Below are positions 1 through 64,000 of a DNA stretch of 64,000 nucleotides, piece by piece (the first letter of the stretch is position 1; every line of letters begins with the position of its first letter). The stretch spans positions 1 through 64,000 of the forward strand of contig JAUWOR010000008.1 in NCBI GenBank assembly GCA_030612025.1. The letters run 5' to 3'. The notes beneath the pieces were generated by a model. The model made no database searches. It was given only the letters and a program-made list of their open reading frames with translations, and was not told the DNA's origin. The DNA comes from Dehalococcoidia bacterium (GTDB taxonomy: Bacteria; Chloroflexota; Dehalococcoidia; GIF9; AB-539-J10). A program made the position numbers and the translations under genes.

Positions 1-2
1 GT

Positions 3-704
3 TGTGAAGGCTGCCAGCTTGAGGTTCTCAACTTTGACACTGAATTAGTGGAGCTACTGAACCACGTAGATATCGTCAATTTTAGGGAGGCTAAAACAGA
101 AAGGGAGGATAACTATGAAATAGCTTTTGTGGAGGGGTCCATCACCAGGGAATCAGAAATACCCAGGTTGAAGAAAATAAGGCAACAAGCAAAGATAGTG
201 GTGGCTTTAGGTGCTTGCGCTTGTTTAGGTGGAGTTAACTGCCTGAAAAATTTCCGTCCTATGGAGGAAAACCTTAAGATAGTTTACGGCGATGCCGCTA
301 AATACTATGACACCATCCCGGCACGTCCCATCAGCAGCATTGTTCCTGTTGACTATTATGTCCCTGGCTGCCCTATTGATAAAAAAGAGTTTCTTAAAGT
401 AACCAAGGCTTTGCTTTTGGGCAAAAGGCCGGAGATACCTAATTATCCCGTATGCGTTGAGTGTAAATTGGCCGGGAATATCTGCGCCTTCGATAAAGGC
501 GAAACATGCTTAGGCCCGGTTACCAGAGCCGGTTGCAACGCCATCTGTATTAGCAATGGTCGCCATTGCTGGGGTTGCCGGGGGCAGGTAGATGATCCTA
601 ACACCAATTCGGAAAAGGAGATACTACAAAAGCACGGATTGACTGTAGAGGATGTATTGAACCAGTTCAGAATCTTTAACGGCTATCTGGAGGTGTCAAA
701 ATGA
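3..704 (+). CDS. [NiFe]-hydrogenase small (delta) subunit, group 3b-like; 5' end outside window
   Basis: Frame is open from base 3 (CEGCQ..). Motifs EGSI, GACACLGG, VPGCP and C-terminal FeS Cys motifs (CVEC..CLGPVTRAGC..C..CWGCRG). Confidence 0.9.
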   Translation, partial: CEGCQLEVLNFDTELVELLNHVDIVNFREAKTEREDNYEIAFVEGSITRESEIPRLKKIRQQAKIVVALGACACLGGVNCLKNFRPMEENLKIVYGDAAKYYDTIPARPISSIVPVDYYVPGCPIDKKEFLKVTKALLLGKRPEIPNYPVCVECKLAGNICAFDKGETCLGPVTRAGCNAICISNGRHCWGCRGQVDDPNTNSEKEILQKHGLTVEDVLNQFRIFNGYLEVSK

Positions 705-1987
705 CGCAGCTAAACATCAATGTCCACCATGTAACCAGAGTAGAGGGACATGGCAACATCACCGTTAACACCAAGGATGGTAAGATAGAAGAAATAACCT
801 GGGCAATTCCAGAGTCCCCTCGATTCTTCGAAGCTATGCTAAGAGGCCTAAACTATGCGGACGTAACTTGGATAGCTCCCAGAATTTGTGGCATATGTTC
901 CATAGCTCATGCCACCGCATCCATTCAAGCAACCGAGGCTGCCTTCGGTGTCCAACTAAGTGAACAAGCAATGCTCCTGCGCAAGCTTCTATATCACGCC
1001 GAGACACTGCAAAGCCATGTACTTCATTTCTACTTTCTGGCAGCACCAGACTTCCTAGGGGTGGGCAGCGTTTTCCCTCTAGTCAATACCCACAAAGAAG
1101 TAGTTTTAAGGGCTCTGCGGCTGAAGAAATTGGCTAACGATCTGGCCGACCTTATAGGTGGCAGGAAAACTCATCCTATGGCCTGCATTGTTGGTGGATT
1201 CACAAAATTGCCTGAAATTAGCCAACTGAAAATCATGCAGCAAAGATTAGCCCAAGCGATGGATGATTTAAGGGAGACAGTCAAACTATTCCAGGGACTC
1301 AAAATACCCAACTTTAGCCGAGAGACAGAATATATCGCTCTTAAAGACCCGAAAGAATATGCCTTCATTTCTGGCGATATCGCTTCAACTGATACCGGCA
1401 CTGCACCTATAGCTGATTACCTCAGCATAACCAATGAGTTTTGCGTCCCTCAATCCACGGCTAAATTCAGCAAGCACAGCCGTGATTCTTATATGGTTGG
1501 AGCTCTGGCACGGTTCAATAACAACTATACTCAGCTTTCGCCTGAGGCTCAAAAAGCAGCCGAAGATTTGGGAGTAAAAGCAATCTGCCACAATCCGTAC
1601 ATGATAAGCGTAGCTCAGGTTGTGGAATCGATCTACGCAGTTGAGGAAAGTCTGAAGATAATTGATCAACTTATGGCTCAGGGACTAAAGGAAGAGAAAC
1701 CAGATGTCAAGGTTAAAGCAGGGAGGGGTATTGGTGCAGTAGAAGCTCCCCGAGGAATACTATTCCATGATTATACCTATGACGATAAGGGAATATTAAC
1801 CGAGGCTAACTGTGTTATTCCGACCAATCAAAACCATAACAACATCCAGAAGGATATGGAAGCATTAGTGCCGAGCGTTATCAACAAGAGCCAAGAGGAG
1901 ATAACTCATCTGCTAGAAATGCTGGTACGTGCCTATGATCCATGCATTTCTTGCTCAGCTCACTTCCTAGAAGTAAAATTTGTTTAA
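701..1987 (+). CDS. [NiFe]-hydrogenase large (alpha) subunit, group 3b-like
   Basis: TRVEGHG, L1 motif RICGIC, L2 motif DPCISCSAH followed by a short cleavable tail. Confidence 0.93.
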   Translation: MTQLNINVHHVTRVEGHGNITVNTKDGKIEEITWAIPESPRFFEAMLRGLNYADVTWIAPRICGICSIAHATASIQATEAAFGVQLSEQAMLLRKLLYHAETLQSHVLHFYFLAAPDFLGVGSVFPLVNTHKEVVLRALRLKKLANDLADLIGGRKTHPMACIVGGFTKLPEISQLKIMQQRLAQAMDDLRETVKLFQGLKIPNFSRETEYIALKDPKEYAFISGDIASTDTGTAPIADYLSITNEFCVPQSTAKFSKHSRDSYMVGALARFNNNYTQLSPEAQKAAEDLGVKAICHNPYMISVAQVVESIYAVEESLKIIDQLMAQGLKEEKPDVKVKAGRGIGAVEAPRGILFHDYTYDDKGILTEANCVIPTNQNHNNIQKDMEALVPSVINKSQEEITHLLEMLVRAYDPCISCSAHFLEVKFV

Positions 1988-1990
1988 CCT

Positions 1991-4333
1991 ATGGCTAAAA
2001 TAAAAACCTTGGCGCTAGCTCATATCAGTGTTTTTGGTGTTGTCCAAGGAGTCGGCTTCAGACCTTTTGTTTATGGGCTAGCCACCAAACACAACTTAAA
2101 GGGATGGGTATGCAATACCTCTGAGGATGTCAAAATTGAAATAGAGGGGGAGGCAGAAGCTATTGAGCAGTTTAAGCTGGAGCTGCAAACAAAAGCCCCA
2201 CCTCTAGCTCGCATTGAAAGTATAGCTATTAGCTATCATTCACCCATTGGCTACAAAAGCTTTGAGATCCGTAGTAGCATTGCTGAAGAGGGAAAATACC
2301 AACTCATTTCCCCAGATATTGCCACTTGTCAAGCTTGTCTGAGTGAACTACTAGACCCAGATAATAGGCGCTATCGCTACCCCTTCACTAACTGCACCAA
2401 CTGTGGCCCACGATTTACCATAATTGAAGATATGCCCTATGACCGTCCCAAAACTACCATGCGCTATTTCCAAATGTGCCACCAATGCCAGGAGGAATAT
2501 GATAATCCGCTGGATCGCCGCTTTCATGCTCAACCAAATGCCTGTCCAAAATGTGGTCCAAAAGTCGAACTAGTTAATGCCCAGGGTAAACCTGTAGCCA
2601 GTCCAGACCCTATAGCTACCGCCAGCCAGCTCTTGAAAAGAGGGAGTATCATCGCTATTAAAGGCCTGGGGGGATTTCAGCTCGCTTGCGATGCTACCAA
2701 TAAAACGGTGGTCAGAACCTTGCGGGAAAGGAAAAGACGATGGTTCAAGCCATTTGCCATAATGGTAACCAACATGGAAGAAGTCAAAAAACACTGCTAT
2801 GTTTCCCCAAAGGAGGAGAAGCTGCTCACCTCACCTCAAAGCCCTATCGTGCTTATGAAATGGAGGGATGGCTCACCTGTATCTCCAGAGGTAGCTCCAA
2901 ATTTAGCCTACTTGGGAATTATGCTGCCTTATACGCCATTGCACCACATCTTGCTTAGAGATACTGGATTGCCTTTAGTGATGACCAGCGGCAACATCAG
3001 TGAAGAGCCTATTGCTAACGATAATGATGAAGCATTGAGGAGACTAAAAGGGATTGCCGATTACTTTTTAATTCACAATCGGGATATTTATTCTCGTTAT
3101 GATGATAGCGTGGCCATGGTAGAAAGAGGAACAAACCAGCTTGTCAGGCGAGCTCGCAGCTATGCCCCTTGCCCCATCATTTTGCCTTTTAAAGCCAAAC
3201 AAGTGCTCGGCTGTGGTGCTGAGATAAAAAATACTTTTTGCCTAACCAGAGATAATTACGCTTTCTTAAGTCAACATATTGGTGATATGGAAAATATGGA
3301 AACCTTAGAGCATTTTGGCAACACTATTTCCCTCTATAAAAGGTTGTTTCGAATTGAGCCTGAGATCGTCGCTCATGACCTTCACCCCGATTATCTTGCC
3401 ACCAAGTATGCCCAAGAACTAAGCAAATCTGGCACGAAACTTATTTCTGTACAGCACCATCATGCTCATATTGCTAGCTGCATGGCAGACAATGGATTAC
3501 AGTCCCGGGTAATTGGTGTCGCCTTTGATGGCACGGGAATGGGCAGCGATGGGCATATTTGGGGAGGAGAATTTCTGGTGGCTGACTGCAAGAGCTTTAG
3601 TAGGTTGGGACATTTAGAATACCTTCCTTTGCCTGGAGGAGATGCAGCTATAAAAAGACCCTACCGCACTGCCATTGGCTATATTCTCAGCCTATTAGGA
3701 GAAGATGCTTTAAGGCGATTAGCCTTTATGGAACAAGTTAGCAAAGCTGAGGCAGAAGTTATAAAGCGCCAAATAGAAAGAGGGCTAAATTCGCCGCTGA
3801 CTTCGAGCATGGGACGCCTATTTGATGCTATATCAGCGCTGATAGGCATAAGGGGTAAAATAGATTATGAAGGGCAAGCAGCCGTGGAGCTAGAAATGGC
3901 TGCTTATACCCGTCATTGCGAGGAGCGAGATTCCTCGCTTACACTCGGAACAAGCTCCGCAATCTCCGATGATAATGAAAGCTATCCGTACAACATAACT
4001 AAAGATAAGGGAATGAGGATTATTAAACTGAGGGAGCTGCTCCAAGCTATAGTAGAAGACTTAAAGCAAGGAAGCTCTAAAGCCAGGATATCAGTCAAAT
4101 TTCATAACACCGTAGCTCAGATGACAAATGAGATGTGCCAGTTGATAACTAATGAAACTGGGATTAACCAAATAGTTCTAAGCGGCGGTGTATTCCAGAA
4201 TCGATTGCTACTAAACAAAACAGCTAGCCTGCTAGAAAAAGGCGGCTTCCAGGTATTTACCCACAAGCAAGTGCCCTGCAATGATGGCGGCATCTCTTTA
4301 GGGCAAGTAGTGGTCGCCAATTTTGTTAAATAA
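1991..4333 (+). CDS. hypF: Hydrogenase maturation carbamoyltransferase HypF
   Basis: Acylphosphatase GVVQGVGFRPF, two zinc fingers, QHHHAH, DGTGMG, NDGGISLGQ. Confidence 0.97.
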   Translation: MAKIKTLALAHISVFGVVQGVGFRPFVYGLATKHNLKGWVCNTSEDVKIEIEGEAEAIEQFKLELQTKAPPLARIESIAISYHSPIGYKSFEIRSSIAEEGKYQLISPDIATCQACLSELLDPDNRRYRYPFTNCTNCGPRFTIIEDMPYDRPKTTMRYFQMCHQCQEEYDNPLDRRFHAQPNACPKCGPKVELVNAQGKPVASPDPIATASQLLKRGSIIAIKGLGGFQLACDATNKTVVRTLRERKRRWFKPFAIMVTNMEEVKKHCYVSPKEEKLLTSPQSPIVLMKWRDGSPVSPEVAPNLAYLGIMLPYTPLHHILLRDTGLPLVMTSGNISEEPIANDNDEALRRLKGIADYFLIHNRDIYSRYDDSVAMVERGTNQLVRRARSYAPCPIILPFKAKQVLGCGAEIKNTFCLTRDNYAFLSQHIGDMENMETLEHFGNTISLYKRLFRIEPEIVAHDLHPDYLATKYAQELSKSGTKLISVQHHHAHIASCMADNGLQSRVIGVAFDGTGMGSDGHIWGGEFLVADCKSFSRLGHLEYLPLPGGDAAIKRPYRTAIGYILSLLGEDALRRLAFMEQVSKAEAEVIKRQIERGLNSPLTSSMGRLFDAISALIGIRGKIDYEGQAAVELEMAAYTRHCEERDSSLTLGTSSAISDDNESYPYNITKDKGMRIIKLRELLQAIVEDLKQGSSKARISVKFHNTVAQMTNEMCQLITNETGINQIVLSGGVFQNRLLLNKTASLLEKGGFQVFTHKQVPCNDGGISLGQVVVANFVK
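3911..3966 (+). repeat. Palindromic miniature element half inserted in frame in hypF
   Basis: CGTCATTGCGAGGAGCG...GCAATCTC, translated RHCEERDSSLTLGTSSAIS; same terminus as the intergenic copy at 53832. Confidence 0.7.
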
Positions 4334-4353
4334 AACCTAACTGTTCAATCCCA

Positions 4354-4499
4354 TGTCATTCTGAGGGAGCACTTCGGCTTCGCTCAGTGTAAACTCAGCG
4401 AACGAAGAATCTCAGAGACCCTTCGCGGAGCCTGTCCTGAGCGCCATCAGATTCTTCACTTCGTTCAGAATGACAGGAAGCGAAGGGCTCAGGGTCACA
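4354..4499. repeat. Nested palindromic miniature repeat (TGTCATTCTGAG...CAGAATGACA family)
   Basis: Inverted termini and GAAGAATCT/AGATTCTTC internal arms; related copies at 15943, 37726 and 53832. Confidence 0.8.
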
Positions 4500-4542
4500 T
4501 AAGGGGTAGCTGAACACTTACGCCAGCTGCCCAGTGTGTCTT

Positions 4543-5784
4543 ATGAAAAAAGATAGCCTGTGGCATGATAAAACCCTCCTTGCCCTTTGTATGGCAGCGC
4601 TAGTTCTTATGATGGGGTTAGGATTTCTTAGCCCTATTTTGCCTAAGTTTGTCCAAGCGCTGGGCATTGCTCCACCTCAAATAGGAACCATGGTAGGGCT
4701 AGTTATAACCGTATTTGGCATAGCTCGAGCTGCTATGGATCTGCCCGCTGGCAGGCTAGCTCACCTCTGGGGGCGGAGACCTCTTCTCATCCTCGGTCCA
4801 GCTCTGGTGACTATCAGTGCTATTGGTTGTGGCTTGGCTGTAGAATACTGGCAATTGGTGGTATTCCGCTTTCTTCAAGGGTTGGGCTCAGCCCTCTTCA
4901 GTGTAGCCGCCATAATTGTCATCGGCGAGATCAGCACCCCGGCCAACCGGGGACAATATATAAGCTTTTACTGGGGAGCTTTCCTTATTGGCTGTAGTCT
5001 TGGGCCGACATTAGGTGGATTCGTGGGGGAGTATTTAGGTTATCGAGCCCCTTTCTTTTGCTTCGCTGGACTCGCCTTACTAGCCGCCCTGTGGTGCTAC
5101 TTCCGCATCCCAGAAACTAAAGGAAGGCGACCGACTGGCATATTTGCCTCAAGCAATCTCCCAGTTAAGAACAGTTCAATAGAGAAGCCAGCTCCCCTAC
5201 ATAAGAATTTAAACTTCATACTCATCTCCATGGTGTCTTTATTTACCTTAATTACCCTGAGTGGCAACCAGATAACTCTAATTCCCCTCCTGGGCTATGA
5301 ACGCCTCAACCTAAGGGAAGGGCAAGTAGGCTTGACCCTTACCCTGGTAGCTGTTATGCAATTTGCCTTTGTTTTTCTTGCCGGTAGGCTTTCAGATAAG
5401 CTGGGAAGGAAAGCTATTATTGTGCCTGGGGGGATAATAACTGCTTTGGGGTTAGTCATGCTCATCCATAGCCCTAGCTACCAGTTTTTCCTGCTCAGTG
5501 CTGTAGTGCTAGGGATGGGAAGGGGATTTGGTGGCGCTGTCCCTACTGCCTATGTCGCTGACATCGCCCAATCACAAAATTACGAACATACTATGGCGCT
5601 ATATCGCACGGTGAGCGATATCGGCTTTGTAGTAGGTCCCATTCTCTTAGGTTGGCTTAAAGATACCAGCGGATTTGATTTTCCCTTCTTTCTGGGCGCT
5701 GGACTACTCCTTGGAGCAATAATCCTTTTCGCCGCATTAGCCAAAGAAACTACTGGCCACGGTAAAAATCAGGAAATGCTATGA
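4543..5784 (+). CDS. MFS transporter
   Basis: About 12 hydrophobic segments; motif A (GRLAHLWGRR, GRLSDKLGRK). Confidence 0.9.
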   Translation: MKKDSLWHDKTLLALCMAALVLMMGLGFLSPILPKFVQALGIAPPQIGTMVGLVITVFGIARAAMDLPAGRLAHLWGRRPLLILGPALVTISAIGCGLAVEYWQLVVFRFLQGLGSALFSVAAIIVIGEISTPANRGQYISFYWGAFLIGCSLGPTLGGFVGEYLGYRAPFFCFAGLALLAALWCYFRIPETKGRRPTGIFASSNLPVKNSSIEKPAPLHKNLNFILISMVSLFTLITLSGNQITLIPLLGYERLNLREGQVGLTLTLVAVMQFAFVFLAGRLSDKLGRKAIIVPGGIITALGLVMLIHSPSYQFFLLSAVVLGMGRGFGGAVPTAYVADIAQSQNYEHTMALYRTVSDIGFVVGPILLGWLKDTSGFDFPFFLGAGLLLGAIILFAALAKETTGHGKNQEML

Positions 5785-5929
5785 TGAATGAAGTATTTTC
5801 CGCTACCAAAATAGCTTTCAAGGTTATTATAGTGATACATTTGCTCCGTCAGCTTCCTTTAGCTTGAGTTAACCGATATATAGCTTCGGCTTGTATTACA
5901 GGGAAATTCGGGCTAAAATGCCTAAAGTT

Positions 5930-6157
5930 ATGTGTCTAGCCATACCAATGAGAATCGTCTCCATAGAAGGCGATGAAGCCAAGGCAGAGGTTGGTGGGGT
6001 AGTGCGTCGAGTTAGCATCGCACTTACCCCGGAAGCGAAGGTAGGGGAGTATGTGTTGCTTCACACTGGTTATGCCATAGGCGTGATAGATGAAGCCGAA
6101 GCCAAGGAAACCTTAAAGCTCCTAGAAGAGATAGCAAGCTTCAGTGAAATTTCTTGA
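5930..6157 (+). CDS. hypC: HypC chaperone
   Basis: N-terminal MCLAIP and VGEYVLLHTGYAI. Confidence 0.95.
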   Translation: MCLAIPMRIVSIEGDEAKAEVGGVVRRVSIALTPEAKVGEYVLLHTGYAIGVIDEAEAKETLKLLEEIASFSEIS

Positions 6158-7265
6158 CGAGTACCAAAACAGTGAGCTGGCCACAAAACTAGCACACAGA
6201 ATCGCTAACCACTCTACTAAGTCAATCAGGTTAATGGAATTCTGTGGTGGGCATACCCATGCCATAATGAGACATGGAATTCGCCAGCTAGTCCCCGAAA
6301 CAGTCGAAATGAGAGCCGGCCCAGGTTGCCCGGTATGCGTTACAGCAACCAGCGATTTGGATAAGGCTATTGCCTTGGCATGGTTGCCCAATGTTACCAT
6401 CACTACCTTTGGGGATATGATGAGGGTGCCTGGTAGCTATTCCAGCTTACAGCGGGCGAAGGCTGAGGGAGCAGATGTGAGAGTTGTCTATTCCACTATG
6501 GACGCTATGGAAATAGCCAGAGAAAACCCCAAGAAATCAGTTATCTTTATCGGCATTGGCTTTGAGACCACGGCACCAACTATAGCTGCCTCCATAATTA
6601 AGGCACAGCAAGGGGGGATAGAAAACTTCCACGTCCTTTCCTGTCTCAAGTTAACCCCACCAGTGATGAAGGCGCTTCTTGACTCGGGTGAGGTAAAGCT
6701 AGATGGCATTATTTGTCCTGGGCATGTCAGCGTTATAATCGGCTCTCGTCCTTATGAATTTATACCTGCGGATTATGGGGTTGCTTGCGTTATCTCAGGC
6801 TTTGAACCCATAGATATTTTATTATGTGTAGGTAAGCTAGTGGAGCAAATTGAAGCTGGCCAGCCGAAAGTAGAAATAGCCTATCGCCGTGGAGTAAAGC
6901 CTCAAGGCAATAGGAAAGCCTTAGAATTGATGGGGGAGGTTTTCCAAATTGATGGAGCTAACTGGCGAGGAATTGGCATCGTGCCACAAAGTGGCTTAAA
7001 AATTAACCAGAAATATGAGCATTTTGATGCCGATAAAGTTTTTTCGGGATTGCTTCGCTTTGCTCGCAATGACAAGCCAGTGAGAGAACCTAAAGGTTGC
7101 CGCTGCGGAGATGTAATTCGTGGGGTAGCCACACCGCTTGAATGCCACCTCTTCGGCAAGGTTTGCACCCCCGAGAAGCCTGTAGGTCCCTGTATGGTCT
7201 CTAGCGAAGGTGCTTGCGCTGCCTATTATCAATATGGGCCCCCTGAAAGTTCTGAGAATTTTTAA
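6144..7265 (+). CDS. hypD: HypD
   Basis: MEFCGGHTH, GPGCPVC, GFETT, PGHVS, GPCMVSSEGAC. Confidence 0.97.
   Translation: MKFLDEYQNSELATKLAHRIANHSTKSIRLMEFCGGHTHAIMRHGIRQLVPETVEMRAGPGCPVCVTATSDLDKAIALAWLPNVTITTFGDMMRVPGSYSSLQRAKAEGADVRVVYSTMDAMEIARENPKKSVIFIGIGFETTAPTIAASIIKAQQGGIENFHVLSCLKLTPPVMKALLDSGEVKLDGIICPGHVSVIIGSRPYEFIPADYGVACVISGFEPIDILLCVGKLVEQIEAGQPKVEIAYRRGVKPQGNRKALELMGEVFQIDGANWRGIGIVPQSGLKINQKYEHFDADKVFSGLLRFARNDKPVREPKGCRCGDVIRGVATPLECHLFGKVCTPEKPVGPCMVSSEGACAAYYQYGPPESSENF
7046..7074 (+). repeat. Palindromic miniature element half inside hypD
   Basis: GGGATTGCTTCGCTTTGCTCGCAATGACA, translated GLLRFARND. Confidence 0.7.
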
Positions 7266-7284
7266 GCAAAATATGGAGTGAGCT

Positions 7285-8289
7285 ATGAGTGATGTCATTC
7301 TTTTAGCCCATGGCAGTGGTGGCAAATTGAGCCATGATTTAGTGCAGAAAACATTCCTTCCCTCCCTGGCTAACACCATGTTAAATAAATTAGATGACTC
7401 AGCTATTTTTGAAGCCAGTGGACGCCTTGCCTTTACCACTGATAGCTACGTAGTTAATCCTATTTTCTTCCCCGGTGGGGATATAGGCCGGCTGGCTGTT
7501 TGCGGCACAGTCAATGACTTGTCTATGAGCGGAGCTAAACCGCTATACTTAAGCTTGTCCCTGATTGTAGAAGAGGGCTTTTCCCTGAGTGAACTTGACC
7601 ACATAGTTAAATCAGTAAAGGCAGCCGCTGCAGAGGCTGGGGTAAATATAATCACCGGGGATACCAAGGTAGTAAACCATGGACAGGCTGATAAGCTATT
7701 TATCAATACCTCAGGAATAGGAATAATCTCTCCAGGGGTTGATATCTCAGGAGCTAATGCTAAAGTCGGTGACAAAGTTATCTTAAGCGGCACTATTGGT
7801 GACCACGGCATAGCTATAATGAGCCAGCGCGAGGGATTAAAGTTCTCCGTGCCTATAGAAAGCGATTGCGCTCCGTTGAACAAATTGGTATCTCAAATAC
7901 TGAAAGCCTCATCCAGAATTCATTGCTTCCGTGACCCCACCCGAGGTGGACTGGCTACCACCCTCAATGAATTTGCCGCACAGTCTAATGTGGGTATCGT
8001 AGTAGAGGAGGATAAAATACCAGTGAAGGAAAGTGTTAGGGCTGCCTGCGAACTTCTAGGCTTCGACCCTGTTTACGTTGCCAATGAGGGTAAACTGGTG
8101 GCCATAGTCGAGCCAAATGATGCTGACAAAGTTCTGGCTAAAATGAAGCAAAACAGCTATGGCAGAGATGCTGCTATTATTGGCGAGGTAAGCGATGCTC
8201 ACCCCGGCAAAGTAGTAATGAAGACGAAGCTAGGTCCCTCACGAATTGTTGATATGCTTTCCGGAGAGTTATTACCACGGATATGCTAA
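7285..8289 (+). CDS. hypE: HypE
   Basis: AHGSGG, TTDSYVV, DPTRGG, C-terminal LPRIC. Confidence 0.97.
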   Translation: MSDVILLAHGSGGKLSHDLVQKTFLPSLANTMLNKLDDSAIFEASGRLAFTTDSYVVNPIFFPGGDIGRLAVCGTVNDLSMSGAKPLYLSLSLIVEEGFSLSELDHIVKSVKAAAAEAGVNIITGDTKVVNHGQADKLFINTSGIGIISPGVDISGANAKVGDKVILSGTIGDHGIAIMSQREGLKFSVPIESDCAPLNKLVSQILKASSRIHCFRDPTRGGLATTLNEFAAQSNVGIVVEEDKIPVKESVRAACELLGFDPVYVANEGKLVAIVEPNDADKVLAKMKQNSYGRDAAIIGEVSDAHPGKVVMKTKLGPSRIVDMLSGELLPRIC

Positions 8290-8663
8290 ATGAAGGAGGC
8301 AAGGTGCTTTCGATTGGCGTAGATATAATAGAAGTAGAGCGAATTGAGTCAGCAATTAGACAGTGGGACAAGCGTTTTTTAAATCGAATTTACACTGAAG
8401 CTGAACTTAAGATTTGTCAGAGCAGAATTCCAGCCTTGGCCGCCCGATTTGCCGGCAAGGAAGCCGTGATGAAGGTCTTAGGCACCGGCGCTAAAGGCGT
8501 TGGCTGGCAAGAAATTGAGATTCTAGCTGATGCTCGGGGGAAGCCATTAGTTCAACTCTATGGTAAAGCTAGAGAGAGAGCCAAAAAGTTAAACTTAAGT
8601 GAATTCTCTATCAGCCTTTCCGATACTAAGCAATATGCCGTGGCTGCAGCTATAGCAAGTTAA
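8283..8663 (+). CDS. acpS: Holo-ACP synthase
   Basis: GVDIIE, ARFAGKEAVMK, GKP, SISLS. True start may be GTG 8304. Confidence 0.93.
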   Translation: MLNEGGKVLSIGVDIIEVERIESAIRQWDKRFLNRIYTEAELKICQSRIPALAARFAGKEAVMKVLGTGAKGVGWQEIEILADARGKPLVQLYGKARERAKKLNLSEFSISLSDTKQYAVAAAIAS

Positions 8664-8765
8664 AGCTGCATTCCTACTAATAAGCACAAGCATCCGCTAT
8701 AATGGGCAATGGTCTTGCAATAGATTGCTGCTTTCACTTCTCCATCTTCCTTTCAATTTTCTCTG

Positions 8766-9611
8766 CTATAGCGAGTGAATCTCCTCATACTGTAGAAAGG
8801 ACTTTGCCACGAATTCCATTGGGGAGAGAGCGGCTTTTACCTCTTTTTCATCCTGGGGGTTGGAAGGGATCTTCTTATCCCGCAAAGCTTTTGAATGGTC
8901 CACTTCACAGCGATACCTGTAGAGTATTTTGGCCACTTGAGGGATTGTCTTCTCGGTATCATCAAAGCCCGGCAAATTTTTGGTGACTTGGCTTAGAGGC
9001 CGTGCATTGCTGCCAAAGCATTCGTCTAATGCGAGTTTAAGCAATCCTTCCTCATAAGATTGCTCTGATTCGCTCAATTGCTTGACTTTGTTTCTGTCGA
9101 GTCCTTTCACCAACTGTATTTTACTAGCTACATTCTCGGCAGCTAGATAAAGGTCGTGGAATCTATTGAAGGGGTCGTCAGTCCAATGAGCATGCCTGAA
9201 ATGACTAGCAGCCTCGGATGGCTTGACATCTATTTTGCCTAGCTTGTTTGAGTCATATACTTCAAGAATATTTCCAGAGGAATCTTTCTCGCCTACAATA
9301 GCACCCTCTACCAGTATCGCCCCATCGCCAACCGTGATGCTTACCCGTTTTTGACCGGTAGGGCTAACATGTTCCACGCGTTGTGTAGCCGGGTCAATAA
9401 CGAAGGTAGCTCCAAACTTCCAAGATAGAGCATCTAAGAATCGGTTAGCGACTGTAAGAGCTTTTTGCTGAGCATCCGCTTCATTACAAGCCTCAGCAAA
9501 TTCGACAACCAACTGATCACTGCCTTGGCTAACTTGCGCTTTTACGCCATTAATCTCTGTGTTTGCTTCCAACTGCGATGGCTTGTTTAGATTGAAATAA
9601 ACCTTCCACAT
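8766..9611 (-). CDS. Hypothetical protein, ApeA/MauJ-like HEPN candidate
   Basis: C-terminal helical region with RxxxxH motif (RCEVDH), preceded by 'RFHDLYLAAE'; adjacent to an RM gene. Confidence 0.5.
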   Translation of the reverse strand: MWKVYFNLNKPSQLEANTEINGVKAQVSQGSDQLVVEFAEACNEADAQQKALTVANRFLDALSWKFGATFVIDPATQRVEHVSPTGQKRVSITVGDGAILVEGAIVGEKDSSGNILEVYDSNKLGKIDVKPSEAASHFRHAHWTDDPFNRFHDLYLAAENVASKIQLVKGLDRNKVKQLSESEQSYEEGLLKLALDECFGSNARPLSQVTKNLPGFDDTEKTIPQVAKILYRYRCEVDHSKALRDKKIPSNPQDEKEVKAALSPMEFVAKSFLQYEEIHSL

Positions 9612-9683
9612 CTTTAATCTTCCTTACTCATGATTGCAGCCCTTCTGCAGTCGCAATAAGGCACTATACCTATAGGCACTTGC

Positions 9684-12515
9684 TTATCCCGAAGCCCTGT
9701 CTTGAAGAGATGCCTCTATGATTTGCCTTTCCTCTTCAGTTAGCTTGTAAAGGTCATATACCTTCTGATCTATTTCGGCGTCGGTGCACTTGATTTCATG
9801 AATAAGCTCATCTCGCTCGACGGAAGGTATATCGCTTGTAAGGGCAAGGCGTTTATTTAGCTCCAGCATTTTATCCGCCAGGATTACTAACTCACCATGC
9901 ATCTTCTTCTCTTCAGTGCTATCGAAGTCGATATGACGGATAGGAAACCTGTCAAGGTGAATCTTCTTCAACTGTGGCATAGTATCTCTGTTTGTTGCCA
10001 GACGGTTAATGTAGTAGCAGCCTAGCAACTGTGAGTTCAATAGAGCCAGCACATATCGAAGGTTGTAGCACTTATCCTGAGGTGTGTAGAGGAAGTATAG
10101 AGACTGTTCTGGGAAATTGCTGGTGTCGTCGATTGTGGCAAATATTCTATCCCCAGTTTTCCTCAGTAGAATCTTCTCTTTAATGCCTAGTTTAGCCTCG
10201 TCTTGAGTACCACCAGCCAAGTTTGATTTAGCGAAATTGAAGTAGAAATGACCTTTTAAGGCGTATCTCGTTACATTCTCTCCTTTATAAACCACCATAT
10301 CTTTCTGGGAGATTGGTTTGTTTGTTACTTTGCCTTGTTTGGCAATGAATCCCACGCTCGAGTTTAAAAGCTTTCCTAAAGGTAAGCTTGTAACCTTTTC
10401 TACCTTTTCCATAATAGTCGCAAGTCGCTTGTCGCCCAAAGCCACAAAGGCGTGGTCAGCACTTTTTAGATAGAACGCTTGAGGAACTGTCACTGATGGT
10501 TTACCCCATTCACACACGTTCATCTCCCAATAATCAGCGGGTTTACCTTTTTGGAGCACATAAATTGCTGCGTCAGCTATAGTTCCAGGGAAGGACACCC
10601 TATGAACTAACAAGTGCATGTTGCAAGTTGCCAAAATATGCTTGCGAAGGTCTTCAAATTGCAGATTGTAAAACACTCTATCCGGTATTACGAAACTGTG
10701 GAACCCCCCGCCTTTCAGAAGAGCAAGCGAACGTTTAATAAAATACTCGACCATATTTGGCCGATAAGTATCACCACCATACTTCTCTGTGAGATAGTTG
10801 ATTTCCTCCCCGCTAACACCCTCTACGCCAAATTTGCCCTTTAGTGAAACCCAAGGTGGATTGCCAATAATCACATCAAAGCCTCCGTCCTTCATAATCT
10901 GGGGAAACTCTTCCTTCCAATTAAACGGTCTTTTCTCTTTCCAATTATCACCGAAGTAGTGGCAAAATTCCTGCTCGCTACCTGAAATAAGCGAATTACC
11001 CACCTTGATATTCTCATTAAGGATAAGTGGCAGCTTTTCCTGTCTGGCATCGGCAAAGGCTTGCATTGTAAGATTCACCGCAGCAATCTCGGCAGCCTCA
11101 GGATCTATGTCCACTCCGTAGAGCTGCTTCTGCAAAATATGGTGCGGGTAATCAAGTAAAGGCTGTGGTAGCTGCTTGACCAAATCCAACCGCTTAAACA
11201 TATCTGGGCTAGCTACAGATTCTAGAAGCTTGACTTGCTTATCTTCTATTTGCTGGTTCATTCGGCGGTAGAAATTGGCAAACACTCGATAGGCATAGGT
11301 AAGAAAAGAGCCACTGCCGCAGGCTGGGTCGAGCACTTTGATCTCCTTTGCTTTCTCAATAGCATGAACTCCATGTTGCTTTTCAAGTTCGTTCAATAGG
11401 CAGCCTAAGGTATTGTCTACTATGTAATGCACAATCATTGGTGGCGTGTAGAAAATTCCACCCGCCTTGCGTATATCCCTTCGTGCCTCAGACTTGATTT
11501 CCCCGTCTTTTAATACTAATTTTGTGCCTAAGTAAGTCTCATAGGTATTACCTAGGATATCGGAGGTGAATTTGCGGAAAGAGATGTTGTTCATCTCTTC
11601 CATAATCTGCTCAAAGACTTCGTTGGGGACGAATACTTGTTCACAAATGTGCCCAGGCTGGAATAGGGTAGTATTGTGGTGATTGTCCATCCTGTGGGAG
11701 AGGTCAACAAAGTCTTTCATAAGATCGCCGGGTTGGACATACCCACCCTTCTTTCGATAATTACTGAGAATTGCGTCTATGACATCATAAGTTAACAAAA
11801 CTTCCTTATCATCGGCATAGCGAATCAAGATTAGACGGTCTAAGATACGCTGGATGGCGGCCATTAGCTTGTCAAAATCTAAATTGCCATTAGCTCGAAG
11901 AACAGGGTTAGATAAGTTGTGCTGATAGATAGAATTGGCTAACCGGAGGCGCCAACTTTGTAAGGAGGCAAGAAATGCTTCGTCAACATCCTTGATCTCT
12001 AATTGCCTTTCCCATGCTTCAAGGCTACCAGCCTTTACCCTCTCCGGTGATAAGCGTAAGAGTTCAGGTAAGCGATCTAAATACTCAGTAGGGCTATCAA
12101 AAGTTAAAATAAGGCGTTCATGGTCAGCGTTGAAAACATGAAGCCGCTCAAAGTTAGTGAGGATACAGTAAGGTATCTTCTTACCACGGGCATACTTGAA
12201 CAGTTGCTTTTCCTCCAGAGTGCGGTCATATTTGCGTTCAGTGGAGGGAGTTAAAACCCCAAACCTTTTAGCTTCCAGCATCAAGACAGGCTGGCGGTCA
12301 ATCTCCAGCCCCACATCAACATAGCCAGCTCCCCGAATATAAGCTTCTCGGTGATACGTAGTCGGATGCTGCGGGTTTTCTCCCCACACATCCCAACCAA
12401 GGTAAGAGAAAAGTCGGTCTATATAATTTGCCCGAATGTCAGCCTCGGATTGATTTGTGTTGGTTTCATACTTGCGTTTTTCAATTAGCTGGCTGATTTG
12501 CTCTTCGATAGACAT
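9684..12515 (-). CDS. Type IIG restriction-modification enzyme (Eco57I-like: nuclease + N6-adenine MTase + TaqI-C-like target recognition)
   Basis: N-terminal VD..LEAKR and LTNF; GIFYTP, VLDPACGSGSF, IIGNPPW; LALLNSQL; C-terminal IDQKVYDLYKLTEEE. Confidence 0.9.
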   Translation of the reverse strand: MSIEEQISQLIEKRKYETNTNQSEADIRANYIDRLFSYLGWDVWGENPQHPTTYHREAYIRGAGYVDVGLEIDRQPVLMLEAKRFGVLTPSTERKYDRTLEEKQLFKYARGKKIPYCILTNFERLHVFNADHERLILTFDSPTEYLDRLPELLRLSPERVKAGSLEAWERQLEIKDVDEAFLASLQSWRLRLANSIYQHNLSNPVLRANGNLDFDKLMAAIQRILDRLILIRYADDKEVLLTYDVIDAILSNYRKKGGYVQPGDLMKDFVDLSHRMDNHHNTTLFQPGHICEQVFVPNEVFEQIMEEMNNISFRKFTSDILGNTYETYLGTKLVLKDGEIKSEARRDIRKAGGIFYTPPMIVHYIVDNTLGCLLNELEKQHGVHAIEKAKEIKVLDPACGSGSFLTYAYRVFANFYRRMNQQIEDKQVKLLESVASPDMFKRLDLVKQLPQPLLDYPHHILQKQLYGVDIDPEAAEIAAVNLTMQAFADARQEKLPLILNENIKVGNSLISGSEQEFCHYFGDNWKEKRPFNWKEEFPQIMKDGGFDVIIGNPPWVSLKGKFGVEGVSGEEINYLTEKYGGDTYRPNMVEYFIKRSLALLKGGGFHSFVIPDRVFYNLQFEDLRKHILATCNMHLLVHRVSFPGTIADAAIYVLQKGKPADYWEMNVCEWGKPSVTVPQAFYLKSADHAFVALGDKRLATIMEKVEKVTSLPLGKLLNSSVGFIAKQGKVTNKPISQKDMVVYKGENVTRYALKGHFYFNFAKSNLAGGTQDEAKLGIKEKILLRKTGDRIFATIDDTSNFPEQSLYFLYTPQDKCYNLRYVLALLNSQLLGCYYINRLATNRDTMPQLKKIHLDRFPIRHIDFDSTEEKKMHGELVILADKMLELNKRLALTSDIPSVERDELIHEIKCTDAEIDQKVYDLYKLTEEERQIIEASLQDRASG

Positions 12516-12681
12516 GTTAATCCTTCCTCTTTAGGTGGCATCAAAACGAAGTCGCTACTTTAGTGATGGCTTCAGCACCTTGGCCCAAACCTTACATATT
12601 TGCCAGCCCATATAAGCTCAGGAACTTCTTATCGTTTTTCATTTCTTCTATCTCCTCAGAAGAAGCTTGGTTGCGTCTCCT

Positions 12682-13542
12682 CTATTCATGCTTGGGGAGT
12701 TTCTCTGCATTATTTAGCTTAGCATATTCGATGTATTTGCCTAGGAACTCTTTAAAAAATACTTTGATTTCATCTAGCTTGTTCTTGAATTCTTTTTCTT
12801 TGAACTTTTCACTGTGGTATAGTACAGCATAGTGCGCGTCGTGAAAGTCATTAAATCTTACTATCCAACTTTCGACTTCGGAGAGCTTTAGAAGCTTGCT
12901 CTTTGCAAGCCTAACTACGGCTATATCCTCGCTCCTAGTGGTTTTGGCCGTGCCTTTCCCTCCCCTTTCCTTCCGAGCAACATCGCTAACTAAGTAGTTT
13001 AATCCTCCATATATAGATAAGAAGGATTGTTCTTCAGTATATGCACCGAGTCCATCATATAGGAAATTTAGAGCTCCTAGCACTCTGTCTCTTTCGCTTG
13101 TCCCAAGTCTCTCAAGCGAGCTACCTATCATCTTCAAAAGGCTTAAGTCCAAATTCTCAGGCCTGGGGATAACGTGAGCGATAGTAGAATATACGCTGTC
13201 GAGGAGAATCCAGCCATCCTTTGTAGGCTTTGGCTGAACAGGCCTCATATGACTTATTACGAACCTGTAGTTTCTTCGGGCTTCCAGTTCCAAAAGGGCA
13301 AGAAAGGACTTCATGAGCCAATGGGCTCTACTATGTGCCTCTGCACCATTGTTGGCAGAGGTTACTATGTAAAAATGAGTTTTATTTTCTAGCTGTTTTT
13401 CAAACGTAATGAGCTCATCTTCTCCAATTCTGAAGTCACCAATCCCTATCTTGTTCTTTATCCTCTCCCATTCGACCTTGGGCTCAACTATAGCCTCAAC
13501 CTTCCATAATTCTTCTTGGCCATTCGTCATAGTAATACCCAT
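12682..13542 (-). CDS. Hypothetical protein, distant ApeA/HEPN-like
   Basis: Helical C-terminal half (ALNFLYDG..SFLSIYGGLNYL..HYAVLYH); canonical catalytic Arg not evident. Confidence 0.35.
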   Translation of the reverse strand: MGITMTNGQEELWKVEAIVEPKVEWERIKNKIGIGDFRIGEDELITFEKQLENKTHFYIVTSANNGAEAHSRAHWLMKSFLALLELEARRNYRFVISHMRPVQPKPTKDGWILLDSVYSTIAHVIPRPENLDLSLLKMIGSSLERLGTSERDRVLGALNFLYDGLGAYTEEQSFLSIYGGLNYLVSDVARKERGGKGTAKTTRSEDIAVVRLAKSKLLKLSEVESWIVRFNDFHDAHYAVLYHSEKFKEKEFKNKLDEIKVFFKEFLGKYIEYAKLNNAEKLPKHE

Positions 13543-13644
13543 ATAAGCTCTGTAAACCTCTTATCGTTTTTCATGTCTTGCTGTCTCCTCGGGGGCTTGA
13601 TAAACGATTAGATAGCGAGTGTCTTTCAGCAGCTATGTTACCAA

Positions 13645-14322
13645 TCATCGCACGCCTCCCTTCTTTATAGCTGCCACTACTGCATGAGTGCGGGCATTAA
13701 CATTAAGTTTACGCACTATAGAGTTAATGTGCTGTTTAATGGTTTGCTCGCTGACACCCAGCACTTCGGCAATCTGCTTATTGTGATAGCCTAGCGCCAT
13801 ATAATTGAGGATCCCTGACTCTCTAGTGGTGAGCGATGAAATGAAAGGTGCTGTTTCTCTTTCCCTGGCAAGCTCCCGAAATCGCTCCTGAAATTGCTGT
13901 AGTATTTGTTCAGCAGTCTGCGGTCTCGAAACAGATTGAACCCGAGAAAGAATAGCCTCTCTCTGAACTCCTGCTGCCAGTAAACTGGTGATATACTGAT
14001 TTAAGCTCACTCTTTCTTGTTTAGCGGCACGAGACAAAACACGGTGGAGACTTCTGGGAATTCTTATCAAGATTTTCCCGCTATATTCCTCCATATCCCT
14101 GGGTAAGGGAACGTCTTGACCATTGTTAAAAGCTGCTTCAATCCAACACTGCTTAGCATCCTCGATAGCTTCAAAGACCTCTTCCAAAGTTTCGCCCTGA
14201 GTCATGCACCCTGGGAGCTCTTCAATCTCAGCAACGAATCCACTAGCGGGATCCGGATGGATAGTGACTGGATAGTGTAGATTCAGATAAAAATCTAAGT
14301 CCTTACGCATTGTGTTTCTCAT
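13645..14322 (-). CDS. HicB antitoxin fused to a LuxR/NarL-type HTH
   Basis: ELPGCMTQGETLEE, YSGKILIRIPRSLH..VSLNQY, then LTTRESGIL..NKQIAEVLGVSEQTIKQH. Confidence 0.85.
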   Translation of the reverse strand: MRNTMRKDLDFYLNLHYPVTIHPDPASGFVAEIEELPGCMTQGETLEEVFEAIEDAKQCWIEAAFNNGQDVPLPRDMEEYSGKILIRIPRSLHRVLSRAAKQERVSLNQYITSLLAAGVQREAILSRVQSVSRPQTAEQILQQFQERFRELARERETAPFISSLTTRESGILNYMALGYHNKQIAEVLGVSEQTIKQHINSIVRKLNVNARTHAVVAAIKKGGVR

Positions 14323-14560
14323 ACCATTCCTCCAATCCTAAGCGTTCTACGAGCTTTCTGACATAAACTCGCTTTACTCGCCGACCCTTGACCGTGGGCA
14401 CGGTAATGGGATACTCACCTGGCTTGGCAAAAAGTTTATGCCCACTTTTAGAAGGTCGCTCCTTGTATCCAAATGCCTCCAATACCTTAACCACATCTTG
14501 AAATGAGACCTCAGGTGGCTCTCTTAGAAAGAGCTCTACCAATTTTTCAAGCCGAGCCAT
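14303..14560 (-). CDS. hicA: HicA toxin
   Basis: 85-aa basic protein, VLEAFGY..SGH..ITVP..VKRVYV, directly upstream of hicB. Confidence 0.8.
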   Translation of the reverse strand: MARLEKLVELFLREPPEVSFQDVVKVLEAFGYKERPSKSGHKLFAKPGEYPITVPTVKGRRVKRVYVRKLVERLGLEEWYEKHNA

Positions 14561-14571
14561 CCATCGTCCTT

Positions 14572-14593
14572 ATGATATTATATATAATATCAT
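14572..14593. promoter_or_regulatory. Probable HicB operator
   Basis: Perfect palindrome ATGATATTA-TATA-TAATATCAT just upstream of hicA. Confidence 0.65.
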
Positions 14594-14901
14594 TCTATTG
14601 CAAATCACGTCAATAGCCATACCCTAGCAAAGCTACTTGCCTTTGGTTATTTAAATTATACCTTTTAGATGGCGTTTCCAATAGGTTATAGGAGGAGGTT
14701 TTCAGTAAGACAAGTTTATTGAGGGATATTCTGTTTGTTTGCTTCCTCAAGCAGCCATGCATCGGATACTCTAAGGGCTTTCGCTAGCTACCTTAAAGTG
14801 GAAAGCTGGACAACTGCCTTGCTCAATGCCCATCCAACACCTTCTCGGCTTTTATCTTCCACGCTGAAATACTTCCTTTCCTCAGTCAGTTTCAAATTCG
14901 A

Positions 14902-15129
14902 TTACTTTACTGATGAAGAAGCTTTAACTTCTAAAGTTTCCACAGTGCTGGGCTCGAGCTCTCCAATCTGATACCCCGTCAATTTCTCTCCCATATACTT
15001 GCTAATCGCTTCACGTGTAACGTCAGCGATCGATCGTTTTTCCTTGTATGCAATGTAACGTAAAGCCTCGTGCTGTGCCCTATCAATGGATGCAAACAAT
15101 ACAACTCTACCGCCATTTTCTTTTCTCAT
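14902..15129 (-). CDS. Ribbon-helix-helix (CopG-like) protein
   Basis: QHEALRYIAYKEKRSIADVTREAISKY; AAGGAGG RBS. Confidence 0.7.
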   Translation of the reverse strand: MRKENGGRVVLFASIDRAQHEALRYIAYKEKRSIADVTREAISKYMGEKLTGYQIGELEPSTVETLEVKASSSVK

Positions 15130-15275
15130 TTTTCCTCCTTTGTTGTTTTATTAAGCTTTCACCCAAAGAGTCGACCTTTCTCTTCAAGCTTCGGCTTTTC
15201 TGAGCTTTTGTTCCCCCTTAGGAAATCATGTTTCCGTTTGGGACTTCCTCATAGGCATCACCTCCTTTAATATGC

Positions 15276-15668
15276 TTACGGCCTCTTTCCTTCGACGACG
15301 TATACCTCAACTAGTGAAATAAACTTGACCATGATTGCCTCTTGAGAGAATCGATTACATAAAACGTCTTGAGCATATTGCACCAGCCACTGCTTATCCT
15401 CTTCTGTGTTAGGAAAATTATCAATCTCAATCGCCATGACATCATCTTCATAAATAACGCCTGACCGTCCCCAGAAACCTTTCTTAGGTTCCGGATCCAA
15501 CGTGCAGCCTCCTTCACCATACCGTTGCATCATCATTTCTGTAATTTCTTTACAAGTAACTTTGAATTTATTCCTCTCTACTTTCTTGCGTTGCCCACGT
15601 TCATCTGGATTGTAATACTTAGGAAGAAGAACAATAGCGGTTATTCTTTCTCCCCTTTGTTCACTCAA
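15276..15668 (-). CDS. Hypothetical protein (130 aa)
   Basis: Clean ORF; no motif recognised. Confidence 0.6.
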   Translation of the reverse strand: MSEQRGERITAIVLLPKYYNPDERGQRKKVERNKFKVTCKEITEMMMQRYGEGGCTLDPEPKKGFWGRSGVIYEDDVMAIEIDNFPNTEEDKQWLVQYAQDVLCNRFSQEAIMVKFISLVEVYVVEGKRP

Positions 15669-15755
15669 GTTCAGCTCCCTGTCTCATATTCATCTCCTTG
15701 GCTATAGTATTATAGCATTATAGTATCATGTGATGTCAAGTGCCTTACCGTAAAT

Positions 15756-15925
15756 TAAGGCTAAGGAAACGCATCTCGGTTATTTGCTTCCTTAAGCAGC
15801 CACGCAGCGGATACTTTAAAGGCTTTAGCCAGGGCGACTAGCTCAAAATCAAATACCGGGCGAGTGCCTTGCTCAATTTTGGAGATGCTTGATTGGTCAA
15901 CCTTAAGCTCTAATATTTGCAGGCT
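15756..15925 (-). pseudogene. XRE-family HTH remnant (3' part)
   Basis: LQILELKVDQSSISKIEQGTRPVFDFELVALAKAFKVSAAWLL; no start codon; a second decayed copy lies at 14738-14827. Confidence 0.65.
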
Positions 15926-15942
15926 TGGTACGATAATGTTTT

Positions 15943-16033
15943 TGTCACCCTGACCTTGAACGAAGTGAAAGGGAAGGGTCTCTAGATTCTTCGCTTTGCT
16001 CAGAATCCAGGAGGCGAAGGGCTCAGAATGACA
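15943..16033. repeat. Palindromic miniature repeat
   Basis: TGTCACCCTGA...AGATTCTTCGC...CTCAGAATGACA. Confidence 0.75.
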
Positions 16034-16144
16034 AGAGCATTGGCAAAGGCTTCTTTGATACCAAGTCTTTTTGAGTTATAGGTAGCTCTGTTTGCTTTCA
16101 CCCATAGCGAGCTAAGAGAAGCATCTGCTATAATGGGCATTAGT

Positions 16145-17665
<1,521 letters not shown>

Positions 17666-17673
17666 GAGGCTAG

Positions 17674-17931
17674 CTACAAAATCAGCCATAGGACACCGCC
17701 AGCAATCACCAGAATAATGCCAATGATAAGCGAAATCCAGCCACCTATTTGCCAGGCGTTTAGCCAGGGACGCTCTGGTTCATGAGTTATGAACTCCTTC
17801 ATATCCCTTCGGGTTACCAAGGAGTTATAATATGTTTTCTTCTCCCTCTTATTCCAAAGTATAAAAGCGATGCCCAAGAGGGTGAAGAAAATACCCATCC
17901 CCAAGATAGCCCGGCAATTGGCAAGCGACAT
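17674..17931 (-). CDS. Small membrane protein (2 TM)
   Basis: Two hydrophobic segments; downstream of rplL. Confidence 0.6.
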   Translation of the reverse strand: MSLANCRAILGMGIFFTLLGIAFILWNKREKKTYYNSLVTRRDMKEFITHEPERPWLNAWQIGGWISLIIGIILVIAGGVLWLIL

Positions 17932-18047
17932 GTTACTCAAAATTAAAAGGCAAAGGGCAAAGATCAAAATGACAAATCAAAATGCAAACCTTTTTAATTT
18001 TTGCTCTGTATTTTTGCATTTTTATTTTTGCTTTTTGCTTTTTGCTT

Positions 18048-18527
18048 TCACCCTATCTCTACAGACGCTCCAGCAGCCTCCAGTTTCTCCTTTATGGTGG
18101 CTGCCTCCTCCTTGGAAATGCCCTCTTTTACTACTTGTGGAGCAGCTTCCACCAAATCCTTGGCTTGCTTTAACCCTAAACTGGTTACTTCACGAACTGC
18201 CTTAATGACCTCAATCTTCTTTTCGCCGATATCCTTTAGGGTGACGCTAAATTCCGTTTTCTCCTCTTCCGGAGGCGCTTCAACTGGCTGGCTGGGAGCC
18301 GTTACTGGCGCTGCTCCCACAGCTACCGGAGCAGGGGTAACTCCAAATTCATCCTCTAAAGCCTTAACTAAATCAGCTAGATCGATCACGGTCATACTCT
18401 TAATAGCAGCAATGATTTCCTCCTTGGTCATTCCCTTGGCCTCTTTTTTCGCCTTCGCCTTTGTAGATTCCTTCCCCCCTTTTACTTTTACTTTTTCCTC
18501 TTCTACCTTCGCTTCCTTTGGTGACAT
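18048..18527 (-). CDS. rplL: 50S ribosomal protein L7/L12 with N-terminal extension
   Basis: [35 protein letters not shown]; AAGGAGG precedes ATG 18527. Confidence 0.95.
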
Positions 18528-18541
18528 GCTTTCCTCCTTAC

Positions 18542-19060
18542 TCAAGTAAAATTTTGAATCCTCACTTGTAGTACATGGCGTAACTCACGTAACGGGGAAC
18601 TTAGAATATTATGTAAACTCCTCACCGGTGCTTGCAATTGAGCTATTAATTGAGAGATAAGGATTTCCCTTGGTGGTAAACCGGCCAGAGCTATAACCTC
18701 ATCAGCACTGAGCACTCGCTTCCCCAGCAAACCTCCTTTAATCTGCACCGCTAAGTCTGTAGATTTGATGTATTGGCTAAGGACTTTAGCTGCTTCGACT
18801 GCATCATCATAGCCAAAAACCAGAGCTGTAGGCCCATCAATGATGCCCACAATTTGCTCCTTACCAGCTCTTTGGGCAGCAAGGCGAGTTAAGGTATTCT
18901 TAACCACGTGGTAATCAGCAGCTGCACCGGCTAAAGCTCGGCGTAACCCAGTCATCTCCTTAGCCGGTAGACCCTGGTAACTAGTAGCGATAACAATAGT
19001 ACTTCGAGACAGATCGTCTGCCAGCTGACCAATAATTTGTGTTTTCTTTTCCCTTAGCAT
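18542..19060 (-). CDS. rplJ: 50S ribosomal protein L10
   Basis: YQGL, VVKNTL, GPTAL, LPPRE; operon position. Confidence 0.95.
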
Positions 19061-19084
19061 GTCTCTAGCTAGGCAAATAAAAAT

Positions 19085-19213
19085 CCCTGCGCCAATGACA
19101 CAGGGCTAACACAAGGCCTCGGCAGGCAAGCGCTTTAACCCCCGGGGAGGATATCTTCACCCCCCTTTGCCCCTTTATCTAGCGAGGGGCGGTACCTGCT
19201 GTCATTGGCACCG
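19085..19213 (-). promoter_or_regulatory. L10 leader RNA
   Basis: Minus strand GACAGCAGG...TTAA...CCTGCCGAGG in the rplA-rplJ gap, with a closing CCAATGAC/GTCATTGG stem. Confidence 0.75.
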
Positions 19214-19239
19214 ATTCATTCTATTTATTATAGCAAAAA

Positions 19240-19950
19240 CTAACCAGCTAAAGCCAGTGCTGACTTGAGATCCAGCTTGAGCCCCGGCCCCATACTGGTA
19301 GACAGTGATACGCTTTTGATATACTGCCCTTTAACCCCACTGGGCCTTGCCTTAACTATAGCCTCCATCACTGCCCTTAGGTTTTCCAGAAGTTTATCGC
19401 TATCAAAGCTAACTTTGCCTATCGGCAAATGGATAATTGCCGTTCTATCCAGGCGAAACTCCACTCTACCTTTACGCGCCTCGCCTATAACTCGAGGTAA
19501 ATCTTGGGGTGGCACCACAGTGCCCGACTTAGGGTTAGGCATCAAGCCCCGTCGTCCCAAAATACGCCCAAGCTTGGCTACCCTGGACATCATATCGGGA
19601 GTAGCCATAGATACATCAAATTCAAGCCAACCAGACTCAATTTGCTTAATAAGCTCATCTGCTGCGGCATAATCAGCTCCAGCTTCCTTAGCTAATTTTA
19701 TTGCCTCTCCTTGAGCAAAGACAAGTATCCTTACCTTCTTCCCCAACCCATTAGGCAGTAGGGCAACACCTCTCACTTGCTGGTCGGCACTACGCGGATT
19801 GACCCCCATCCTTAAATGAAGCTCAACCGTCTCATCAAACCCAGCGTAGGAAGCCTTCTTAGCTAACTCGATAGCCTCCTCAGGTAAGTAAACCCTTGAC
19901 CTATCTACAAGCTTGCTAGCCTCTTGATACCTCTTACCATGCTTTGCCAT
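19240..19950 (-). CDS. rplA: 50S ribosomal protein L1
   Basis: [27 protein letters not shown]. Confidence 0.98.
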
Positions 19951-19962
19951 CTTATACTCTAT

Positions 19963-20385
19963 CTATTCCACCTCTATTCCCATACTTCGAGCAGTGCCTT
20001 GAATGATGCTCGCCGCTTTATCAACGTCGGTAGTATTGAGATCCTTCATTTTACTTCGTGCAATCTGATAAAGCTTGTCTCTACTTATCTTGCCTATCTT
20101 GCTGCCTTTGGGGTCACCACTACCTTTTTCCACTCCTAAAGCACGCCGTAATAAATCAGAAGCGGGTGGCATCTTAGTCATAAAAGTAAAGGAACGATCA
20201 GCATACACGGTTATTTCTGCCGGGATAATGAAACCTTCTTGAGAGGCAGTTCGCTCATTATATTCTTTGCAGAAAACCATGATATTAATGCCGTATTGCC
20301 CCAAAGCAGGACCTACCGGTGGTGCCGGAGTAGCCTTACCCGCTGGCAATTGTAACTTAATAACCGCCTTGATTTTCTTTGCCAC
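19963..20385 (-). CDS. rplK: 50S ribosomal protein L11
   Basis: [23 protein letters not shown]. Confidence 0.98.
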
Positions 20386-20478
20386 GCTACAACACCCTTT
20401 GGAAAGCTAACAGCTATCAGCTAACTGATAAGTGCTGATAACTGACATAAAAGCTTAGGATTTCGTATTTATTCATTG

Positions 20479-21009
20479 CTATATCTTTTCTACTCCCAAA
20501 AAATCCAATTCCACAGGCGTTTCCCGGCCAAAAAGCGATAGCAGAACCGTCGCCCTTCCCTTTTCCAAGTTAACCTCCTCCACCTTGCCGATAAAATCGA
20601 TAAACGGGCCATCTGTTACACGAACACTCTCCCCCCTCTTAAAAGCCACCTTAACTTCGGAGGGAGTTTCCTCCGCTCGCTTGAGAATGATATTTGCCTC
20701 TTCTTCAGATAAAGGCACCGGTTTAACACCAGTGCTGACAAAGCCAGCAACGCCAGGAGTATTACGCACTATGTCCCAGCTATGCTCATCCAACTCCATG
20801 CGCACCATAATATAACCGGGAAAAGCTTTTTTACTCATGATACGGCGTTTCCCACCTCTGATCTCAATCTCCTTAGTCATAGGTACTACTACATTGAATA
20901 TCTTGTCGCCGGCATCCATATATTTAATGCGTTGCTCCAAGTTCCTCTTGGCACGCTCTTCCCGCCCAGAAGACACATATAACAAATACCACTGTCCGTT
21001 AGATATCAC
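20479..21009 (-). CDS. nusG: NusG
   Basis: FPGYI, VRNTPGVAGFV, KOW domain, LFGRETPVEL. Confidence 0.97.
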   Translation of the reverse strand: MISNGQWYLLYVSSGREERAKRNLEQRIKYMDAGDKIFNVVVPMTKEIEIRGGKRRIMSKKAFPGYIMVRMELDEHSWDIVRNTPGVAGFVSTGVKPVPLSEEEANIILKRAEETPSEVKVAFKRGESVRVTDGPFIDFIGKVEEVNLEKGRATVLLSLFGRETPVELDFLGVEKI

Positions 21010-21011
21010 CT

Positions 21012-21257
21012 TTAGCCACCTAGAAGCAAATCAGTAAGCAACTTAGTGAAACCATAATCTAAAGCACCTAAAATAGCTCCCACAACAACACAAACAATAA
21101 GAACTATGATACTCAACCTCAAGGCTTCTTGTCTTGTTGGCCAGTGTGCTTTCTTTAATTCCTCTACCGCCTCTGGAAAGAAAGTCAGCCTTGACTTCTT
21201 CTTAGCTGGTGCAGCAATAGGCCTGGCAGCTTTAGCTTTCTTGGCATGACTAGTCAT
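21012..21257 (-). CDS. secE: SecE
   Basis: ELKKAHWPTRQE followed by a TM helix. Confidence 0.92.
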   Translation of the reverse strand: MTSHAKKAKAARPIAAPAKKKSRLTFFPEAVEELKKAHWPTRQEALRLSIIVLIVCVVVGAILGALDYGFTKLLTDLLLGG

Positions 21258-21287
21258 AAAGTTTGCTTCGCTTTGCCCGCAATAACA

Positions 21288-21458
21288 TTACTTCGCTTCT
21301 CGATGAAGGGTATGAATACGGCAACGCGGACAATACTTCTTCAGCTCTAACTTCTGTGGATCATTCTTTTTATTCTTAACAGTGGTATATGTCCTCTGCT
21401 GACATTGGTTGCAAGCTAGATGAATGATTGTGCGTAGCCCCCCCTTCTTCTTGGCCAT
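21288..21458 (-). CDS. rpmG: 50S ribosomal protein L33 (not in ORF track)
   Basis: [56 protein letters not shown]. Confidence 0.95.
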
Positions 21459-21460
21459 GT

Positions 21461-22663
21461 TTAGGCACCGACCTTAGAAATCACCCCAGCTCCCACTGTC
21501 TTTCCACCTTCCCTGAGGGCAAAGCGCAATCCTTCCTCCATAGCCACAGGATAGATGGTCTTAATCTTCATATGAGTTAAGCTATCACCAGGCATAGCCA
21601 TTTCGACACCCTCAGGCAGCATTATGCTTCCAGTAACATCCATAGTCCGGATGAAGAACTGAGGTTTATATCCGTTGAAAAAGGGAGTGTGTCTGCCACC
21701 TTCCTCTTTCTTTAATATATATACCTCGGCCTCAGCCTCAGTGTGAGGCTTAATTGCGCCTGGCGCAGCTAGAACCTGACCCCTTTCTATCTCGTCCCGA
21801 TCTATACCTCGCAGCAGCACTCCAATGGCATCGCCAGGTTCTGCCCCGGTCAACGTCTTATGGAACATCTCCAGGCTGACCGCCACCGTTTTTCTGGTCT
21901 CCCTCAACCCCACTATCTCCACCTCATCCCCAGGTTTGATAACACCACGCTCCACCCTCCCCGTGGGCACAGTCCCTCTCCCTTTAATGCTAAATACATC
22001 CTCCACAGACATCAAGAAAGGCTTATCCCTATCTCGCTTTGGCATGGGGATATATTCATCTATGGCATCCAGCAACTTCCATATTCCACCACACCATTGA
22101 CATTCTCTTTTGCCACAGCCACATTCCAGAGATTTAAGAGCGCTTAGCCGCACAACAGGGACTTCATCACCTGGAAAGCCATACTTTTTAAGTAAGTCTC
22201 TAACCTCCATCTCTACCAGCTCTAACAACTCGGGATCTTCCATCAAATCTACCTTATTGAGGGCTACCATTAAGCAAGGAACTTCTACCTGCCGAGCTAG
22301 AAGAACATGTTCCCTAGTCTGTGGCATAGGACCATCGTCAGCGCCAACTACTAGAATAGCTCCATCCATCTGAGCTGCTCCGGTTATCATGTTCTTGATA
22401 TAGTCAGCATGCCCTGGGCAGTCAACATGGCAATAATGACGCTTCTCAGTTTCATACTCAATATGGGAGATGGCGATTGTCAGTCCGCGGGCTTTCTCCT
22501 CAGGCGCATTATCTATGGAATCAAAAGTGCGAAATTGAGTGGGGCCTGCTTTAGATAACACCTGAGTCATTGCCGAAACCAGTGTAGTCTTCCCATGATC
22601 AACGTGCCCTATAGTACCCACATTGATATGTTCTTTAGTGCGCTCATAAACTTTCTTTGCCAT
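21461..22663 (-). CDS. tuf: Elongation factor Tu
   Basis: [29 protein letters not shown]. Confidence 0.99.
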
Positions 22664-22687
22664 TTTCTGTTAACCTCCTTATCTCAA

Positions 22688-22760
22688 AGCCCACAACCAG
22701 ATTCGAACTGGTGACCCCGTTCTTACCAAGAACGTGCTCTACCAACTGAGCTATGTGGGC
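22688..22760 (-). tRNA. tRNA-Thr(GGT)
   Basis: Cloverleaf; anticodon arm CGTTC-TTGGTAA-GAACG. Confidence 0.95.
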
Positions 22761-22776
22761 ATATTCTACCACATTT

Positions 22777-22863
22777 TGGTGGAGGGGGTAGGATTCGAAC
22801 CTACGCAGCCCAACGGGCGGCAGATTTACAGTCTGCTCCGATTAACCACTCCGGCACCCCTCC
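22777..22863 (-). tRNA. tRNA-Tyr(GTA)
   Basis: GCAGA-CTGTAAA-TCTGC, long variable arm, encoded CCA. Confidence 0.95.
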
Positions 22864-22904
22864 CATCTTTAGTTTACTATAAAGTGCCTAGAAAAATCCA
22901 ACCC

Positions 22905-22977
22905 AGCCCGAGAGGGGACTCGAACCCACTAACCTACCGATTACAAGTCGGTTGCGCTACCATTGCGCTACTCGGGC
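22905..22977 (-). tRNA. tRNA-Thr(TGT)
   Basis: ACCGA-CTTGTAA-TCGGT. Confidence 0.95.
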
Positions 22978-22992
22978 AACTTTTGGCTCGTT

Positions 22993-23021
22993 AGTATAAA
23001 TAAAGGCAATCACAATGTCAA
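22993..23021 (-). promoter_or_regulatory. Sigma70 promoter of the tRNA-tuf operon
   Basis: TTGACA-17 bp-TATACT on the minus strand. Confidence 0.75.
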
Positions 23022-23097
23022 CTAAGCGAGGTATTTGGAAATGCTTTGCTAATTTAGATACAATGCCATCACGGACATTAGAGAAAAAATTTTAGAA

Positions 23098-23694
23098 TTG
23101 CCAACTTACTCTCAAGAGCTCGGGCTTGATTTAAGAAGAGAGGAGGATAGATTCAAATGGTTTCTAGCCTCGATTCTTTTCGCCAAGAGGATCTCCTCTG
23201 GAATAGCCAAAAGGACTTATAAAGAATTTGAAAGGGAGGGAATTGTAACTCCTGAGAAGATTATCGGAAGTGGCTGGGATAAACTGGTGGAGGTACTGGA
23301 TCTCGGAGGCTACGTCCGCTATGATTTCTCCACCGCATCGAATTTGCTTGAAATAGCAGTTAGCTTGAAGGAGAAATATGGTTCATTAGAAACTTTATAT
23401 ACTCAGGCGAGGGATAGCAAAGACTTGGAGAATAAGCTGCTTGAATTTAAGGGCGTGGGGTCAACCGCAGTCAGCATCTTTCTCAGAGAACTAAAGGGAA
23501 TCTGGGAAAGAGCAAAACCACGGCCCTCTCCACTTGCCAAAGAAGTTGCCTCCAAACTTGGACTAGGAGAGAGAGAATTAGAGCTTCCTGGTATAGAATC
23601 CTCTTTGGTGAGGATAAACTTAGAATTTTGCCGGCGTAAGAGGTGCTCTAGCTGCCCGGCAAAGGAGGGCTGTCACGAGCTAAAGATTAGCTAA
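23098..23694 (+). CDS. HhH-GPD superfamily protein
   Basis: FKWFLASILF, GYVRYD, HhH FKGVGSTAVSIFLRE, C-terminal C..C..CP..C. Confidence 0.7.
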   Translation: MPTYSQELGLDLRREEDRFKWFLASILFAKRISSGIAKRTYKEFEREGIVTPEKIIGSGWDKLVEVLDLGGYVRYDFSTASNLLEIAVSLKEKYGSLETLYTQARDSKDLENKLLEFKGVGSTAVSIFLRELKGIWERAKPRPSPLAKEVASKLGLGERELELPGIESSLVRINLEFCRRKRCSSCPAKEGCHELKIS

Positions 23695-23788
23695 GCTCTA
23701 ATTTATATGGGCCAGCAAGTACAGCCTATTGACATTCGCGTCTATACCCATTATTCTGCTACCTACAAGTAAATAAAGGAGTCTAGAG

Positions 23789-23929
23789 ATGCAAGCATAC
23801 TGTATGAAGTGTAAGGCTAAGAGAGAAATCAAGAACCCCAGGTCAGTCGTATTCAAGAATGGGCGCCCAGCAACCCAAGGAATTTGTCCTGTCTGTGGCA
23901 CTAAGGTATTCCGTATTGGCAAGAGCTGA
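23789..23929 (+). CDS. Small zinc-ribbon protein (DUF5679-like; not in ORF track)
   Basis: MQAYCMKCKAKREIKNPRSVVFKNGRPATQGICPVCGTKVFRIGKS, AAGGAG RBS. Confidence 0.85.
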   Translation: MQAYCMKCKAKREIKNPRSVVFKNGRPATQGICPVCGTKVFRIGKS

Positions 23930-23999
23930 ACAGACTCACTGGTAGGCCAACTAAAAAGCCTGGAACCAGTCGATAAACGATGGAAGAGTAGGACAGTGT

Positions 24000-24884
24000 A
24001 TGCGCATTGTCAGAGGCATTTTCTCGGGAATCCTCAGCTTTGTGCTAGCTGTCACTCTGGTCACTCTAGGTATCGTTATCACGGTAAACGTTACTATCCT
24101 CAATCCCAACTTCATCATCTCCGAACTCGCTAAACTAGATATCTATCCGACCATCGCCAATCAAGTAAGAGAGCAAATTCCGGCGGAAGAGCCTTATATA
24201 GCTCAAGTTGTGGATGAAACCATCGCCGACCTTGAGCCCTGGCTAAAGGAGCAGACCGCCACTGTTATCTATAGTGGTTGTGCCTATCTTAAGGGAGACC
24301 AAGAGCTCAATATAGTTATCTCACTAGAACAAGTAAGAACTAGTATCAAGGATAACCTGGAGCAAGCTATACTTGAATCTCCCCCACCTGAGTTAGCAAG
24401 AGCTTCACAGAGCCAAATACAAGCCTTTCTATCCCAAATATATGCCGAAATAGATAGTCAGATTCCACAACAAATCGAAATTAACGAGACATCCCTGGGA
24501 CCGGAGATAACAACACAGCTTCAACAAGCACGGCAAATTGTTAGCTATATCAAGCTTGGCTATAAAGCGCTGATTGGCCTGGCCGCTCTGCTGATACTAC
24601 TTATAGCTTTGATACAATGGTGGCATGTAAAACCTATCGCCCGCTACATCGGTATACCCTTTACTATAGTTGGCATTACTGGCCTTGTGGGTACTATAGC
24701 GGCTAGAAGCCTTATCCCCAAAGCAATCCAATTCGAAATCCCGCCTGAGATTATGTCAAGATTACCTCAGTTAATCGCTGATTTCAGCAGTCCTTTACAA
24801 ATATATAGCGCAGGGTTCCTGGTTGCCGGAATAGGACTAATAACACTTTCTATTAAGCTCAAATCTCCAGGTTATGCCTCTTGA
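24000..24884 (+). CDS. Membrane protein
   Basis: N-terminal TM plus three C-terminal TMs. Confidence 0.75.
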   Translation: MRIVRGIFSGILSFVLAVTLVTLGIVITVNVTILNPNFIISELAKLDIYPTIANQVREQIPAEEPYIAQVVDETIADLEPWLKEQTATVIYSGCAYLKGDQELNIVISLEQVRTSIKDNLEQAILESPPPELARASQSQIQAFLSQIYAEIDSQIPQQIEINETSLGPEITTQLQQARQIVSYIKLGYKALIGLAALLILLIALIQWWHVKPIARYIGIPFTIVGITGLVGTIAARSLIPKAIQFEIPPEIMSRLPQLIADFSSPLQIYSAGFLVAGIGLITLSIKLKSPGYAS

Positions 24885-24889
24885 TAAGA

Positions 24890-24926
24890 TTCACTATAGT
24901 AGCTGCAGGGGCATACCTGCGTTACC
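24890..24926 (-). mobile_element. Putative attR: element arm joined to a comM 3'-half remnant
   Basis: Minus strand GGTAACGCAGGTA-TGCCCCTGCAGCTACTATAGTGAA; the last 24 nt match comM TGCCCCTGCGGCTATTATGGAGAC at 19/24. Confidence 0.6.
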
Positions 24927-25362
24927 TTCCTGCAAGGTGATCCTGAAAGCTCGAAAACCAGTTTCGGCTGCCTATCCCTAGGCATTAAGGACATTAGGCG
25001 ACCATCTAAGAAAAAGGCGGCTTGATCTGAAGCCTCTCCAGAGAGAGGTTGCTCGAAGGATTGGTGTTGATGAGGCCACTGTCTACAACTGGGAAAATAA
25101 CCGAATATCTCCCTCTCTCTGTCTTATCCCCAAGATTGTTGAATTCGTCGGCTATGTGCCTTGTGGTACCTCACCAAAAAGCTTTGGAGAAGGGATACTC
25201 ACCTCTCGTCAATTTCCTGGCCTCAGCCAAAAGGAGTTAGCTCATCGCTTAGGCATCGATCCAAGCACCCTTGGTCGTTGGGAAAGAAATAAAAACCAAC
25301 CTTCGAAAAAGCTCTTGGGGGAACTAGCGACTTCTTTGACTTCCCTCCCTCGAAGCGGCTGA
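24904..25362 (+). pseudogene. Double XRE-HTH regulator with in-frame TAG at 24979
   Basis: GIPALPSC..AYP*ALRTLGDHLRKRRLDL..VYNWE..GLSQKELAHRLGIDPSTLGRWE in a single frame. Confidence 0.75.
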
Positions 25363-25609
25363 GTTTCCCTAAATTTTCCACAAACTCTGAGACAGGGTTG
25401 ACCAGGCATGGTATAATGGACGGTGGCGGGTCGTCTCCGAACATCGGCGTAGAGGTTCGTAGGCGCCTCACTCGGGAACGAAGAGGAAGTAACAGCTTTT
25501 TTGCCCGCGCGGCGGCTGGGCAGACACGTTCCGCTTCTCACTTGAGACATTGCAGCGTTTTCAGTCCCCTTTAGGGCGTATCCCAAGCAAAGTCGATGCG
25601 CGGGCCTTG

Positions 25610-25841
25610 CGTGTCTGTTGTCTCGAATACCTCATGCTTCCCTGAGATTTGTGGAAATGCCGCACTGATGGTCGAACCGCACGATATTGATTAGCTGGCT
25701 ACGAGTATGTGGCAGCTCATAAGTGACGACGATTTGAAGGAGACGCTTAGAGAGAAAGGGTTGGAGCGTGCCAAGATATTCAGTTGGCAGAGGCGCGCAC
25801 AAGAACATTTGAAACTATATCAAGAGCTGTTCAAAGCATAG
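25610..25841 (+). pseudogene. GT4 glycosyltransferase C-terminal remnant
   Basis: VVSNTSCFPEICGNAALMVEPHDID*LA..KGLERAKIFSW. Confidence 0.7.
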
Positions 25842-25937
25842 GCTGAGTGGTGCCTATGGTAGAGTGTCTTCCACCTAGGGTGGGCAAGCACTACAGGTTA
25901 AGCTGCCTACACCGAAGGCATCCTCCTGGAGGTAAGT

Positions 25938-27122
25938 TTGAAGATCGCTTTCATTGCACCTGGTGTTCATCATCAAGCAGGACCAGAAAGAGTCACCGCT
26001 GCACTGGTCGAGAGGCTTTGTGAAGACCATCAGGTTTCGGTTTTCTCTCACACTATCGAGGGAATCGACCTATCCAAAATTAAGCACCATAGGGTGCCAG
26101 CAATTATGCATCCCGAGTTCTTAAGGTACATTTCCTTCCTGGTATCCAGTACCATCATCCTTGCCGTTCTTTCCCTCTTCAGGAAAAGAGACTTTGATAT
26201 CATCCATGGGTATGTTTGTGCTTTTTCCACTGATGTTATCACCTTTCATTTCTGTGAGAGGGAAGGCCTTCGTCTCGAAGAAGCCAACATAATTGAGATA
26301 CCGCATAAGGGTGCATGGCAAAAACTGAAAGCCCTTGACCATAGGATATATCGCAGCTTGGCAGTCTTTGTTGAGGGGCTAATATTCGGCCACAATAGCT
26401 CCAAAGCGCGCATCGCCGTTTCAGAGCGCATGAAAAAGGAGTTCATTCGCCACTACGGCCATGTCGCCAAAAGTATTATCGTAATCCCCAATGGGGTAAA
26501 TTCAAAGATGTTTACCCCAGCCAATCGGTCACTTTATAGGGATTGGGTCAGACGAAAGCACAGCATATCACGTGGCGACTTAGTACTAATGTTCGCTGGG
26601 GGTGATTGGGAGAGAAAAGGAGTGTCTTCTATCATAGAAGCGCTTTCGCTGGTTCCGAGGCCGCATGTCAAACTTTTGATTGTTGGTAGTGGCGATGAGA
26701 AATTCTATGGTCAACTTGCGCAGCAAAAGCAGGTGAGAGAAAGAATAATCTTTGTTTCTCACAGCAAAAACCTTTGGGAATATTATGCTGCTAGTGATGT
26801 ATTCGTTTTCCCTACCATATATGAGCCCTTTGGTCTGGTCATCCTCGAGGCCATGGCCAGTGGCTTGCCTGTAATAACCAGCCGCTCAGCAGGAGCAGCT
26901 GACTTTCTGACTGATGGGGTCGACGCCCTTCTGTTGGGCAATCCGGGTGACATAAACGACTTGGTAGCAAAAATCGAGTTGCTGCTTTCAAACAGCGAAC
27001 TTAGAAAGACGATGGGTGAGCGCGCCAGGGAGACCGCAGAAAAACTTTCGTGGGAGCGGGTAGCTGAAAAAACCCTAGAGGTCTATAATAGGGTACCAAA
27101 GCGGGAGAGGAGGGTAGCGTAA
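25938..27122 (+). CDS. GT4 glycosyltransferase
   Basis: IPNGV, RKG, YEPFGLVILEAMASGLPV. Confidence 0.92.
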   Translation: MKIAFIAPGVHHQAGPERVTAALVERLCEDHQVSVFSHTIEGIDLSKIKHHRVPAIMHPEFLRYISFLVSSTIILAVLSLFRKRDFDIIHGYVCAFSTDVITFHFCEREGLRLEEANIIEIPHKGAWQKLKALDHRIYRSLAVFVEGLIFGHNSSKARIAVSERMKKEFIRHYGHVAKSIIVIPNGVNSKMFTPANRSLYRDWVRRKHSISRGDLVLMFAGGDWERKGVSSIIEALSLVPRPHVKLLIVGSGDEKFYGQLAQQKQVRERIIFVSHSKNLWEYYAASDVFVFPTIYEPFGLVILEAMASGLPVITSRSAGAADFLTDGVDALLLGNPGDINDLVAKIELLLSNSELRKTMGERARETAEKLSWERVAEKTLEVYNRVPKRERRVA

Positions 27123-27130
27123 CAACTAGC

Positions 27131-29131
27131 GTGCTTAGAGACTTACCTGTAGGCAATGGCAACCTACTCATCAATTTCGATACCGCTTACAACATCCGGG
27201 ATATCTACTATCCTTATGTCGGCATGGAGAACCATGCCGGAGGTTGTGTATCACGTACTGGCATCTGGGTTGACGGAAGCTTCGCATGCATTGACAGCCC
27301 CGAGTGGCAGAAGGAAATGACCTATGAAAGCGAGACTCTGGTCACCAGTGTTACTGCCGCTAATCCTGCCCTAGGGCTCACCCTGACCTTTTCTGACCTC
27401 GTGGACTTTCACAGGGACATCTTCTTCAGGCGGGTTGTTGTAGTCAACCACCGAGATCACCCCCGCGACGTACGCCTATTCTTCCATTATGAGCTACGGA
27501 TTCTAGGCAGCAGAATCGGCGATACTATCTACTACCACCCGGGATTGAAAGCGTTGGTGATGTACAAAGGACGGCGTTATTTCCTGGCAGGTGGCCAGGT
27601 GAATAGAAGGACTGGCATTGACGACTGGACAACCGGAAGCACAAGATCAGAAGATAAGTTAAGTGCATGGCGCGATGCCGAAGATGGCCAATTGGGAAAG
27701 GTGCCTCTTACGTGTGGATTCGCTGAGGGAGTTATGGGGCTGTATGACAACGCTGTGCCCGCTAGGGGAAGCTCAACGATTTATCACTGGCTGGCGGCAA
27801 GCACCCGCTTCCATGGAATCGAGGAACTTGATGCCTTGGTTCGCGAGCGTGGACCTGAGTCATTCATTATGCGCACCCGTGATTATTGGCGAGCTTGGGT
27901 GAATAAGGAATCGCTAGACTTTGTCGACCTGCCGACTCCTATATTGGATTTGTACAAACGCAGCTTGCTCAGTATGCGCGTGCAGATCGATAACCGCGGT
28001 GCCATCATCGCTAGCACTGACTCGGACATCACCGAGCTCTCAGGGGATACCTATTCTTATGTGTGGGGTCGTGACGGTGCCTTCGCAGCTAAGGCCCTCG
28101 ACATGGCCAACTATGATGAAGTCAGTCAGCAGTTCTTCGATTTTTGCGCCCATGCCATTACCAGTGAAGGTTACCTGCTTCACAAATATAGCTCTGATGG
28201 GTGTCTTGCAGGCCACTGGATACCCTGGGCAGATGAGGAGGGTAAGCTGCAACTGCCAATTCAAGAGGATGAGACTGCTTTGGTAATATACAGCCTTTGG
28301 CACCATTACAACAAGTTCCGCAATGTGGAATTCATTCGTTCCCATTATCGAAAGCTGGTTAAGAACGCTGCCGATTTTATGCTCAGCTATAGAGAGCCTC
28401 ATACGAAGCTTCCGGCACCTTCATATGACCTTTGGGAGGAACGGCGTGGCATTCACTCTTTTACGGTTGCTGCGGTCTGGGCCGCCTTACAAGCTGCGGC
28501 GAACTTTACAGAAATGTTTGGTGAGGTAGCACTCACAAAACAGTGCCGTCAGGCTGCTACTGAGATAAAGGAGGGTGCTATTGAGTATCTTTTTGACAAG
28601 AGGTTGGGACGCTTCCTGCGCTCGATCAAGGTTGACGGCAATGGTGTGGTGGAACCGGACTACACTATCGATAGCAGTATTTGCGCTCCTTTTCTCTTCG
28701 GGATGCTTCAATCTACTGATCCCCTTATTGAAAGCACGATGGCGGCACTTATAGACAGGCTTTGGTGTAAGACCAAGGTGGGAGGCATGTCGCGCTACGA
28801 GAACGACCGCTACCAGCAAGTCAGTCAAGACATCGCCAATATCCCCGGTAACCCCTGGTTCATCTGCACTATGTGGGTGGCACAATACTATATTGCCAGG
28901 GCTCAATCGGTGGATGATCTCAAGCCGGCCCTCCAGATCCTCACCTGGGCTCAGCATTGTGCTCTCCCCAGTGGTGTACTTGCCGAGCAGGTTCATCCCC
29001 ACAGCAGTGCCCCGCTCAGCGTATCGCCGCTGACTTGGAGCCATGCCACCGTAGTGATAGCAATCCACGAATATATCGATAAGTACCGTGAACTTCAAGC
29101 ACAGCTACACCATAGGGAAAAAGGTACATAG
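27131..29131 (+). CDS. Glycoside hydrolase family 15 (glucoamylase/trehalase-like)
   Basis: GAIIAS, YSYVWGRDG, QEDETA, DLWEER, LAEQV, PLTWSHA. Confidence 0.92.
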   Translation: MLRDLPVGNGNLLINFDTAYNIRDIYYPYVGMENHAGGCVSRTGIWVDGSFACIDSPEWQKEMTYESETLVTSVTAANPALGLTLTFSDLVDFHRDIFFRRVVVVNHRDHPRDVRLFFHYELRILGSRIGDTIYYHPGLKALVMYKGRRYFLAGGQVNRRTGIDDWTTGSTRSEDKLSAWRDAEDGQLGKVPLTCGFAEGVMGLYDNAVPARGSSTIYHWLAASTRFHGIEELDALVRERGPESFIMRTRDYWRAWVNKESLDFVDLPTPILDLYKRSLLSMRVQIDNRGAIIASTDSDITELSGDTYSYVWGRDGAFAAKALDMANYDEVSQQFFDFCAHAITSEGYLLHKYSSDGCLAGHWIPWADEEGKLQLPIQEDETALVIYSLWHHYNKFRNVEFIRSHYRKLVKNAADFMLSYREPHTKLPAPSYDLWEERRGIHSFTVAAVWAALQAAANFTEMFGEVALTKQCRQAATEIKEGAIEYLFDKRLGRFLRSIKVDGNGVVEPDYTIDSSICAPFLFGMLQSTDPLIESTMAALIDRLWCKTKVGGMSRYENDRYQQVSQDIANIPGNPWFICTMWVAQYYIARAQSVDDLKPALQILTWAQHCALPSGVLAEQVHPHSSAPLSVSPLTWSHATVVIAIHEYIDKYRELQAQLHHREKGT

Positions 29132-29329
29132 CCCACTTATCTCGGTCTTTGAGTCTCCTGTTGAACAATTCGGCTTTTTGTTCAAATTAGTCTAGCAAAT
29201 TTGGGAAGAGTTCGTCTTCCGCCAATTCCTAGTAAGGAAATGCTTTTTGGCAGTGCTATTCTCCTCTCTCCTTTATACCTCCAGAGGTGTAAATATTTTT
29301 CCCTTAGTTCTTCAAATGGCTAATATCCC

Positions 29330-29542
29330 CTGGGGCTAGGTCGACGCTGATGTGCCCGGTGGGGGGACTTGCAGCCAGAGTTTCTTATGGCTGACCGCAC
29401 CCTTTCTCTGGCCTCCTGAACCGCCTTGTCTGGCAAGCCTACGATTTGTTAACGAAGGCAACCTAGATGATATGTCAACCTCCACCTCCACCAGGGCTCC
29501 TTCCAGCCCCACCACGGCGCAGCTCAAAACTTTAGCTAGCAT
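29330..29542 (-). pseudogene. comM: comM 5' fragment, frameshifted and truncated
   Basis: MLAKVLSCAVVGLEGALVEVEVDIS, then in shifted frames [24 protein letters not shown] and ISVDLAP; a diverged paralogue of the gene at 16145. Confidence 0.88.
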
Positions 29543-29716
29543 ATCGGGTTAATTACATCAAAGGCTGGTACCCACTAGTAGACATATGGTTTGGTGCTGA
29601 TAACGCATAGCATGGTGGGGAATGTTAGACATTATATCCCTATAGCCAAATCCCTTCTCAAAAGCTGCTCCTATCAAATCTTAGGTTTTTGCCAATACTA
29701 TCTCTCTTTTTCCAAC

Positions 29717-29747
29717 GTTGTAATTACATTCCGCACCGGCAGGGGTT
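29717..29747 (-). mobile_element. comM-hybrid att site copy 1
   Basis: Plus GTTGTAATTACATTCCGCACCGGCAGGGGTT; minus reads AAC CCC TGC CGG TGC GGA ATG TAA. Confidence 0.75.
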
Positions 29748-29819
29748 TTACTACTACAGCGTTTCAGTTACTACAGCATTTCGCCTTACTGGGCTGCTAG
29801 TTCGAAGGCTCGAAGCTTC

Positions 29820-29906
29820 GAACAACGTTTCGCGAATAAAAGATGTTTGCCTTAGCAAATTTGGGCGAGAGTACATAGCACCGTAGCCTTTTAGCCGCCA
29901 TTATAC
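29820..29906 (-). mobile_element. Degenerate integron attC
   Basis: Minus GTATAAT..CGGCTAAAAG..CTCGCCCAAAT..CTTTTATTCG..GTTGTTC; shares CTCGCCCAAAT with the attC at 30232. Confidence 0.5.
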
Positions 29907-29942
29907 GTAGCGAACGAAATAAAATAATCAGCCAGGGAATGC

Positions 29943-30143
29943 CTATTTCCCAAGCACTTTATATACCGGTTTTATTGCTGCTAACACAAAAATTATAGCA
30001 TACCAATACCAATCTAAACTGAGCAGTGGTCCCCAAAGTTTCGCTATCATTAAAATACAACCTGCAACACTCAGTTTCATGAACTGGATATCAATCCAAT
30101 TCAACTTTTTTATTTTTGCATCTGCCAAAGTTCCAAAAGTCAT
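29943..30143 (-). CDS. Small membrane protein (gene cassette)
   Basis: 66 aa, 2 TMs, AAGGAGG RBS, lies between attC sites. Confidence 0.7.
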   Translation of the reverse strand: MTFGTLADAKIKKLNWIDIQFMKLSVAGCILMIAKLWGPLLSLDWYWYAIIFVLAAIKPVYKVLGK

Positions 30144-30231
30144 ATTTTTATACCTCCTTTCTATTTAAATTCAGCCTCTATTTATACTAAAATTCAGGTG
30201 GTTTAAGAATTTGCCTCCCGAAGCCAATTGC

Positions 30232-30701
<470 letters not shown>

Positions 30702-30866
30702 TCACCTCCAGGATATCGTCTAACAGCCATATAAACGAACTCTGGATTCGCCCAGTCCGCTGTGGCTTATCAAATCTTGGCATCTGTCACAGTAGCCGTC
30801 AAGCTAATTGCAACCACAATTGCAGGGCCCCTCATTATCTTCCTAACAGGGCCACTCCCCCCAAAA

Positions 30867-30891
30867 GCTGTAATTGCATTCCAGACGGACA
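30867..30891 (-). mobile_element. comM-hybrid att site copy 2 (degenerate)
   Basis: Plus GCTGTAATTGCATTCCAGACGGACA; minus TGT CCG TCT GGA ATG CAA. Confidence 0.55.
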
Positions 30892-30928
30892 TTTGTGGAT
30901 AATGTGATTGAAGTGTATTTCCTCATTG

Positions 30929-31366
30929 TCAACTGAACCCTCTTTGTTTAAATGCTGCAGCATTCTCGGCCATCTTCTTCAGGAGGTCAAGGGCAAGCTG
31001 TCTTTCATTCTCTGTAAATCCGGTGGCCAGACCTTCAGTCCAGTGTTCTAAAGCTCTTTCTATCCTGGGCACGACGTCTTTGCCTTTAGCTGTCAGAGAA
31101 AGCCTGTAAAACCGCTTGTCCTGGGAATCACGGTTTTTCGCCACATATCCTAGCTCCACCAGCTTCTTAATTGCTCGCGCCGTCGTCGTTTTATCCATGC
31201 CGAGTGCTTCACTCAATTCGTCCTGGCTCAATCCATCCTGCTGATAAAGAACACGGATAAAGGGCAAATGACCTCCCTTGACATCGAGTTCAGCAAACTC
31301 TTTGTCTATAAAACTACGGCTGTACCTGTGAATGATAGAGACCCACCTGCCTAATGACTCGTTCAT
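30929..31366 (-). CDS. MarR family regulator
   Basis: LSQDELS..DKTTTARAIKKL..DKR..LTAKG. Confidence 0.93.
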   Translation of the reverse strand: MNESLGRWVSIIHRYSRSFIDKEFAELDVKGGHLPFIRVLYQQDGLSQDELSEALGMDKTTTARAIKKLVELGYVAKNRDSQDKRFYRLSLTAKGKDVVPRIERALEHWTEGLATGFTENERQLALDLLKKMAENAAAFKQRGFS

Positions 31367-31372
31367 CGTGTA

Positions 31373-32734
31373 TCACCCCGCTTCCATTAGAATTTGCTGT
31401 TTCTTGAACTCACGCATCTGGGGAATAACCATAGCAAGCGTTATGATAAAGGATAATGTATCGGCGATTGGGAATGATAGCCATACCCCATTAAGTCCGA
31501 AGAAACGTGGCAGAATGAATACTAAAGGGATGAGAAAGAGAATCTGCCTGGATGTAGAGAGAATGAATGTTTGAATTGGTTTTCCAATTGCCTGAAATAT
31601 GGTTGCGCCAACAATCTGAAATCCGACCAGCCAAAGTGCCATAAAGATAAGCCTTATTGCATGGGTGCCTTGGGATATAAGGGCAGCATCCGTGGAAAAA
31701 AAACGTATAATCGGCTCAGCGAAAAGGAGGATGATTAAGACAGCACCGACGGAAAAGGCCGCCGCAATAATAACGGACCGGCGTATTACTTCTATTCCCC
31801 TGTCATAACGCCTCGCACCATAGCTGAAACCAAGGATTGGCTGGAGTCCCTGAGCAATACCCATATTCGGCATTACGGCAAAGTGCAGCACCCGATGTAC
31901 CACACCAAAAACTGCTATGGAGACATCCCCACCGTAAAAACCAAGAGTCCTGTTAATAATGACAGCAATAAAGCTTCCTGCTGCAGTCCTTACAAACACA
32001 CCGAATCCTATGGCTACAATTTCCTTGACTACAGTCCGCTCAAGAATAAAGTTTTTCACCCGAATTCGTAGGGAACTCTTTCCAGAGAGAAAATAATGCG
32101 CCAGATACAGGGTGGTGACAACATGTGCAATAACCGTTGCAATTGCAGCCCCCCGGATACCCATGCCAAGGGCAAAGATGAAAACTGGGTCAAGCGCAAT
32201 GTTTAAAAGAGCACCTATAAACATGCTTATCATTGCCACCCGGGCATTGCCTTCCGCCCTGATAATAGCATTGGCTGCCATAGAGAATCCGTGGAACACC
32301 ACGCCGAGAAGAATTATATCCATGTATTCTTTTGCGTAGGGTAGAATGGTGTCCGTAGCTCCAAAAAGACGGAGAAGGAAAGTGCTTCTTGACAATGCCA
32401 CAACCGCTAACGTTCCCCCAAGAATAAGAATCAAAATTATGGCATTACCCAGTGTACGTTCCGCCCTTTTCATATTGTCAGCACCCAGGCTTCTAGAAAT
32501 AAGGGAAGCTGCCCCTATTCCTACCATCAGCCCTATGCCCATTATTACCATCTGGATTGGGAAAACAATGGAAATGCCGGCGATACCCAGAATACCCACT
32601 CCTCGACCAACAAAAATCGCATCTACGACGTTGTAGAGAGACATAACGAACATGCCTGCCATCGCTGGGAGAGAGAGTTTCCACAGCAATGTTTTTATGG
32701 GTTCGCTAGCTAGAGCTACACTGTGGTCATGCAT
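31373..32734 (-). CDS. MATE efflux transporter (MepA-like)
   Basis: YNVVDAIFVG, NIALDPVFIF, GIRGAAIAT. Confidence 0.93.
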   Translation of the reverse strand: MHDHSVALASEPIKTLLWKLSLPAMAGMFVMSLYNVVDAIFVGRGVGILGIAGISIVFPIQMVIMGIGLMVGIGAASLISRSLGADNMKRAERTLGNAIILILILGGTLAVVALSRSTFLLRLFGATDTILPYAKEYMDIILLGVVFHGFSMAANAIIRAEGNARVAMISMFIGALLNIALDPVFIFALGMGIRGAAIATVIAHVVTTLYLAHYFLSGKSSLRIRVKNFILERTVVKEIVAIGFGVFVRTAAGSFIAVIINRTLGFYGGDVSIAVFGVVHRVLHFAVMPNMGIAQGLQPILGFSYGARRYDRGIEVIRRSVIIAAAFSVGAVLIILLFAEPIIRFFSTDAALISQGTHAIRLIFMALWLVGFQIVGATIFQAIGKPIQTFILSTSRQILFLIPLVFILPRFFGLNGVWLSFPIADTLSFIITLAMVIPQMREFKKQQILMEAG

Positions 32735-32753
32735 AACTTATTCAAATCCCTTC

Positions 32754-32805
32754 ATCAGTTGTAAATACAACTGATTATATCAAGGCATAGTTGTAAATAC
32801 AACTA
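32754..32805. promoter_or_regulatory. Tandem palindromic MarR-type operators
   Basis: AGTTGTA-AA-TACAACT twice (32754-32775 and 32788-32805), upstream of MATE-marR. Confidence 0.75.
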
Positions 32806-32889
32806 ATCTTTGAAGTAGCCTTCCAGTAGAATTTGAGTGGAAGGCAGAAGGTTATTTATCTCCCAGCCAGAACCATTTCCCGCTCTAAA

Positions 32890-32923
32890 GTTGTAATTAC
32901 ATTCCGCATGGGCACGGATTCAT
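32890..32923 (-). mobile_element. comM-hybrid att site copy 3
   Basis: Minus ATG AAT CCG TGC CCA TGC GGA ATG TAA TTACAAC = MNPCPCG plus arm. Confidence 0.78.
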
Positions 32924-33603
32924 GGGTACATGCTCCTTAGTTCCTCTACAATTCTCCTCTCTTCCGTAAGTTTCTCTCTTTGCTCCGGGGTTAGGCGAGT
33001 TTGGTATTCAGCAAGCTTACGGTGTAACCTTTCCATCTCCTTACCGGGTTTCGCCCCCTCGAAACCAGACATTGCAGGAGTTTCTTTAACTCCTTCGGCT
33101 AGGCCGATTTTAGCAGCAATCCTCGGATACCATGATGGTCTAAAAAACCCGGCAGTTAACCAGTCTCCAAACCGCACTATCAGAATGTCAATATACCGCA
33201 TAGGTGGAAAGAACCACCGCACAACCCCGCCTTCCTGACCTGTCACAGCACGCAATAGGGTGCCTCCTCCAGCATACAAGAAACATAGCGTGAGAAGAAA
33301 ACAGGGCAGGCAGAGGATGACGAGGATCAGACTCCAAAAACCACCAGTGCCAACCGCACCAAAGATAAAGCTGAAGATAAGGCCAAACATAGACCAGACA
33401 AAGGCCAATACCAGGTAACCAGTGCCCCTGTACTCAGGTGGCTCTAGTTCGCTTAGTTTGGCGCCTCTTACTTCTGGATTAACGGCACTATGTTTGCCGG
33501 CAACAAATAATAGAGCAGCAGCCGTCAATGAGAGGCCAGCAAGAATAGCAAAGAAAGAGGGAGAAAGTAATCTACCCAGTCTTACTAAGATTTCCATGGC
33601 CAC
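32920..33603 (-). CDS. Hypothetical membrane protein
   Basis: Three hydrophobic segments and a coiled-coil tail; its stop codon overlaps att copy 3. Confidence 0.7.
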   Translation of the reverse strand: MAMEILVRLGRLLSPSFFAILAGLSLTAAALLFVAGKHSAVNPEVRGAKLSELEPPEYRGTGYLVLAFVWSMFGLIFSFIFGAVGTGGFWSLILVILCLPCFLLTLCFLYAGGGTLLRAVTGQEGGVVRWFFPPMRYIDILIVRFGDWLTAGFFRPSWYPRIAAKIGLAEGVKETPAMSGFEGAKPGKEMERLHRKLAEYQTRLTPEQREKLTEERRIVEELRSMYP

Positions 33604-33758
33604 CTCCCTTCAAACTAGCTCCGACAAATATTTAAGGATAGCATAACAAATTTGAATGTGATGGAGCTAGTTGCAATCTCTATCGCTGAGCGATTTGACA
33701 GAATTTTGCGGATGAAATGATTACCCTAGTCCCTTCTCAAACAACTTTCCACCCCAAC

Positions 33759-33789
33759 GTTGTAACTACATTCCGCACGGGCAAGGGTT
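33759..33789 (-). mobile_element. comM-hybrid att site copy 4
   Basis: Minus AAC CCT TGC CCG TGC GGA ATG TAG TTACAAC. Confidence 0.75.
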
Positions 33790-33913
33790 TAGCTCCATTC
33801 TAAGATATTGACCATCACGCGAACGAGGACTAAACTCAAGTCCCAAAAGTTGATTATCACCTCTGAAAATCTGGTAATATTAAAAAGGGGGAAACGTAAG
33901 AAAGGAGACAGCT

Positions 33914-34966
33914 ATGAAGATTATTGACCTGCGAAGTGATACGATAACCCTCCCCACAGAGGATATGCGCCGAGCCATGTATGAGGCTGAAGTAGGAGAT
34001 GACGTTTATAAAGAGGACCCCACCGTTAATCTCTTAGAGGAACTAGCTGCCCGCATGTTGGAGAAAGAGGCTGCTCTCTTTACAGCCAGCGGAACTATGA
34101 GCAACCTTATTGCTATCCTGACATATACCCGCCACGGCAATGAAATCATCATGGGCAGTGAAGCTCATATGTTATGGGCCGAGGTTGGCTCTGCATCTGC
34201 CTTAGGTGGAGTCGTGATGAGGACTGTTCCCAACGAGCAAGACGGCCGGCTGGACCTTGGTATGGTGGAGCAAGCTATTCGACCAGAAAATATCCACTTC
34301 CCTCAGACTACGCTCCTCTGTCTAGAGAATACCCACAATCGCTGTGGTGGCACTGTTCTGACTCCTGAATACACATCTACTATCGCCGAACTCGCTCACC
34401 AACATGGACTTCGGGTTCACCTGGACGGAGCACGCATTTTCAACGCCGCCGTTGCCCTTGATGTGCCTGTAAGTGAACTGGTTGCACCCGCGGATTCTGT
34501 CTGCTTCTGCCTCTCCAAGGGCCTCAGCGCTCCCGTGGGCTCTCTCCTGTGTGGGACTCAGGAGTTTGTAGCGAAGGCCCGCAAGTGGCGTAAGATGCTG
34601 GGAGGAGGAATGCGCCAGGTGGGAATCATCGCTGCCGCTGGCATCATTGCTCTTCAGAAAATGGTTGCGCGTCTGGCTGAAGATCACGCTACTGCCCGGC
34701 ACTTAGCGTATGGGCTAGCCAACATCCCCGGCATCACCGTTCACCCTGACAGGGTTCAAACCAACATCGTGATGTTTGAGCCTCCGATTACCATCCCCGC
34801 TCCCGAGTTCATCCAACGGAGCAGTGCCCGGGGTGTTAGGTTCGGCTCTCTGGGTGGGCGAAGAGTGCGGGCCGTCACGCACCGCATGGTCACAAAGGCA
34901 GATATAGATGAAGCCCTGAACCGTATTGAGTTTCTTGTCAGAGAAACAGAGTCAGAAGCCCATTAG
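33914..34966 (+). CDS. ltaE: Low-specificity L-threonine aldolase
   Basis: DLRSDT, SGTMSN, LENTHN, HLDGARIFNA, CLSKGL. Confidence 0.95.
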   Translation: MKIIDLRSDTITLPTEDMRRAMYEAEVGDDVYKEDPTVNLLEELAARMLEKEAALFTASGTMSNLIAILTYTRHGNEIIMGSEAHMLWAEVGSASALGGVVMRTVPNEQDGRLDLGMVEQAIRPENIHFPQTTLLCLENTHNRCGGTVLTPEYTSTIAELAHQHGLRVHLDGARIFNAAVALDVPVSELVAPADSVCFCLSKGLSAPVGSLLCGTQEFVAKARKWRKMLGGGMRQVGIIAAAGIIALQKMVARLAEDHATARHLAYGLANIPGITVHPDRVQTNIVMFEPPITIPAPEFIQRSSARGVRFGSLGGRRVRAVTHRMVTKADIDEALNRIEFLVRETESEAH

Positions 34967-35150
34967 AAAAAGATTCCTCTCCCGAGCCTCGAAGTTAAGC
35001 GCTCGCTTATCGGGCTGTAATGGAGTATAGCGAGCGTGAATTGGTTAGAACTCGCGGTTCGCCTCAAGTGTTACCTATGTGGTCAGTCAGCACACTATGG
35101 TGCAACACATCGCTCAATCAGGTATCATTGTCACTACTAAGGAGGTCAAT

Positions 35151-36020
35151 GTGAATAAAGTAGCTATTATGACTGACTCCATTGCCGCTATACCGCCGGA
35201 AATGGCACAAGAATATGGCATCGGAATAGTGCCAGCCCACGTCATCATGGATGGTAAGGATTATCCTGACACAGAAATAGATATGGGAATGCTCTATGCC
35301 CAGCTTGAAGGAAAAGAAAACCTGCCGACAACTTCAGGTGCTACCATAGGGCAATTCTTGCAAGCCTACCAGGAGATGAGCCAGAGGGCAGAGGCTATCC
35401 TGGTTATCACTCTCACTTCAGCTTATAGCGCAACATATGGGGCAGCCGTACAGGCTAGAGAAATAGTTCATGAAAAGCTGCCCAACACCACTATTGAAGT
35501 GATTGACTCACGCACCGTCGCTGCCGCTCAGCTACTTATTGTTCTTCAGGCAGCCAAGACAGCCGCACAAGGCAAAAGTTTTCAAGAGGTAACCAAGGTC
35601 GCTAACGACATGATACTCCGAGTAAATGATCTGTCAACGCGAGATACCCTTTTCTACCTGGATAAGGGAGGGCTAGTATATGAGGCTGGTTCATGGGCTA
35701 AAGCTGAATTAAAAAGCACTTTCAGAGCAATTTTGAAGGTCGATGCCTCTACTCAGGGGATAACAAAGCCTGTAGCCAGAGCTAAAACCAAAACACAAAT
35801 AATGAACAAGATGGTTGACATAGCCAAGGAAAAAGTCAGAGGCAAGAAATTATATGCTGCCATAGTGCACACCAACGTCCCCGACCAAGCCGAACAGCTA
35901 AGAAAAATGATTCTATCCCAATTCCAGTGTGATGAAATTTATGTTGCTGAAGCCTTGGGAGCGACAGCAGTGAAAAATGGACGCGGGCTCATTCACTTTG
36001 CATTCTACGGTGGCGACTGA
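35151..36020 (+). CDS. DegV family protein
   Basis: VAIMTDS, LPTTSG, VIDSR, LFYLDKGG; RBS precedes GTG 35151. Confidence 0.9.
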   Translation: MNKVAIMTDSIAAIPPEMAQEYGIGIVPAHVIMDGKDYPDTEIDMGMLYAQLEGKENLPTTSGATIGQFLQAYQEMSQRAEAILVITLTSAYSATYGAAVQAREIVHEKLPNTTIEVIDSRTVAAAQLLIVLQAAKTAAQGKSFQEVTKVANDMILRVNDLSTRDTLFYLDKGGLVYEAGSWAKAELKSTFRAILKVDASTQGITKPVARAKTKTQIMNKMVDIAKEKVRGKKLYAAIVHTNVPDQAEQLRKMILSQFQCDEIYVAEALGATAVKNGRGLIHFAFYGGD

Positions 36021-36025
36021 GCAGG

Positions 36026-36493
36026 TCAGCACTCCATAGGCTGTGTTGATATATCACATATCTGTGGGGCAACCAATTTTGTGATGTCCTGCACCTTCAG
36101 CTTGACTAACCTTGTTCTCGTCCCGCCACCACTCCAGACGCACTCGTTGCTCAAGACCTGTTGATCGAGATATACGGGCAGCCTCTTCTTATGTCCCACC
36201 GGAGGTATGCCCCCTGTGGGATAGCCAGTAACCTTTTCTGCAATTTCATCTGAAGCAATTTTCACTGATTTTGACTGAGAGCAAGATTCAAGCTTGTGCC
36301 GGCTCACACTGCAGTCAGCCCTCACTATAGCTATTAGCGGCTTTGAATCTTGGTTAACAAAAACAAGAGTTTTTACAATCCTATCTAAAGGTATGTCAGT
36401 AGCCTTGGACGCTTCCAAGGCATGATGGGTAGATTTTTTCTCCACAAATTCAAATTCAACTTTGTTTTGGCGTAGAAACGCTGTTAGATTCAC
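36026..36493 (-). CDS. YbaK/EbsC aminoacyl-tRNA deacylase family
   Basis: IVKTLV, TGYPTGGIPPVG, GGG. Confidence 0.9.
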   Translation of the reverse strand: MNLTAFLRQNKVEFEFVEKKSTHHALEASKATDIPLDRIVKTLVFVNQDSKPLIAIVRADCSVSRHKLESCSQSKSVKIASDEIAEKVTGYPTGGIPPVGHKKRLPVYLDQQVLSNECVWSGGGTRTRLVKLKVQDITKLVAPQICDISTQPMEC

Positions 36494-36576
36494 TCTATAC
36501 CCTCGAGAAACTATTCTGCTTTATATACTTTCTTGAAGGATATGTCGCCTCCTTCACTGGTAGCTATTGAAGCGTC

Positions 36577-37494
36577 TTACTCACCAAGTCTGTCTCCTGC
36601 TTTCAAATCCACTTGCTCGGCGAATTCTGTACCTGCTATCTTGGGAAAGCCTCCCACTTGCACCCGTTTAACAAGGATGGCCCCATTCATGGCAGCCACT
36701 GTAAATCCCTCTTTAGTAATATTAATAACCTGGCCAGGCAATCCACCCACACCGCCCACAAGTAGTTCTGCGTCAAAAAGTTTGAGCCGCTTACCCCGAA
36801 AATAGGTTATTGCCCCTGGCTGAGGATTAGTGCCCCGAATCAGATTATAGACTCTGGTTACCGGCTGAAGCCAGTTAAGAACAGCATCTTTTTCAGTGCA
36901 TAGCCCTTCGTAAGTAGCTTGTGATTCATCTTGGGGGATTCGTGGAGCTATTCCCTTTTTAATCAACTCGATGCTCTCCACTAATGCCTCTATTCCCAAT
37001 GGGAAGAGTTTATCGAAGTAGAGCGAGCCCACAGTATCATCAGGAGAAATCTCTACCTCCCTCTGCAACAGGGTAGGGCCGGTATCTATCCCTTTATCAG
37101 GCCAGAAAATGGTAATGCCTGTCTTAGTCTCTCCATTGATGATAGCCCAGTTAATGGCACTACCACCTCGATGCTTCGGAAGTAACGAGGGATGGTATTG
37201 GATTGTCCCCAACTTAGGATAGTTTAGGATACTCTCAGGTATGATACTGGTTACATAAGCCATAACATTCAGGTCCGGCTTAAACTTAATATACTCGGTA
37301 TAAACCTCTGGGGCTCGCATTTCTCCTGGCTGAAAGGTTGGTATACCTAATTGAACTGCTAATTCCTTAAGCGGGTTTGTCTTTCTAGGAATATCAGGAG
37401 AGGTATAAACCCCGACAATCTCCTCTCCCCTTTCGGTCAATGCCTCGAGAACTTTCTGGCCAAGGGCTGCTTGCCCTATTATGACAATACGCAT
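36577..37494 (-). CDS. fmt: Methionyl-tRNA formyltransferase-like protein
   Basis: HPSLLPKHRGG, GIDTGP, NLIRGTNPQPGA; may be a formyltransferase paralogue. Confidence 0.75.
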   Translation of the reverse strand: MRIVIIGQAALGQKVLEALTERGEEIVGVYTSPDIPRKTNPLKELAVQLGIPTFQPGEMRAPEVYTEYIKFKPDLNVMAYVTSIIPESILNYPKLGTIQYHPSLLPKHRGGSAINWAIINGETKTGITIFWPDKGIDTGPTLLQREVEISPDDTVGSLYFDKLFPLGIEALVESIELIKKGIAPRIPQDESQATYEGLCTEKDAVLNWLQPVTRVYNLIRGTNPQPGAITYFRGKRLKLFDAELLVGGVGGLPGQVINITKEGFTVAAMNGAILVKRVQVGGFPKIAGTEFAEQVDLKAGDRLGE

Positions 37495-37545
37495 TGCCTA
37501 CCCTTTCTCATCCTTTAGGGACTCAACATTTTGGCGCTAATGGGT

Positions 37546-37630
37546 TGGTGGGGAAGGGGGGACTCGAACCCCCACGCCTTGCAGCACATGATCCTAAGTC
37601 ATGCTCGTCTGCCAATTCCGACACTTCCCC
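37546..37630 (-). tRNA. tRNA-Leu(TAG)
   Basis: CATGA-CTTAGGA-TCATG, variable arm, encoded CCA. Confidence 0.95.
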
Positions 37631-37725
37631 AGATACAAAATCACTTAATACAATAGCATTTTATCAGACTTGCCTCAAACAATCGGGACTCAAAAATGCA
37701 AAGATTGTTTGGGAAGCTCGCTTTT

Positions 37726-37835
37726 TGTCATTCTGAACCCTATGGGCGAAGAATCTCTTAATAGACTCTCCGCGGAGTCTGTCCTGAGCGTTATGAGATC
37801 CTTCGCTTCACTCAGGATGACAGCGAAGGACTCAG
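37726..37835. repeat. Palindromic miniature repeat
   Basis: TGTCATTCTGA..GAAGAATCT..AGATCCTTCGC..CAGGATGACA. Confidence 0.78.
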
Positions 37836-37873
37836 ATCAACAATTTGCTGTTAATAAACATCCCCAAATGCAA

Positions 37874-38052
37874 TTCCACACCCTTAAGAGCGCCCTTGTT
37901 GTAACCTTCGTCGTGCTCGCTCGGATATTGAGCATATTGTGAGGCTTGGTGGTTGGGAAAGCCCTGATATGGTGCTCAGATATACTCGGTCAGTGAAGTT
38001 TGAGGATAGTTTGAGGGTTTACTGTGGGCTGGAGACTTTATCTAAAACCTAG
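37874..38052 (+). pseudogene. Tyrosine integrase C-terminal remnant
   Basis: HTLK.., then in a shifted frame CNLRR..EHIVRLGGWESPDMVLRYTRSVKFEDSL (LGGW and catalytic Tyr). Confidence 0.7.
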
Positions 38053-38520
38053 CCCTTCGCTTCACTTGGAACATAAATGAGAGAGGTTTTTCGAGAAAGT
38101 CATTAACCCCCTTGGACTTGTCTTGGTAGGCTATAGTTTCTTTACCAATCATAATAGTAGCATAAGCGAGCTTTACCTCTTGCGAACCTAGCATCTTATA
38201 GTCTGGGTTGCGTTCGTTAACCTGGACAATTCCGCTCACGAAGCGGCTATGTTGCGAGGGTCCATCTTCAAAAGGAACATCTTGTAAGGCGATTCGCATG
38301 CCACAAACGAGGTAGTTAGCATAAGGACTAGTCCCAAGACTAGAAGGACGAAATATTTGTTTCTGCTCATTCCTCCGCCCTCCGTTGTACCTTCCCCTTG
38401 TCCAATTATACCCTTGATGAACCTCAAATAGAAGGCTCTCATTATGTATTTCCCATTCACCTGCTAAAATCTCGCTTGAAGAGACATGTTGTAGGTTGAC
38501 TATAGCAAGAGGAATTTACT

Positions 38521-38930
38521 ATGTGGATTCGAGAGCCTGGTAAGGTCACTGACAGGATAGATTTTCCAGGAACACGAAAAAAACTGCCTATATCCGCTTA
38601 AAGGTAAAGAGACTGTGATTATTGCATGACTTTTCTCTATATATGGAATCGCTAAGGAAGCTGGCGGCTTATGAGGTAGCGCTATGTGCCTTTGCCCATC
38701 ATGGTGTTTTTATCGCTGACCAAGCAAAAAGTATCCTCCCGTAAGGCCCAGAACAGACAGAAAGGTTTAAGGACTACATTATGGAGCAATACCAAAAAAC
38801 AGGTAACCTAGACAAAATAGCACAAAACCTTGCCGCTGAGGCAGCGGAGAAAAACAAAACTCCCTTCCTCAGCCTGGAATTCCAGACCACTATTGCCAAG
38901 ACTGTAATCCGTAGGATATTAGGCTAGCTT
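38521..38930 (+). pseudogene. Decayed metallo-beta-lactamase-fold hydrolase
   Basis: MWIREPGKVTDRIDF.. and DFSLYMESLRKLAAY..AHHGVF fragments, with frameshifts and an internal deletion. Confidence 0.5.
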
Positions 38931-38946
38931 GCCGAATAAACAAGAC

Positions 38947-39255
38947 TCAATATCTTCGACGCCCTCCTCCACCTCCACCTCCACCATAAAACCCACCGCC
39001 GCCTCCGCGTTCAGTGCGAGGACGCGCCTTGCTAACAGTAAGCTTCTGCTCCCTTAATGGCGTCTCGCTGAGGCCGTCAATCGCTGCCTGAGCCTCGGTA
39101 TCTACTGACATCTCAACAAATCCAAATCCCCTGGGTTGGCCAGTATACCTATCTTTGATAATGTTTACCGATGTAACTTGCCCAAAAGCCTCAAATGCCT
39201 GGCGTAACTCCTCTTCAGTAACCTCGGGTGACAAATTACCTACATATATATTCAT
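38947..39255 (-). CDS. RRM RNA-binding protein
   Basis: IYVGNLS (RNP2), RGFGFVEM (RNP1), Gly-rich tail. Confidence 0.95.
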   Translation of the reverse strand: MNIYVGNLSPEVTEEELRQAFEAFGQVTSVNIIKDRYTGQPRGFGFVEMSVDTEAQAAIDGLSETPLREQKLTVSKARPRTERGGGGGFYGGGGGGGGRRRY

Positions 39256-39443
39256 AATATTACCTCCCTTTGCATTTTTATTTTATCACCCTCACCTTAG
39301 TTCCTTCGCTTTGCTCAGGACTAGCATCACCTCCCTTCAAGGGAAAGGCTAGGCGAGGGGTTAAAATACGCTGAATCTTTCCACTTCTGAACCTTCGGGG
39401 GCTGGGCTCAATTCCAGCCCCTTTGAATCCAGTTACAATCAAC

Positions 39444-39749
39444 CTATTGTCGACTGCCCAATTTAACTTTGTTGTAACACTCACTGCAATATACTGGCCT
39501 GCCTTCTCGAGGCTCGAAGGGTACCTCACATTCCTTACCACACTCAGCGCATACTGCCGGATACATTTGCCGCCTCAGTCTATCGTCACCAAAGCTTCTG
39601 CGCTGGTTTCTCCTTGCCTCACGGCAGGCAGTGCAACGCTTGGGCTCATTAGTATATCCCTTAGCCGCATAGAACTCCTGCTCCTCAACAGTAAAGGTAA
39701 ATGTAGCGCCACAGTCAGAACATTGGAGTGTTTTGTCTGTAAACCCCAT
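39444..39749 (-). CDS. Zinc-ribbon / CxxC-x17-CxxC protein
   Basis: DKTLQCSDCG..EQEFY..PKRC..C; CAECG..PFEP..PVYCSEC. Confidence 0.9.
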   Translation of the reverse strand: MGFTDKTLQCSDCGATFTFTVEEQEFYAAKGYTNEPKRCTACREARRNQRRSFGDDRLRRQMYPAVCAECGKECEVPFEPREGRPVYCSECYNKVKLGSRQ

Positions 39750-40091
39750 TGGATGACCTCCTTTCTTAATAATATTTGGCTAGAGTCTCGGTCATCCAAC
39801 GTCTGTAAATGGAACTAAAGGAATTTTTTCCAGAGAATCGGTAACCTGAACTTATAACCACTGTGATAAGTATATATGTTAATGGTAAAATTTGCAAATT
39901 AATCAAGCTTGGCCGATGCAGAAACTAAAGTTTTAACTGCAAAACCACCTTGCGGTTCTCCCTCCCGCTAGGGGAGGGAGATAGAGGGAAGGAGAGTTTA
40001 CCCTCACCTACCCTCTCTTGTAAGGAAGAAAAAATTCATTACATGAGAGGGATTTTATAAGATATTATGCGGAACACTATGATTTAGGGAG

Positions 40092-41018
40092 ATGCATAAA
40101 GGAAAACTAAAGTCGAAATTCTTGGGATGCTTGATAGGGGCAGCCATAGGTGATGGGCTTGGCGCTTGGCGAGAAGGAAGGAGGATAGCTGAAAAAGAAG
40201 ATATTGCCTCCTTAGCTGAGAGGGTGGAAGAGCTAGCTTATACCGATGACACTCACATGACAATCGGTGTGGTGGAATCGCTGATACAAAGCAGGGGCTT
40301 TGATGGAGAGCATATGGCCCAAACTTTTATCAAAAACTATGAAGCTGAGCCATGGCGTGGCTATGGACCAGGGCCACCCAGAGTTTTTAGGATGATAAAG
40401 AGGGGTGAGCCATGGGATAGTGCCGCAAGCAAAATCTATAGGGGTGGCTCATTTGGAAACGGGTCAGCGATGAGAGTGGCACCAATAGGACTCCTATATT
40501 CTAATAACCCAGCCAAGTTGAGGGAGATTGCTTACAAATCAAGTTCTATTACCCATTTTCACGAATTAGGCAAGGAAGGAGCAGCCCTCCAAGCTTATGC
40601 TGTAGCCTTAGCCCTGAATACTCCCTCGGATGAAGAAATTGATCGGGAAGCTTTTCTTCTAAAACTCCAGAACTTTGCCCAAACCCAGTTATATAAGGAA
40701 AAGATAGCCAACACGAAAGAGCTACTGGGCGAGCAAGATAGGGCAAGGGTGGTTGCTGTGCTGGGAAATGGTATAGAGGCGTTAAACTCAGTGCCAACTG
40801 CCATCTATTGCTTCCTAAAGCAGCCGAAATCCTATAAGGATTCAGTGATTTATGCCATAAGCTTAGGCGGCGATACTGATACCATAGCTTCCATGGCTGG
40901 GGCTATCTTAGGAGCCTACCTGGGTATAGAGGCCATTCCACAAGAGTGGAGACTAAAACTCGAAAACAAGGCTTATATCGAAGGTTTAGCAGAAAGGTTG
41001 TGGCAAGCTGCAACGTGA
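40092..41018 (+). CDS. ADP-ribosylglycohydrolase family protein
   Basis: GDGLG, YTDDT, GNGSAMR, GGDTDT. Confidence 0.93.
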   Translation: MHKGKLKSKFLGCLIGAAIGDGLGAWREGRRIAEKEDIASLAERVEELAYTDDTHMTIGVVESLIQSRGFDGEHMAQTFIKNYEAEPWRGYGPGPPRVFRMIKRGEPWDSAASKIYRGGSFGNGSAMRVAPIGLLYSNNPAKLREIAYKSSSITHFHELGKEGAALQAYAVALALNTPSDEEIDREAFLLKLQNFAQTQLYKEKIANTKELLGEQDRARVVAVLGNGIEALNSVPTAIYCFLKQPKSYKDSVIYAISLGGDTDTIASMAGAILGAYLGIEAIPQEWRLKLENKAYIEGLAERLWQAAT

Positions 41019-41056
41019 ATTTTGCCTCACCATGGTACCAAGGACAAAGGGGGCGG

Positions 41057-42037
41057 CTATACATGGAACTCAACTATGTCTCCATCCTGAAGCACATGTT
41101 CCCGGCTGACTCTCTGCCCATCATACTTCCCCGAGCCCCAAACAACAGCATATTTCAATTTGTCTTTAAAATCTTTATGGATAGATTCAGCAGCGTCCTT
41201 CACAGTGCTGCCCATTTTCAGTATTACAGGATCGGTTAAGTCAGCCTTGCCTCCCGGGGTTTTGGTATAAACTCGGAAAATGCCCAGAGCTTGGTAAATT
41301 GTTTCCTTCAATTCCTCTAAGCCAATTCCTTCCCTGGCAGAGACCGAAATCATAGGAAATAATGTGCCATATTGCGAATCTAACCTTTTCCAGTTGCTGG
41401 TCGAACCTTCCATATCATACTTATTGCCAATGAGCAAAATTTTCTTTTGATAGCTCCCTAGAGTTGCTTCTTTAGCATTATCCGTCACGGGCTCTATTCT
41501 GGCCTCTTTTAACTCCTGAAGAGTATTCTCCACCTGGCTTACCGACTCAATACTGAGGTCTACCACAATAGCAATAAGGTCAGCTCCCCTAAGTGTGTTA
41601 GCTAGCAATGTTCGCACATCTCTATGCCCTATAGGTGGCGTATCAACCAGTTGAATCTGGATATTCTCAAAACCCATCATTCCTGGGATGAGAGTTTGGG
41701 TGGTAAAAGGATATGCCGCTATCTCAGGAGACGCCTCGGTGACTGCTGCCAATAGCTGTGATTTCCCCACGTTGGTTGGACCTACTAGTATTACTTGCCC
41801 AGCTCCTTCCCTTCGAATATAGAAACCTGCTCTTCTGGCTGTAGCATATTTCTTTTCCGCTTCCTGTGATAACCTGGCAATCTTCCGCCTTAGCCCTGCG
41901 TGGAGCTTATCAGTGCCCTTATGTTTGGGCATAATGGCAAGCATGAGTTGCAAAGCCTCAATTTTTTCCTCTGGGTCCTTAGCTAATCTATACTTTTTCT
42001 CGGCTTCAAAGTATTGTGGCGGTAAGTTCGCTGGCAT
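41057..42037 (-). CDS. DRG/OBG-like GTPase with TGS domain
   Basis: MPANLPP, PKHKGT, GPTNVGKS, YPFTT, NKYD, TGS C-terminus. Confidence 0.92.
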   Translation of the reverse strand: MPANLPPQYFEAEKKYRLAKDPEEKIEALQLMLAIMPKHKGTDKLHAGLRRKIARLSQEAEKKYATARRAGFYIRREGAGQVILVGPTNVGKSQLLAAVTEASPEIAAYPFTTQTLIPGMMGFENIQIQLVDTPPIGHRDVRTLLANTLRGADLIAIVVDLSIESVSQVENTLQELKEARIEPVTDNAKEATLGSYQKKILLIGNKYDMEGSTSNWKRLDSQYGTLFPMISVSAREGIGLEELKETIYQALGIFRVYTKTPGGKADLTDPVILKMGSTVKDAAESIHKDFKDKLKYAVVWGSGKYDGQRVSREHVLQDGDIVEFHV

Positions 42038-42138
42038 ACACCTATTTTAACACCTTTAAAGGAAGGCAAGTACGGAATATAGACAAACTTCCTTGCAAGC
42101 TGGTATAAATATCCCAACAAGCCATTAAGCAATTTGGA

Positions 42139-43149
42139 TTGACAAATCTTTCCCTATTAGATGCAGCCAAGCTTATCCAGAGGGGAATACGCAATTATAT
42201 AACTAATCGCCCCTTAGTAGTCTCTTTCGAGGTGACACTTTCCTGTAATTGCAACTGCCGACACTGTGACCTTGGCGGCATAATAAAAGACGAAAAGCAG
42301 CTTAAACCAGATGATTATGCTAGGTTAAGCAGACTCCTAAATCCACCCGTGGTGCAAATCTCTGGCGGTGAACCACTTCTACGTAAAGATATAGTAGATG
42401 TAGTCAAGGCTATCAAACAATCTAAAGGGGTACCCTGCTTAATATTTGTCACCAATGGGGCACTACTAAATGAGGATGTCTATCTACAACTGCATGAAGC
42501 TGGGGTAAACCAGCTTTTAGTATCGCTTGATTTCCCTGATGAACGACATGATGAATTCCGACGGCGACCAGGTCTGGATAAACATCTGGAGCGAACAATT
42601 CCGAAGTTAGCAAGCTTTAGCCACCGGGACATTATTTTGAACACAGCCATAACGAAAGCCAACCTAAAAGATATATTGCCTTTAGCCCAAAAAGCCATGA
42701 ATTGGCATGTATTCATATTGTAGAGTGCCTATACTTCACAGCGAACAGGTGACAAGGCTTACTCCGTCAATGATGAGAAGGATTTAGAGCTTTTGCGTAA
42801 AACTATTTATGCGCTGATAGAATTAAAGAGGCATGGCAATCATATAACCAACTCTAAAGCTGTACTTTTAAATACCCTGAAGTTCTTTGAACGAGGCTAC
42901 CGGCCAAATTGTAAGGCTGGTATAAGATTCTTTGTCATAATGCCTGATGGAAGCTTCGTCCCCGGCTCATTGCATCGCAACAAATATTCCAGTCAAAAAG
43001 AAATGATAGAAAGCTTCTCACGAACTAACCAATGTGGTGGCTGTTATGTAGCCATAAGGGCTTATAGCGATCGCTCACTTTGGGGATTATTGAAAGATAC
43101 TCCAGCATATGGCAAACGACTTTTCGCTCACCCCAAGGGGATTACATAG
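42139..43149 (+). pseudogene. Radical SAM protein interrupted by in-frame TAG at 42721
   Basis: CNCNCRHC, SGGEPLLR; the same frame continues after the stop into the 42793-43149 ORF with C-terminal Cys motifs. Confidence 0.8.
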
Positions 43150-43179
43150 ATAGGGTGTAACTTAAACCAAAACCCTGAA

Positions 43180-43794
43180 TCACCATAGCTGGGGCAAGAA
43201 CCTAAATGCCCCATATCCCAAGTAAGCCTCAACGAGGCACCTAATTAGCCGGCCGGCAAAGCAGGCAAGGATAAACTTCCACAGAGGAAACTTAGCTGAC
43301 CCGGCAACAATCCCGATGAGGTCAAAAATAAGTACCGGCAACAAGGCAAAAAGGAAGATGGCAAAGCTCCCATACCTCTTCATCCAGAATTCAGCCTTGT
43401 TGTATTTTTCTGAATATTTATCGAGGATTATCTTTCTCCCCAAATAGCCAACAACATAGCTGCTCAGTTCCCCTAAAGTAGCACCTGCCGCAGCTACCAC
43501 TCCAAGCAATAAGGGATCGAATAACGGTTCTAAAGTTAAGGGATCTAAAGCTGCTCCTGCCCCTATTATGACTGCTTCCCAGGGAAGGGGGAAAAGAATA
43601 GTGACGCAACTAAGAGATACCAAAAATATTCCGAGATAGCCATAAGCCAGAAATTTCTCCAAATCCAGATAAGAGCGGGCAAGGAAAAAAATCGCTGCGG
43701 ATAAAGCAAAGACCAAAATAAAAGCTGATATTTGGAAAGACTTGCGAGTTACAACTTTCTCCCGAAGGAATTGAACTTTGGAAGCAATGCTCAT
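43180..43794 (-). CDS. VTT/DedA-like membrane protein
   Basis: GATLGELSSYVVGYLG, FDLIGIVAG, GRLIR. Confidence 0.85.
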   Translation of the reverse strand: MSIASKVQFLREKVVTRKSFQISAFILVFALSAAIFFLARSYLDLEKFLAYGYLGIFLVSLSCVTILFPLPWEAVIIGAGAALDPLTLEPLFDPLLLGVVAAAGATLGELSSYVVGYLGRKIILDKYSEKYNKAEFWMKRYGSFAIFLFALLPVLIFDLIGIVAGSAKFPLWKFILACFAGRLIRCLVEAYLGYGAFRFLPQLW

Positions 43795-43978
43795 CTTGCC
43801 CAAACTATACCACACCTTTTTTCGTTTTCCTGCCAATGGTGTGCCAAATACCTCATTTGCTATATAAGAGACTTGAGCCATCACGTAAAAGAATTCATTT
43901 AAGTAGCCTAGCTATGATACAATAGTCTCACTACGGTCAAGCTGAATTTAAGCTAATAAAAAGGAGGCCTGAGGTAAG

Positions 43979-44522
43979 GTGGAGATATTCCATCCCCATA
44001 ATTGTAAGCTTGGTGATTTCGTTTGGTTGTGCCCCACAGGGGGTTGGACCACCGCTGACTGGCGAAGAAACGAAGCGGATAATCGAGGTAGAAGCTGCTG
44101 ACCAAACATTGCTTTACCGATGTCAATCTATCTGGTCGGCGGAGAGGTTCTCAGAACTCTCAGAGAATGACTTAAAAGCAAGATTCAAAGAAAAATATAA
44201 CGTAGATGCTCGGGAATTTAAATTCTCCTTTGAGCCAGCAAATCACTCAACTGTAACCAAGTGCAATATTTATGGCACTATTACAAAAAGTAGGAATAGT
44301 TATACAGCTGACTTACTTTGGTTTTTGAGACCTCTCGGGTTAGACTTTATCAATGACGCTTTTGAGGAATCCAACCATGGGCTTTCCTAGAAGGGATGTG
44401 TCAATGGTATTCCAATGAGTATTGAGGTTAAGTGCCCACCACAAGACTGTGTCTATGAGGCTTGGCAACGTCCAGTTGGCCACTGCCATGGACATATATG
44501 GTGGCCAGTCTCTTCTGAATAA
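43979..44522 (+). pseudogene. Putative lipoprotein interrupted by in-frame TAG at 44388
   Basis: Lipobox-like SFGC; the frame continues after the stop to ..VGHCHGHIWWPVSSE*. Confidence 0.5.
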
Positions 44523-44536
44523 AGTTAAGGGGAAAA

Positions 44537-45181
44537 ATGAAGATTACAATTGTTTACGACAACGAAGTAAAGAAGGAGGGACTAAAGGCAGATTGGGGAT
44601 TTTCCGCTCTTATAGAAAATGAAAAGGCGCCGCCAATTCTGTTTGATACCGGTGCCGATGGCACCACATTGCTACACAATATGAAAGAACTAGACATTGA
44701 CCCCAAAAATATAGGGATAATAGTGCTCTCACATGCTCATTGGGACCACACTGGAGGGCTTTCTGAGATTCTCAAGCAAAATGAAACCGCTGAGTTTTAC
44801 ATCCCAAGCTCGTTTAGAAGGGCATTTCCTGCTAGGAAGATAACTACTGTGGGCAAAGAGGCTATTCAAATTTGCCAAGATGTCTTTTCCACTGGCGAAC
44901 TCGGAGGCACAGAGCAGTCCTTGGCCCTCAAGATTGATAAGGGAATATTTGTGGTAACAGGTTGCTCTCACCCGGGAGTGGGGAATATCCTGAAGGCTGC
45001 CTCAAAATTTGGAAGGCTCTATGGAATCGCCGGCGGGTTTCATGGGTTTCGTGACTTTAAGGCTTTAGATGAACTATCGCTAATTTACCCCTGTCATTGC
45101 ACTCAATATAAAAGGGAGATAAGAGAGCTATTTAAGGATAAAGCTTTGGAATGTGGAGCCGGATTGGTAATCCAATTGTAG
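44537..45181 (+). CDS. MBL-fold metallo-hydrolase
   Basis: LFDTG, SHAHWDHTGG, GCSHPG, GGFH, PCHCT. Confidence 0.92.
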   Translation: MKITIVYDNEVKKEGLKADWGFSALIENEKAPPILFDTGADGTTLLHNMKELDIDPKNIGIIVLSHAHWDHTGGLSEILKQNETAEFYIPSSFRRAFPARKITTVGKEAIQICQDVFSTGELGGTEQSLALKIDKGIFVVTGCSHPGVGNILKAASKFGRLYGIAGGFHGFRDFKALDELSLIYPCHCTQYKREIRELFKDKALECGAGLVIQL

Positions 45182-45182
45182 C

Positions 45183-45869
45183 CTATGAACCTCCGTAATC
45201 TCTTTCTCCAAATATCTTAGTTCCTATTCTAACTATATTGGCACCTTCCTCTATGGCAATTTTATAGGAGTTTGTCATCCCCATGGAAAGATATTTCATC
45301 TCTACATTGGGTAAATCAAGCCCCTTAATCCTTTCAAATATCTTTCTTGTCTCCACAAAATAAGGTCGGGCATCTTCAGGGTTTCCAAAACGAGGTCCCA
45401 TAGTCATAAGTCCCATTACTTTGATGTTCCTGAGGTTTGAGACATCTCTTACCAATTGCTCCGCGTCCTCTGGGAATACCCCTGATTTTTGTTCTTCTCG
45501 ACCGCTATTTATCTCAATTAATACTGGCATTACTTTGCCAATTTGAGCACATCTCCTATCAATTTCCTTTGCTATTTCCAAAGAATCAACGGTTTCTATC
45601 ATATCGAACATTTCCACCGTTTTTCTTCTTACATTATGCTTCTGAAGGGTCCCAATGAAATGCCATCTTGCTCTCTTCCCTACCACTTCATACGCCTTTT
45701 TTGCTTCCTGAACATAATTTTCCCCGATGATTTTTACTCCTGCCTGAACCGCCTGCAGAATCTCCTCAGGTGTTCTTGCTTTCGCTGCTGCTACCAATTC
45801 GATACCATTTGGCAATTCAGCCAATATCCTTTGAATGTTTTGTTTAATCAACGCAGCCACATCTACCAT
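45183..45869 (-). CDS. yggS: PLP homeostasis protein YggS
   Basis: GENYVQE, WHFIG, GLMTM, LSMGMT, VRIGTKIFG. Confidence 0.95.
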   Translation of the reverse strand: MVDVAALIKQNIQRILAELPNGIELVAAAKARTPEEILQAVQAGVKIIGENYVQEAKKAYEVVGKRARWHFIGTLQKHNVRRKTVEMFDMIETVDSLEIAKEIDRRCAQIGKVMPVLIEINSGREEQKSGVFPEDAEQLVRDVSNLRNIKVMGLMTMGPRFGNPEDARPYFVETRKIFERIKGLDLPNVEMKYLSMGMTNSYKIAIEEGANIVRIGTKIFGERDYGGS

Positions 45870-45923
45870 CCAAACTTACAGCTTTATCTGCACTCTCAGA
45901 GCTTTGATTGTCTTAGTGATAAC

Positions 45924-46556
45924 TCAATCAAAATAGCCCCAGAACCAAAATCTGTCAGTTTGAGGATCGATATAATAGAACTTGTTACCGATAAAGCAAC
46001 CATTCTTAAGATGATACCCATTGTCCCTAGCAACTAGAGTTACGGACATCACATAGCCATCATCATAAGCATGAGCCTGCAACATGCGCGCAAAATCTTC
46101 GCAATCAAACTGATTAGGAATATACCTGTTACTATCAGTATCATCCTGCGAAAGCCAAAGTACCAACTCTTCTTCGCTTCGGAATTCTCTGAGGGGCCTC
46201 CCTGGTCCGGGTTTTGTTTTGTAAGCATCTTTCCAATACGCTATTTGCCATTGGAGATCTGCTATAGCATCCTCCTCTTCCGCTCCCCTTTTACTCATGA
46301 CTTGATACTGATACTCCAAGGCCACATATTGATGCTCCAAATCTTCGTACTTTTGGCTTAGGTAATCATATTGCTGGCTTAGGTAATCATTTCTTGAATT
46401 CAATTGCTCATATTCGCAGCTTAATTCAGCGTATGAAGCCTGGATTTGCTGTAACTCCTGCTTAACATTCCTAACATTGGAATGCTGGATACCACCAAAT
46501 ACACCTCCTACCACCAGTAAAGCTCCCAACACAGAAATTATAATGGTCTTTCCCAT
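45924..46556 (-). CDS. Membrane-anchored coiled-coil protein with transglutaminase/cysteine-protease-like C-terminus
   Basis: N-terminal TM, heptad region, FDCEDFA..H..YIDPQTD. Confidence 0.6.
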   Translation of the reverse strand: MGKTIIISVLGALLVVGGVFGGIQHSNVRNVKQELQQIQASYAELSCEYEQLNSRNDYLSQQYDYLSQKYEDLEHQYVALEYQYQVMSKRGAEEEDAIADLQWQIAYWKDAYKTKPGPGRPLREFRSEEELVLWLSQDDTDSNRYIPNQFDCEDFARMLQAHAYDDGYVMSVTLVARDNGYHLKNGCFIGNKFYYIDPQTDRFWFWGYFD

Positions 46557-46952
46557 AATTGTGCCCCCTTACTAATCCCCTTATTTCGTATTATGTTGAT
46601 TGTCGCTTATCAATCCAGTAGCTGGGACGAGAGCTAAGGGAGTTTCCCTTTTTAACATATGCCATTGTATAGCACCACCCTCCACACCCCGTCTTTCAGA
46701 TATAACCCCAAATCACAATGGTGCTTGATTTACAAACTGAGGAACTTTGAGCTTAATTTCATATTTAATGTGAGCCGCCAAGGACTCGAACCCTGAACCG
46801 GCTGATTAAGAGTCGCAAGCGAACTATACCACCCGATGCTCCCAAATAGCAAGACGTGCTATAAGGTTTGAGGATTAGACTCATTTTGTATCTGAGGTGG
46901 CATCAGGTGCTGGGGCATGCTCAGAAGTTTGTTAGCAAAATGTTAGCAAAAC

Positions 46953-47111
46953 TTAGGAGCTTGGGAGAGTCTCTGGTTGGTTCGGTTCTTCCCTCTTTTC
47001 CTGGGAAATTTCTAGCCTGGCGCCACACTTGAGGCAGGTTTGGTGGTCTGGCTCAAGCAATGCCCAGCCATAACAGTGGTAACCACATTTGGGACATTTT
47101 CCTTCTGGCAT
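46953..47111 (-). CDS. Small double-CxxC zinc-finger protein (not in ORF track)
   Basis: MPEGKCPKCGYHCYGWALLEPDHQTCLKCGARLEIS..; GGAGGAG RBS. Confidence 0.65.
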   Translation of the reverse strand: MPEGKCPKCGYHCYGWALLEPDHQTCLKCGARLEISQEKREEPNQPETLPSS

Positions 47112-47114
47112 CGT

Positions 47115-47420
47115 TCACTCCTCCTTCAGAAGGGCGTCGACATCCTGGCGGCGGAATCTCCTATCATGGCGGGGGCCAATACGGTATGATTTTAGTATTC
47201 CGTTTTCACTCCAGTGTCTCACAGTATTGGGATGCAACCCAAGCAACTGAGCTACACCGCTTGTCGTGAGCATAGCCCCAGAGGCTTTTTGCGGTGATGG
47301 TTTCTCCGTGGCAATTTGCCTGACTCGCTCACGACTTATGCCCAACCTGCGACCGATTTCGGCATAACTTAACTCGGCCTTCCTTAACTCAACTACCTCA
47401 TCCCGCGAAGTCATTAGCAC
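47115..47420 (-). CDS. HTH plus excisionase-like (MerR/HTH_17) protein
   Basis: SYAEIGRRLGISRERVRQI; LTTSGVAQLLGLHPNTVRHW..RRFRRQDV. Confidence 0.8.
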   Translation of the reverse strand: MLMTSRDEVVELRKAELSYAEIGRRLGISRERVRQIATEKPSPQKASGAMLTTSGVAQLLGLHPNTVRHWSENGILKSYRIGPRHDRRFRRQDVDALLKEE

Positions 47421-47446
47421 TGTCAGCCTCCTATAAATCCCGGGTT

Positions 47447-47474
47447 AGGGAGTCCCTTTTATGGGACTCCCCTT
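47447..47474. terminator. Probable intrinsic terminator
   Basis: AGGGAGTCCC-TTTTAT-GGGACTCCCCT hairpin downstream of the large surface protein gene. Confidence 0.55.
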
Positions 47475-47505
47475 CCGTGATTCTAGCCTTGAGTTTAGCC
47501 AATGT

Positions 47506-50500
47506 TTAGCCCTCAGCCCTGCGGCGCCTGATAACAATAAAGCTACCAGCTATTATAGCCATACCTATAACAATCCACGGCGCCAGAATAGCTGGCTTAT
47601 TAACGGGGTAAGCCTCACCACCTACTGGAGGCGCTACTGGGTAGGATTTAGAATCATTGGGATCCGTCTCACCAGGGTCCACCCTCCCATTGCCATTGAG
47701 GTCCTCTTGACCATCCGAAAAGCCGTCGCCATCGGTGTCAGGATTCAAAGGATCGGTAGTCGTGGTAGGATCAGCATCGGGGATGAATACCGCTGGGTCG
47801 GTATCAACTCCCTGTGGTGCGGTGAGACCTTTCTCTGTGCCATCCTGGACTCCATCACCATCTGTGTCTGGGTTGTTGGGGTCGGTTTCGCCGGCATCCA
47901 CACAGCCATTCGCATTCATGTCCTCTGAGCTAGCAGGGCCATCCAACAGGCCATCGTCATCTGTATCCCCATCGTTGGGATCAGTTGTGGTGTCTGGACA
48001 ACAATCCCCAGGACCACCCTCTTCGACGCAAGTTGGCAAGCCATCGCCGTCTGGATCGTCAGAGGGGGCAGTTAGCCAGGGTGTAACCGTCACGTCAGCG
48101 CTCGTTTTGTCTCCTGGCCCACCTGGGTTCTCATCGGGATCATCCGGTCCGCCGGCGTTGCCCCACCAGTTGTAGGTGGCGTCTACCACGTTGCCGGTGG
48201 TATCATTGACTCCGAAGTTCGTATTGCCGGAGATGTTGTTGCAGTTTATTGGGTTGTCGTGGCAATTGGTACCTGCCAGCTTAATCCCTATATCGGTGTT
48301 CGAGGTGATGTCGTTGTTATAGATTTCGTTGCCGCTGGTATGGGGGCCACACCCCCAGAACAGATAGATACCTTTCTCCGAGTTCCCAGTTATGAGGTTC
48401 CCGTATATCTCGTTGTCGGGTGAATTCTCCAACATGATGCCGACGGTGTTGTCCGAGATAGCGTTGTTGTCGTAGATCTCGTTGTCATGGGCGTTGAATA
48501 AGTATATACCATATCTAACGCCCCCTCCGGTGTTATGTGATACCTCGTTTTCGTATACCTTGTTGCCGTCGCATCCTATATCCATCCAGATGCCCTTCTT
48601 GTTGGAGTTAGTTGTATTGTCGTGTATCAGGTTGTTGTCTGCATACTGCATGAATATACCGGTATTCCTCCACCCAGTAATTGAGTTAAAAGTATTGCCG
48701 ACAATTTCGTTGCCATTGGATTCATATACCTGTATGCCATAGTCCACCGCGTTATTTGAAAAATCGTTTCCGGATATGGTATTGTTATTTGCCGAGTTCT
48801 CCAGGTAAATGCCGTCCCCAAACTGCAAGTTGCTACCTATATTGTTGGATATAGTGCAGCCAGATGCACCATCAAGCCATATGCCCCTAGCGGCATTTTG
48901 CACGGTGAAGCCGTCGAAGGTTACATTATCGGCTGTTATCTTAACAACAGGATTCGGACCGGGCCCTCCACCATCTATAAACGTGTTCGCTGCTGTGCCA
49001 TTGGACTGGATGGTTAGGTTGGCCTTATCCACGGTTATCGGGAAAGTCTCGCCAAGAGCAGCATTGTATGTGCCCTCCGCCACATGCACCGTGCTCCCAG
49101 AAACATTATCAATACCGTCTTGGATAGTGGCAAAGGCATCGTAGCCAAAGGTGTGCCCATCGGCTGGGTCACCAGGACTAAGGCTTGCCCAATCGTCGTC
49201 TACCCAGACTTCATCGGCTAGGGGCAGAAAACGAATGCCAATATCACCGCCGTCAGAACCAGCATTTTTGCATGGTGACCCACCTTGCAAGGTGTAATCT
49301 AATCCAGCCGCATTAGTCCATAGCGGGTCTTGGTTAATACAACCATTAGCCGCAAGCGCAAGCGTATCCCAGCCATCGTCTATATTGTTCCACGTGTCAG
49401 TATAAGTAACATTGGGTGCATCGATGCAAAAAGCTTCCCCTCCGTTTGCCACAATGCAGTCTCTAACTGTTCGTGTAGCCGCCCAATTGTTAAACCCATA
49501 ACTCTGAAATACATTGGCTACACAGTTTTCAAACACAATTTCACCGGGACACACCCAGTCAGCTTCAAAAGCACCATAACTATCATGAACTACGCAGTTA
49601 GAAACTGTCCATGTGCCGTCACAACTTCCAAAACGCATACCAAGGCCCTTATAGGAACTCTTGGCATTTTCTACCAGACAGTATTCAATAAACCCAACAC
49701 TTCCAGATAGAGTGTGAAATATCCCTATACCCTTTGGTTTGGGATGCCAAAAGCCGCTACTGTCACCGGTAAACCAGATATGGTTATTCTGGATATAGAC
49801 ATTTGAGCATTCATGGATGTGGAGTGCTGCTAAGTCGTTCCCTGCGCTGGCCTCATTGTCGCCGCAGCGTTCAAATTTACAGCCGCGCACAACAATGTTA
49901 CCGCCGCTCATTTTACGGAAATTTACGCCTACTCCTCCCTGGTTAGCATCGTTGATGAAGGAACAGCTTTGCACCAGTATTGTATGCACATTCGGGTGAT
50001 AATAATCCGGGCCTGATTGACCCTGTTGGTGATTGGTAATCATACCCCAAGCATAGTAATCCATAGGATTATTCTTCATGGTAAGCCCGACAAAACCAAT
50101 ATTGTTACTTGTTCCTTCCAGCCAAAAACCACGGTCTGCACTGGACGCTGGAGTTGGATTGGCTGAACAGTCAATAATCGGAGTATTACCACTTTTTGCC
50201 CGAACAATCAGTTTTTCTATGTTGTTTATGTGGATATTTCCGTCATAGACAGCTTCATCCTGGATCTCAATGATAGCCCAATCATCTCCGTCACGCGTGA
50301 GAGCACCTTCAACAGCAATCTTCAGGGCATCACCACCACCTGTTACTGTCATCGTGGCAGCAGCATTTAATTTGCTCACCAAACCGTTGAAGGCCGCAGG
50401 CAAATCCGTGAATTCCCCCCACCGACCATTCGGGTCCCATATTACAGTGTCTCTGTACGTATCTGCGTTTGCCTCCACCGTTCCTGCCATTGGCACTGCT

Positions 50501-50577
50501 ATTATTCCCAAAGACAACACTAGTGCCAGGGCAACCAGCAAATAAACTGGCTTGGCATACCATTTTGTTTTACTCAT
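47506..50577 (-). CDS. Large secreted/surface protein: beta-helix (NosD/CASH-like) repeats, Asp-rich Ca-binding repeats, C-terminal TM anchor
   Basis: Signal peptide; GIxL..N repeats; DTDGDG repeats; PVGG..NK..LAPW-TM-RRRR tail. Confidence 0.85.
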   Translation of the reverse strand: MSKTKWYAKPVYLLVALALVLSLGIIAVPMAGTVEANADTYRDTVIWDPNGRWGEFTDLPAAFNGLVSKLNAAATMTVTGGGDALKIAVEGALTRDGDDWAIIEIQDEAVYDGNIHINNIEKLIVRAKSGNTPIIDCSANPTPASSADRGFWLEGTSNNIGFVGLTMKNNPMDYYAWGMITNHQQGQSGPDYYHPNVHTILVQSCSFINDANQGGVGVNFRKMSGGNIVVRGCKFERCGDNEASAGNDLAALHIHECSNVYIQNNHIWFTGDSSGFWHPKPKGIGIFHTLSGSVGFIEYCLVENAKSSYKGLGMRFGSCDGTWTVSNCVVHDSYGAFEADWVCPGEIVFENCVANVFQSYGFNNWAATRTVRDCIVANGGEAFCIDAPNVTYTDTWNNIDDGWDTLALAANGCINQDPLWTNAAGLDYTLQGGSPCKNAGSDGGDIGIRFLPLADEVWVDDDWASLSPGDPADGHTFGYDAFATIQDGIDNVSGSTVHVAEGTYNAALGETFPITVDKANLTIQSNGTAANTFIDGGGPGPNPVVKITADNVTFDGFTVQNAARGIWLDGASGCTISNNIGSNLQFGDGIYLENSANNNTISGNDFSNNAVDYGIQVYESNGNEIVGNTFNSITGWRNTGIFMQYADNNLIHDNTTNSNKKGIWMDIGCDGNKVYENEVSHNTGGGVRYGIYLFNAHDNEIYDNNAISDNTVGIMLENSPDNEIYGNLITGNSEKGIYLFWGCGPHTSGNEIYNNDITSNTDIGIKLAGTNCHDNPINCNNISGNTNFGVNDTTGNVVDATYNWWGNAGGPDDPDENPGGPGDKTSADVTVTPWLTAPSDDPDGDGLPTCVEEGGPGDCCPDTTTDPNDGDTDDDGLLDGPASSEDMNANGCVDAGETDPNNPDTDGDGVQDGTEKGLTAPQGVDTDPAVFIPDADPTTTTDPLNPDTDGDGFSDGQEDLNGNGRVDPGETDPNDSKSYPVAPPVGGEAYPVNKPAILAPWIVIGMAIIAGSFIVIRRRRAEG

Positions 50578-50600
50578 TTTTTCCTCCTTTCGTTATTTTT

Positions 50601-50656
50601 GAGATTGCCACGCTGTTTGCCACGCCTTCGGCTGACAACTTCGGCTCGCAATGACA
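50601..50656. repeat. Palindromic miniature element half
   Basis: GAGATTGCCACG...GGCTCGCAATGACA. Confidence 0.7.
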
Positions 50657-50710
50657 GCCCTGGGGAATGCCCAAGGGCACCGGCATGGGTAATTATTATG
50701 TTAAGCTGTT

Positions 50711-51127
50711 TCATGGATTGTCACCCTCACCTTTAGCCTCTCCCATCAAGGGAGAGGGAATGCGAGTTTTGGTGCGCCGAAGCAAGGAACGAACCCAGGC
50801 TAAAAGCAAGATTAAATTAAAGGGGTGAGTCATATAAACATCTGCTCCGGATTCCAGAAAATGAATTCCTGCCCTTTCTTCCTTATCTTTGCCAAGGATA
50901 ATGATGGGAGCTTTGCATATCTCCCGAATCTGCTTACATGGCTTATCTCCATTCATTTCAGCGAGAGCCTCAGCCATGATTATCACATCAGGCTCTTTCC
51001 TCCGTATTTCAGCCAAAGCTTGCTGACCATCATCAGCAGTTACCACTTGAAACCCTGAGTGCTGTAAGACGAAAGTTAATCTATCCGCTGCCTGTAGGTG
51101 GGGATGAATTAGTAAAATCCTGTCCAT
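50711..51127 (-). CDS. Atypical single-domain response regulator
   Basis: Receiver fold (PDVIIM, APIIIL, GADVYM) lacking the canonical acidic pocket and Lys; C-terminus derived from a CCCTCACC..GGGAGAGG repeat (50724-50759). Confidence 0.7.
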   Translation of the reverse strand: MDRILLIHPHLQAADRLTFVLQHSGFQVVTADDGQQALAEIRRKEPDVIIMAEALAEMNGDKPCKQIREICKAPIIILGKDKEERAGIHFLESGADVYMTHPFNLILLLAWVRSLLRRTKTRIPSPLMGEAKGEGDNP

Positions 51128-51307
51128 CGGCTCCTTCAGCTAATATCCTGATAGGGGCTTGCCACCTTTAGTTATCATATATCGTAGCATCAAGTTTTGT
51201 CAAGATGCTTCTAATAACTTCTTTTTATTTCTAGTTGTGCCTAATTTTGGCCAGCTTGATATTCTTGGGTCAAATACAGTAAATTTCGGGTTTTTAATCA
51301 GGCAGGA

Positions 51308-51520
51308 TTGAAAGTAAAGGATAAGTCTATGGTAAAGGAAGATGAACTAAACCGAGGTGTAGAGAGGATATTCCTGACGTTTCGGGAAGCGCAGAGCTTT
51401 TTAGGGATAAGCCATCAAACGATGTATAAGCTTATGAAGGAGGGGCTGCCGTCTCATAAGATAGCCAGGAACCGGGTGTTCTTTAGGGAAGACCTTATTA
51501 AATGGATAAGAGACCACTGA
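51308..51520 (+). CDS. Excisionase-like HTH_17 protein
   Basis: FLTFREAQSFLGISHQTMYKL..LPSHKI..RVFFREDLIKWI. Confidence 0.8.
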   Translation: MKVKDKSMVKEDELNRGVERIFLTFREAQSFLGISHQTMYKLMKEGLPSHKIARNRVFFREDLIKWIRDH

Positions 51521-51632
51521 TTGGTGAAGGATTAAGGCAAGGGTTACTTTGAATCTATGCTAGAGTGCGTGAGATTTGACAAGATACTGAAGCTAGATGC
51601 TAACAAAATATTAGCAAAGGGTCTTAACCACG

Positions 51633-51708
51633 TGGTGAGCCGCCAGGGACTCGAACCCTGAACCGGCTGATTAAGAGTCAGCTGCTCTTCCAATTGAGCT
51701 AGCGGCCC
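51633..51708 (-). tRNA. tRNA-Lys(CTT)
   Basis: GCTGA-CTCTTAA-TCAGC, encoded CCA. Confidence 0.95.
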
Positions 51709-51763
51709 ACAAGTAAATAGATATTATCACTGAAAAAGGATAGAAGACAAGGCCAAGAATAAA

Positions 51764-51802
51764 CAAACCTCCTCCTGCCTTTGAGACAGGAGGAGGTAAA
51801 AA
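51764..51802. terminator. Intrinsic terminator after the SIMPL gene
   Basis: ACCTCCTCCTG..CAGGAGGAGGT hairpin flanked by A runs. Confidence 0.65.
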
Positions 51803-51819
51803 GCTAATCTCGCGGCGAG

Positions 51820-52572
51820 TTAAATTATGGCATAGGCTATCTGAATGGTGAGAGTGATTTTCAGCTCTCCAGGGATTATAGGAGTCTCCGGGGCAGGAGC
51901 TGCACTAACTTCTTCCAAAGCCCTGGTAAGTTCTGGCCGATATACGGCACCCTCGGAAATATAAGTGGGCTTACCCAGCTTAACATCGGCTAAATCAGCT
52001 AATTGTAATGCTTTGTCTTTAGCATCCTTCACCGCTTTAGCTCGCGCCTCTTCATAGTATGGAGTTGGGTCATCCACACTAAAGCTTATCCCCTGAATCT
52101 GAGTAAGGTCACCGCCAGCTTCGGCTACAGCATCAATAATATCCCCAACTTTGTCCATCTCTCTTATCTTGGCAACCACTATATTGGTCACTCGGTAGCC
52201 AATGATTTCCTCCTCATCTTTCTCTCTAATCCATCTTGTCACGGGATAGATGCTGAATCGCTGCGTCTGGATATCCTTCTCAGCCACGCCATTATCTTTC
52301 AATGCTACCACCACTTCATCCATGGCTTCGCTTGCCTGTGTTTGAGCCTCGGCTACTGTATCCGCACGAGCCTCAACTCCAAGGCGCAACTCAGCTATAT
52401 CGGGAACTGCCATTGCTTCTCCCTGACCAGTAACCCATATTCCAGTACTTTGCTGCTGCGCTACAGGAACAACATCTGGACTACCTTCCCACCCCGGTAT
52501 ACTAGCGCAGCCAGCGGCACCTAATGCCAGCACCGCTATCAAACAAGGAATTAACCACCTAGCCTTTTTCAT
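51820..52572 (-). CDS. SIMPL (DUF541) lipoprotein
   Basis: IWVTGQGE..PDIAEL.LGVE, DIQT, AVKDAKDKA..LA, IIPGE. Confidence 0.9.
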   Translation of the reverse strand: MKKARWLIPCLIAVLALGAAGCASIPGWEGSPDVVPVAQQQSTGIWVTGQGEAMAVPDIAELRLGVEARADTVAEAQTQASEAMDEVVVALKDNGVAEKDIQTQRFSIYPVTRWIREKDEEEIIGYRVTNIVVAKIREMDKVGDIIDAVAEAGGDLTQIQGISFSVDDPTPYYEEARAKAVKDAKDKALQLADLADVKLGKPTYISEGAVYRPELTRALEEVSAAPAPETPIIPGELKITLTIQIAYAII

Positions 52573-52656
52573 GCAAACCTCCTCTCGTAAAAGTATCTTT
52601 TCACTTGGTATAACGACTAAACTGACTTTTGGTTTATGATAGAATAGCTTTCGTTA

Positions 52657-53250
52657 ATGAAAATTCTTCGCGAAATCGGCATAACCATTCTCATAGCTGC
52701 TGCCATCTTCGTTACCATTAAAGCCACCGTGCAAGGCTATAGGGTGCAATATTCCTGTATGCTACCAAATATTGAAGATGGTGAGTGGATTATGGTGAAT
52801 AAAGCAAGTTATTTCTTCTCGAATCCTGAACGAGGAGAGATTATTGTCTTTTGGCCGCCTGAGGATGTTAACTCACAATACCCGTTCATCAAGCGAGTTA
52901 TTGTCCTGCCCGGCGATACCATGGAAATTAAGGATGGCACGGTCTTCATCAATGGTATTCCCATAAATGAACCTTATATCTTTCCAGAACCATCACGACG
53001 CTATAAGGACTTTGGCCCGGAAAAAATGCTTGTTGACCAATATTTTGTTCTGGGAGACAATCGTAACAATAGCAATGATTCCCGTTCCTGGGGGACAGTC
53101 TCCCGAGATGACATTATCGGCAGGGCCTGGTTTGTGTACTGGCCACCGAGCAAATGGGGACTGGTAAAACATTACGGCTACCCGGAGTTAACTGAAGCAG
53201 GTGCGCTGGGAGCAGCAATCTGCAATTCAGTGGGAGGTGCACTTGAGTGA
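52657..53250 (+). CDS. lepB: Signal peptidase I
   Basis: FIKRVI.LPGD and LGDNRNNSNDSR; catalytic region reads SCMLP. Confidence 0.88.
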   Translation: MKILREIGITILIAAAIFVTIKATVQGYRVQYSCMLPNIEDGEWIMVNKASYFFSNPERGEIIVFWPPEDVNSQYPFIKRVIVLPGDTMEIKDGTVFINGIPINEPYIFPEPSRRYKDFGPEKMLVDQYFVLGDNRNNSNDSRSWGTVSRDDIIGRAWFVYWPPSKWGLVKHYGYPELTEAGALGAAICNSVGGALE

Positions 53251-53809
53251 CGAGGTGCTGAAGATATTCAAAATGGCCGGGGCGATAAAGGAGGGTCATT
53301 TCCTCCTTGCCTCTGGATTGCATTCACCCATGTATTGGGAGAAGTTTCGAATCTTGCAATATCCGCACTATACTGAGAAGCTGTGCCATCTTATGGCGCA
53401 ACATTTCAAAGACCAAAGAGTAGAACTGGTTGCCGGACCAACCACCGGAGGCATTATCATTGCTTTCGAAACTGCTCGGCAACTAGGAGTACGGAGCATT
53501 TTTGCCGAAAAAGAAGGAGACACAAGGGTCTTTCGCCGTGACTTTACTATCACCCTCGGTGAGAGAGTCCTTATTGTGGACGACATCCTGACCACAGGTG
53601 GCTCGATTAAGGAGACAATAAGCGCTGTTAGAAAACTTGGTGGCATCGTCATTGGTATCGGAGTGCTTGTCGACCGGAGCACAGAAAAGGTAGACTTTGG
53701 TGTGCCCCTTTTTAGCTGCCTCCGCTCTCCTACCACAGTTTATCCCGCTGAAGAATGCCCTCTCTGTGCTGCTAATATCCCTTTAATTAAGCCGGGCGCC
53801 CTAAAATAG
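53243..53809 (+). CDS. pyrE: Orotate phosphoribosyltransferase
   Basis: GHFLLASGLHS, LIVDDILTTGGS. Confidence 0.95.
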   Translation: MSDEVLKIFKMAGAIKEGHFLLASGLHSPMYWEKFRILQYPHYTEKLCHLMAQHFKDQRVELVAGPTTGGIIIAFETARQLGVRSIFAEKEGDTRVFRRDFTITLGERVLIVDDILTTGGSIKETISAVRKLGGIVIGIGVLVDRSTEKVDFGVPLFSCLRSPTTVYPAEECPLCAANIPLIKPGALK

Positions 53810-53831
53810 TGGATTGTTTGGCATTTCTCCC

Positions 53832-53981
53832 TGTCATTGCGAGCCCTTCGCTTTGTGTCATTCTGAGGGAGCAGAACGACCGAGGAATCTCGCTCAGGAT
53901 AAACTCCGCGAAGAATCTCATAGCGCTCAGGACAGGCTCCGCGAAGAATCTAGAGACCCCCTCCCCTTATTCAGGGTGACA
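53832..53981. repeat. Nested palindromic miniature repeats
   Basis: TGTCATTGCGAG..TGTCATTCTGAG..GAAGAATCT (twice)..CAGGGTGACA. Confidence 0.8.
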
Positions 53982-54006
53982 GTAAAAACCTACAAACCTA
54001 GCTTGC

Positions 54007-54035
54007 TTGACAGCGAAGGGAGGAAAACCTAGAAT
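54007..54035 (+). promoter_or_regulatory. Sigma70 promoter of the tRNA operon
   Basis: TTGACA-17 bp-TAGAAT. Confidence 0.75.
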
Positions 54036-54044
54036 ATCCGTACA

Positions 54045-54117
<73 letters not shown>

Positions 54118-54126
54118 CTTTGAAAT

Positions 54127-54201
54127 GCGGAAGTAGTTCAGCGGTAGAATGCTTCCTTGCCAAGGAAGAGGTCGCGAGTTCGAATCTCGTCTTCCGCTCC
54201 A
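54127..54201 (+). tRNA. tRNA-Gly(GCC)
   Basis: CTTCC-TTGCCAA-GGAAG, encoded CCA. Confidence 0.95.
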
Positions 54202-54220
54202 TCTGAAAGGGGGTAAACGC

Positions 54221-54305
54221 GCCGAAGTGGCGGAATGGTAGACGCGGCAGTCTCAAAAACTGTTGGGAGGCAACTCCCGTGTCGGTTCGAATCCGACCTT
54301 CGGCA
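54221..54305 (+). tRNA. tRNA-Leu(CAA)
   Basis: GCAGT-CTCAAAA-ACTGT, long variable arm. Confidence 0.95.
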
Positions 54306-54313
54306 GTAAGCAA

Positions 54314-54384
54314 TGCCGGGTTGTGTAGCGGTAGCACGAAGGACTTTGGATCCTTTAGCCCTGGTTCGAATCCAGGCCCGGCAG
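54314..54384 (+). tRNA. tRNA-Gln(TTG)
   Basis: AAGGA-CTTTGGA-TCCTT. Confidence 0.93.
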
Positions 54385-54415
54385 CTCTTTTGGCCTGTTA
54401 GAAAAGGAGGTGGAA

Positions 54416-54610
54416 ATGGAAATAAGCTTGGCCCGGCGGAAGTTGCCACCGGTTCCTGGGCTTCCCAAAGTGGAATTGCCTGAAGTGGTGGTCAGACTAC
54501 CTGGGAAGATAGAGGCAAAATGGGAGGAGTTGGAATTGGTATCAATAGAATTTTGCCCCGCCGCCCCTAAGGGCACTAAGTTTATCTTTAAGGAAAAACG
54601 AACCCAATAG
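54416..54610 (+). CDS. Small hypothetical protein inside the tRNA operon
   Basis: AAGGAGGTG RBS; 64-aa ORF fills the Gln-Asn spacer. Confidence 0.55.
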   Translation: MEISLARRKLPPVPGLPKVELPEVVVRLPGKIEAKWEELELVSIEFCPAAPKGTKFIFKEKRTQ

Positions 54611-54616
54611 CTTTGT

Positions 54617-54691
54617 TCCCTGGTAGCTCAATGGTAGAGCAGGCGGCTGTTAACTGCAAGGTTGTAGGTTCGAATCCTACCCGGGGAGCCA
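54617..54691 (+). tRNA. tRNA-Asn(GTT)
   Basis: CTGTTAA loop, GTTCGAATC T-arm, encoded CCA. Confidence 0.92.
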
Positions 54692-54703
54692 CCTTCGAAT
54701 TAA

Positions 54704-55849
54704 CTAGTAGGAATCTCTATAAATCTGGGCTACGGCAGGAGCATCAAGCAAATTAGGGTGTTTACTAAGCCAAGGAGCTGTCCTCACGGCACAATCTGCC
54801 ATTTCTTCGATACGCTGAGGTTCGATGCCCAAAGCTCGCAAACTGAGTTTCATCCCCACCTTATCCAACCACCCTTCGACTGCAGCTATCCCATCTGTCT
54901 CAGCAAAAACATTTCTGCCCAAGGAATTAAACCTATCTTGCCGTACAGGAAAAGTATACCTCATCCAAGCAGGAAGCAGTGCCGCCAGTCCATCACCATG
55001 GGCAATATCATAGTACCCACTTAGAGAAAGCTCAATACCATGAAGAGTCAGATAGCCGGCACCACTTCCCAGATGTCTAACCGGTGAACAGGCAATGGTA
55101 CTGGCCCAAGAAAGCTTGGTACGAAACTCAATATCGTCCAGCTTGCTCAGTGCTCTAGGTAAAGTCTCCACCACCAGCTTCATCACCGTTTCCAAAATTC
55201 CATCGGTCAGAGGAGATGCTCTCTCTGTTGTAATATAGCATTCGCCTACATGGCAAAAAATATCCACTCCTCCCTGCGCTGTTGGCTTCTGAGGAAGGGT
55301 AAGCGTCAGTTCAGGGTCTACAATGGAAACCTTGGAAAAGAAAGCCGGACTAAATAACACCCGCTTCTCATGAGTTTCCCAGTTAGTAATCACGGCAGCA
55401 TTATTGGCTTCAGAGCCGCTGGCAGCCACAGTCGGTACCAGCACAAGAGGTAATAAAGGTTCCACTACTTCAATATCCTCAGCTCCAATATAATAATCCC
55501 AAATTGGTTTACCGCCACTGCTAGCTAATGCCATGCACTTGGCTGTGTCCATAGCGCTGCCGCCGCCAAGACCAATGATTAAGTCCACCCCCTTTTGGCG
55601 AACCAATCTAGCCCCCTCATCCACAGTAGAGGCACGAGGGTTAGACACTACTTTATCAAAAATGCAGACCTCCAGACCGTTGTTCTCCAAGTCTCGGGTT
55701 ACCTTATCTAGTAACCCTGTTTGTCGCGCACTGTGGGAACCAGTTACCAGCACAACCCGCCTGCCCAATCTTCTCACCTCTGCTCCCAACCTCGTCACAC
55801 ATCCTGAGCCAAAGATAATCTTAGTGGGTAGATATAAAGTGGTTACCAT
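54704..55849 (-). CDS. Iron-containing alcohol dehydrogenase
   Basis: GLGGGSAMDTAK, PTVAASGSE, DIFCH, HG..IAHG. Confidence 0.93.
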   Translation of the reverse strand: MVTTLYLPTKIIFGSGCVTRLGAEVRRLGRRVVLVTGSHSARQTGLLDKVTRDLENNGLEVCIFDKVVSNPRASTVDEGARLVRQKGVDLIIGLGGGSAMDTAKCMALASSGGKPIWDYYIGAEDIEVVEPLLPLVLVPTVAASGSEANNAAVITNWETHEKRVLFSPAFFSKVSIVDPELTLTLPQKPTAQGGVDIFCHVGECYITTERASPLTDGILETVMKLVVETLPRALSKLDDIEFRTKLSWASTIACSPVRHLGSGAGYLTLHGIELSLSGYYDIAHGDGLAALLPAWMRYTFPVRQDRFNSLGRNVFAETDGIAAVEGWLDKVGMKLSLRALGIEPQRIEEMADCAVRTAPWLSKHPNLLDAPAVAQIYRDSY

Positions 55850-56084
55850 AAGACGCCTCCTGAGAAAGTATCAGCTACATAAATAATACTTCAAAAGAGA
55901 ATTATATCATGTTACCTACACCATCAAGTTTGCGAACGAAATAAGTGGTGGAACCAAATACAGTGAAGTAGCATCTGCTCCACCCAGTGGAGGTAACCAT
56001 TACAGTACATGTTCAGCCCTCAGTTGCGCCGCTTGTAGAAGATAGTTTCCGCTTAGCCGCTGAAACTAGGGGCTGCCACAATGA

Positions 56085-56921
56085 CTAGCGCAACAAGAAT
56101 AGACTGATAGCCATCACCAGCATGCCAGTTCCCAGCCCTAGGAGCACAAGATGCTCCTTGCCATATCGGTGAGCCAAGGGGAGTATTTCATCTAAACTTA
56201 TGAACACCATTATGCCAGCTACGAAGGCCAGCATGCTTGATAGGAGTGTTGGGGTCAAGAAGGAGTATAGAATCCCATAGCCGACGAGAGCCCCCACAGG
56301 CTCAGCTACACCTGACAAGAATGAGTATGTGAAAGCTTTGCGACGACTGCCCGTAGCATAGAAGATAGGCACCGCTACTGCAATACCCTCAGGAACGTTG
56401 TGAATGGCAATAGCCACAGCTATCGTTATTCCAAGGGCAACATCTCCAGTAGCTGCAGCGCAGAAGGTAGCCAGCCCTTCTGGAAAGTTATGAATAGCAA
56501 TACCAAGTGCAATAAGAACGCCAGACCTCATAAGGGATGACTTTGATGGAGTTGTAAGTTGTGGAGGCAAACCCGAGATCTCCCGCTGCCCTAGTTCATC
56601 GATATTTTGAGGAGCTTTTTCTACACGCTCCTCTTTATACTCATGGGGGACAAATGTATCTATTAGCGCAATGAAGCCGATGCCAAGGAAAAATGCTATG
56701 TTGGCTCTGGCAAAACCAACATCCGCGATAGCTGTCCCCAGGAGTTCGGTAAAGGAAATATATATCATCACACCGGCGGAGAACCCTAGCGCCACAGCCA
56801 AGTAGGAGTATTTAGGCGTCCGTATGAAGAAGGCAATGGTGCTACCTATCCCGGTGGATAAGCCAGCCAGGGTAGTGAGCAGTATGGCAAATGATAGATT
56901 AATTTCCATGACATGACTCAA
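56085..56921 (-). CDS. zupT: ZIP-family metal transporter ZupT
   Basis: AIHNFPEG, AIHNVPEG, SGVAEP, LDEILP. Confidence 0.93.
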   Translation of the reverse strand: MSHVMEINLSFAILLTTLAGLSTGIGSTIAFFIRTPKYSYLAVALGFSAGVMIYISFTELLGTAIADVGFARANIAFFLGIGFIALIDTFVPHEYKEERVEKAPQNIDELGQREISGLPPQLTTPSKSSLMRSGVLIALGIAIHNFPEGLATFCAAATGDVALGITIAVAIAIHNVPEGIAVAVPIFYATGSRRKAFTYSFLSGVAEPVGALVGYGILYSFLTPTLLSSMLAFVAGIMVFISLDEILPLAHRYGKEHLVLLGLGTGMLVMAISLFLLR

Positions 56922-56936
56922 TCAACCGCATCCTAT

Positions 56937-57503
56937 TTAAACCACTTTGGTATTTGCTAATTTTGCTATTTTCCTAAAGTTAAGCAGGTGACCCTTTTGC
57001 TCTTTCAAAGAGAATAAACCTGTTGCTTCCATAATCTCTAGAATTCTATCTCTCTTCATACGAAAGCAAAAACGTGTAGAAAGGTATCCATTTGGTTTCA
57101 AAACTCTATACAATTCTTTTAGTAAAGGCTCCTTACTCTCAATTTCAGGCAGCACTCCATATAGCAAAATGATGTCTACACTTTCACCAGGTAATCCAGT
57201 ATTCCCATCAGATAATATCGTATCTATATTACGAACCCCCCCCATTTGAACTCTTTCTTCCACCTTTTTTATAGCTGATGGTTGCCTATCCAAAGCATAA
57301 ACTTTTCCTTTCTTACCTACCAAACTGGCGACAGGGAGAGTGTAAGACCCAATGCCACACCCGTAATCCAATATTTTCTGCCCCACTTCAATATTTAGTC
57401 TGTTTAGTTCTTCTTCTGGTTTGAAGGGAATACCAAATTTATCTCTTAACCCTAAAAGGAAATACTCTATTCTAGATTTGATATCAAGATTTCTCATATA
57501 CAT
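56937..57503 (-). CDS. Class I SAM-dependent methyltransferase
   Basis: ILDYGCGIG, ELYRVLKPNG. Confidence 0.88.
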   Translation of the reverse strand: MYMRNLDIKSRIEYFLLGLRDKFGIPFKPEEELNRLNIEVGQKILDYGCGIGSYTLPVASLVGKKGKVYALDRQPSAIKKVEERVQMGGVRNIDTILSDGNTGLPGESVDIILLYGVLPEIESKEPLLKELYRVLKPNGYLSTRFCFRMKRDRILEIMEATGLFSLKEQKGHLLNFRKIAKLANTKVV

Positions 57504-57635
57504 GTTAAACAGAGTCGTGATGCTATGCTGACAATTCCCCTCCCGATTAAAGCACCGGCGATATAGGTGTTAATTCTATATCCATAATATGGCTTCCCCA
57601 GGTTCTCTTTCATGTGTATTACAACCCCTTTCCCT

Positions 57636-59876
57636 TTATGCCCGCCTATCTACAATTATCCTGAGCAAGGCAGGCAGGAATATGATGGCGCCAAAGAAGC
57701 AAAGGCTCAACCCAATAATGGGGATGAGGCTCAAGGACCTCATTGAGGGGTGGCTGGAGAAAAGGAACGAGGAAAATGCCAGACAGGTGGTGGCCGTGGT
57801 AAGGAATATAGCCTTCCCCGTGAGTTGTATAACTTGAGGCAGTGAACCCTTACCCTCTTCTAAGTAGCGGTGAACGATGTGAATGCCATCATCTATTCCT
57901 ATTCCGATGACCAAAGGTATCATGCTAATCGAAGAAACGTTCAGATTGGCACCAAACCACTGGTAAGTTCCCAGGAGCCCAAGTACGCCAAAGGCAACTG
58001 GAACCATGGAAAGCAGGGCGTAGACCGGACTACGCCGCCTGGTCCCAAAGTAAACGATGAGGACAAGCATCCCGGAAGCCATCAAGGAGACGCGGATTAC
58101 ATCTGTGGTCATCACGGTAAGCAACTTGGTCCAGAGTACAGCGCTAGCAGTAACATCAGGGTGAATCTCACGTAGATCAGCGAGTAGCTTTCTCTGGTAC
58201 GATTTATCATACAGGTCATCATCGGGGATTATCCTTATCAAGAACTCCCCCTCATCGGAAACCCACGAGCGGGAGATTTCGTTTGGTAGCTCCTTATAGC
58301 TCATCGGTGTTACCTCTATCCCGGGCACAGTGGCAAGTTCAGGATGAAGCCTAACAGCTTGCTTAATGGCCTCCAGCTTTTGGTCCTGATTTTCGGGTAG
58401 GTAATCGAGAATGGATTCTACCTTCAGAACCCCATCCACATTCTGAAATTCCCTGACACAGCGGTTGAGTTCCCGCTGCCCTTTAACTACACAGGTAAGC
58501 TGCTCAGGGTCATAGTCAAAATTCTCCTTGACCTTCTCAAGCTGTTGGTAGGTCTCAACCTGAGTCGGCATGAGTTCATACATACTCTCACTCAATTTGG
58601 CACTGGGCGCCCTGATACCGAATAAGACAAAGAGGGCAACCAGGATTACCAGAATTCCCGGAGCAAAGCGCTGTATTTGCACACCGAGCACTCTGAGAAT
58701 ATTGGATCTTGTGCGCTTAAGTTTGAACCGGCCAAATTTAAGCCTCAAGACAACCAGGGCAGGAAGCAGGACGAATACCGCCACCAGGGTCAGGGGCAAA
58801 CCGATGGCGCCGATGACGCCTAACTGATGTAGCGCTTTGGTCTCGGCAAAGTAAAAGGAGAAAAATGCTGCTGCCGTGGTGAGACAACCCAGAATAACCG
58901 CCTTCCCAGTGTGGACAAAGGTATGCTCAAAGGCAAGGGTGACATTATCGTGCTCCTCCATCTCACCCATAAACCTCGTCAGTAAGTGGATACAGAAGTC
59001 GATACCAAGGCCCAATAGCAGGACGGCAAACGCAGCAGAGAGTGCATTGAGAGAGTCATATACGAGGAATATCACCCCCGATGTCCAGATTATTCCGATG
59101 AGCAGCGGGATGGCGGACAGAAGCGGTAGAGACAGGCTTCTGAAAGAGACGAAAAGGAGAATTAAGATGAGTATCAAGGTGATAAACGCTGTGAGGTAAA
59201 TGTCTTGCATAGCCAGCTTGTCACCTTCGTAATCGATGACCATCAGACCGCCAGTAAAGCCTACATTGAGGGCTTCATAGTCTTTATCCTCCCCCCTGGT
59301 TTCGGTGATAAGCCTCCCCAGGTCGTCGAGGAGATAATTCCTCTCCAGAGGATTCTCCATGTCTATGGTGAAGCCCATAGTGACGAGGTAAATCTTCTTG
59401 TTATCCGAGACGATATATTCTGAGAGAGTTGCCTTTTCCAGCGTAGCGGTTGGTAAAGCCCCGAGTATTTCTGGTGCGGCACGAGGGTCCGTCAGGGCGG
59501 CAAATTGCTCCTCCGGCAGGTAGAGAATTCCCTTTTCGGCGGCAAAGCTGAGGTCTTTTTTATATTGAATATCCTCCCAGCGGCTGTCCTTTTCTAATTT
59601 CTTTACCAGCGTCTTGGCATACGCCTTGGCGGTGTAAGCATTTGAGTCTGAACAGTCTATGACCACCACTACCATATTAGACCCTCCAAATCGCTCTTCA
59701 ACTGCCTCGGCCGCGAGGAAATCGGGGTCATCCGACTCGAAGTATCCCTCCATGCTGGTATCTATGGTGAAATTTGAAGCCGGAATAGCAGCCAGTATGG
59801 TTATGCCAAGCACGACCGCCATCGTCTTTACCGGATGGCGGGTCGTCTTCTTCACCAGCCTTTCGAGAATATTCAT
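57636..59876 (-). CDS. MMPL/RND family transporter
   Basis: Two repeats with GLGIDF..H and GIGIDDGIH; TGKAV/TGKAI. Confidence 0.9.
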   Translation of the reverse strand: MNILERLVKKTTRHPVKTMAVVLGITILAAIPASNFTIDTSMEGYFESDDPDFLAAEAVEERFGGSNMVVVVIDCSDSNAYTAKAYAKTLVKKLEKDSRWEDIQYKKDLSFAAEKGILYLPEEQFAALTDPRAAPEILGALPTATLEKATLSEYIVSDNKKIYLVTMGFTIDMENPLERNYLLDDLGRLITETRGEDKDYEALNVGFTGGLMVIDYEGDKLAMQDIYLTAFITLILILILLFVSFRSLSLPLLSAIPLLIGIIWTSGVIFLVYDSLNALSAAFAVLLLGLGIDFCIHLLTRFMGEMEEHDNVTLAFEHTFVHTGKAVILGCLTTAAAFFSFYFAETKALHQLGVIGAIGLPLTLVAVFVLLPALVVLRLKFGRFKLKRTRSNILRVLGVQIQRFAPGILVILVALFVLFGIRAPSAKLSESMYELMPTQVETYQQLEKVKENFDYDPEQLTCVVKGQRELNRCVREFQNVDGVLKVESILDYLPENQDQKLEAIKQAVRLHPELATVPGIEVTPMSYKELPNEISRSWVSDEGEFLIRIIPDDDLYDKSYQRKLLADLREIHPDVTASAVLWTKLLTVMTTDVIRVSLMASGMLVLIVYFGTRRRSPVYALLSMVPVAFGVLGLLGTYQWFGANLNVSSISMIPLVIGIGIDDGIHIVHRYLEEGKGSLPQVIQLTGKAIFLTTATTCLAFSSFLFSSHPSMRSLSLIPIIGLSLCFFGAIIFLPALLRIIVDRRA

Positions 59877-59997
59877 CTGTTACCCGTGTCAAGAAATATA
59901 GGTGCCTTATCCTCTAAGAGCCATAACCCCCGTGCACCCTGTTTCCTCTACCTCAATTACGTCATGCTACACAACTATTTCCTACCTTAAAAGGGAA

Positions 59998-61197
59998 TTA
60001 AATCACAGGAAGTACAACTTCTTCTCCCTCTTTTAGCCCGGACAGAACTTCAGTATATGTGCCATCGCTTAAACCCAGAGTAACTTGCCTCTTCTCAGTC
60101 TCATCGTCGGTGACAACTTCCACCCAGGGTTTTTCCAGAGACCCTTGAATAGCTCGATTGGGTATCAGCAATACATTATCACAGCGGTTAGTGATAATTT
60201 CAGCACTGGCGCTCATGCCATCTTTAAGTTTTTCATCAGGATTCTGCAAAGTTATGGTAATTTTGTAAGACACCTCATCTTCCCAAACTTTGCCCGTTGG
60301 GGAGATGAAAGTTACCTTCCCTTTTACTTTTTTATCAGGCAAAGCAATCAAGGTAATAATGGCTTCCTGCCCTAGCTTCACCCTGGAAATGTCTATCTCG
60401 TCAATTTCACCACTCATTTCCACTTCATTGGGGTCAACCAAGTAGATTGCTGGACTGCTGTATGTCATAGCCGAAAGCTGCTGCCCTTCATCTATATAAA
60501 CATCGGCTATGATGCCATCGAAAGGAGCAATAATTGTCGCTTTGGCTAGCTCCAGCTCAACCACGGCTAACTCTAGCTTCGCCATATCCAGAGCTGCTCT
60601 GGCTTCATCTGTCTGCAGCTCAGCCAATTTAACGGAGAGAGGCAGCGCCCATCTTCTAGCGTGTGATTTTTTCTGTGCCGTGGATGTGCTCTCCCCGACT
60701 AACTCCAGTAAAGCTTGTGCTCTCTCAATTTCCCCTTGCTCTAAAAGCTCTTGAGCTTCCTCTAAGTTATTCTGGATTTCCTCTAAAGCTCGCCAGACCC
60801 CAGGCACGTCAATGGCATAAGTATTAGTATAATGTGGATAGATTGTTCGCATAAGGTTATTTTCAGCCATTTCGTAATTAGCTTGAGCCATTTCGCACCC
60901 AGCCTGAGCCATCTCTACTTTTAGTTCTAAAGGGCAAATATCGAGCTTGGCTAATACTTGACCCTCGATTACCTTATCCCCCTTTTCCACCAGTATCTCG
61001 TCTACCTCTCCCATAGTGCCAAATGGTAAGTACTCCTTATGACGCATTTTTAAATTGCCTTCTTTAGCAGAGACACTTATTATTAAATCGCCCCGAGTAA
61101 CTTCAGCGGTTTGCAAAGGCATTTCTTGCTGGGCGCATCCGGCTAAAATTGAGCCAACCAAACACATCGCTATTATTGAAATTAACCATTTTTTCAT
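59998..61197 (-). CDS. Efflux RND periplasmic adaptor (lipoprotein)
   Basis: LAGC lipobox, VEKGDKV..GQVLAKLD, IIAPFDG, SGLKEGEEV. Confidence 0.9.
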   Translation of the reverse strand: MKKWLISIIAMCLVGSILAGCAQQEMPLQTAEVTRGDLIISVSAKEGNLKMRHKEYLPFGTMGEVDEILVEKGDKVIEGQVLAKLDICPLELKVEMAQAGCEMAQANYEMAENNLMRTIYPHYTNTYAIDVPGVWRALEEIQNNLEEAQELLEQGEIERAQALLELVGESTSTAQKKSHARRWALPLSVKLAELQTDEARAALDMAKLELAVVELELAKATIIAPFDGIIADVYIDEGQQLSAMTYSSPAIYLVDPNEVEMSGEIDEIDISRVKLGQEAIITLIALPDKKVKGKVTFISPTGKVWEDEVSYKITITLQNPDEKLKDGMSASAEIITNRCDNVLLIPNRAIQGSLEKPWVEVVTDDETEKRQVTLGLSDGTYTEVLSGLKEGEEVVLPVI

Positions 61198-61445
61198 TTA
61201 ATCAGCCTCCTCTTTGGAAACGTCTCCATTTTACTGCCACCGCCAAAGCTCGACAAGACCGGTAACCACACCATAAATAGAGATACTAAAAGAAACACCT
61301 CCAAAACAATTATGCTCATTGGCCCTCCTCTTATTATTCATTTGGAATAACTTTCCACCACATCATTATTGCGCTGCTTTTTGTTTCATACACGCCATCC
61401 TACAACTTCTCCAGGCCAAAAAGAAAACGCTGTAAGCCCCCTGTT

Positions 61446-63155
61446 TTACAAGATCAGGTTCTGCAGGCTACCCACGGTCAGTGCCGCGGCTACCATTATT
61501 CCCGTAGCTTTAAGGGTGTCTCTTGTCCGTAGCTCTCGAGCCAGTATCACAAAGGTAGCCACACAAGGGAAAAACATAGCTAGGACCGTACTGCTGATAA
61601 CCAGCTGCTTAGCAGTTAATGCTAAGGGAGCTAGCATGCCCATAGCCACGTCCTTACGCAAAAAGCCAATAACTAGGGCAACAACTGTTTCCTTGGGCAA
61701 CCCCAGCAACTCGCTCACAATCGGGGCAGCAATATTAGCAATAGCATCGAAAACCCCTAAAGCATAGAGAATATTTACCACCAGCACAGTGCTAAGAACT
61801 ATGGGCAAAGCTTCTTTGATAAAGCCGGAGACCCGCAGCCAAAGCTTCTCACCGATGACTCGCCACGGCGGCAAGCGATAGGGCGGAATTTCCACCAGAA
61901 GTTCCGGGCTGAAACCCTTGACAATGCGATTAAGGATAAGCCCTATGATAACCCAAGATGCAAACAGGCTACCGTAGACCATAGCTACGTACTGTCCACC
62001 TTGCTGCCCCACCAGTCCTATTATCATAGCTTGCAACGCTGCGCATGGAACGCCAATAGAAATCAAAGTAGCCGCAATAAACCTTTGTCTACGGCTCTCC
62101 AAAATACGGGTTGCCATAACCGCAGGCACATTGCATCCAAAGCCGAGGATAGTAGGGATGATGGCATAACCGTGTAGCCCCAACCTGTGCATTAGGGTAT
62201 CCATCAATACTGCTAAACGGGGTAGGTAACCAACATCTTCCAGTATTCCTAACGCCAGGTAAAAAGAGACGATATACGGTAACACCGCACCAAGAGGGAT
62301 GTAAAATCCAGTGCTAAGCAAACCAAAGGATTGAAAATAGTCAATTTCCCCAGCAATAAGGTTGCCTATCAAGACACTGTGCCAGAAACCTCCTGACCCT
62401 AAAGCAAGGCTCACTTTCATTAGCAAAGGGGTCCATAGCCACTCGAAAAGAGGGTCGGTCACGTAACCAATGATACTCTCACCAATAAGGCGGATGACCC
62501 AAAAGGTGGCAAGGAGAACCACCAGGGCGATGAAAACTCCGCCCACCGGATGATCGCTGACGTCTTCCAGAACATCACGCCAGGTATGGTGGTGATGGCT
62601 TAACGATTGCACTTGACTGACGATATTGCCAACTCTTGCCCATCGTTCATCACTACCAGAATAAGTAGTTTTAGGCACCTTCGCTTCTGGAAGACGCCTG
62701 ACTAACCCCTTTATTCCTTGCCCGGTTACCCCTACTGTGGGGACAACTGGCACCCCGAGAAGTTCTTCTAGCTTGGCAACATCGATATTTATGCCTCGGT
62801 GACGAGTATCGTCCCAAATATTGAGGGCAACTATTACCGGTACTTGTCTTTCCAGCAGCTGCAAGGTGAGATTGAGGTTTCTCTCCAAATTGGTGGCATC
62901 AACAACATCGATGACTAAATCCCCGTCTTTAAGCATCTCCACAGCCACCTCTTCCGCCTTACTAGTCGGCTCAAGAGTATAGGTGCCAGGCACATCGATA
63001 ACTTCAGCTTGCTCTTCACCCAGTTTCAAATGACCCTTGGTGAACTGCACCGTGGTGCCGGGATAATTGGAAGCGATTATGTGTATACCAGTAAGCCGGG
63101 AAAACAGGGCGCTTTTGCCCACATTAGGATTACCCACAAGTAGGATTCGCATCAT
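61446..63155 (-). CDS. feoB: Ferrous iron transporter FeoB
   Basis: GNPNVGKS, NYPGTTV, DVPGTY, DATNLERNL, GFGCNVPA. Confidence 0.95.
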   Translation of the reverse strand: MMRILLVGNPNVGKSALFSRLTGIHIIASNYPGTTVQFTKGHLKLGEEQAEVIDVPGTYTLEPTSKAEEVAVEMLKDGDLVIDVVDATNLERNLNLTLQLLERQVPVIVALNIWDDTRHRGINIDVAKLEELLGVPVVPTVGVTGQGIKGLVRRLPEAKVPKTTYSGSDERWARVGNIVSQVQSLSHHHHTWRDVLEDVSDHPVGGVFIALVVLLATFWVIRLIGESIIGYVTDPLFEWLWTPLLMKVSLALGSGGFWHSVLIGNLIAGEIDYFQSFGLLSTGFYIPLGAVLPYIVSFYLALGILEDVGYLPRLAVLMDTLMHRLGLHGYAIIPTILGFGCNVPAVMATRILESRRQRFIAATLISIGVPCAALQAMIIGLVGQQGGQYVAMVYGSLFASWVIIGLILNRIVKGFSPELLVEIPPYRLPPWRVIGEKLWLRVSGFIKEALPIVLSTVLVVNILYALGVFDAIANIAAPIVSELLGLPKETVVALVIGFLRKDVAMGMLAPLALTAKQLVISSTVLAMFFPCVATFVILARELRTRDTLKATGIMVAAALTVGSLQNLIL

Positions 63156-63182
63156 CTCCTAACAAAGTTCCCAGGCAGATAT

Positions 63183-63431
63183 TTATCCAACCTCGACTAT
63201 TATTCTGTTAGCCATGCCAAAGCCAATAGCTAGCTGGGCATTATCCACCCTGAGAGTAACCGGCCCGCGAAAAAGAGTAGAACTTACTTTAGTCACCTTC
63301 TTCCCCGGCCTGATATCCAAAGCCTCCAGCCGCCGCATTAAGCCTCGCCCCCCCAGAATTCCAATTACAGTTCCAGTCTGTCCAATTTCCATCTGGCGCA
63401 AGGTCAATTGTCTCCCTTGGTGAATAGTCAT
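63183..63431 (-). CDS. feoA: FeoA
   Basis: RRLEALDIRPG..GPV..AIGFGMA; upstream of feoB. Confidence 0.92.
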   Translation of the reverse strand: MTIHQGRQLTLRQMEIGQTGTVIGILGGRGLMRRLEALDIRPGKKVTKVSSTLFRGPVTLRVDNAQLAIGFGMANRIIVEVG

Positions 63432-63614
63432 AATTTATCCCCTATCTCTGAAATGTCTTAACAAGGCCTCCCAAATAGCAGTCTTAGTTCTTCTAAATGC
63501 AGTCAGCCTACTTCGTGATTCTTTCTTATCTTGAATACTATGGTGAAAAACATATTGGCAACTACTCAATACCCTGAATCACTAATACATTGGATTTGCC
63601 AAAACAAAATTTTG

Positions 63615-63632
63615 AGTTAGTCTTGTCTAACT
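63615..63632. promoter_or_regulatory. Probable DtxR/MntR box
   Basis: AGTTAG-TCTTGT-CTAACT palindrome between the regulator gene and feoA. Confidence 0.6.
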
Positions 63633-63649
63633 TACACATATCAAAATTT

Positions 63650-64000
63650 TTACTTTCTCCTCTCCTCCTTCTCCAAACCCTTAGCCAGACACTCTTCAGG
63701 AAGCTGTCCATGCTCCAGATAATATTTATACCTTTTTGGGAAGTTAGGCTCTTCTAAGGGACATGCTTGTATAAACTCTATGAACTTAATCATCCTCTCC
63801 AGACTTAGCGGGCTAATGACGTGCTCAATCTTGCAGGCATCCTCCTCAGCCGTTTCCCGATCAATGTCCAGCGCCTCAGTAAAAAAGCAGCTCAGTGCTT
63901 CATGACGGTGAACCACACCCTCAGCAACACTTTCACCCTCAGGAGTAAGCTCCACGTATCTATATCTCTCGTGCACCACAAGCCCCTTCTCTGAAAGCTT
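63650..64000 (-). CDS. DtxR/MntR metal-dependent regulator (5' end outside window)
   Basis: LTPEGE..RHEAL..F..L..AEEDACKIEH. Confidence 0.9.
   Translation of the reverse strand, partial: KLSEKGLVVHERYRYVELTPEGESVAEGVVHRHEALSCFFTEALDIDRETAEEDACKIEHVISPLSLERMIKFIEFIQACPLEEPNFPKRYKYYLEHGQLPEECLAKGLEKEERRK

Follow-up and report, generated by a model that had tools for sequence, protein, structure and literature searches.

Among known systems, the locus described here comes closest to the ssrA-specific genomic islands that Dehalococcoides carries in tandem. According to the published account, these islands are associated with the large serine recombinase DsiB, lie in tandem and are bounded by 20-bp direct repeats of a single-copy target gene; the module includes a ParB-domain gene, and for some islands without an integration module the account discusses accretion of cis-mobilizable elements (PMC3146451). 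In the same source, CIME/ICE accretion is described as the growth of islands by repeated integration beside a regenerated att site, with cargo-only remnants between the att repeats (PMC3146451). Prochlorococcus tycheposons are also described as growing by repeated site-specific integration, with cargo-only remnants between att repeats. A protein-coding target is known from phage WO, whose sr1WO serine recombinases integrate into the magnesium chelatase gene of Wolbachia (PMC9203015).

We analysed a window of 64,000 nucleotides (positions 1 to 64,000 of contig JAUWOR010000008.1, assembly GCA_030612025.1) from a Dehalococcoidia bacterium. The minus strand of this window carries four site copies of about 56 bp, all in the same orientation and all intergenic (Table 1). 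The preliminary description had presented the locus as a candidate new gene-accretion system, which is overstated, because tandem accretion, in some cases without an integrase, was described for the Dehalococcoides ssrA islands (PMC3146451). The window array belongs to the same bacterial class as those islands and shares with them direct repeats that copy a part of the target gene (here comM codons 352-358) and same-orientation arrays. As far as the account of the ssrA islands goes, it differs from them in that the target is a protein-coding motif inside comM and not the ssrA 3′ end, the array stands at a secondary look-alike site and not at the target gene, a DsiB-like gene is found beside no site and the units go down to 0.7-1 kb. 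The window modules, which have flanking sites and no integrase, may be cis-mobilizable elements.

The likeness to phage WO lies in the use of a ChlI/ComM-type Mg-chelatase-family gene as attB, in the pieces of this gene that flank the element and in a secondary intergenic att site; the host phylum is different, however, and the WO elements are full prophages with their own recombinase, no tandem recombinase-less cassettes entering the account as far as it goes (PMC9203015). Unlike the arrays examined here, which hold no recombinase, CIME/ICE islands and tycheposons are described as using tRNA or other gene ends and as having a recombinase in at least some members.

Integrons are same-orientation arrays of short sites with small, promoterless-looking modules and diverse accessory cargo, and integrase-less attC clusters exist. 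In contrast to integrons, the present site has no IntI, no hairpin symmetry of the attC kind and a crossover that is not G/TT; conservation runs linearly along its 56 bp, and one half is derived from the target gene.

Site Copies in the Window and Across Dehalococcoidia

The core of the site (GTTGTAAYTACATTCCGCA on the plus strand) was found at 29717, 32890 and 33759. With up to 3 mismatches allowed there were 3 matches in the window against 0.01 expected, and none of 100 shuffles reached 3; in the whole genome (1,400,681 bases) the core occurred only at those three window positions, the reversed control giving 0. A weight matrix of 56 columns was then trained on 38 copies, all from outside the window's genus. 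With this matrix every copy, degenerate copy 2 included, scored well above the next-best match in the window (5.1 bits) and above anything reached in 5 shuffles (at most 0.2 bits). It is clear from these scores and from the core counts that the four same-orientation, intergenic minus-strand copies reported earlier, one of them degenerate, are real. A complementary site had also been reported, and its sequence is as described; however, as a lone motif this terminal site scored 10.1 bits, which is not above chance, so its meaning comes from the synteny breakpoints given below. The different wobble bases ascribed to the left half hold among the window copies but not as a sign of coding in the family at large, where none of the six frames stood out for the left half (17-35% synonymous in each).

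Across the order, the core at no more than 1 mismatch was present in 31 of 202 genomes (families f1, f2 and f5) and missing from 171, near-complete ones among them, while the reversed control core had 0 matches in each of the 202. A GTDB scan gave 41 exact matches, 26 of which were titled Dehalococcoidia or Chloroflexi; since the scan covered 596 Gb and tens of exact matches are expected by chance, the 15 in other phyla were treated as chance. Among viral contigs one site match was obtained, on a 160-kb contig.

When 39 non-redundant copies were compared, conservation extended from -14 to +41 around the T of TGCGG. Homology among copies stopped without inverted repeats, and dyad symmetry was limited to a 10-bp palindrome. 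Genomes held 3-4 copies, confined to one locus. Neighbouring copies on one contig had the same orientation in 24 of 25 pairs, with 1 pair opposite, and were spaced by 0.7-7.6 kb (685 bp minimum). Genome G081 has three copies 1.1 kb apart together with a fourth, more degenerate one, and in G001 two very degenerate copies lie beyond the aldolase-type gene. RNAalifold predicted 0 pairs and no consensus fold for 34 copies, and a scan of the window at Rfam gathering thresholds returned just 10 tRNAs, with no family at the site.

The array stands amid unrelated genes, and 7-16 kb separate it from the intact comM. Its MATE-marR operon is also present in genome G024, in another context and without a site. 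A comM fragment had been noted within the modules; a comM-derived piece is indeed there, but it is a separate 5′ pseudogene. Nothing in the analysis backs the two attC cassettes also mentioned, attC sites not having been found.

Table 1. Features of the site array and of comM in the window. Site types and the primary target are putative; a slash separates the two sides of a site.
Feature	Position	Strand	Remarks
comM	16133-17665		intact, all three Mg-chelatase domains
Putative primary target, comM codons 352-363	17186..17220	+	ATGAACCCCTGCCCCTGC/GGCTATTATGGAGAC; unoccupied in the window
Terminal P-O-B'-like (attR-like) site	24890..24926	-	GGAAGGTAACGCAGGTATGCCCCTGC/AGCTACTATAGTGAA; left breakpoint of module-1 indel at 24901-24907
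Module 1	24927..29693	.	double HTH, GT4 fragment, GT4, GH15, comM 5′ pseudogene
XRE-type double HTH (module 1)	~24990-25300	+	
GT4 C-terminal fragment (module 1)	~25600-25840	+	
GT4 (module 1)	25938-27122	+	
GH15 (module 1)	27131-29131	+	
comM 5′ pseudogene (module 1)	~29300-29542	-	matches residues 5-36 at 78% identity; frameshifts beyond
Site copy 1, putative junction of newest module	29694..29749	-	42.0 bits
Glyoxalase-family gene (30303-30695) and 66-aa ORF (29943-30143)	within 29763..30843	-	Pfam
Site copy 2, degenerate	30844..30899	-	17.6 bits
MATE efflux gene and marR module	30929..32734	-	MATE 31373-32734, marR 30929-31366; Pfam
Operator palindromes of MATE-marR module	32757-32807		
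Site copy 3	32867..32922	-	ATG overlaps TGA stop of 227-aa gene; 68.4 bits
227-aa membrane protein module	32920..33603	-	no Pfam family
Site copy 4, P-O-P' type	33736..33791	-	..AAACCCTTGCCCGTGC/GGAATGTAGTTACAAC + ~23 nt; 58.4 bits
Threonine-aldolase-type gene	33914..34966	+	Pfam; varies jointly with site copy 4

Origin of the Site in comM and Junctions Inside comM Genes

The left half of the site corresponds to comM codons 352-358. When a matrix of the left half only (-14 to +4) was applied to the window, its best match was the real comM site at 17187-17205, which scored 23.9 bits where the shuffles peaked at 11.3-16.4. Because the real comM thus comes out on top, the likeness to comM is not a selection effect, and the proposed derivation of the left half from the MNPCPCG codons of comM is upheld.

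Both types of junction were observed in real comM genes. Metagenome contig L127 carries the 5′ part of a true comM (tblastn residues 4-358, 65% identity, E 2.9e-147), which is cut at MNPCPCG and reads FMLVGAMNPCPCG-M-stop, followed by the constant arm, with 208 nt of the element covered by the contig. The earlier description would have been refuted if the arm were never met at the junction of comM-split elements; as the arm is present at a junction inside a true comM, this check does not refute it. The complementary junction was found in genome G188, where the comM 3′ part from CPCGYYGD meets, at TGC/GGC, a left arm that shares homology with the left flank of another site copy (L051:3552), with HNH and ParB-methylase genes beside it. 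Site copies right beside comM occur in G106, L131 and G201, where the simple model set out in the Discussion would not place them.

In the order as a whole, comM serves as a target at three distinct places, namely codons ~36, ~348 and 358. At codon ~36 it is split by large-serine-recombinase (LSR) elements in G106, G081 and G201, and at codon ~348 by an LSR element in G040, whose junction bears an LSR of 541 aa. Two candidate junctions were rejected: a GTDB pattern of comM fused to the arm gave 4 matches, all of them intact comM genes naturally reading CPCGMY, and the site in L037 follows a sugar-kinase-like ORF.

Gain, Loss and Reassortment of Modules at the Site

Genome G001 lacks 24902-29762 of the window (module 1), and G002 lacks 24908-29762 as well as 29834-30866, one of its breakpoints falling at the core edge of site copy 2 (30867). 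Similar variation was obtained from metagenomes, as contigs of 4 runs (4 studies) included forms without module 1, without MATE-marR and copy 2, and without copy 4 and the aldolase gene; these forms are assembled contigs with a likeness of at least 88%, in some of which a side of the joint measures just 29-43 nt, and uncovered parts of the window were kept out of the evidence. Module 1 (24908-29762) was missing in runs X6 and X10, one form lacked 30831-32855 and a joint 33735>35097/35100, which skips copy 4 and the aldolase gene, was seen in runs X4 and X6. The variation in module presence that had been anticipated is therefore seen among congeners as well as among metagenome contigs, and its breakpoints fall at the sites or beside them. 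The empty form of the module-1 site contains 25 nt extra that are missing from the filled form, so that, barring later divergence of the site, the event was no clean cut-and-paste. Two indels (30210/30808, and 29833 in G002) end in 2-5-nt microhomology (TTGC/GC) off any site.

Flanks were also found to be reassorted. A 6,549-bp module between two sites is shared by G189 and G032 at 95.7% identity while the outer flanks differ, and its homology begins 7 nt before TGCGG. Among all pairs of 43 copies, the left flank only was shared in 4, the right only in 2 and both in 3. The switch points in flank-sharing pairs lay at -8 to -1 in one pair and at +19 in others, with a mismatch patch to +35 in one; allowing for the invariant core, every switch point fits one crossover at -1 to +4. 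Taken together, module variation, flank reassortment and the comM junctions argue for the earlier view of the copies as recombination sites and not operators.

Search for the Recombinase

The array had been described as free of a recombinase, which was confirmed, and a serine recombinase was not found genome-wide either: the genome held no resolvase or LSR domain, and two Xer-like genes and a fragment were located on other contigs. Four partial matches to the integron integrase model TIGR02249 reached at most 54 bits against a cut-off of 265, and they fell in two Xer-like genes on other contigs (PF00589). Among array-bearing genomes, an LSR domain was absent from G000 (95.6% complete), G009 and G032 (98% each), and no tyrosine recombinase was found near the sites of G009, G032, G189, G081, G177 and G188. 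When phmmer was run with two LSRs, the matches at the genome loci belonged to other junctions (comM codon 36 and the dnaN 3′ end). Only 1 of 47 metagenome loci had an LSR within 2 kb (L133, a 517-aa serine recombinase 1.85 kb from the site). Among ORFs less than 3 kb from 124 site contexts no family recurred, and neither a platform gene nor a common promoter recurred at array ends. The earlier description had proposed a search for recombinase genes beside the same arm in comM-interrupting elements; none adjoined any site examined. The arm had appeared by eye to resemble the arms of two LSR element types (a and b); the arm matrix misses the junctions of both, and the claim of three homologous arms was dropped.

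The LSR elements that split comM in this order and the LSR of L133 provide some context for a serine recombinase. A large serine recombinase is our leading guess for the enzyme, held with a little less than even confidence; an enzyme of another type, or none active now, is unlikely, and a tyrosine recombinase slightly more so.

Discussion

The repeat of about 56 bp is probably the att site of comM-targeting integrative elements of Dehalococcoidia, the array having formed by serial integration at a regenerated attB-like end. The primary target of such elements would be the MNPCPCG codons (352-358) of comM. The site may be regarded as a short left half mimicking the comM side (ATGAAYCCNTGCCCGTGC) and a longer constant arm (GGAATGTARTTACAAC and about 23 nt), with strand exchange presumably at or beside TGCGG, at codons Cys357-Gly358. 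An ORF of 17-22 codons begins at this putative crossover. Since the left half of the element resembles the comM half-site, each integration would leave an attB-like site (P-O-B') at one end; this end would be open to the next element, so that modules would stack head-to-tail with the newest beside the B' end. The window pile would then have grown at a secondary comM-like site, the terminal site of Table 1, 7 kb from the intact comM. As the modules are ordinary cargo without a recombinase, their further movement would need an enzyme in trans. Several observations speak against this reading, namely the lack of a recombinase gene beside the sites, the 25 nt peculiar to the empty form, the two microhomology indels and the site copies right beside comM; besides, RecA-dependent deletion could act on a direct repeat of 56 bp.

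A related reading is possible but rather doubtful, namely a directional, non-integron cassette system in which units of 0.7-7.6 kb each carry a 56-bp comM-mimic site, the docking site is rebuilt so that growth is from one end, the recombinase is supplied in trans alone, by a phage-like helper of transient presence, and secondary comM look-alike sites let cassettes be gathered while comM is kept. We consider it improbable that the site belongs to a dedicated integron-like system, with single-gene circles, a recombinase encoded elsewhere or by the host and comM as one natural docking site. The many units of ~1 kb with one or two genes (as between the G081 copies 1.1 kb apart), the 24:1 orientation bias, the varied accessory cargo (HEPN/MNT-like pair, exonuclease, MATE, glyoxalase), the arrays all without a recombinase in cis and the metagenome contigs in which units are present or absent singly are as such a system would have them. 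However, the integron integrase is absent, TIGR02249 staying below its cut-off, the 34 copies have no conserved fold, array ends lack a recurring platform gene or common promoter, and gene orientation inside units is mixed; some units of 5-7.6 kb with phage-like genes (HNH, ParB-methylase) fit decayed islands better. An integron in the strict sense was rejected for want of IntI and of any RNAalifold pair and for breakpoints at TGCGG rather than at a GTT box. A dif or Xer IMEX site was likewise rejected, there being no GC-skew switch at the locus, no core in 171 of 202 genomes and a dyad of at most 10 bp, and so was a MITE or REP repeat, given 3-4 copies at one locus, the 24:1 orientation and no inverted repeats.

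Still less probable is a dispersed repeat that is no longer, or never was, a recombinase substrate, the module differences arising by homologous recombination or slippage between the 56-bp repeats. Such a repeat would agree with switch points that differ among flank-sharing pairs, with the two nearby indels by plain microhomology and with several array genomes having no matching recombinase; but one crossover at -1 to +4 accommodates all switch points, one module stands in different contexts in two congeners, and the precise junctions in real comM and the 24:1 orientation call for targeted insertion. A cis-regulatory role for the downstream gene, as an operator of a dimeric regulator on the palindrome TGTAATTACA or as a leader encoding two micro-ORFs (MNPCPCGM and MRNV[IV]TT[LI]ERE..), is largely refuted and now very improbable. 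In its favour, an ORF on the minus strand starts 155-175 nt downstream of every window copy, the arm varies with a periodicity of 3 (in the micro-ORF frame 54% of the codon differences at a single base are synonymous, in four other frames 9-17%) and the core is similar to the MarR operator GTTGTA-NN-TACAAC found at 32757-32807. In other genomes, however, the genes around the site run antisense to it or are distant (G081 array), the downstream genes have no common function, no Rfam match or consensus structure was obtained, and the comM junctions and flank reassortment would be left unexplained; a riboswitch or leader RNA was rejected on the same structural grounds and for its variable orientation to genes.

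The genomes of Dehalococcoidia are small and streamlined, and few mobile elements can be recognized in them; the turnover of accessory genes is nevertheless fast. The 56-bp site marks spots of gene gain and loss and gives a handle on this turnover in marine-sediment lineages, being usable for searching, for delimiting cassettes and for biochemical testing. The Chloroflexota comM, a Mg-chelatase-family gene, joins the genes into which integration is known to occur repeatedly. Should small cassettes be moved by a recombinase that works in trans alone, genes would be collected here in an integron-like manner but by a different chemistry.

A repeated site in the window and its family

Three copies of the core GTTGTAAYTACATTCCGCA (+ strand) were found in the window at three mismatches or fewer against 0.01 expected, a number reached by none of 100 shuffles; the rest of the genome (1,400,681 bases, 19 contigs) held no further core copy, and the reversed control gave 0. 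Alignment of the four intergenic regions showed similarity limited to about 50 nt, with unshared flanks. When the window was scored with a 56-column weight matrix made from 38 copies, all from outside the window's genus, the four claimed copies reached 68.4, 58.4, 42.0 and 17.6 bits, against 5.1 for the best other window match and at most 0.2 for the peaks of five shuffles. The repeated site noticed in the preliminary description is thus real, and on the same comparison the degenerate copy claimed there (copy 2, 17.6 bits) is genuine too.

Features of the window and related sequences (a > b, a joined to b)
Feature	Sequence	Position	Strand	Remark
Site copy 1	window	29694-29749	-	core at 29717
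Site copy 2	window	30844-30899	-	degenerate
Site copy 3	window	32867-32922	-	core at 32890
Site copy 4	window	33736-33791	-	core at 33759
Terminal site	window	24926-24890		GGAAGGTAACGCAGGTATGCCCCTGC followed by AGCTACTATAGTGAA
Module 1	window	24927-29693		HTH, GT4, GH15, comM pseudogene
GT4 C-terminal fragment (..AKIFSWQRRAQEHLKLYQELFKA)	window	25600-25840	+	just ahead of intact GT4; remnant within module 1
comM pseudogene	window	~29300-29542	-	5' part
Intact comM	window	16133-17665	+	codons 352-358 at 17187-17205
Palindrome AGTTGTAAATACAACT	window	32757-32775, 32789-32807		upstream of MATE-marR operon
tRNA cluster	window	22688-22977		Thr, Tyr, Thr
tRNA cluster	window	54045-54691		Phe, Gly, Leu, Gln, Asn
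Extra bases in G001, G002, G003	window	33677		~122, between 227-aa gene start and copy 4
Absent from G001	window	24902-29762		~31 other bases instead
Absent from G002	window	24908-29762		~25 other bases substituted
Absent from G002	window	29834-30866		one end at copy 2 edge
Form without module 1	metagenomes	24907 > 29763; 24904 > 29799		25 letters between in the former
Form without glyoxalase gene	metagenomes	30210 > 30808		3 runs
Form without MATE-marR and copy 2	metagenomes	30830 > 32856		1 run, side 43
Form without copy 4 and threonine-aldolase gene	metagenomes	33735 > 35097/35100		2 runs
comM 3' fragments	G188:C1 (L072/L073)	16830-17024; 19615-20102		residues 445-509; 350-509
Serine recombinase at dnaN 3' end	L055; L051	4271-5830; 14325-14894		overlaps last codons
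Duplicated left half of site (ATAGAGATAAACCCATGTCCGT)	L133	8210-8310		50 nt upstream of site

At one mismatch or fewer, TGYGGAATGTARTTACAAC was carried by 31 of 202 genomes of the order (reversed control 0 in every genome), namely 18 of 118 in family f1, 11 of 77 in f2, the one f5 genome, and none of three in f3 or two in f4. When one genome per GTDB species was scanned for exact matches, 41 stretches came up, 26 of them titled Dehalococcoidia, Dehalococcoidales or Chloroflexi; the other 15 were discounted because, by our own arithmetic, chance alone would give tens of exact matches in 596 Gb. A longer pattern matched 47 metagenome stretches. The information content of 39 non-redundant copies placed conservation over about 56 bp, at -14 to +41 relative to the T of TGCGG, with a 10-bp palindrome TGTAATTACA near the middle and no dyad beyond it. 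Each genome has 3-4 copies confined to one locus. Neighbouring copies on one contig ran in the same direction 24 times and in opposite directions once, a count taken from 22 loci with at least two copies out of 56 examined, in which several pairs with a spacing of about 998 bp probably represent one locus in related populations.

The palindrome AGTTGTAAATACAACT is probably the MarR operator; its copies are conserved in genome G024, which lacks the site there, and its half-sites GTTGTA/TACAAC resemble the att site core. The two tRNA clusters flank the wider region, and no relation to the site was seen for them.

Several other readings of the repeat were weighed and set aside. An upstream leader or operator would agree with the window, where every copy lies 155-175 nt ahead of a minus-strand ORF; outside it, adjoining genes are antisense or distant, and in the array of genome G081 every gene runs opposite to the sites. 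A structured RNA was rejected, as no Rfam family matched and RNAalifold gave 0 pairs on 34 copies, and so was a MITE, given the low copy number in one locus and the common orientation of adjacent copies. A dif site is at odds with the fact that most of the order's near-complete genomes lack the repeat, and no skew switch was seen at the locus. For an integron, TIGR02249 stayed far under the cut-off in the window's genome, the tyrosine recombinases of which are only two Xer-like genes and a fragment, on other contigs.

Modules are gained and lost at the site

The congeners G001 and G002 lack module 1 together with copy 1, and G002 lacks a second stretch as well. Two genomes of another genus, G189 and G032, have in common a 6,549-bp module (95.7% identity) enclosed by a site on each side; their outer flanks differ, and homology starts 7 nt ahead of TGCGG. 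Comparison of flanks in all pairs of 43 copies found both common in 3, the left only in 4 and the right only in 2. Further forms came from metagenome contigs (four runs, each of a different study), placed at 88% likeness or more; some sides of their joints are short, and they are possibly from related species, not the same population. Some indel ends lie away from a site: TTGC or GC microhomology was seen at the glyoxalase indel and, in G002, at one end of the deletion. The 227-aa gene near copy 4 has 278 aa in G001.

comM as the source of the site

With a left-half matrix (-14..+4) built from other genera, the top match of the whole 64-kb window was real comM at codons 352-358 (23.9 bits); site copies gave 23.4, 23.4 and 16.3 bits, and shuffle maxima 11.3-16.4. 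In the metagenome contig L127, the 5' part of a comM gene (65% identity by tblastn to the ComM of the window over residues 4-358, E 2.9e-147) ends in ...FMLVGAMNPCPCG, the arm GGAATGTAGTTACAAC then supplies Met and a stop, and element sequence continues for 208 nt up to the contig end. In the one-contig genome G188, a comM 3' part from CPCGYYGD meets a left arm between TGC and GGC; about 60 nt of this arm are homologous to the left flank of a G189 site copy, and in both genomes the arm adjoins genes for an HNH-like and a ParB-domain (methylase) protein. The two junctions, together with the flank-sharing pairs, place the exchange at -1 to +4, within TGCGG (Cys357-Gly358). G188 has two separate comM 3' fragments, a 5' part was not found in it with this query, and comM appears to be lost there.

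The central proposal of the preliminary description, that the sites are comM-derived recombination sites, holds, and we consider it reasonably probable that they are att sites. The 'comM fragment' described there is a different thing, a separate 5' pseudogene. Residues 5-36 are matched in it at 78% identity, frameshifts follow up to about residue 80, and with a DNA identity of about 79% to the resident gene it is of foreign origin, not a local duplicate.

A ComM match was present in 178 of 202 genomes, intact in most, and elements with a large serine recombinase (LSR) split comM at two further positions. The split at codon ~348 was found in G040 (L071, G040:C19), with a 14-kb element and a 541-aa LSR with its stop at the junction; that at codon ~36 in G106 (L119/L032, G106:C13), G081 (L068, G081:C89) and G201 (L074, G201:C2), where the element gives the 3' part a new start, a GTG, and residues 34-510 stay open as a 478-aa frame. 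LSR domains occurred in 74 of 202 genomes, the window's own not among them. By eye, the arms of the site and of the two LSR element types share ..AATGT..T.ACA..; arm homology is not claimed, since the site-arm matrix fails to pick the two LSR-element comM junctions. In G106 and in locus L131 a site copy stands immediately next to comM, antisense and 70-80 nt upstream of it; in G201 one stands 30 nt past the comM stop. At the dnaN 3' end of L055 and L051 lies a further family of serine recombinases, in both 1-2 kb from a comM-type site array, which suggests a shared hot region.

Recombinase genes and the constant arm

No LSR adjoined a site among genome loci, and one of 47 metagenome loci (L133) had one near the site, 1.85 kb off. 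Neither a tyrosine recombinase near sites in six genomes nor a recurrent protein family within 3 kb of 124 site contexts was found. The part of the arm not constrained by the search pattern (+19..+42) varies with period 3: single-base codon differences were synonymous in 54% when the arm is read as a 17-22-codon ORF starting (G/A)TG at -1, in 48% in its antisense partner frame and in 9-17% in the remaining four, so that the arm would be a genuine micro-ORF or else, on the opposite strand, a relic of the 3' end of a recombinase gene. The left half had no frame preference in codon differences.

Proposed serial integration and known systems

The full site may be written P-O-P', with P the comM-like half, O the exchange region at TGCGG and P' the constant arm, and comM as B-O-B'. 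Integration into comM would then yield B-O-P', as in L127, and P-O-B', as in G188; since P imitates B along some 18 nt, P-O-B' would again be attB-like and accept the next element, giving B-O-P' [unit] P-O-P' [unit] ... P-O-B' with the newest unit adjoining B'. The TAA or TAG of the arm, one codon (Met) past the exchange, would at once terminate truncated ComM. The window array fits this layout: four P-O-P' sites precede the terminal site, the right part of which resembles comM GGCTATTATGGAGAC (12/17 bases in the G002 version), and the unit beside it is module 1, which G001, G002 and runs X6 and X10 lack. In L133 the duplicated left half, there followed by unrelated sequence, resembles a P-O-B' directly ahead of a P-O-P' site; the serine recombinase further on has 517 aa. 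We infer serial integration, its exact crossover and its enzyme. The model does not explain the missing cis recombinase, the coding-like arm, the site copies beside comM, or the extra 25 nt in the empty module-1 site that are absent from the filled form.

The closest known system is that of the Dehalococcoides ssrA islands (PMC3146451), which are tandem and bounded by a 20-bp ssrA repeat; a 540-aa serine recombinase adjoins attL, a ParB-domain gene is part of the module, and some islands without integrase are read as cis-mobilizable elements collected by accretion. Phage WO sr1WO serine recombinases have their attB in the Wolbachia Mg-chelatase gene, with a secondary intergenic site (PMC9203015). 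Compared with known systems, the present array has an internal coding motif of comM as target, sits at a comM look-alike site, has many small units, and no recombinase was found in any array. Tycheposons are reportedly a further system for comparison. A dedicated cassette system served in trans is less likely, and we file the array with the target-repeat accretion arrays, an already-known type.
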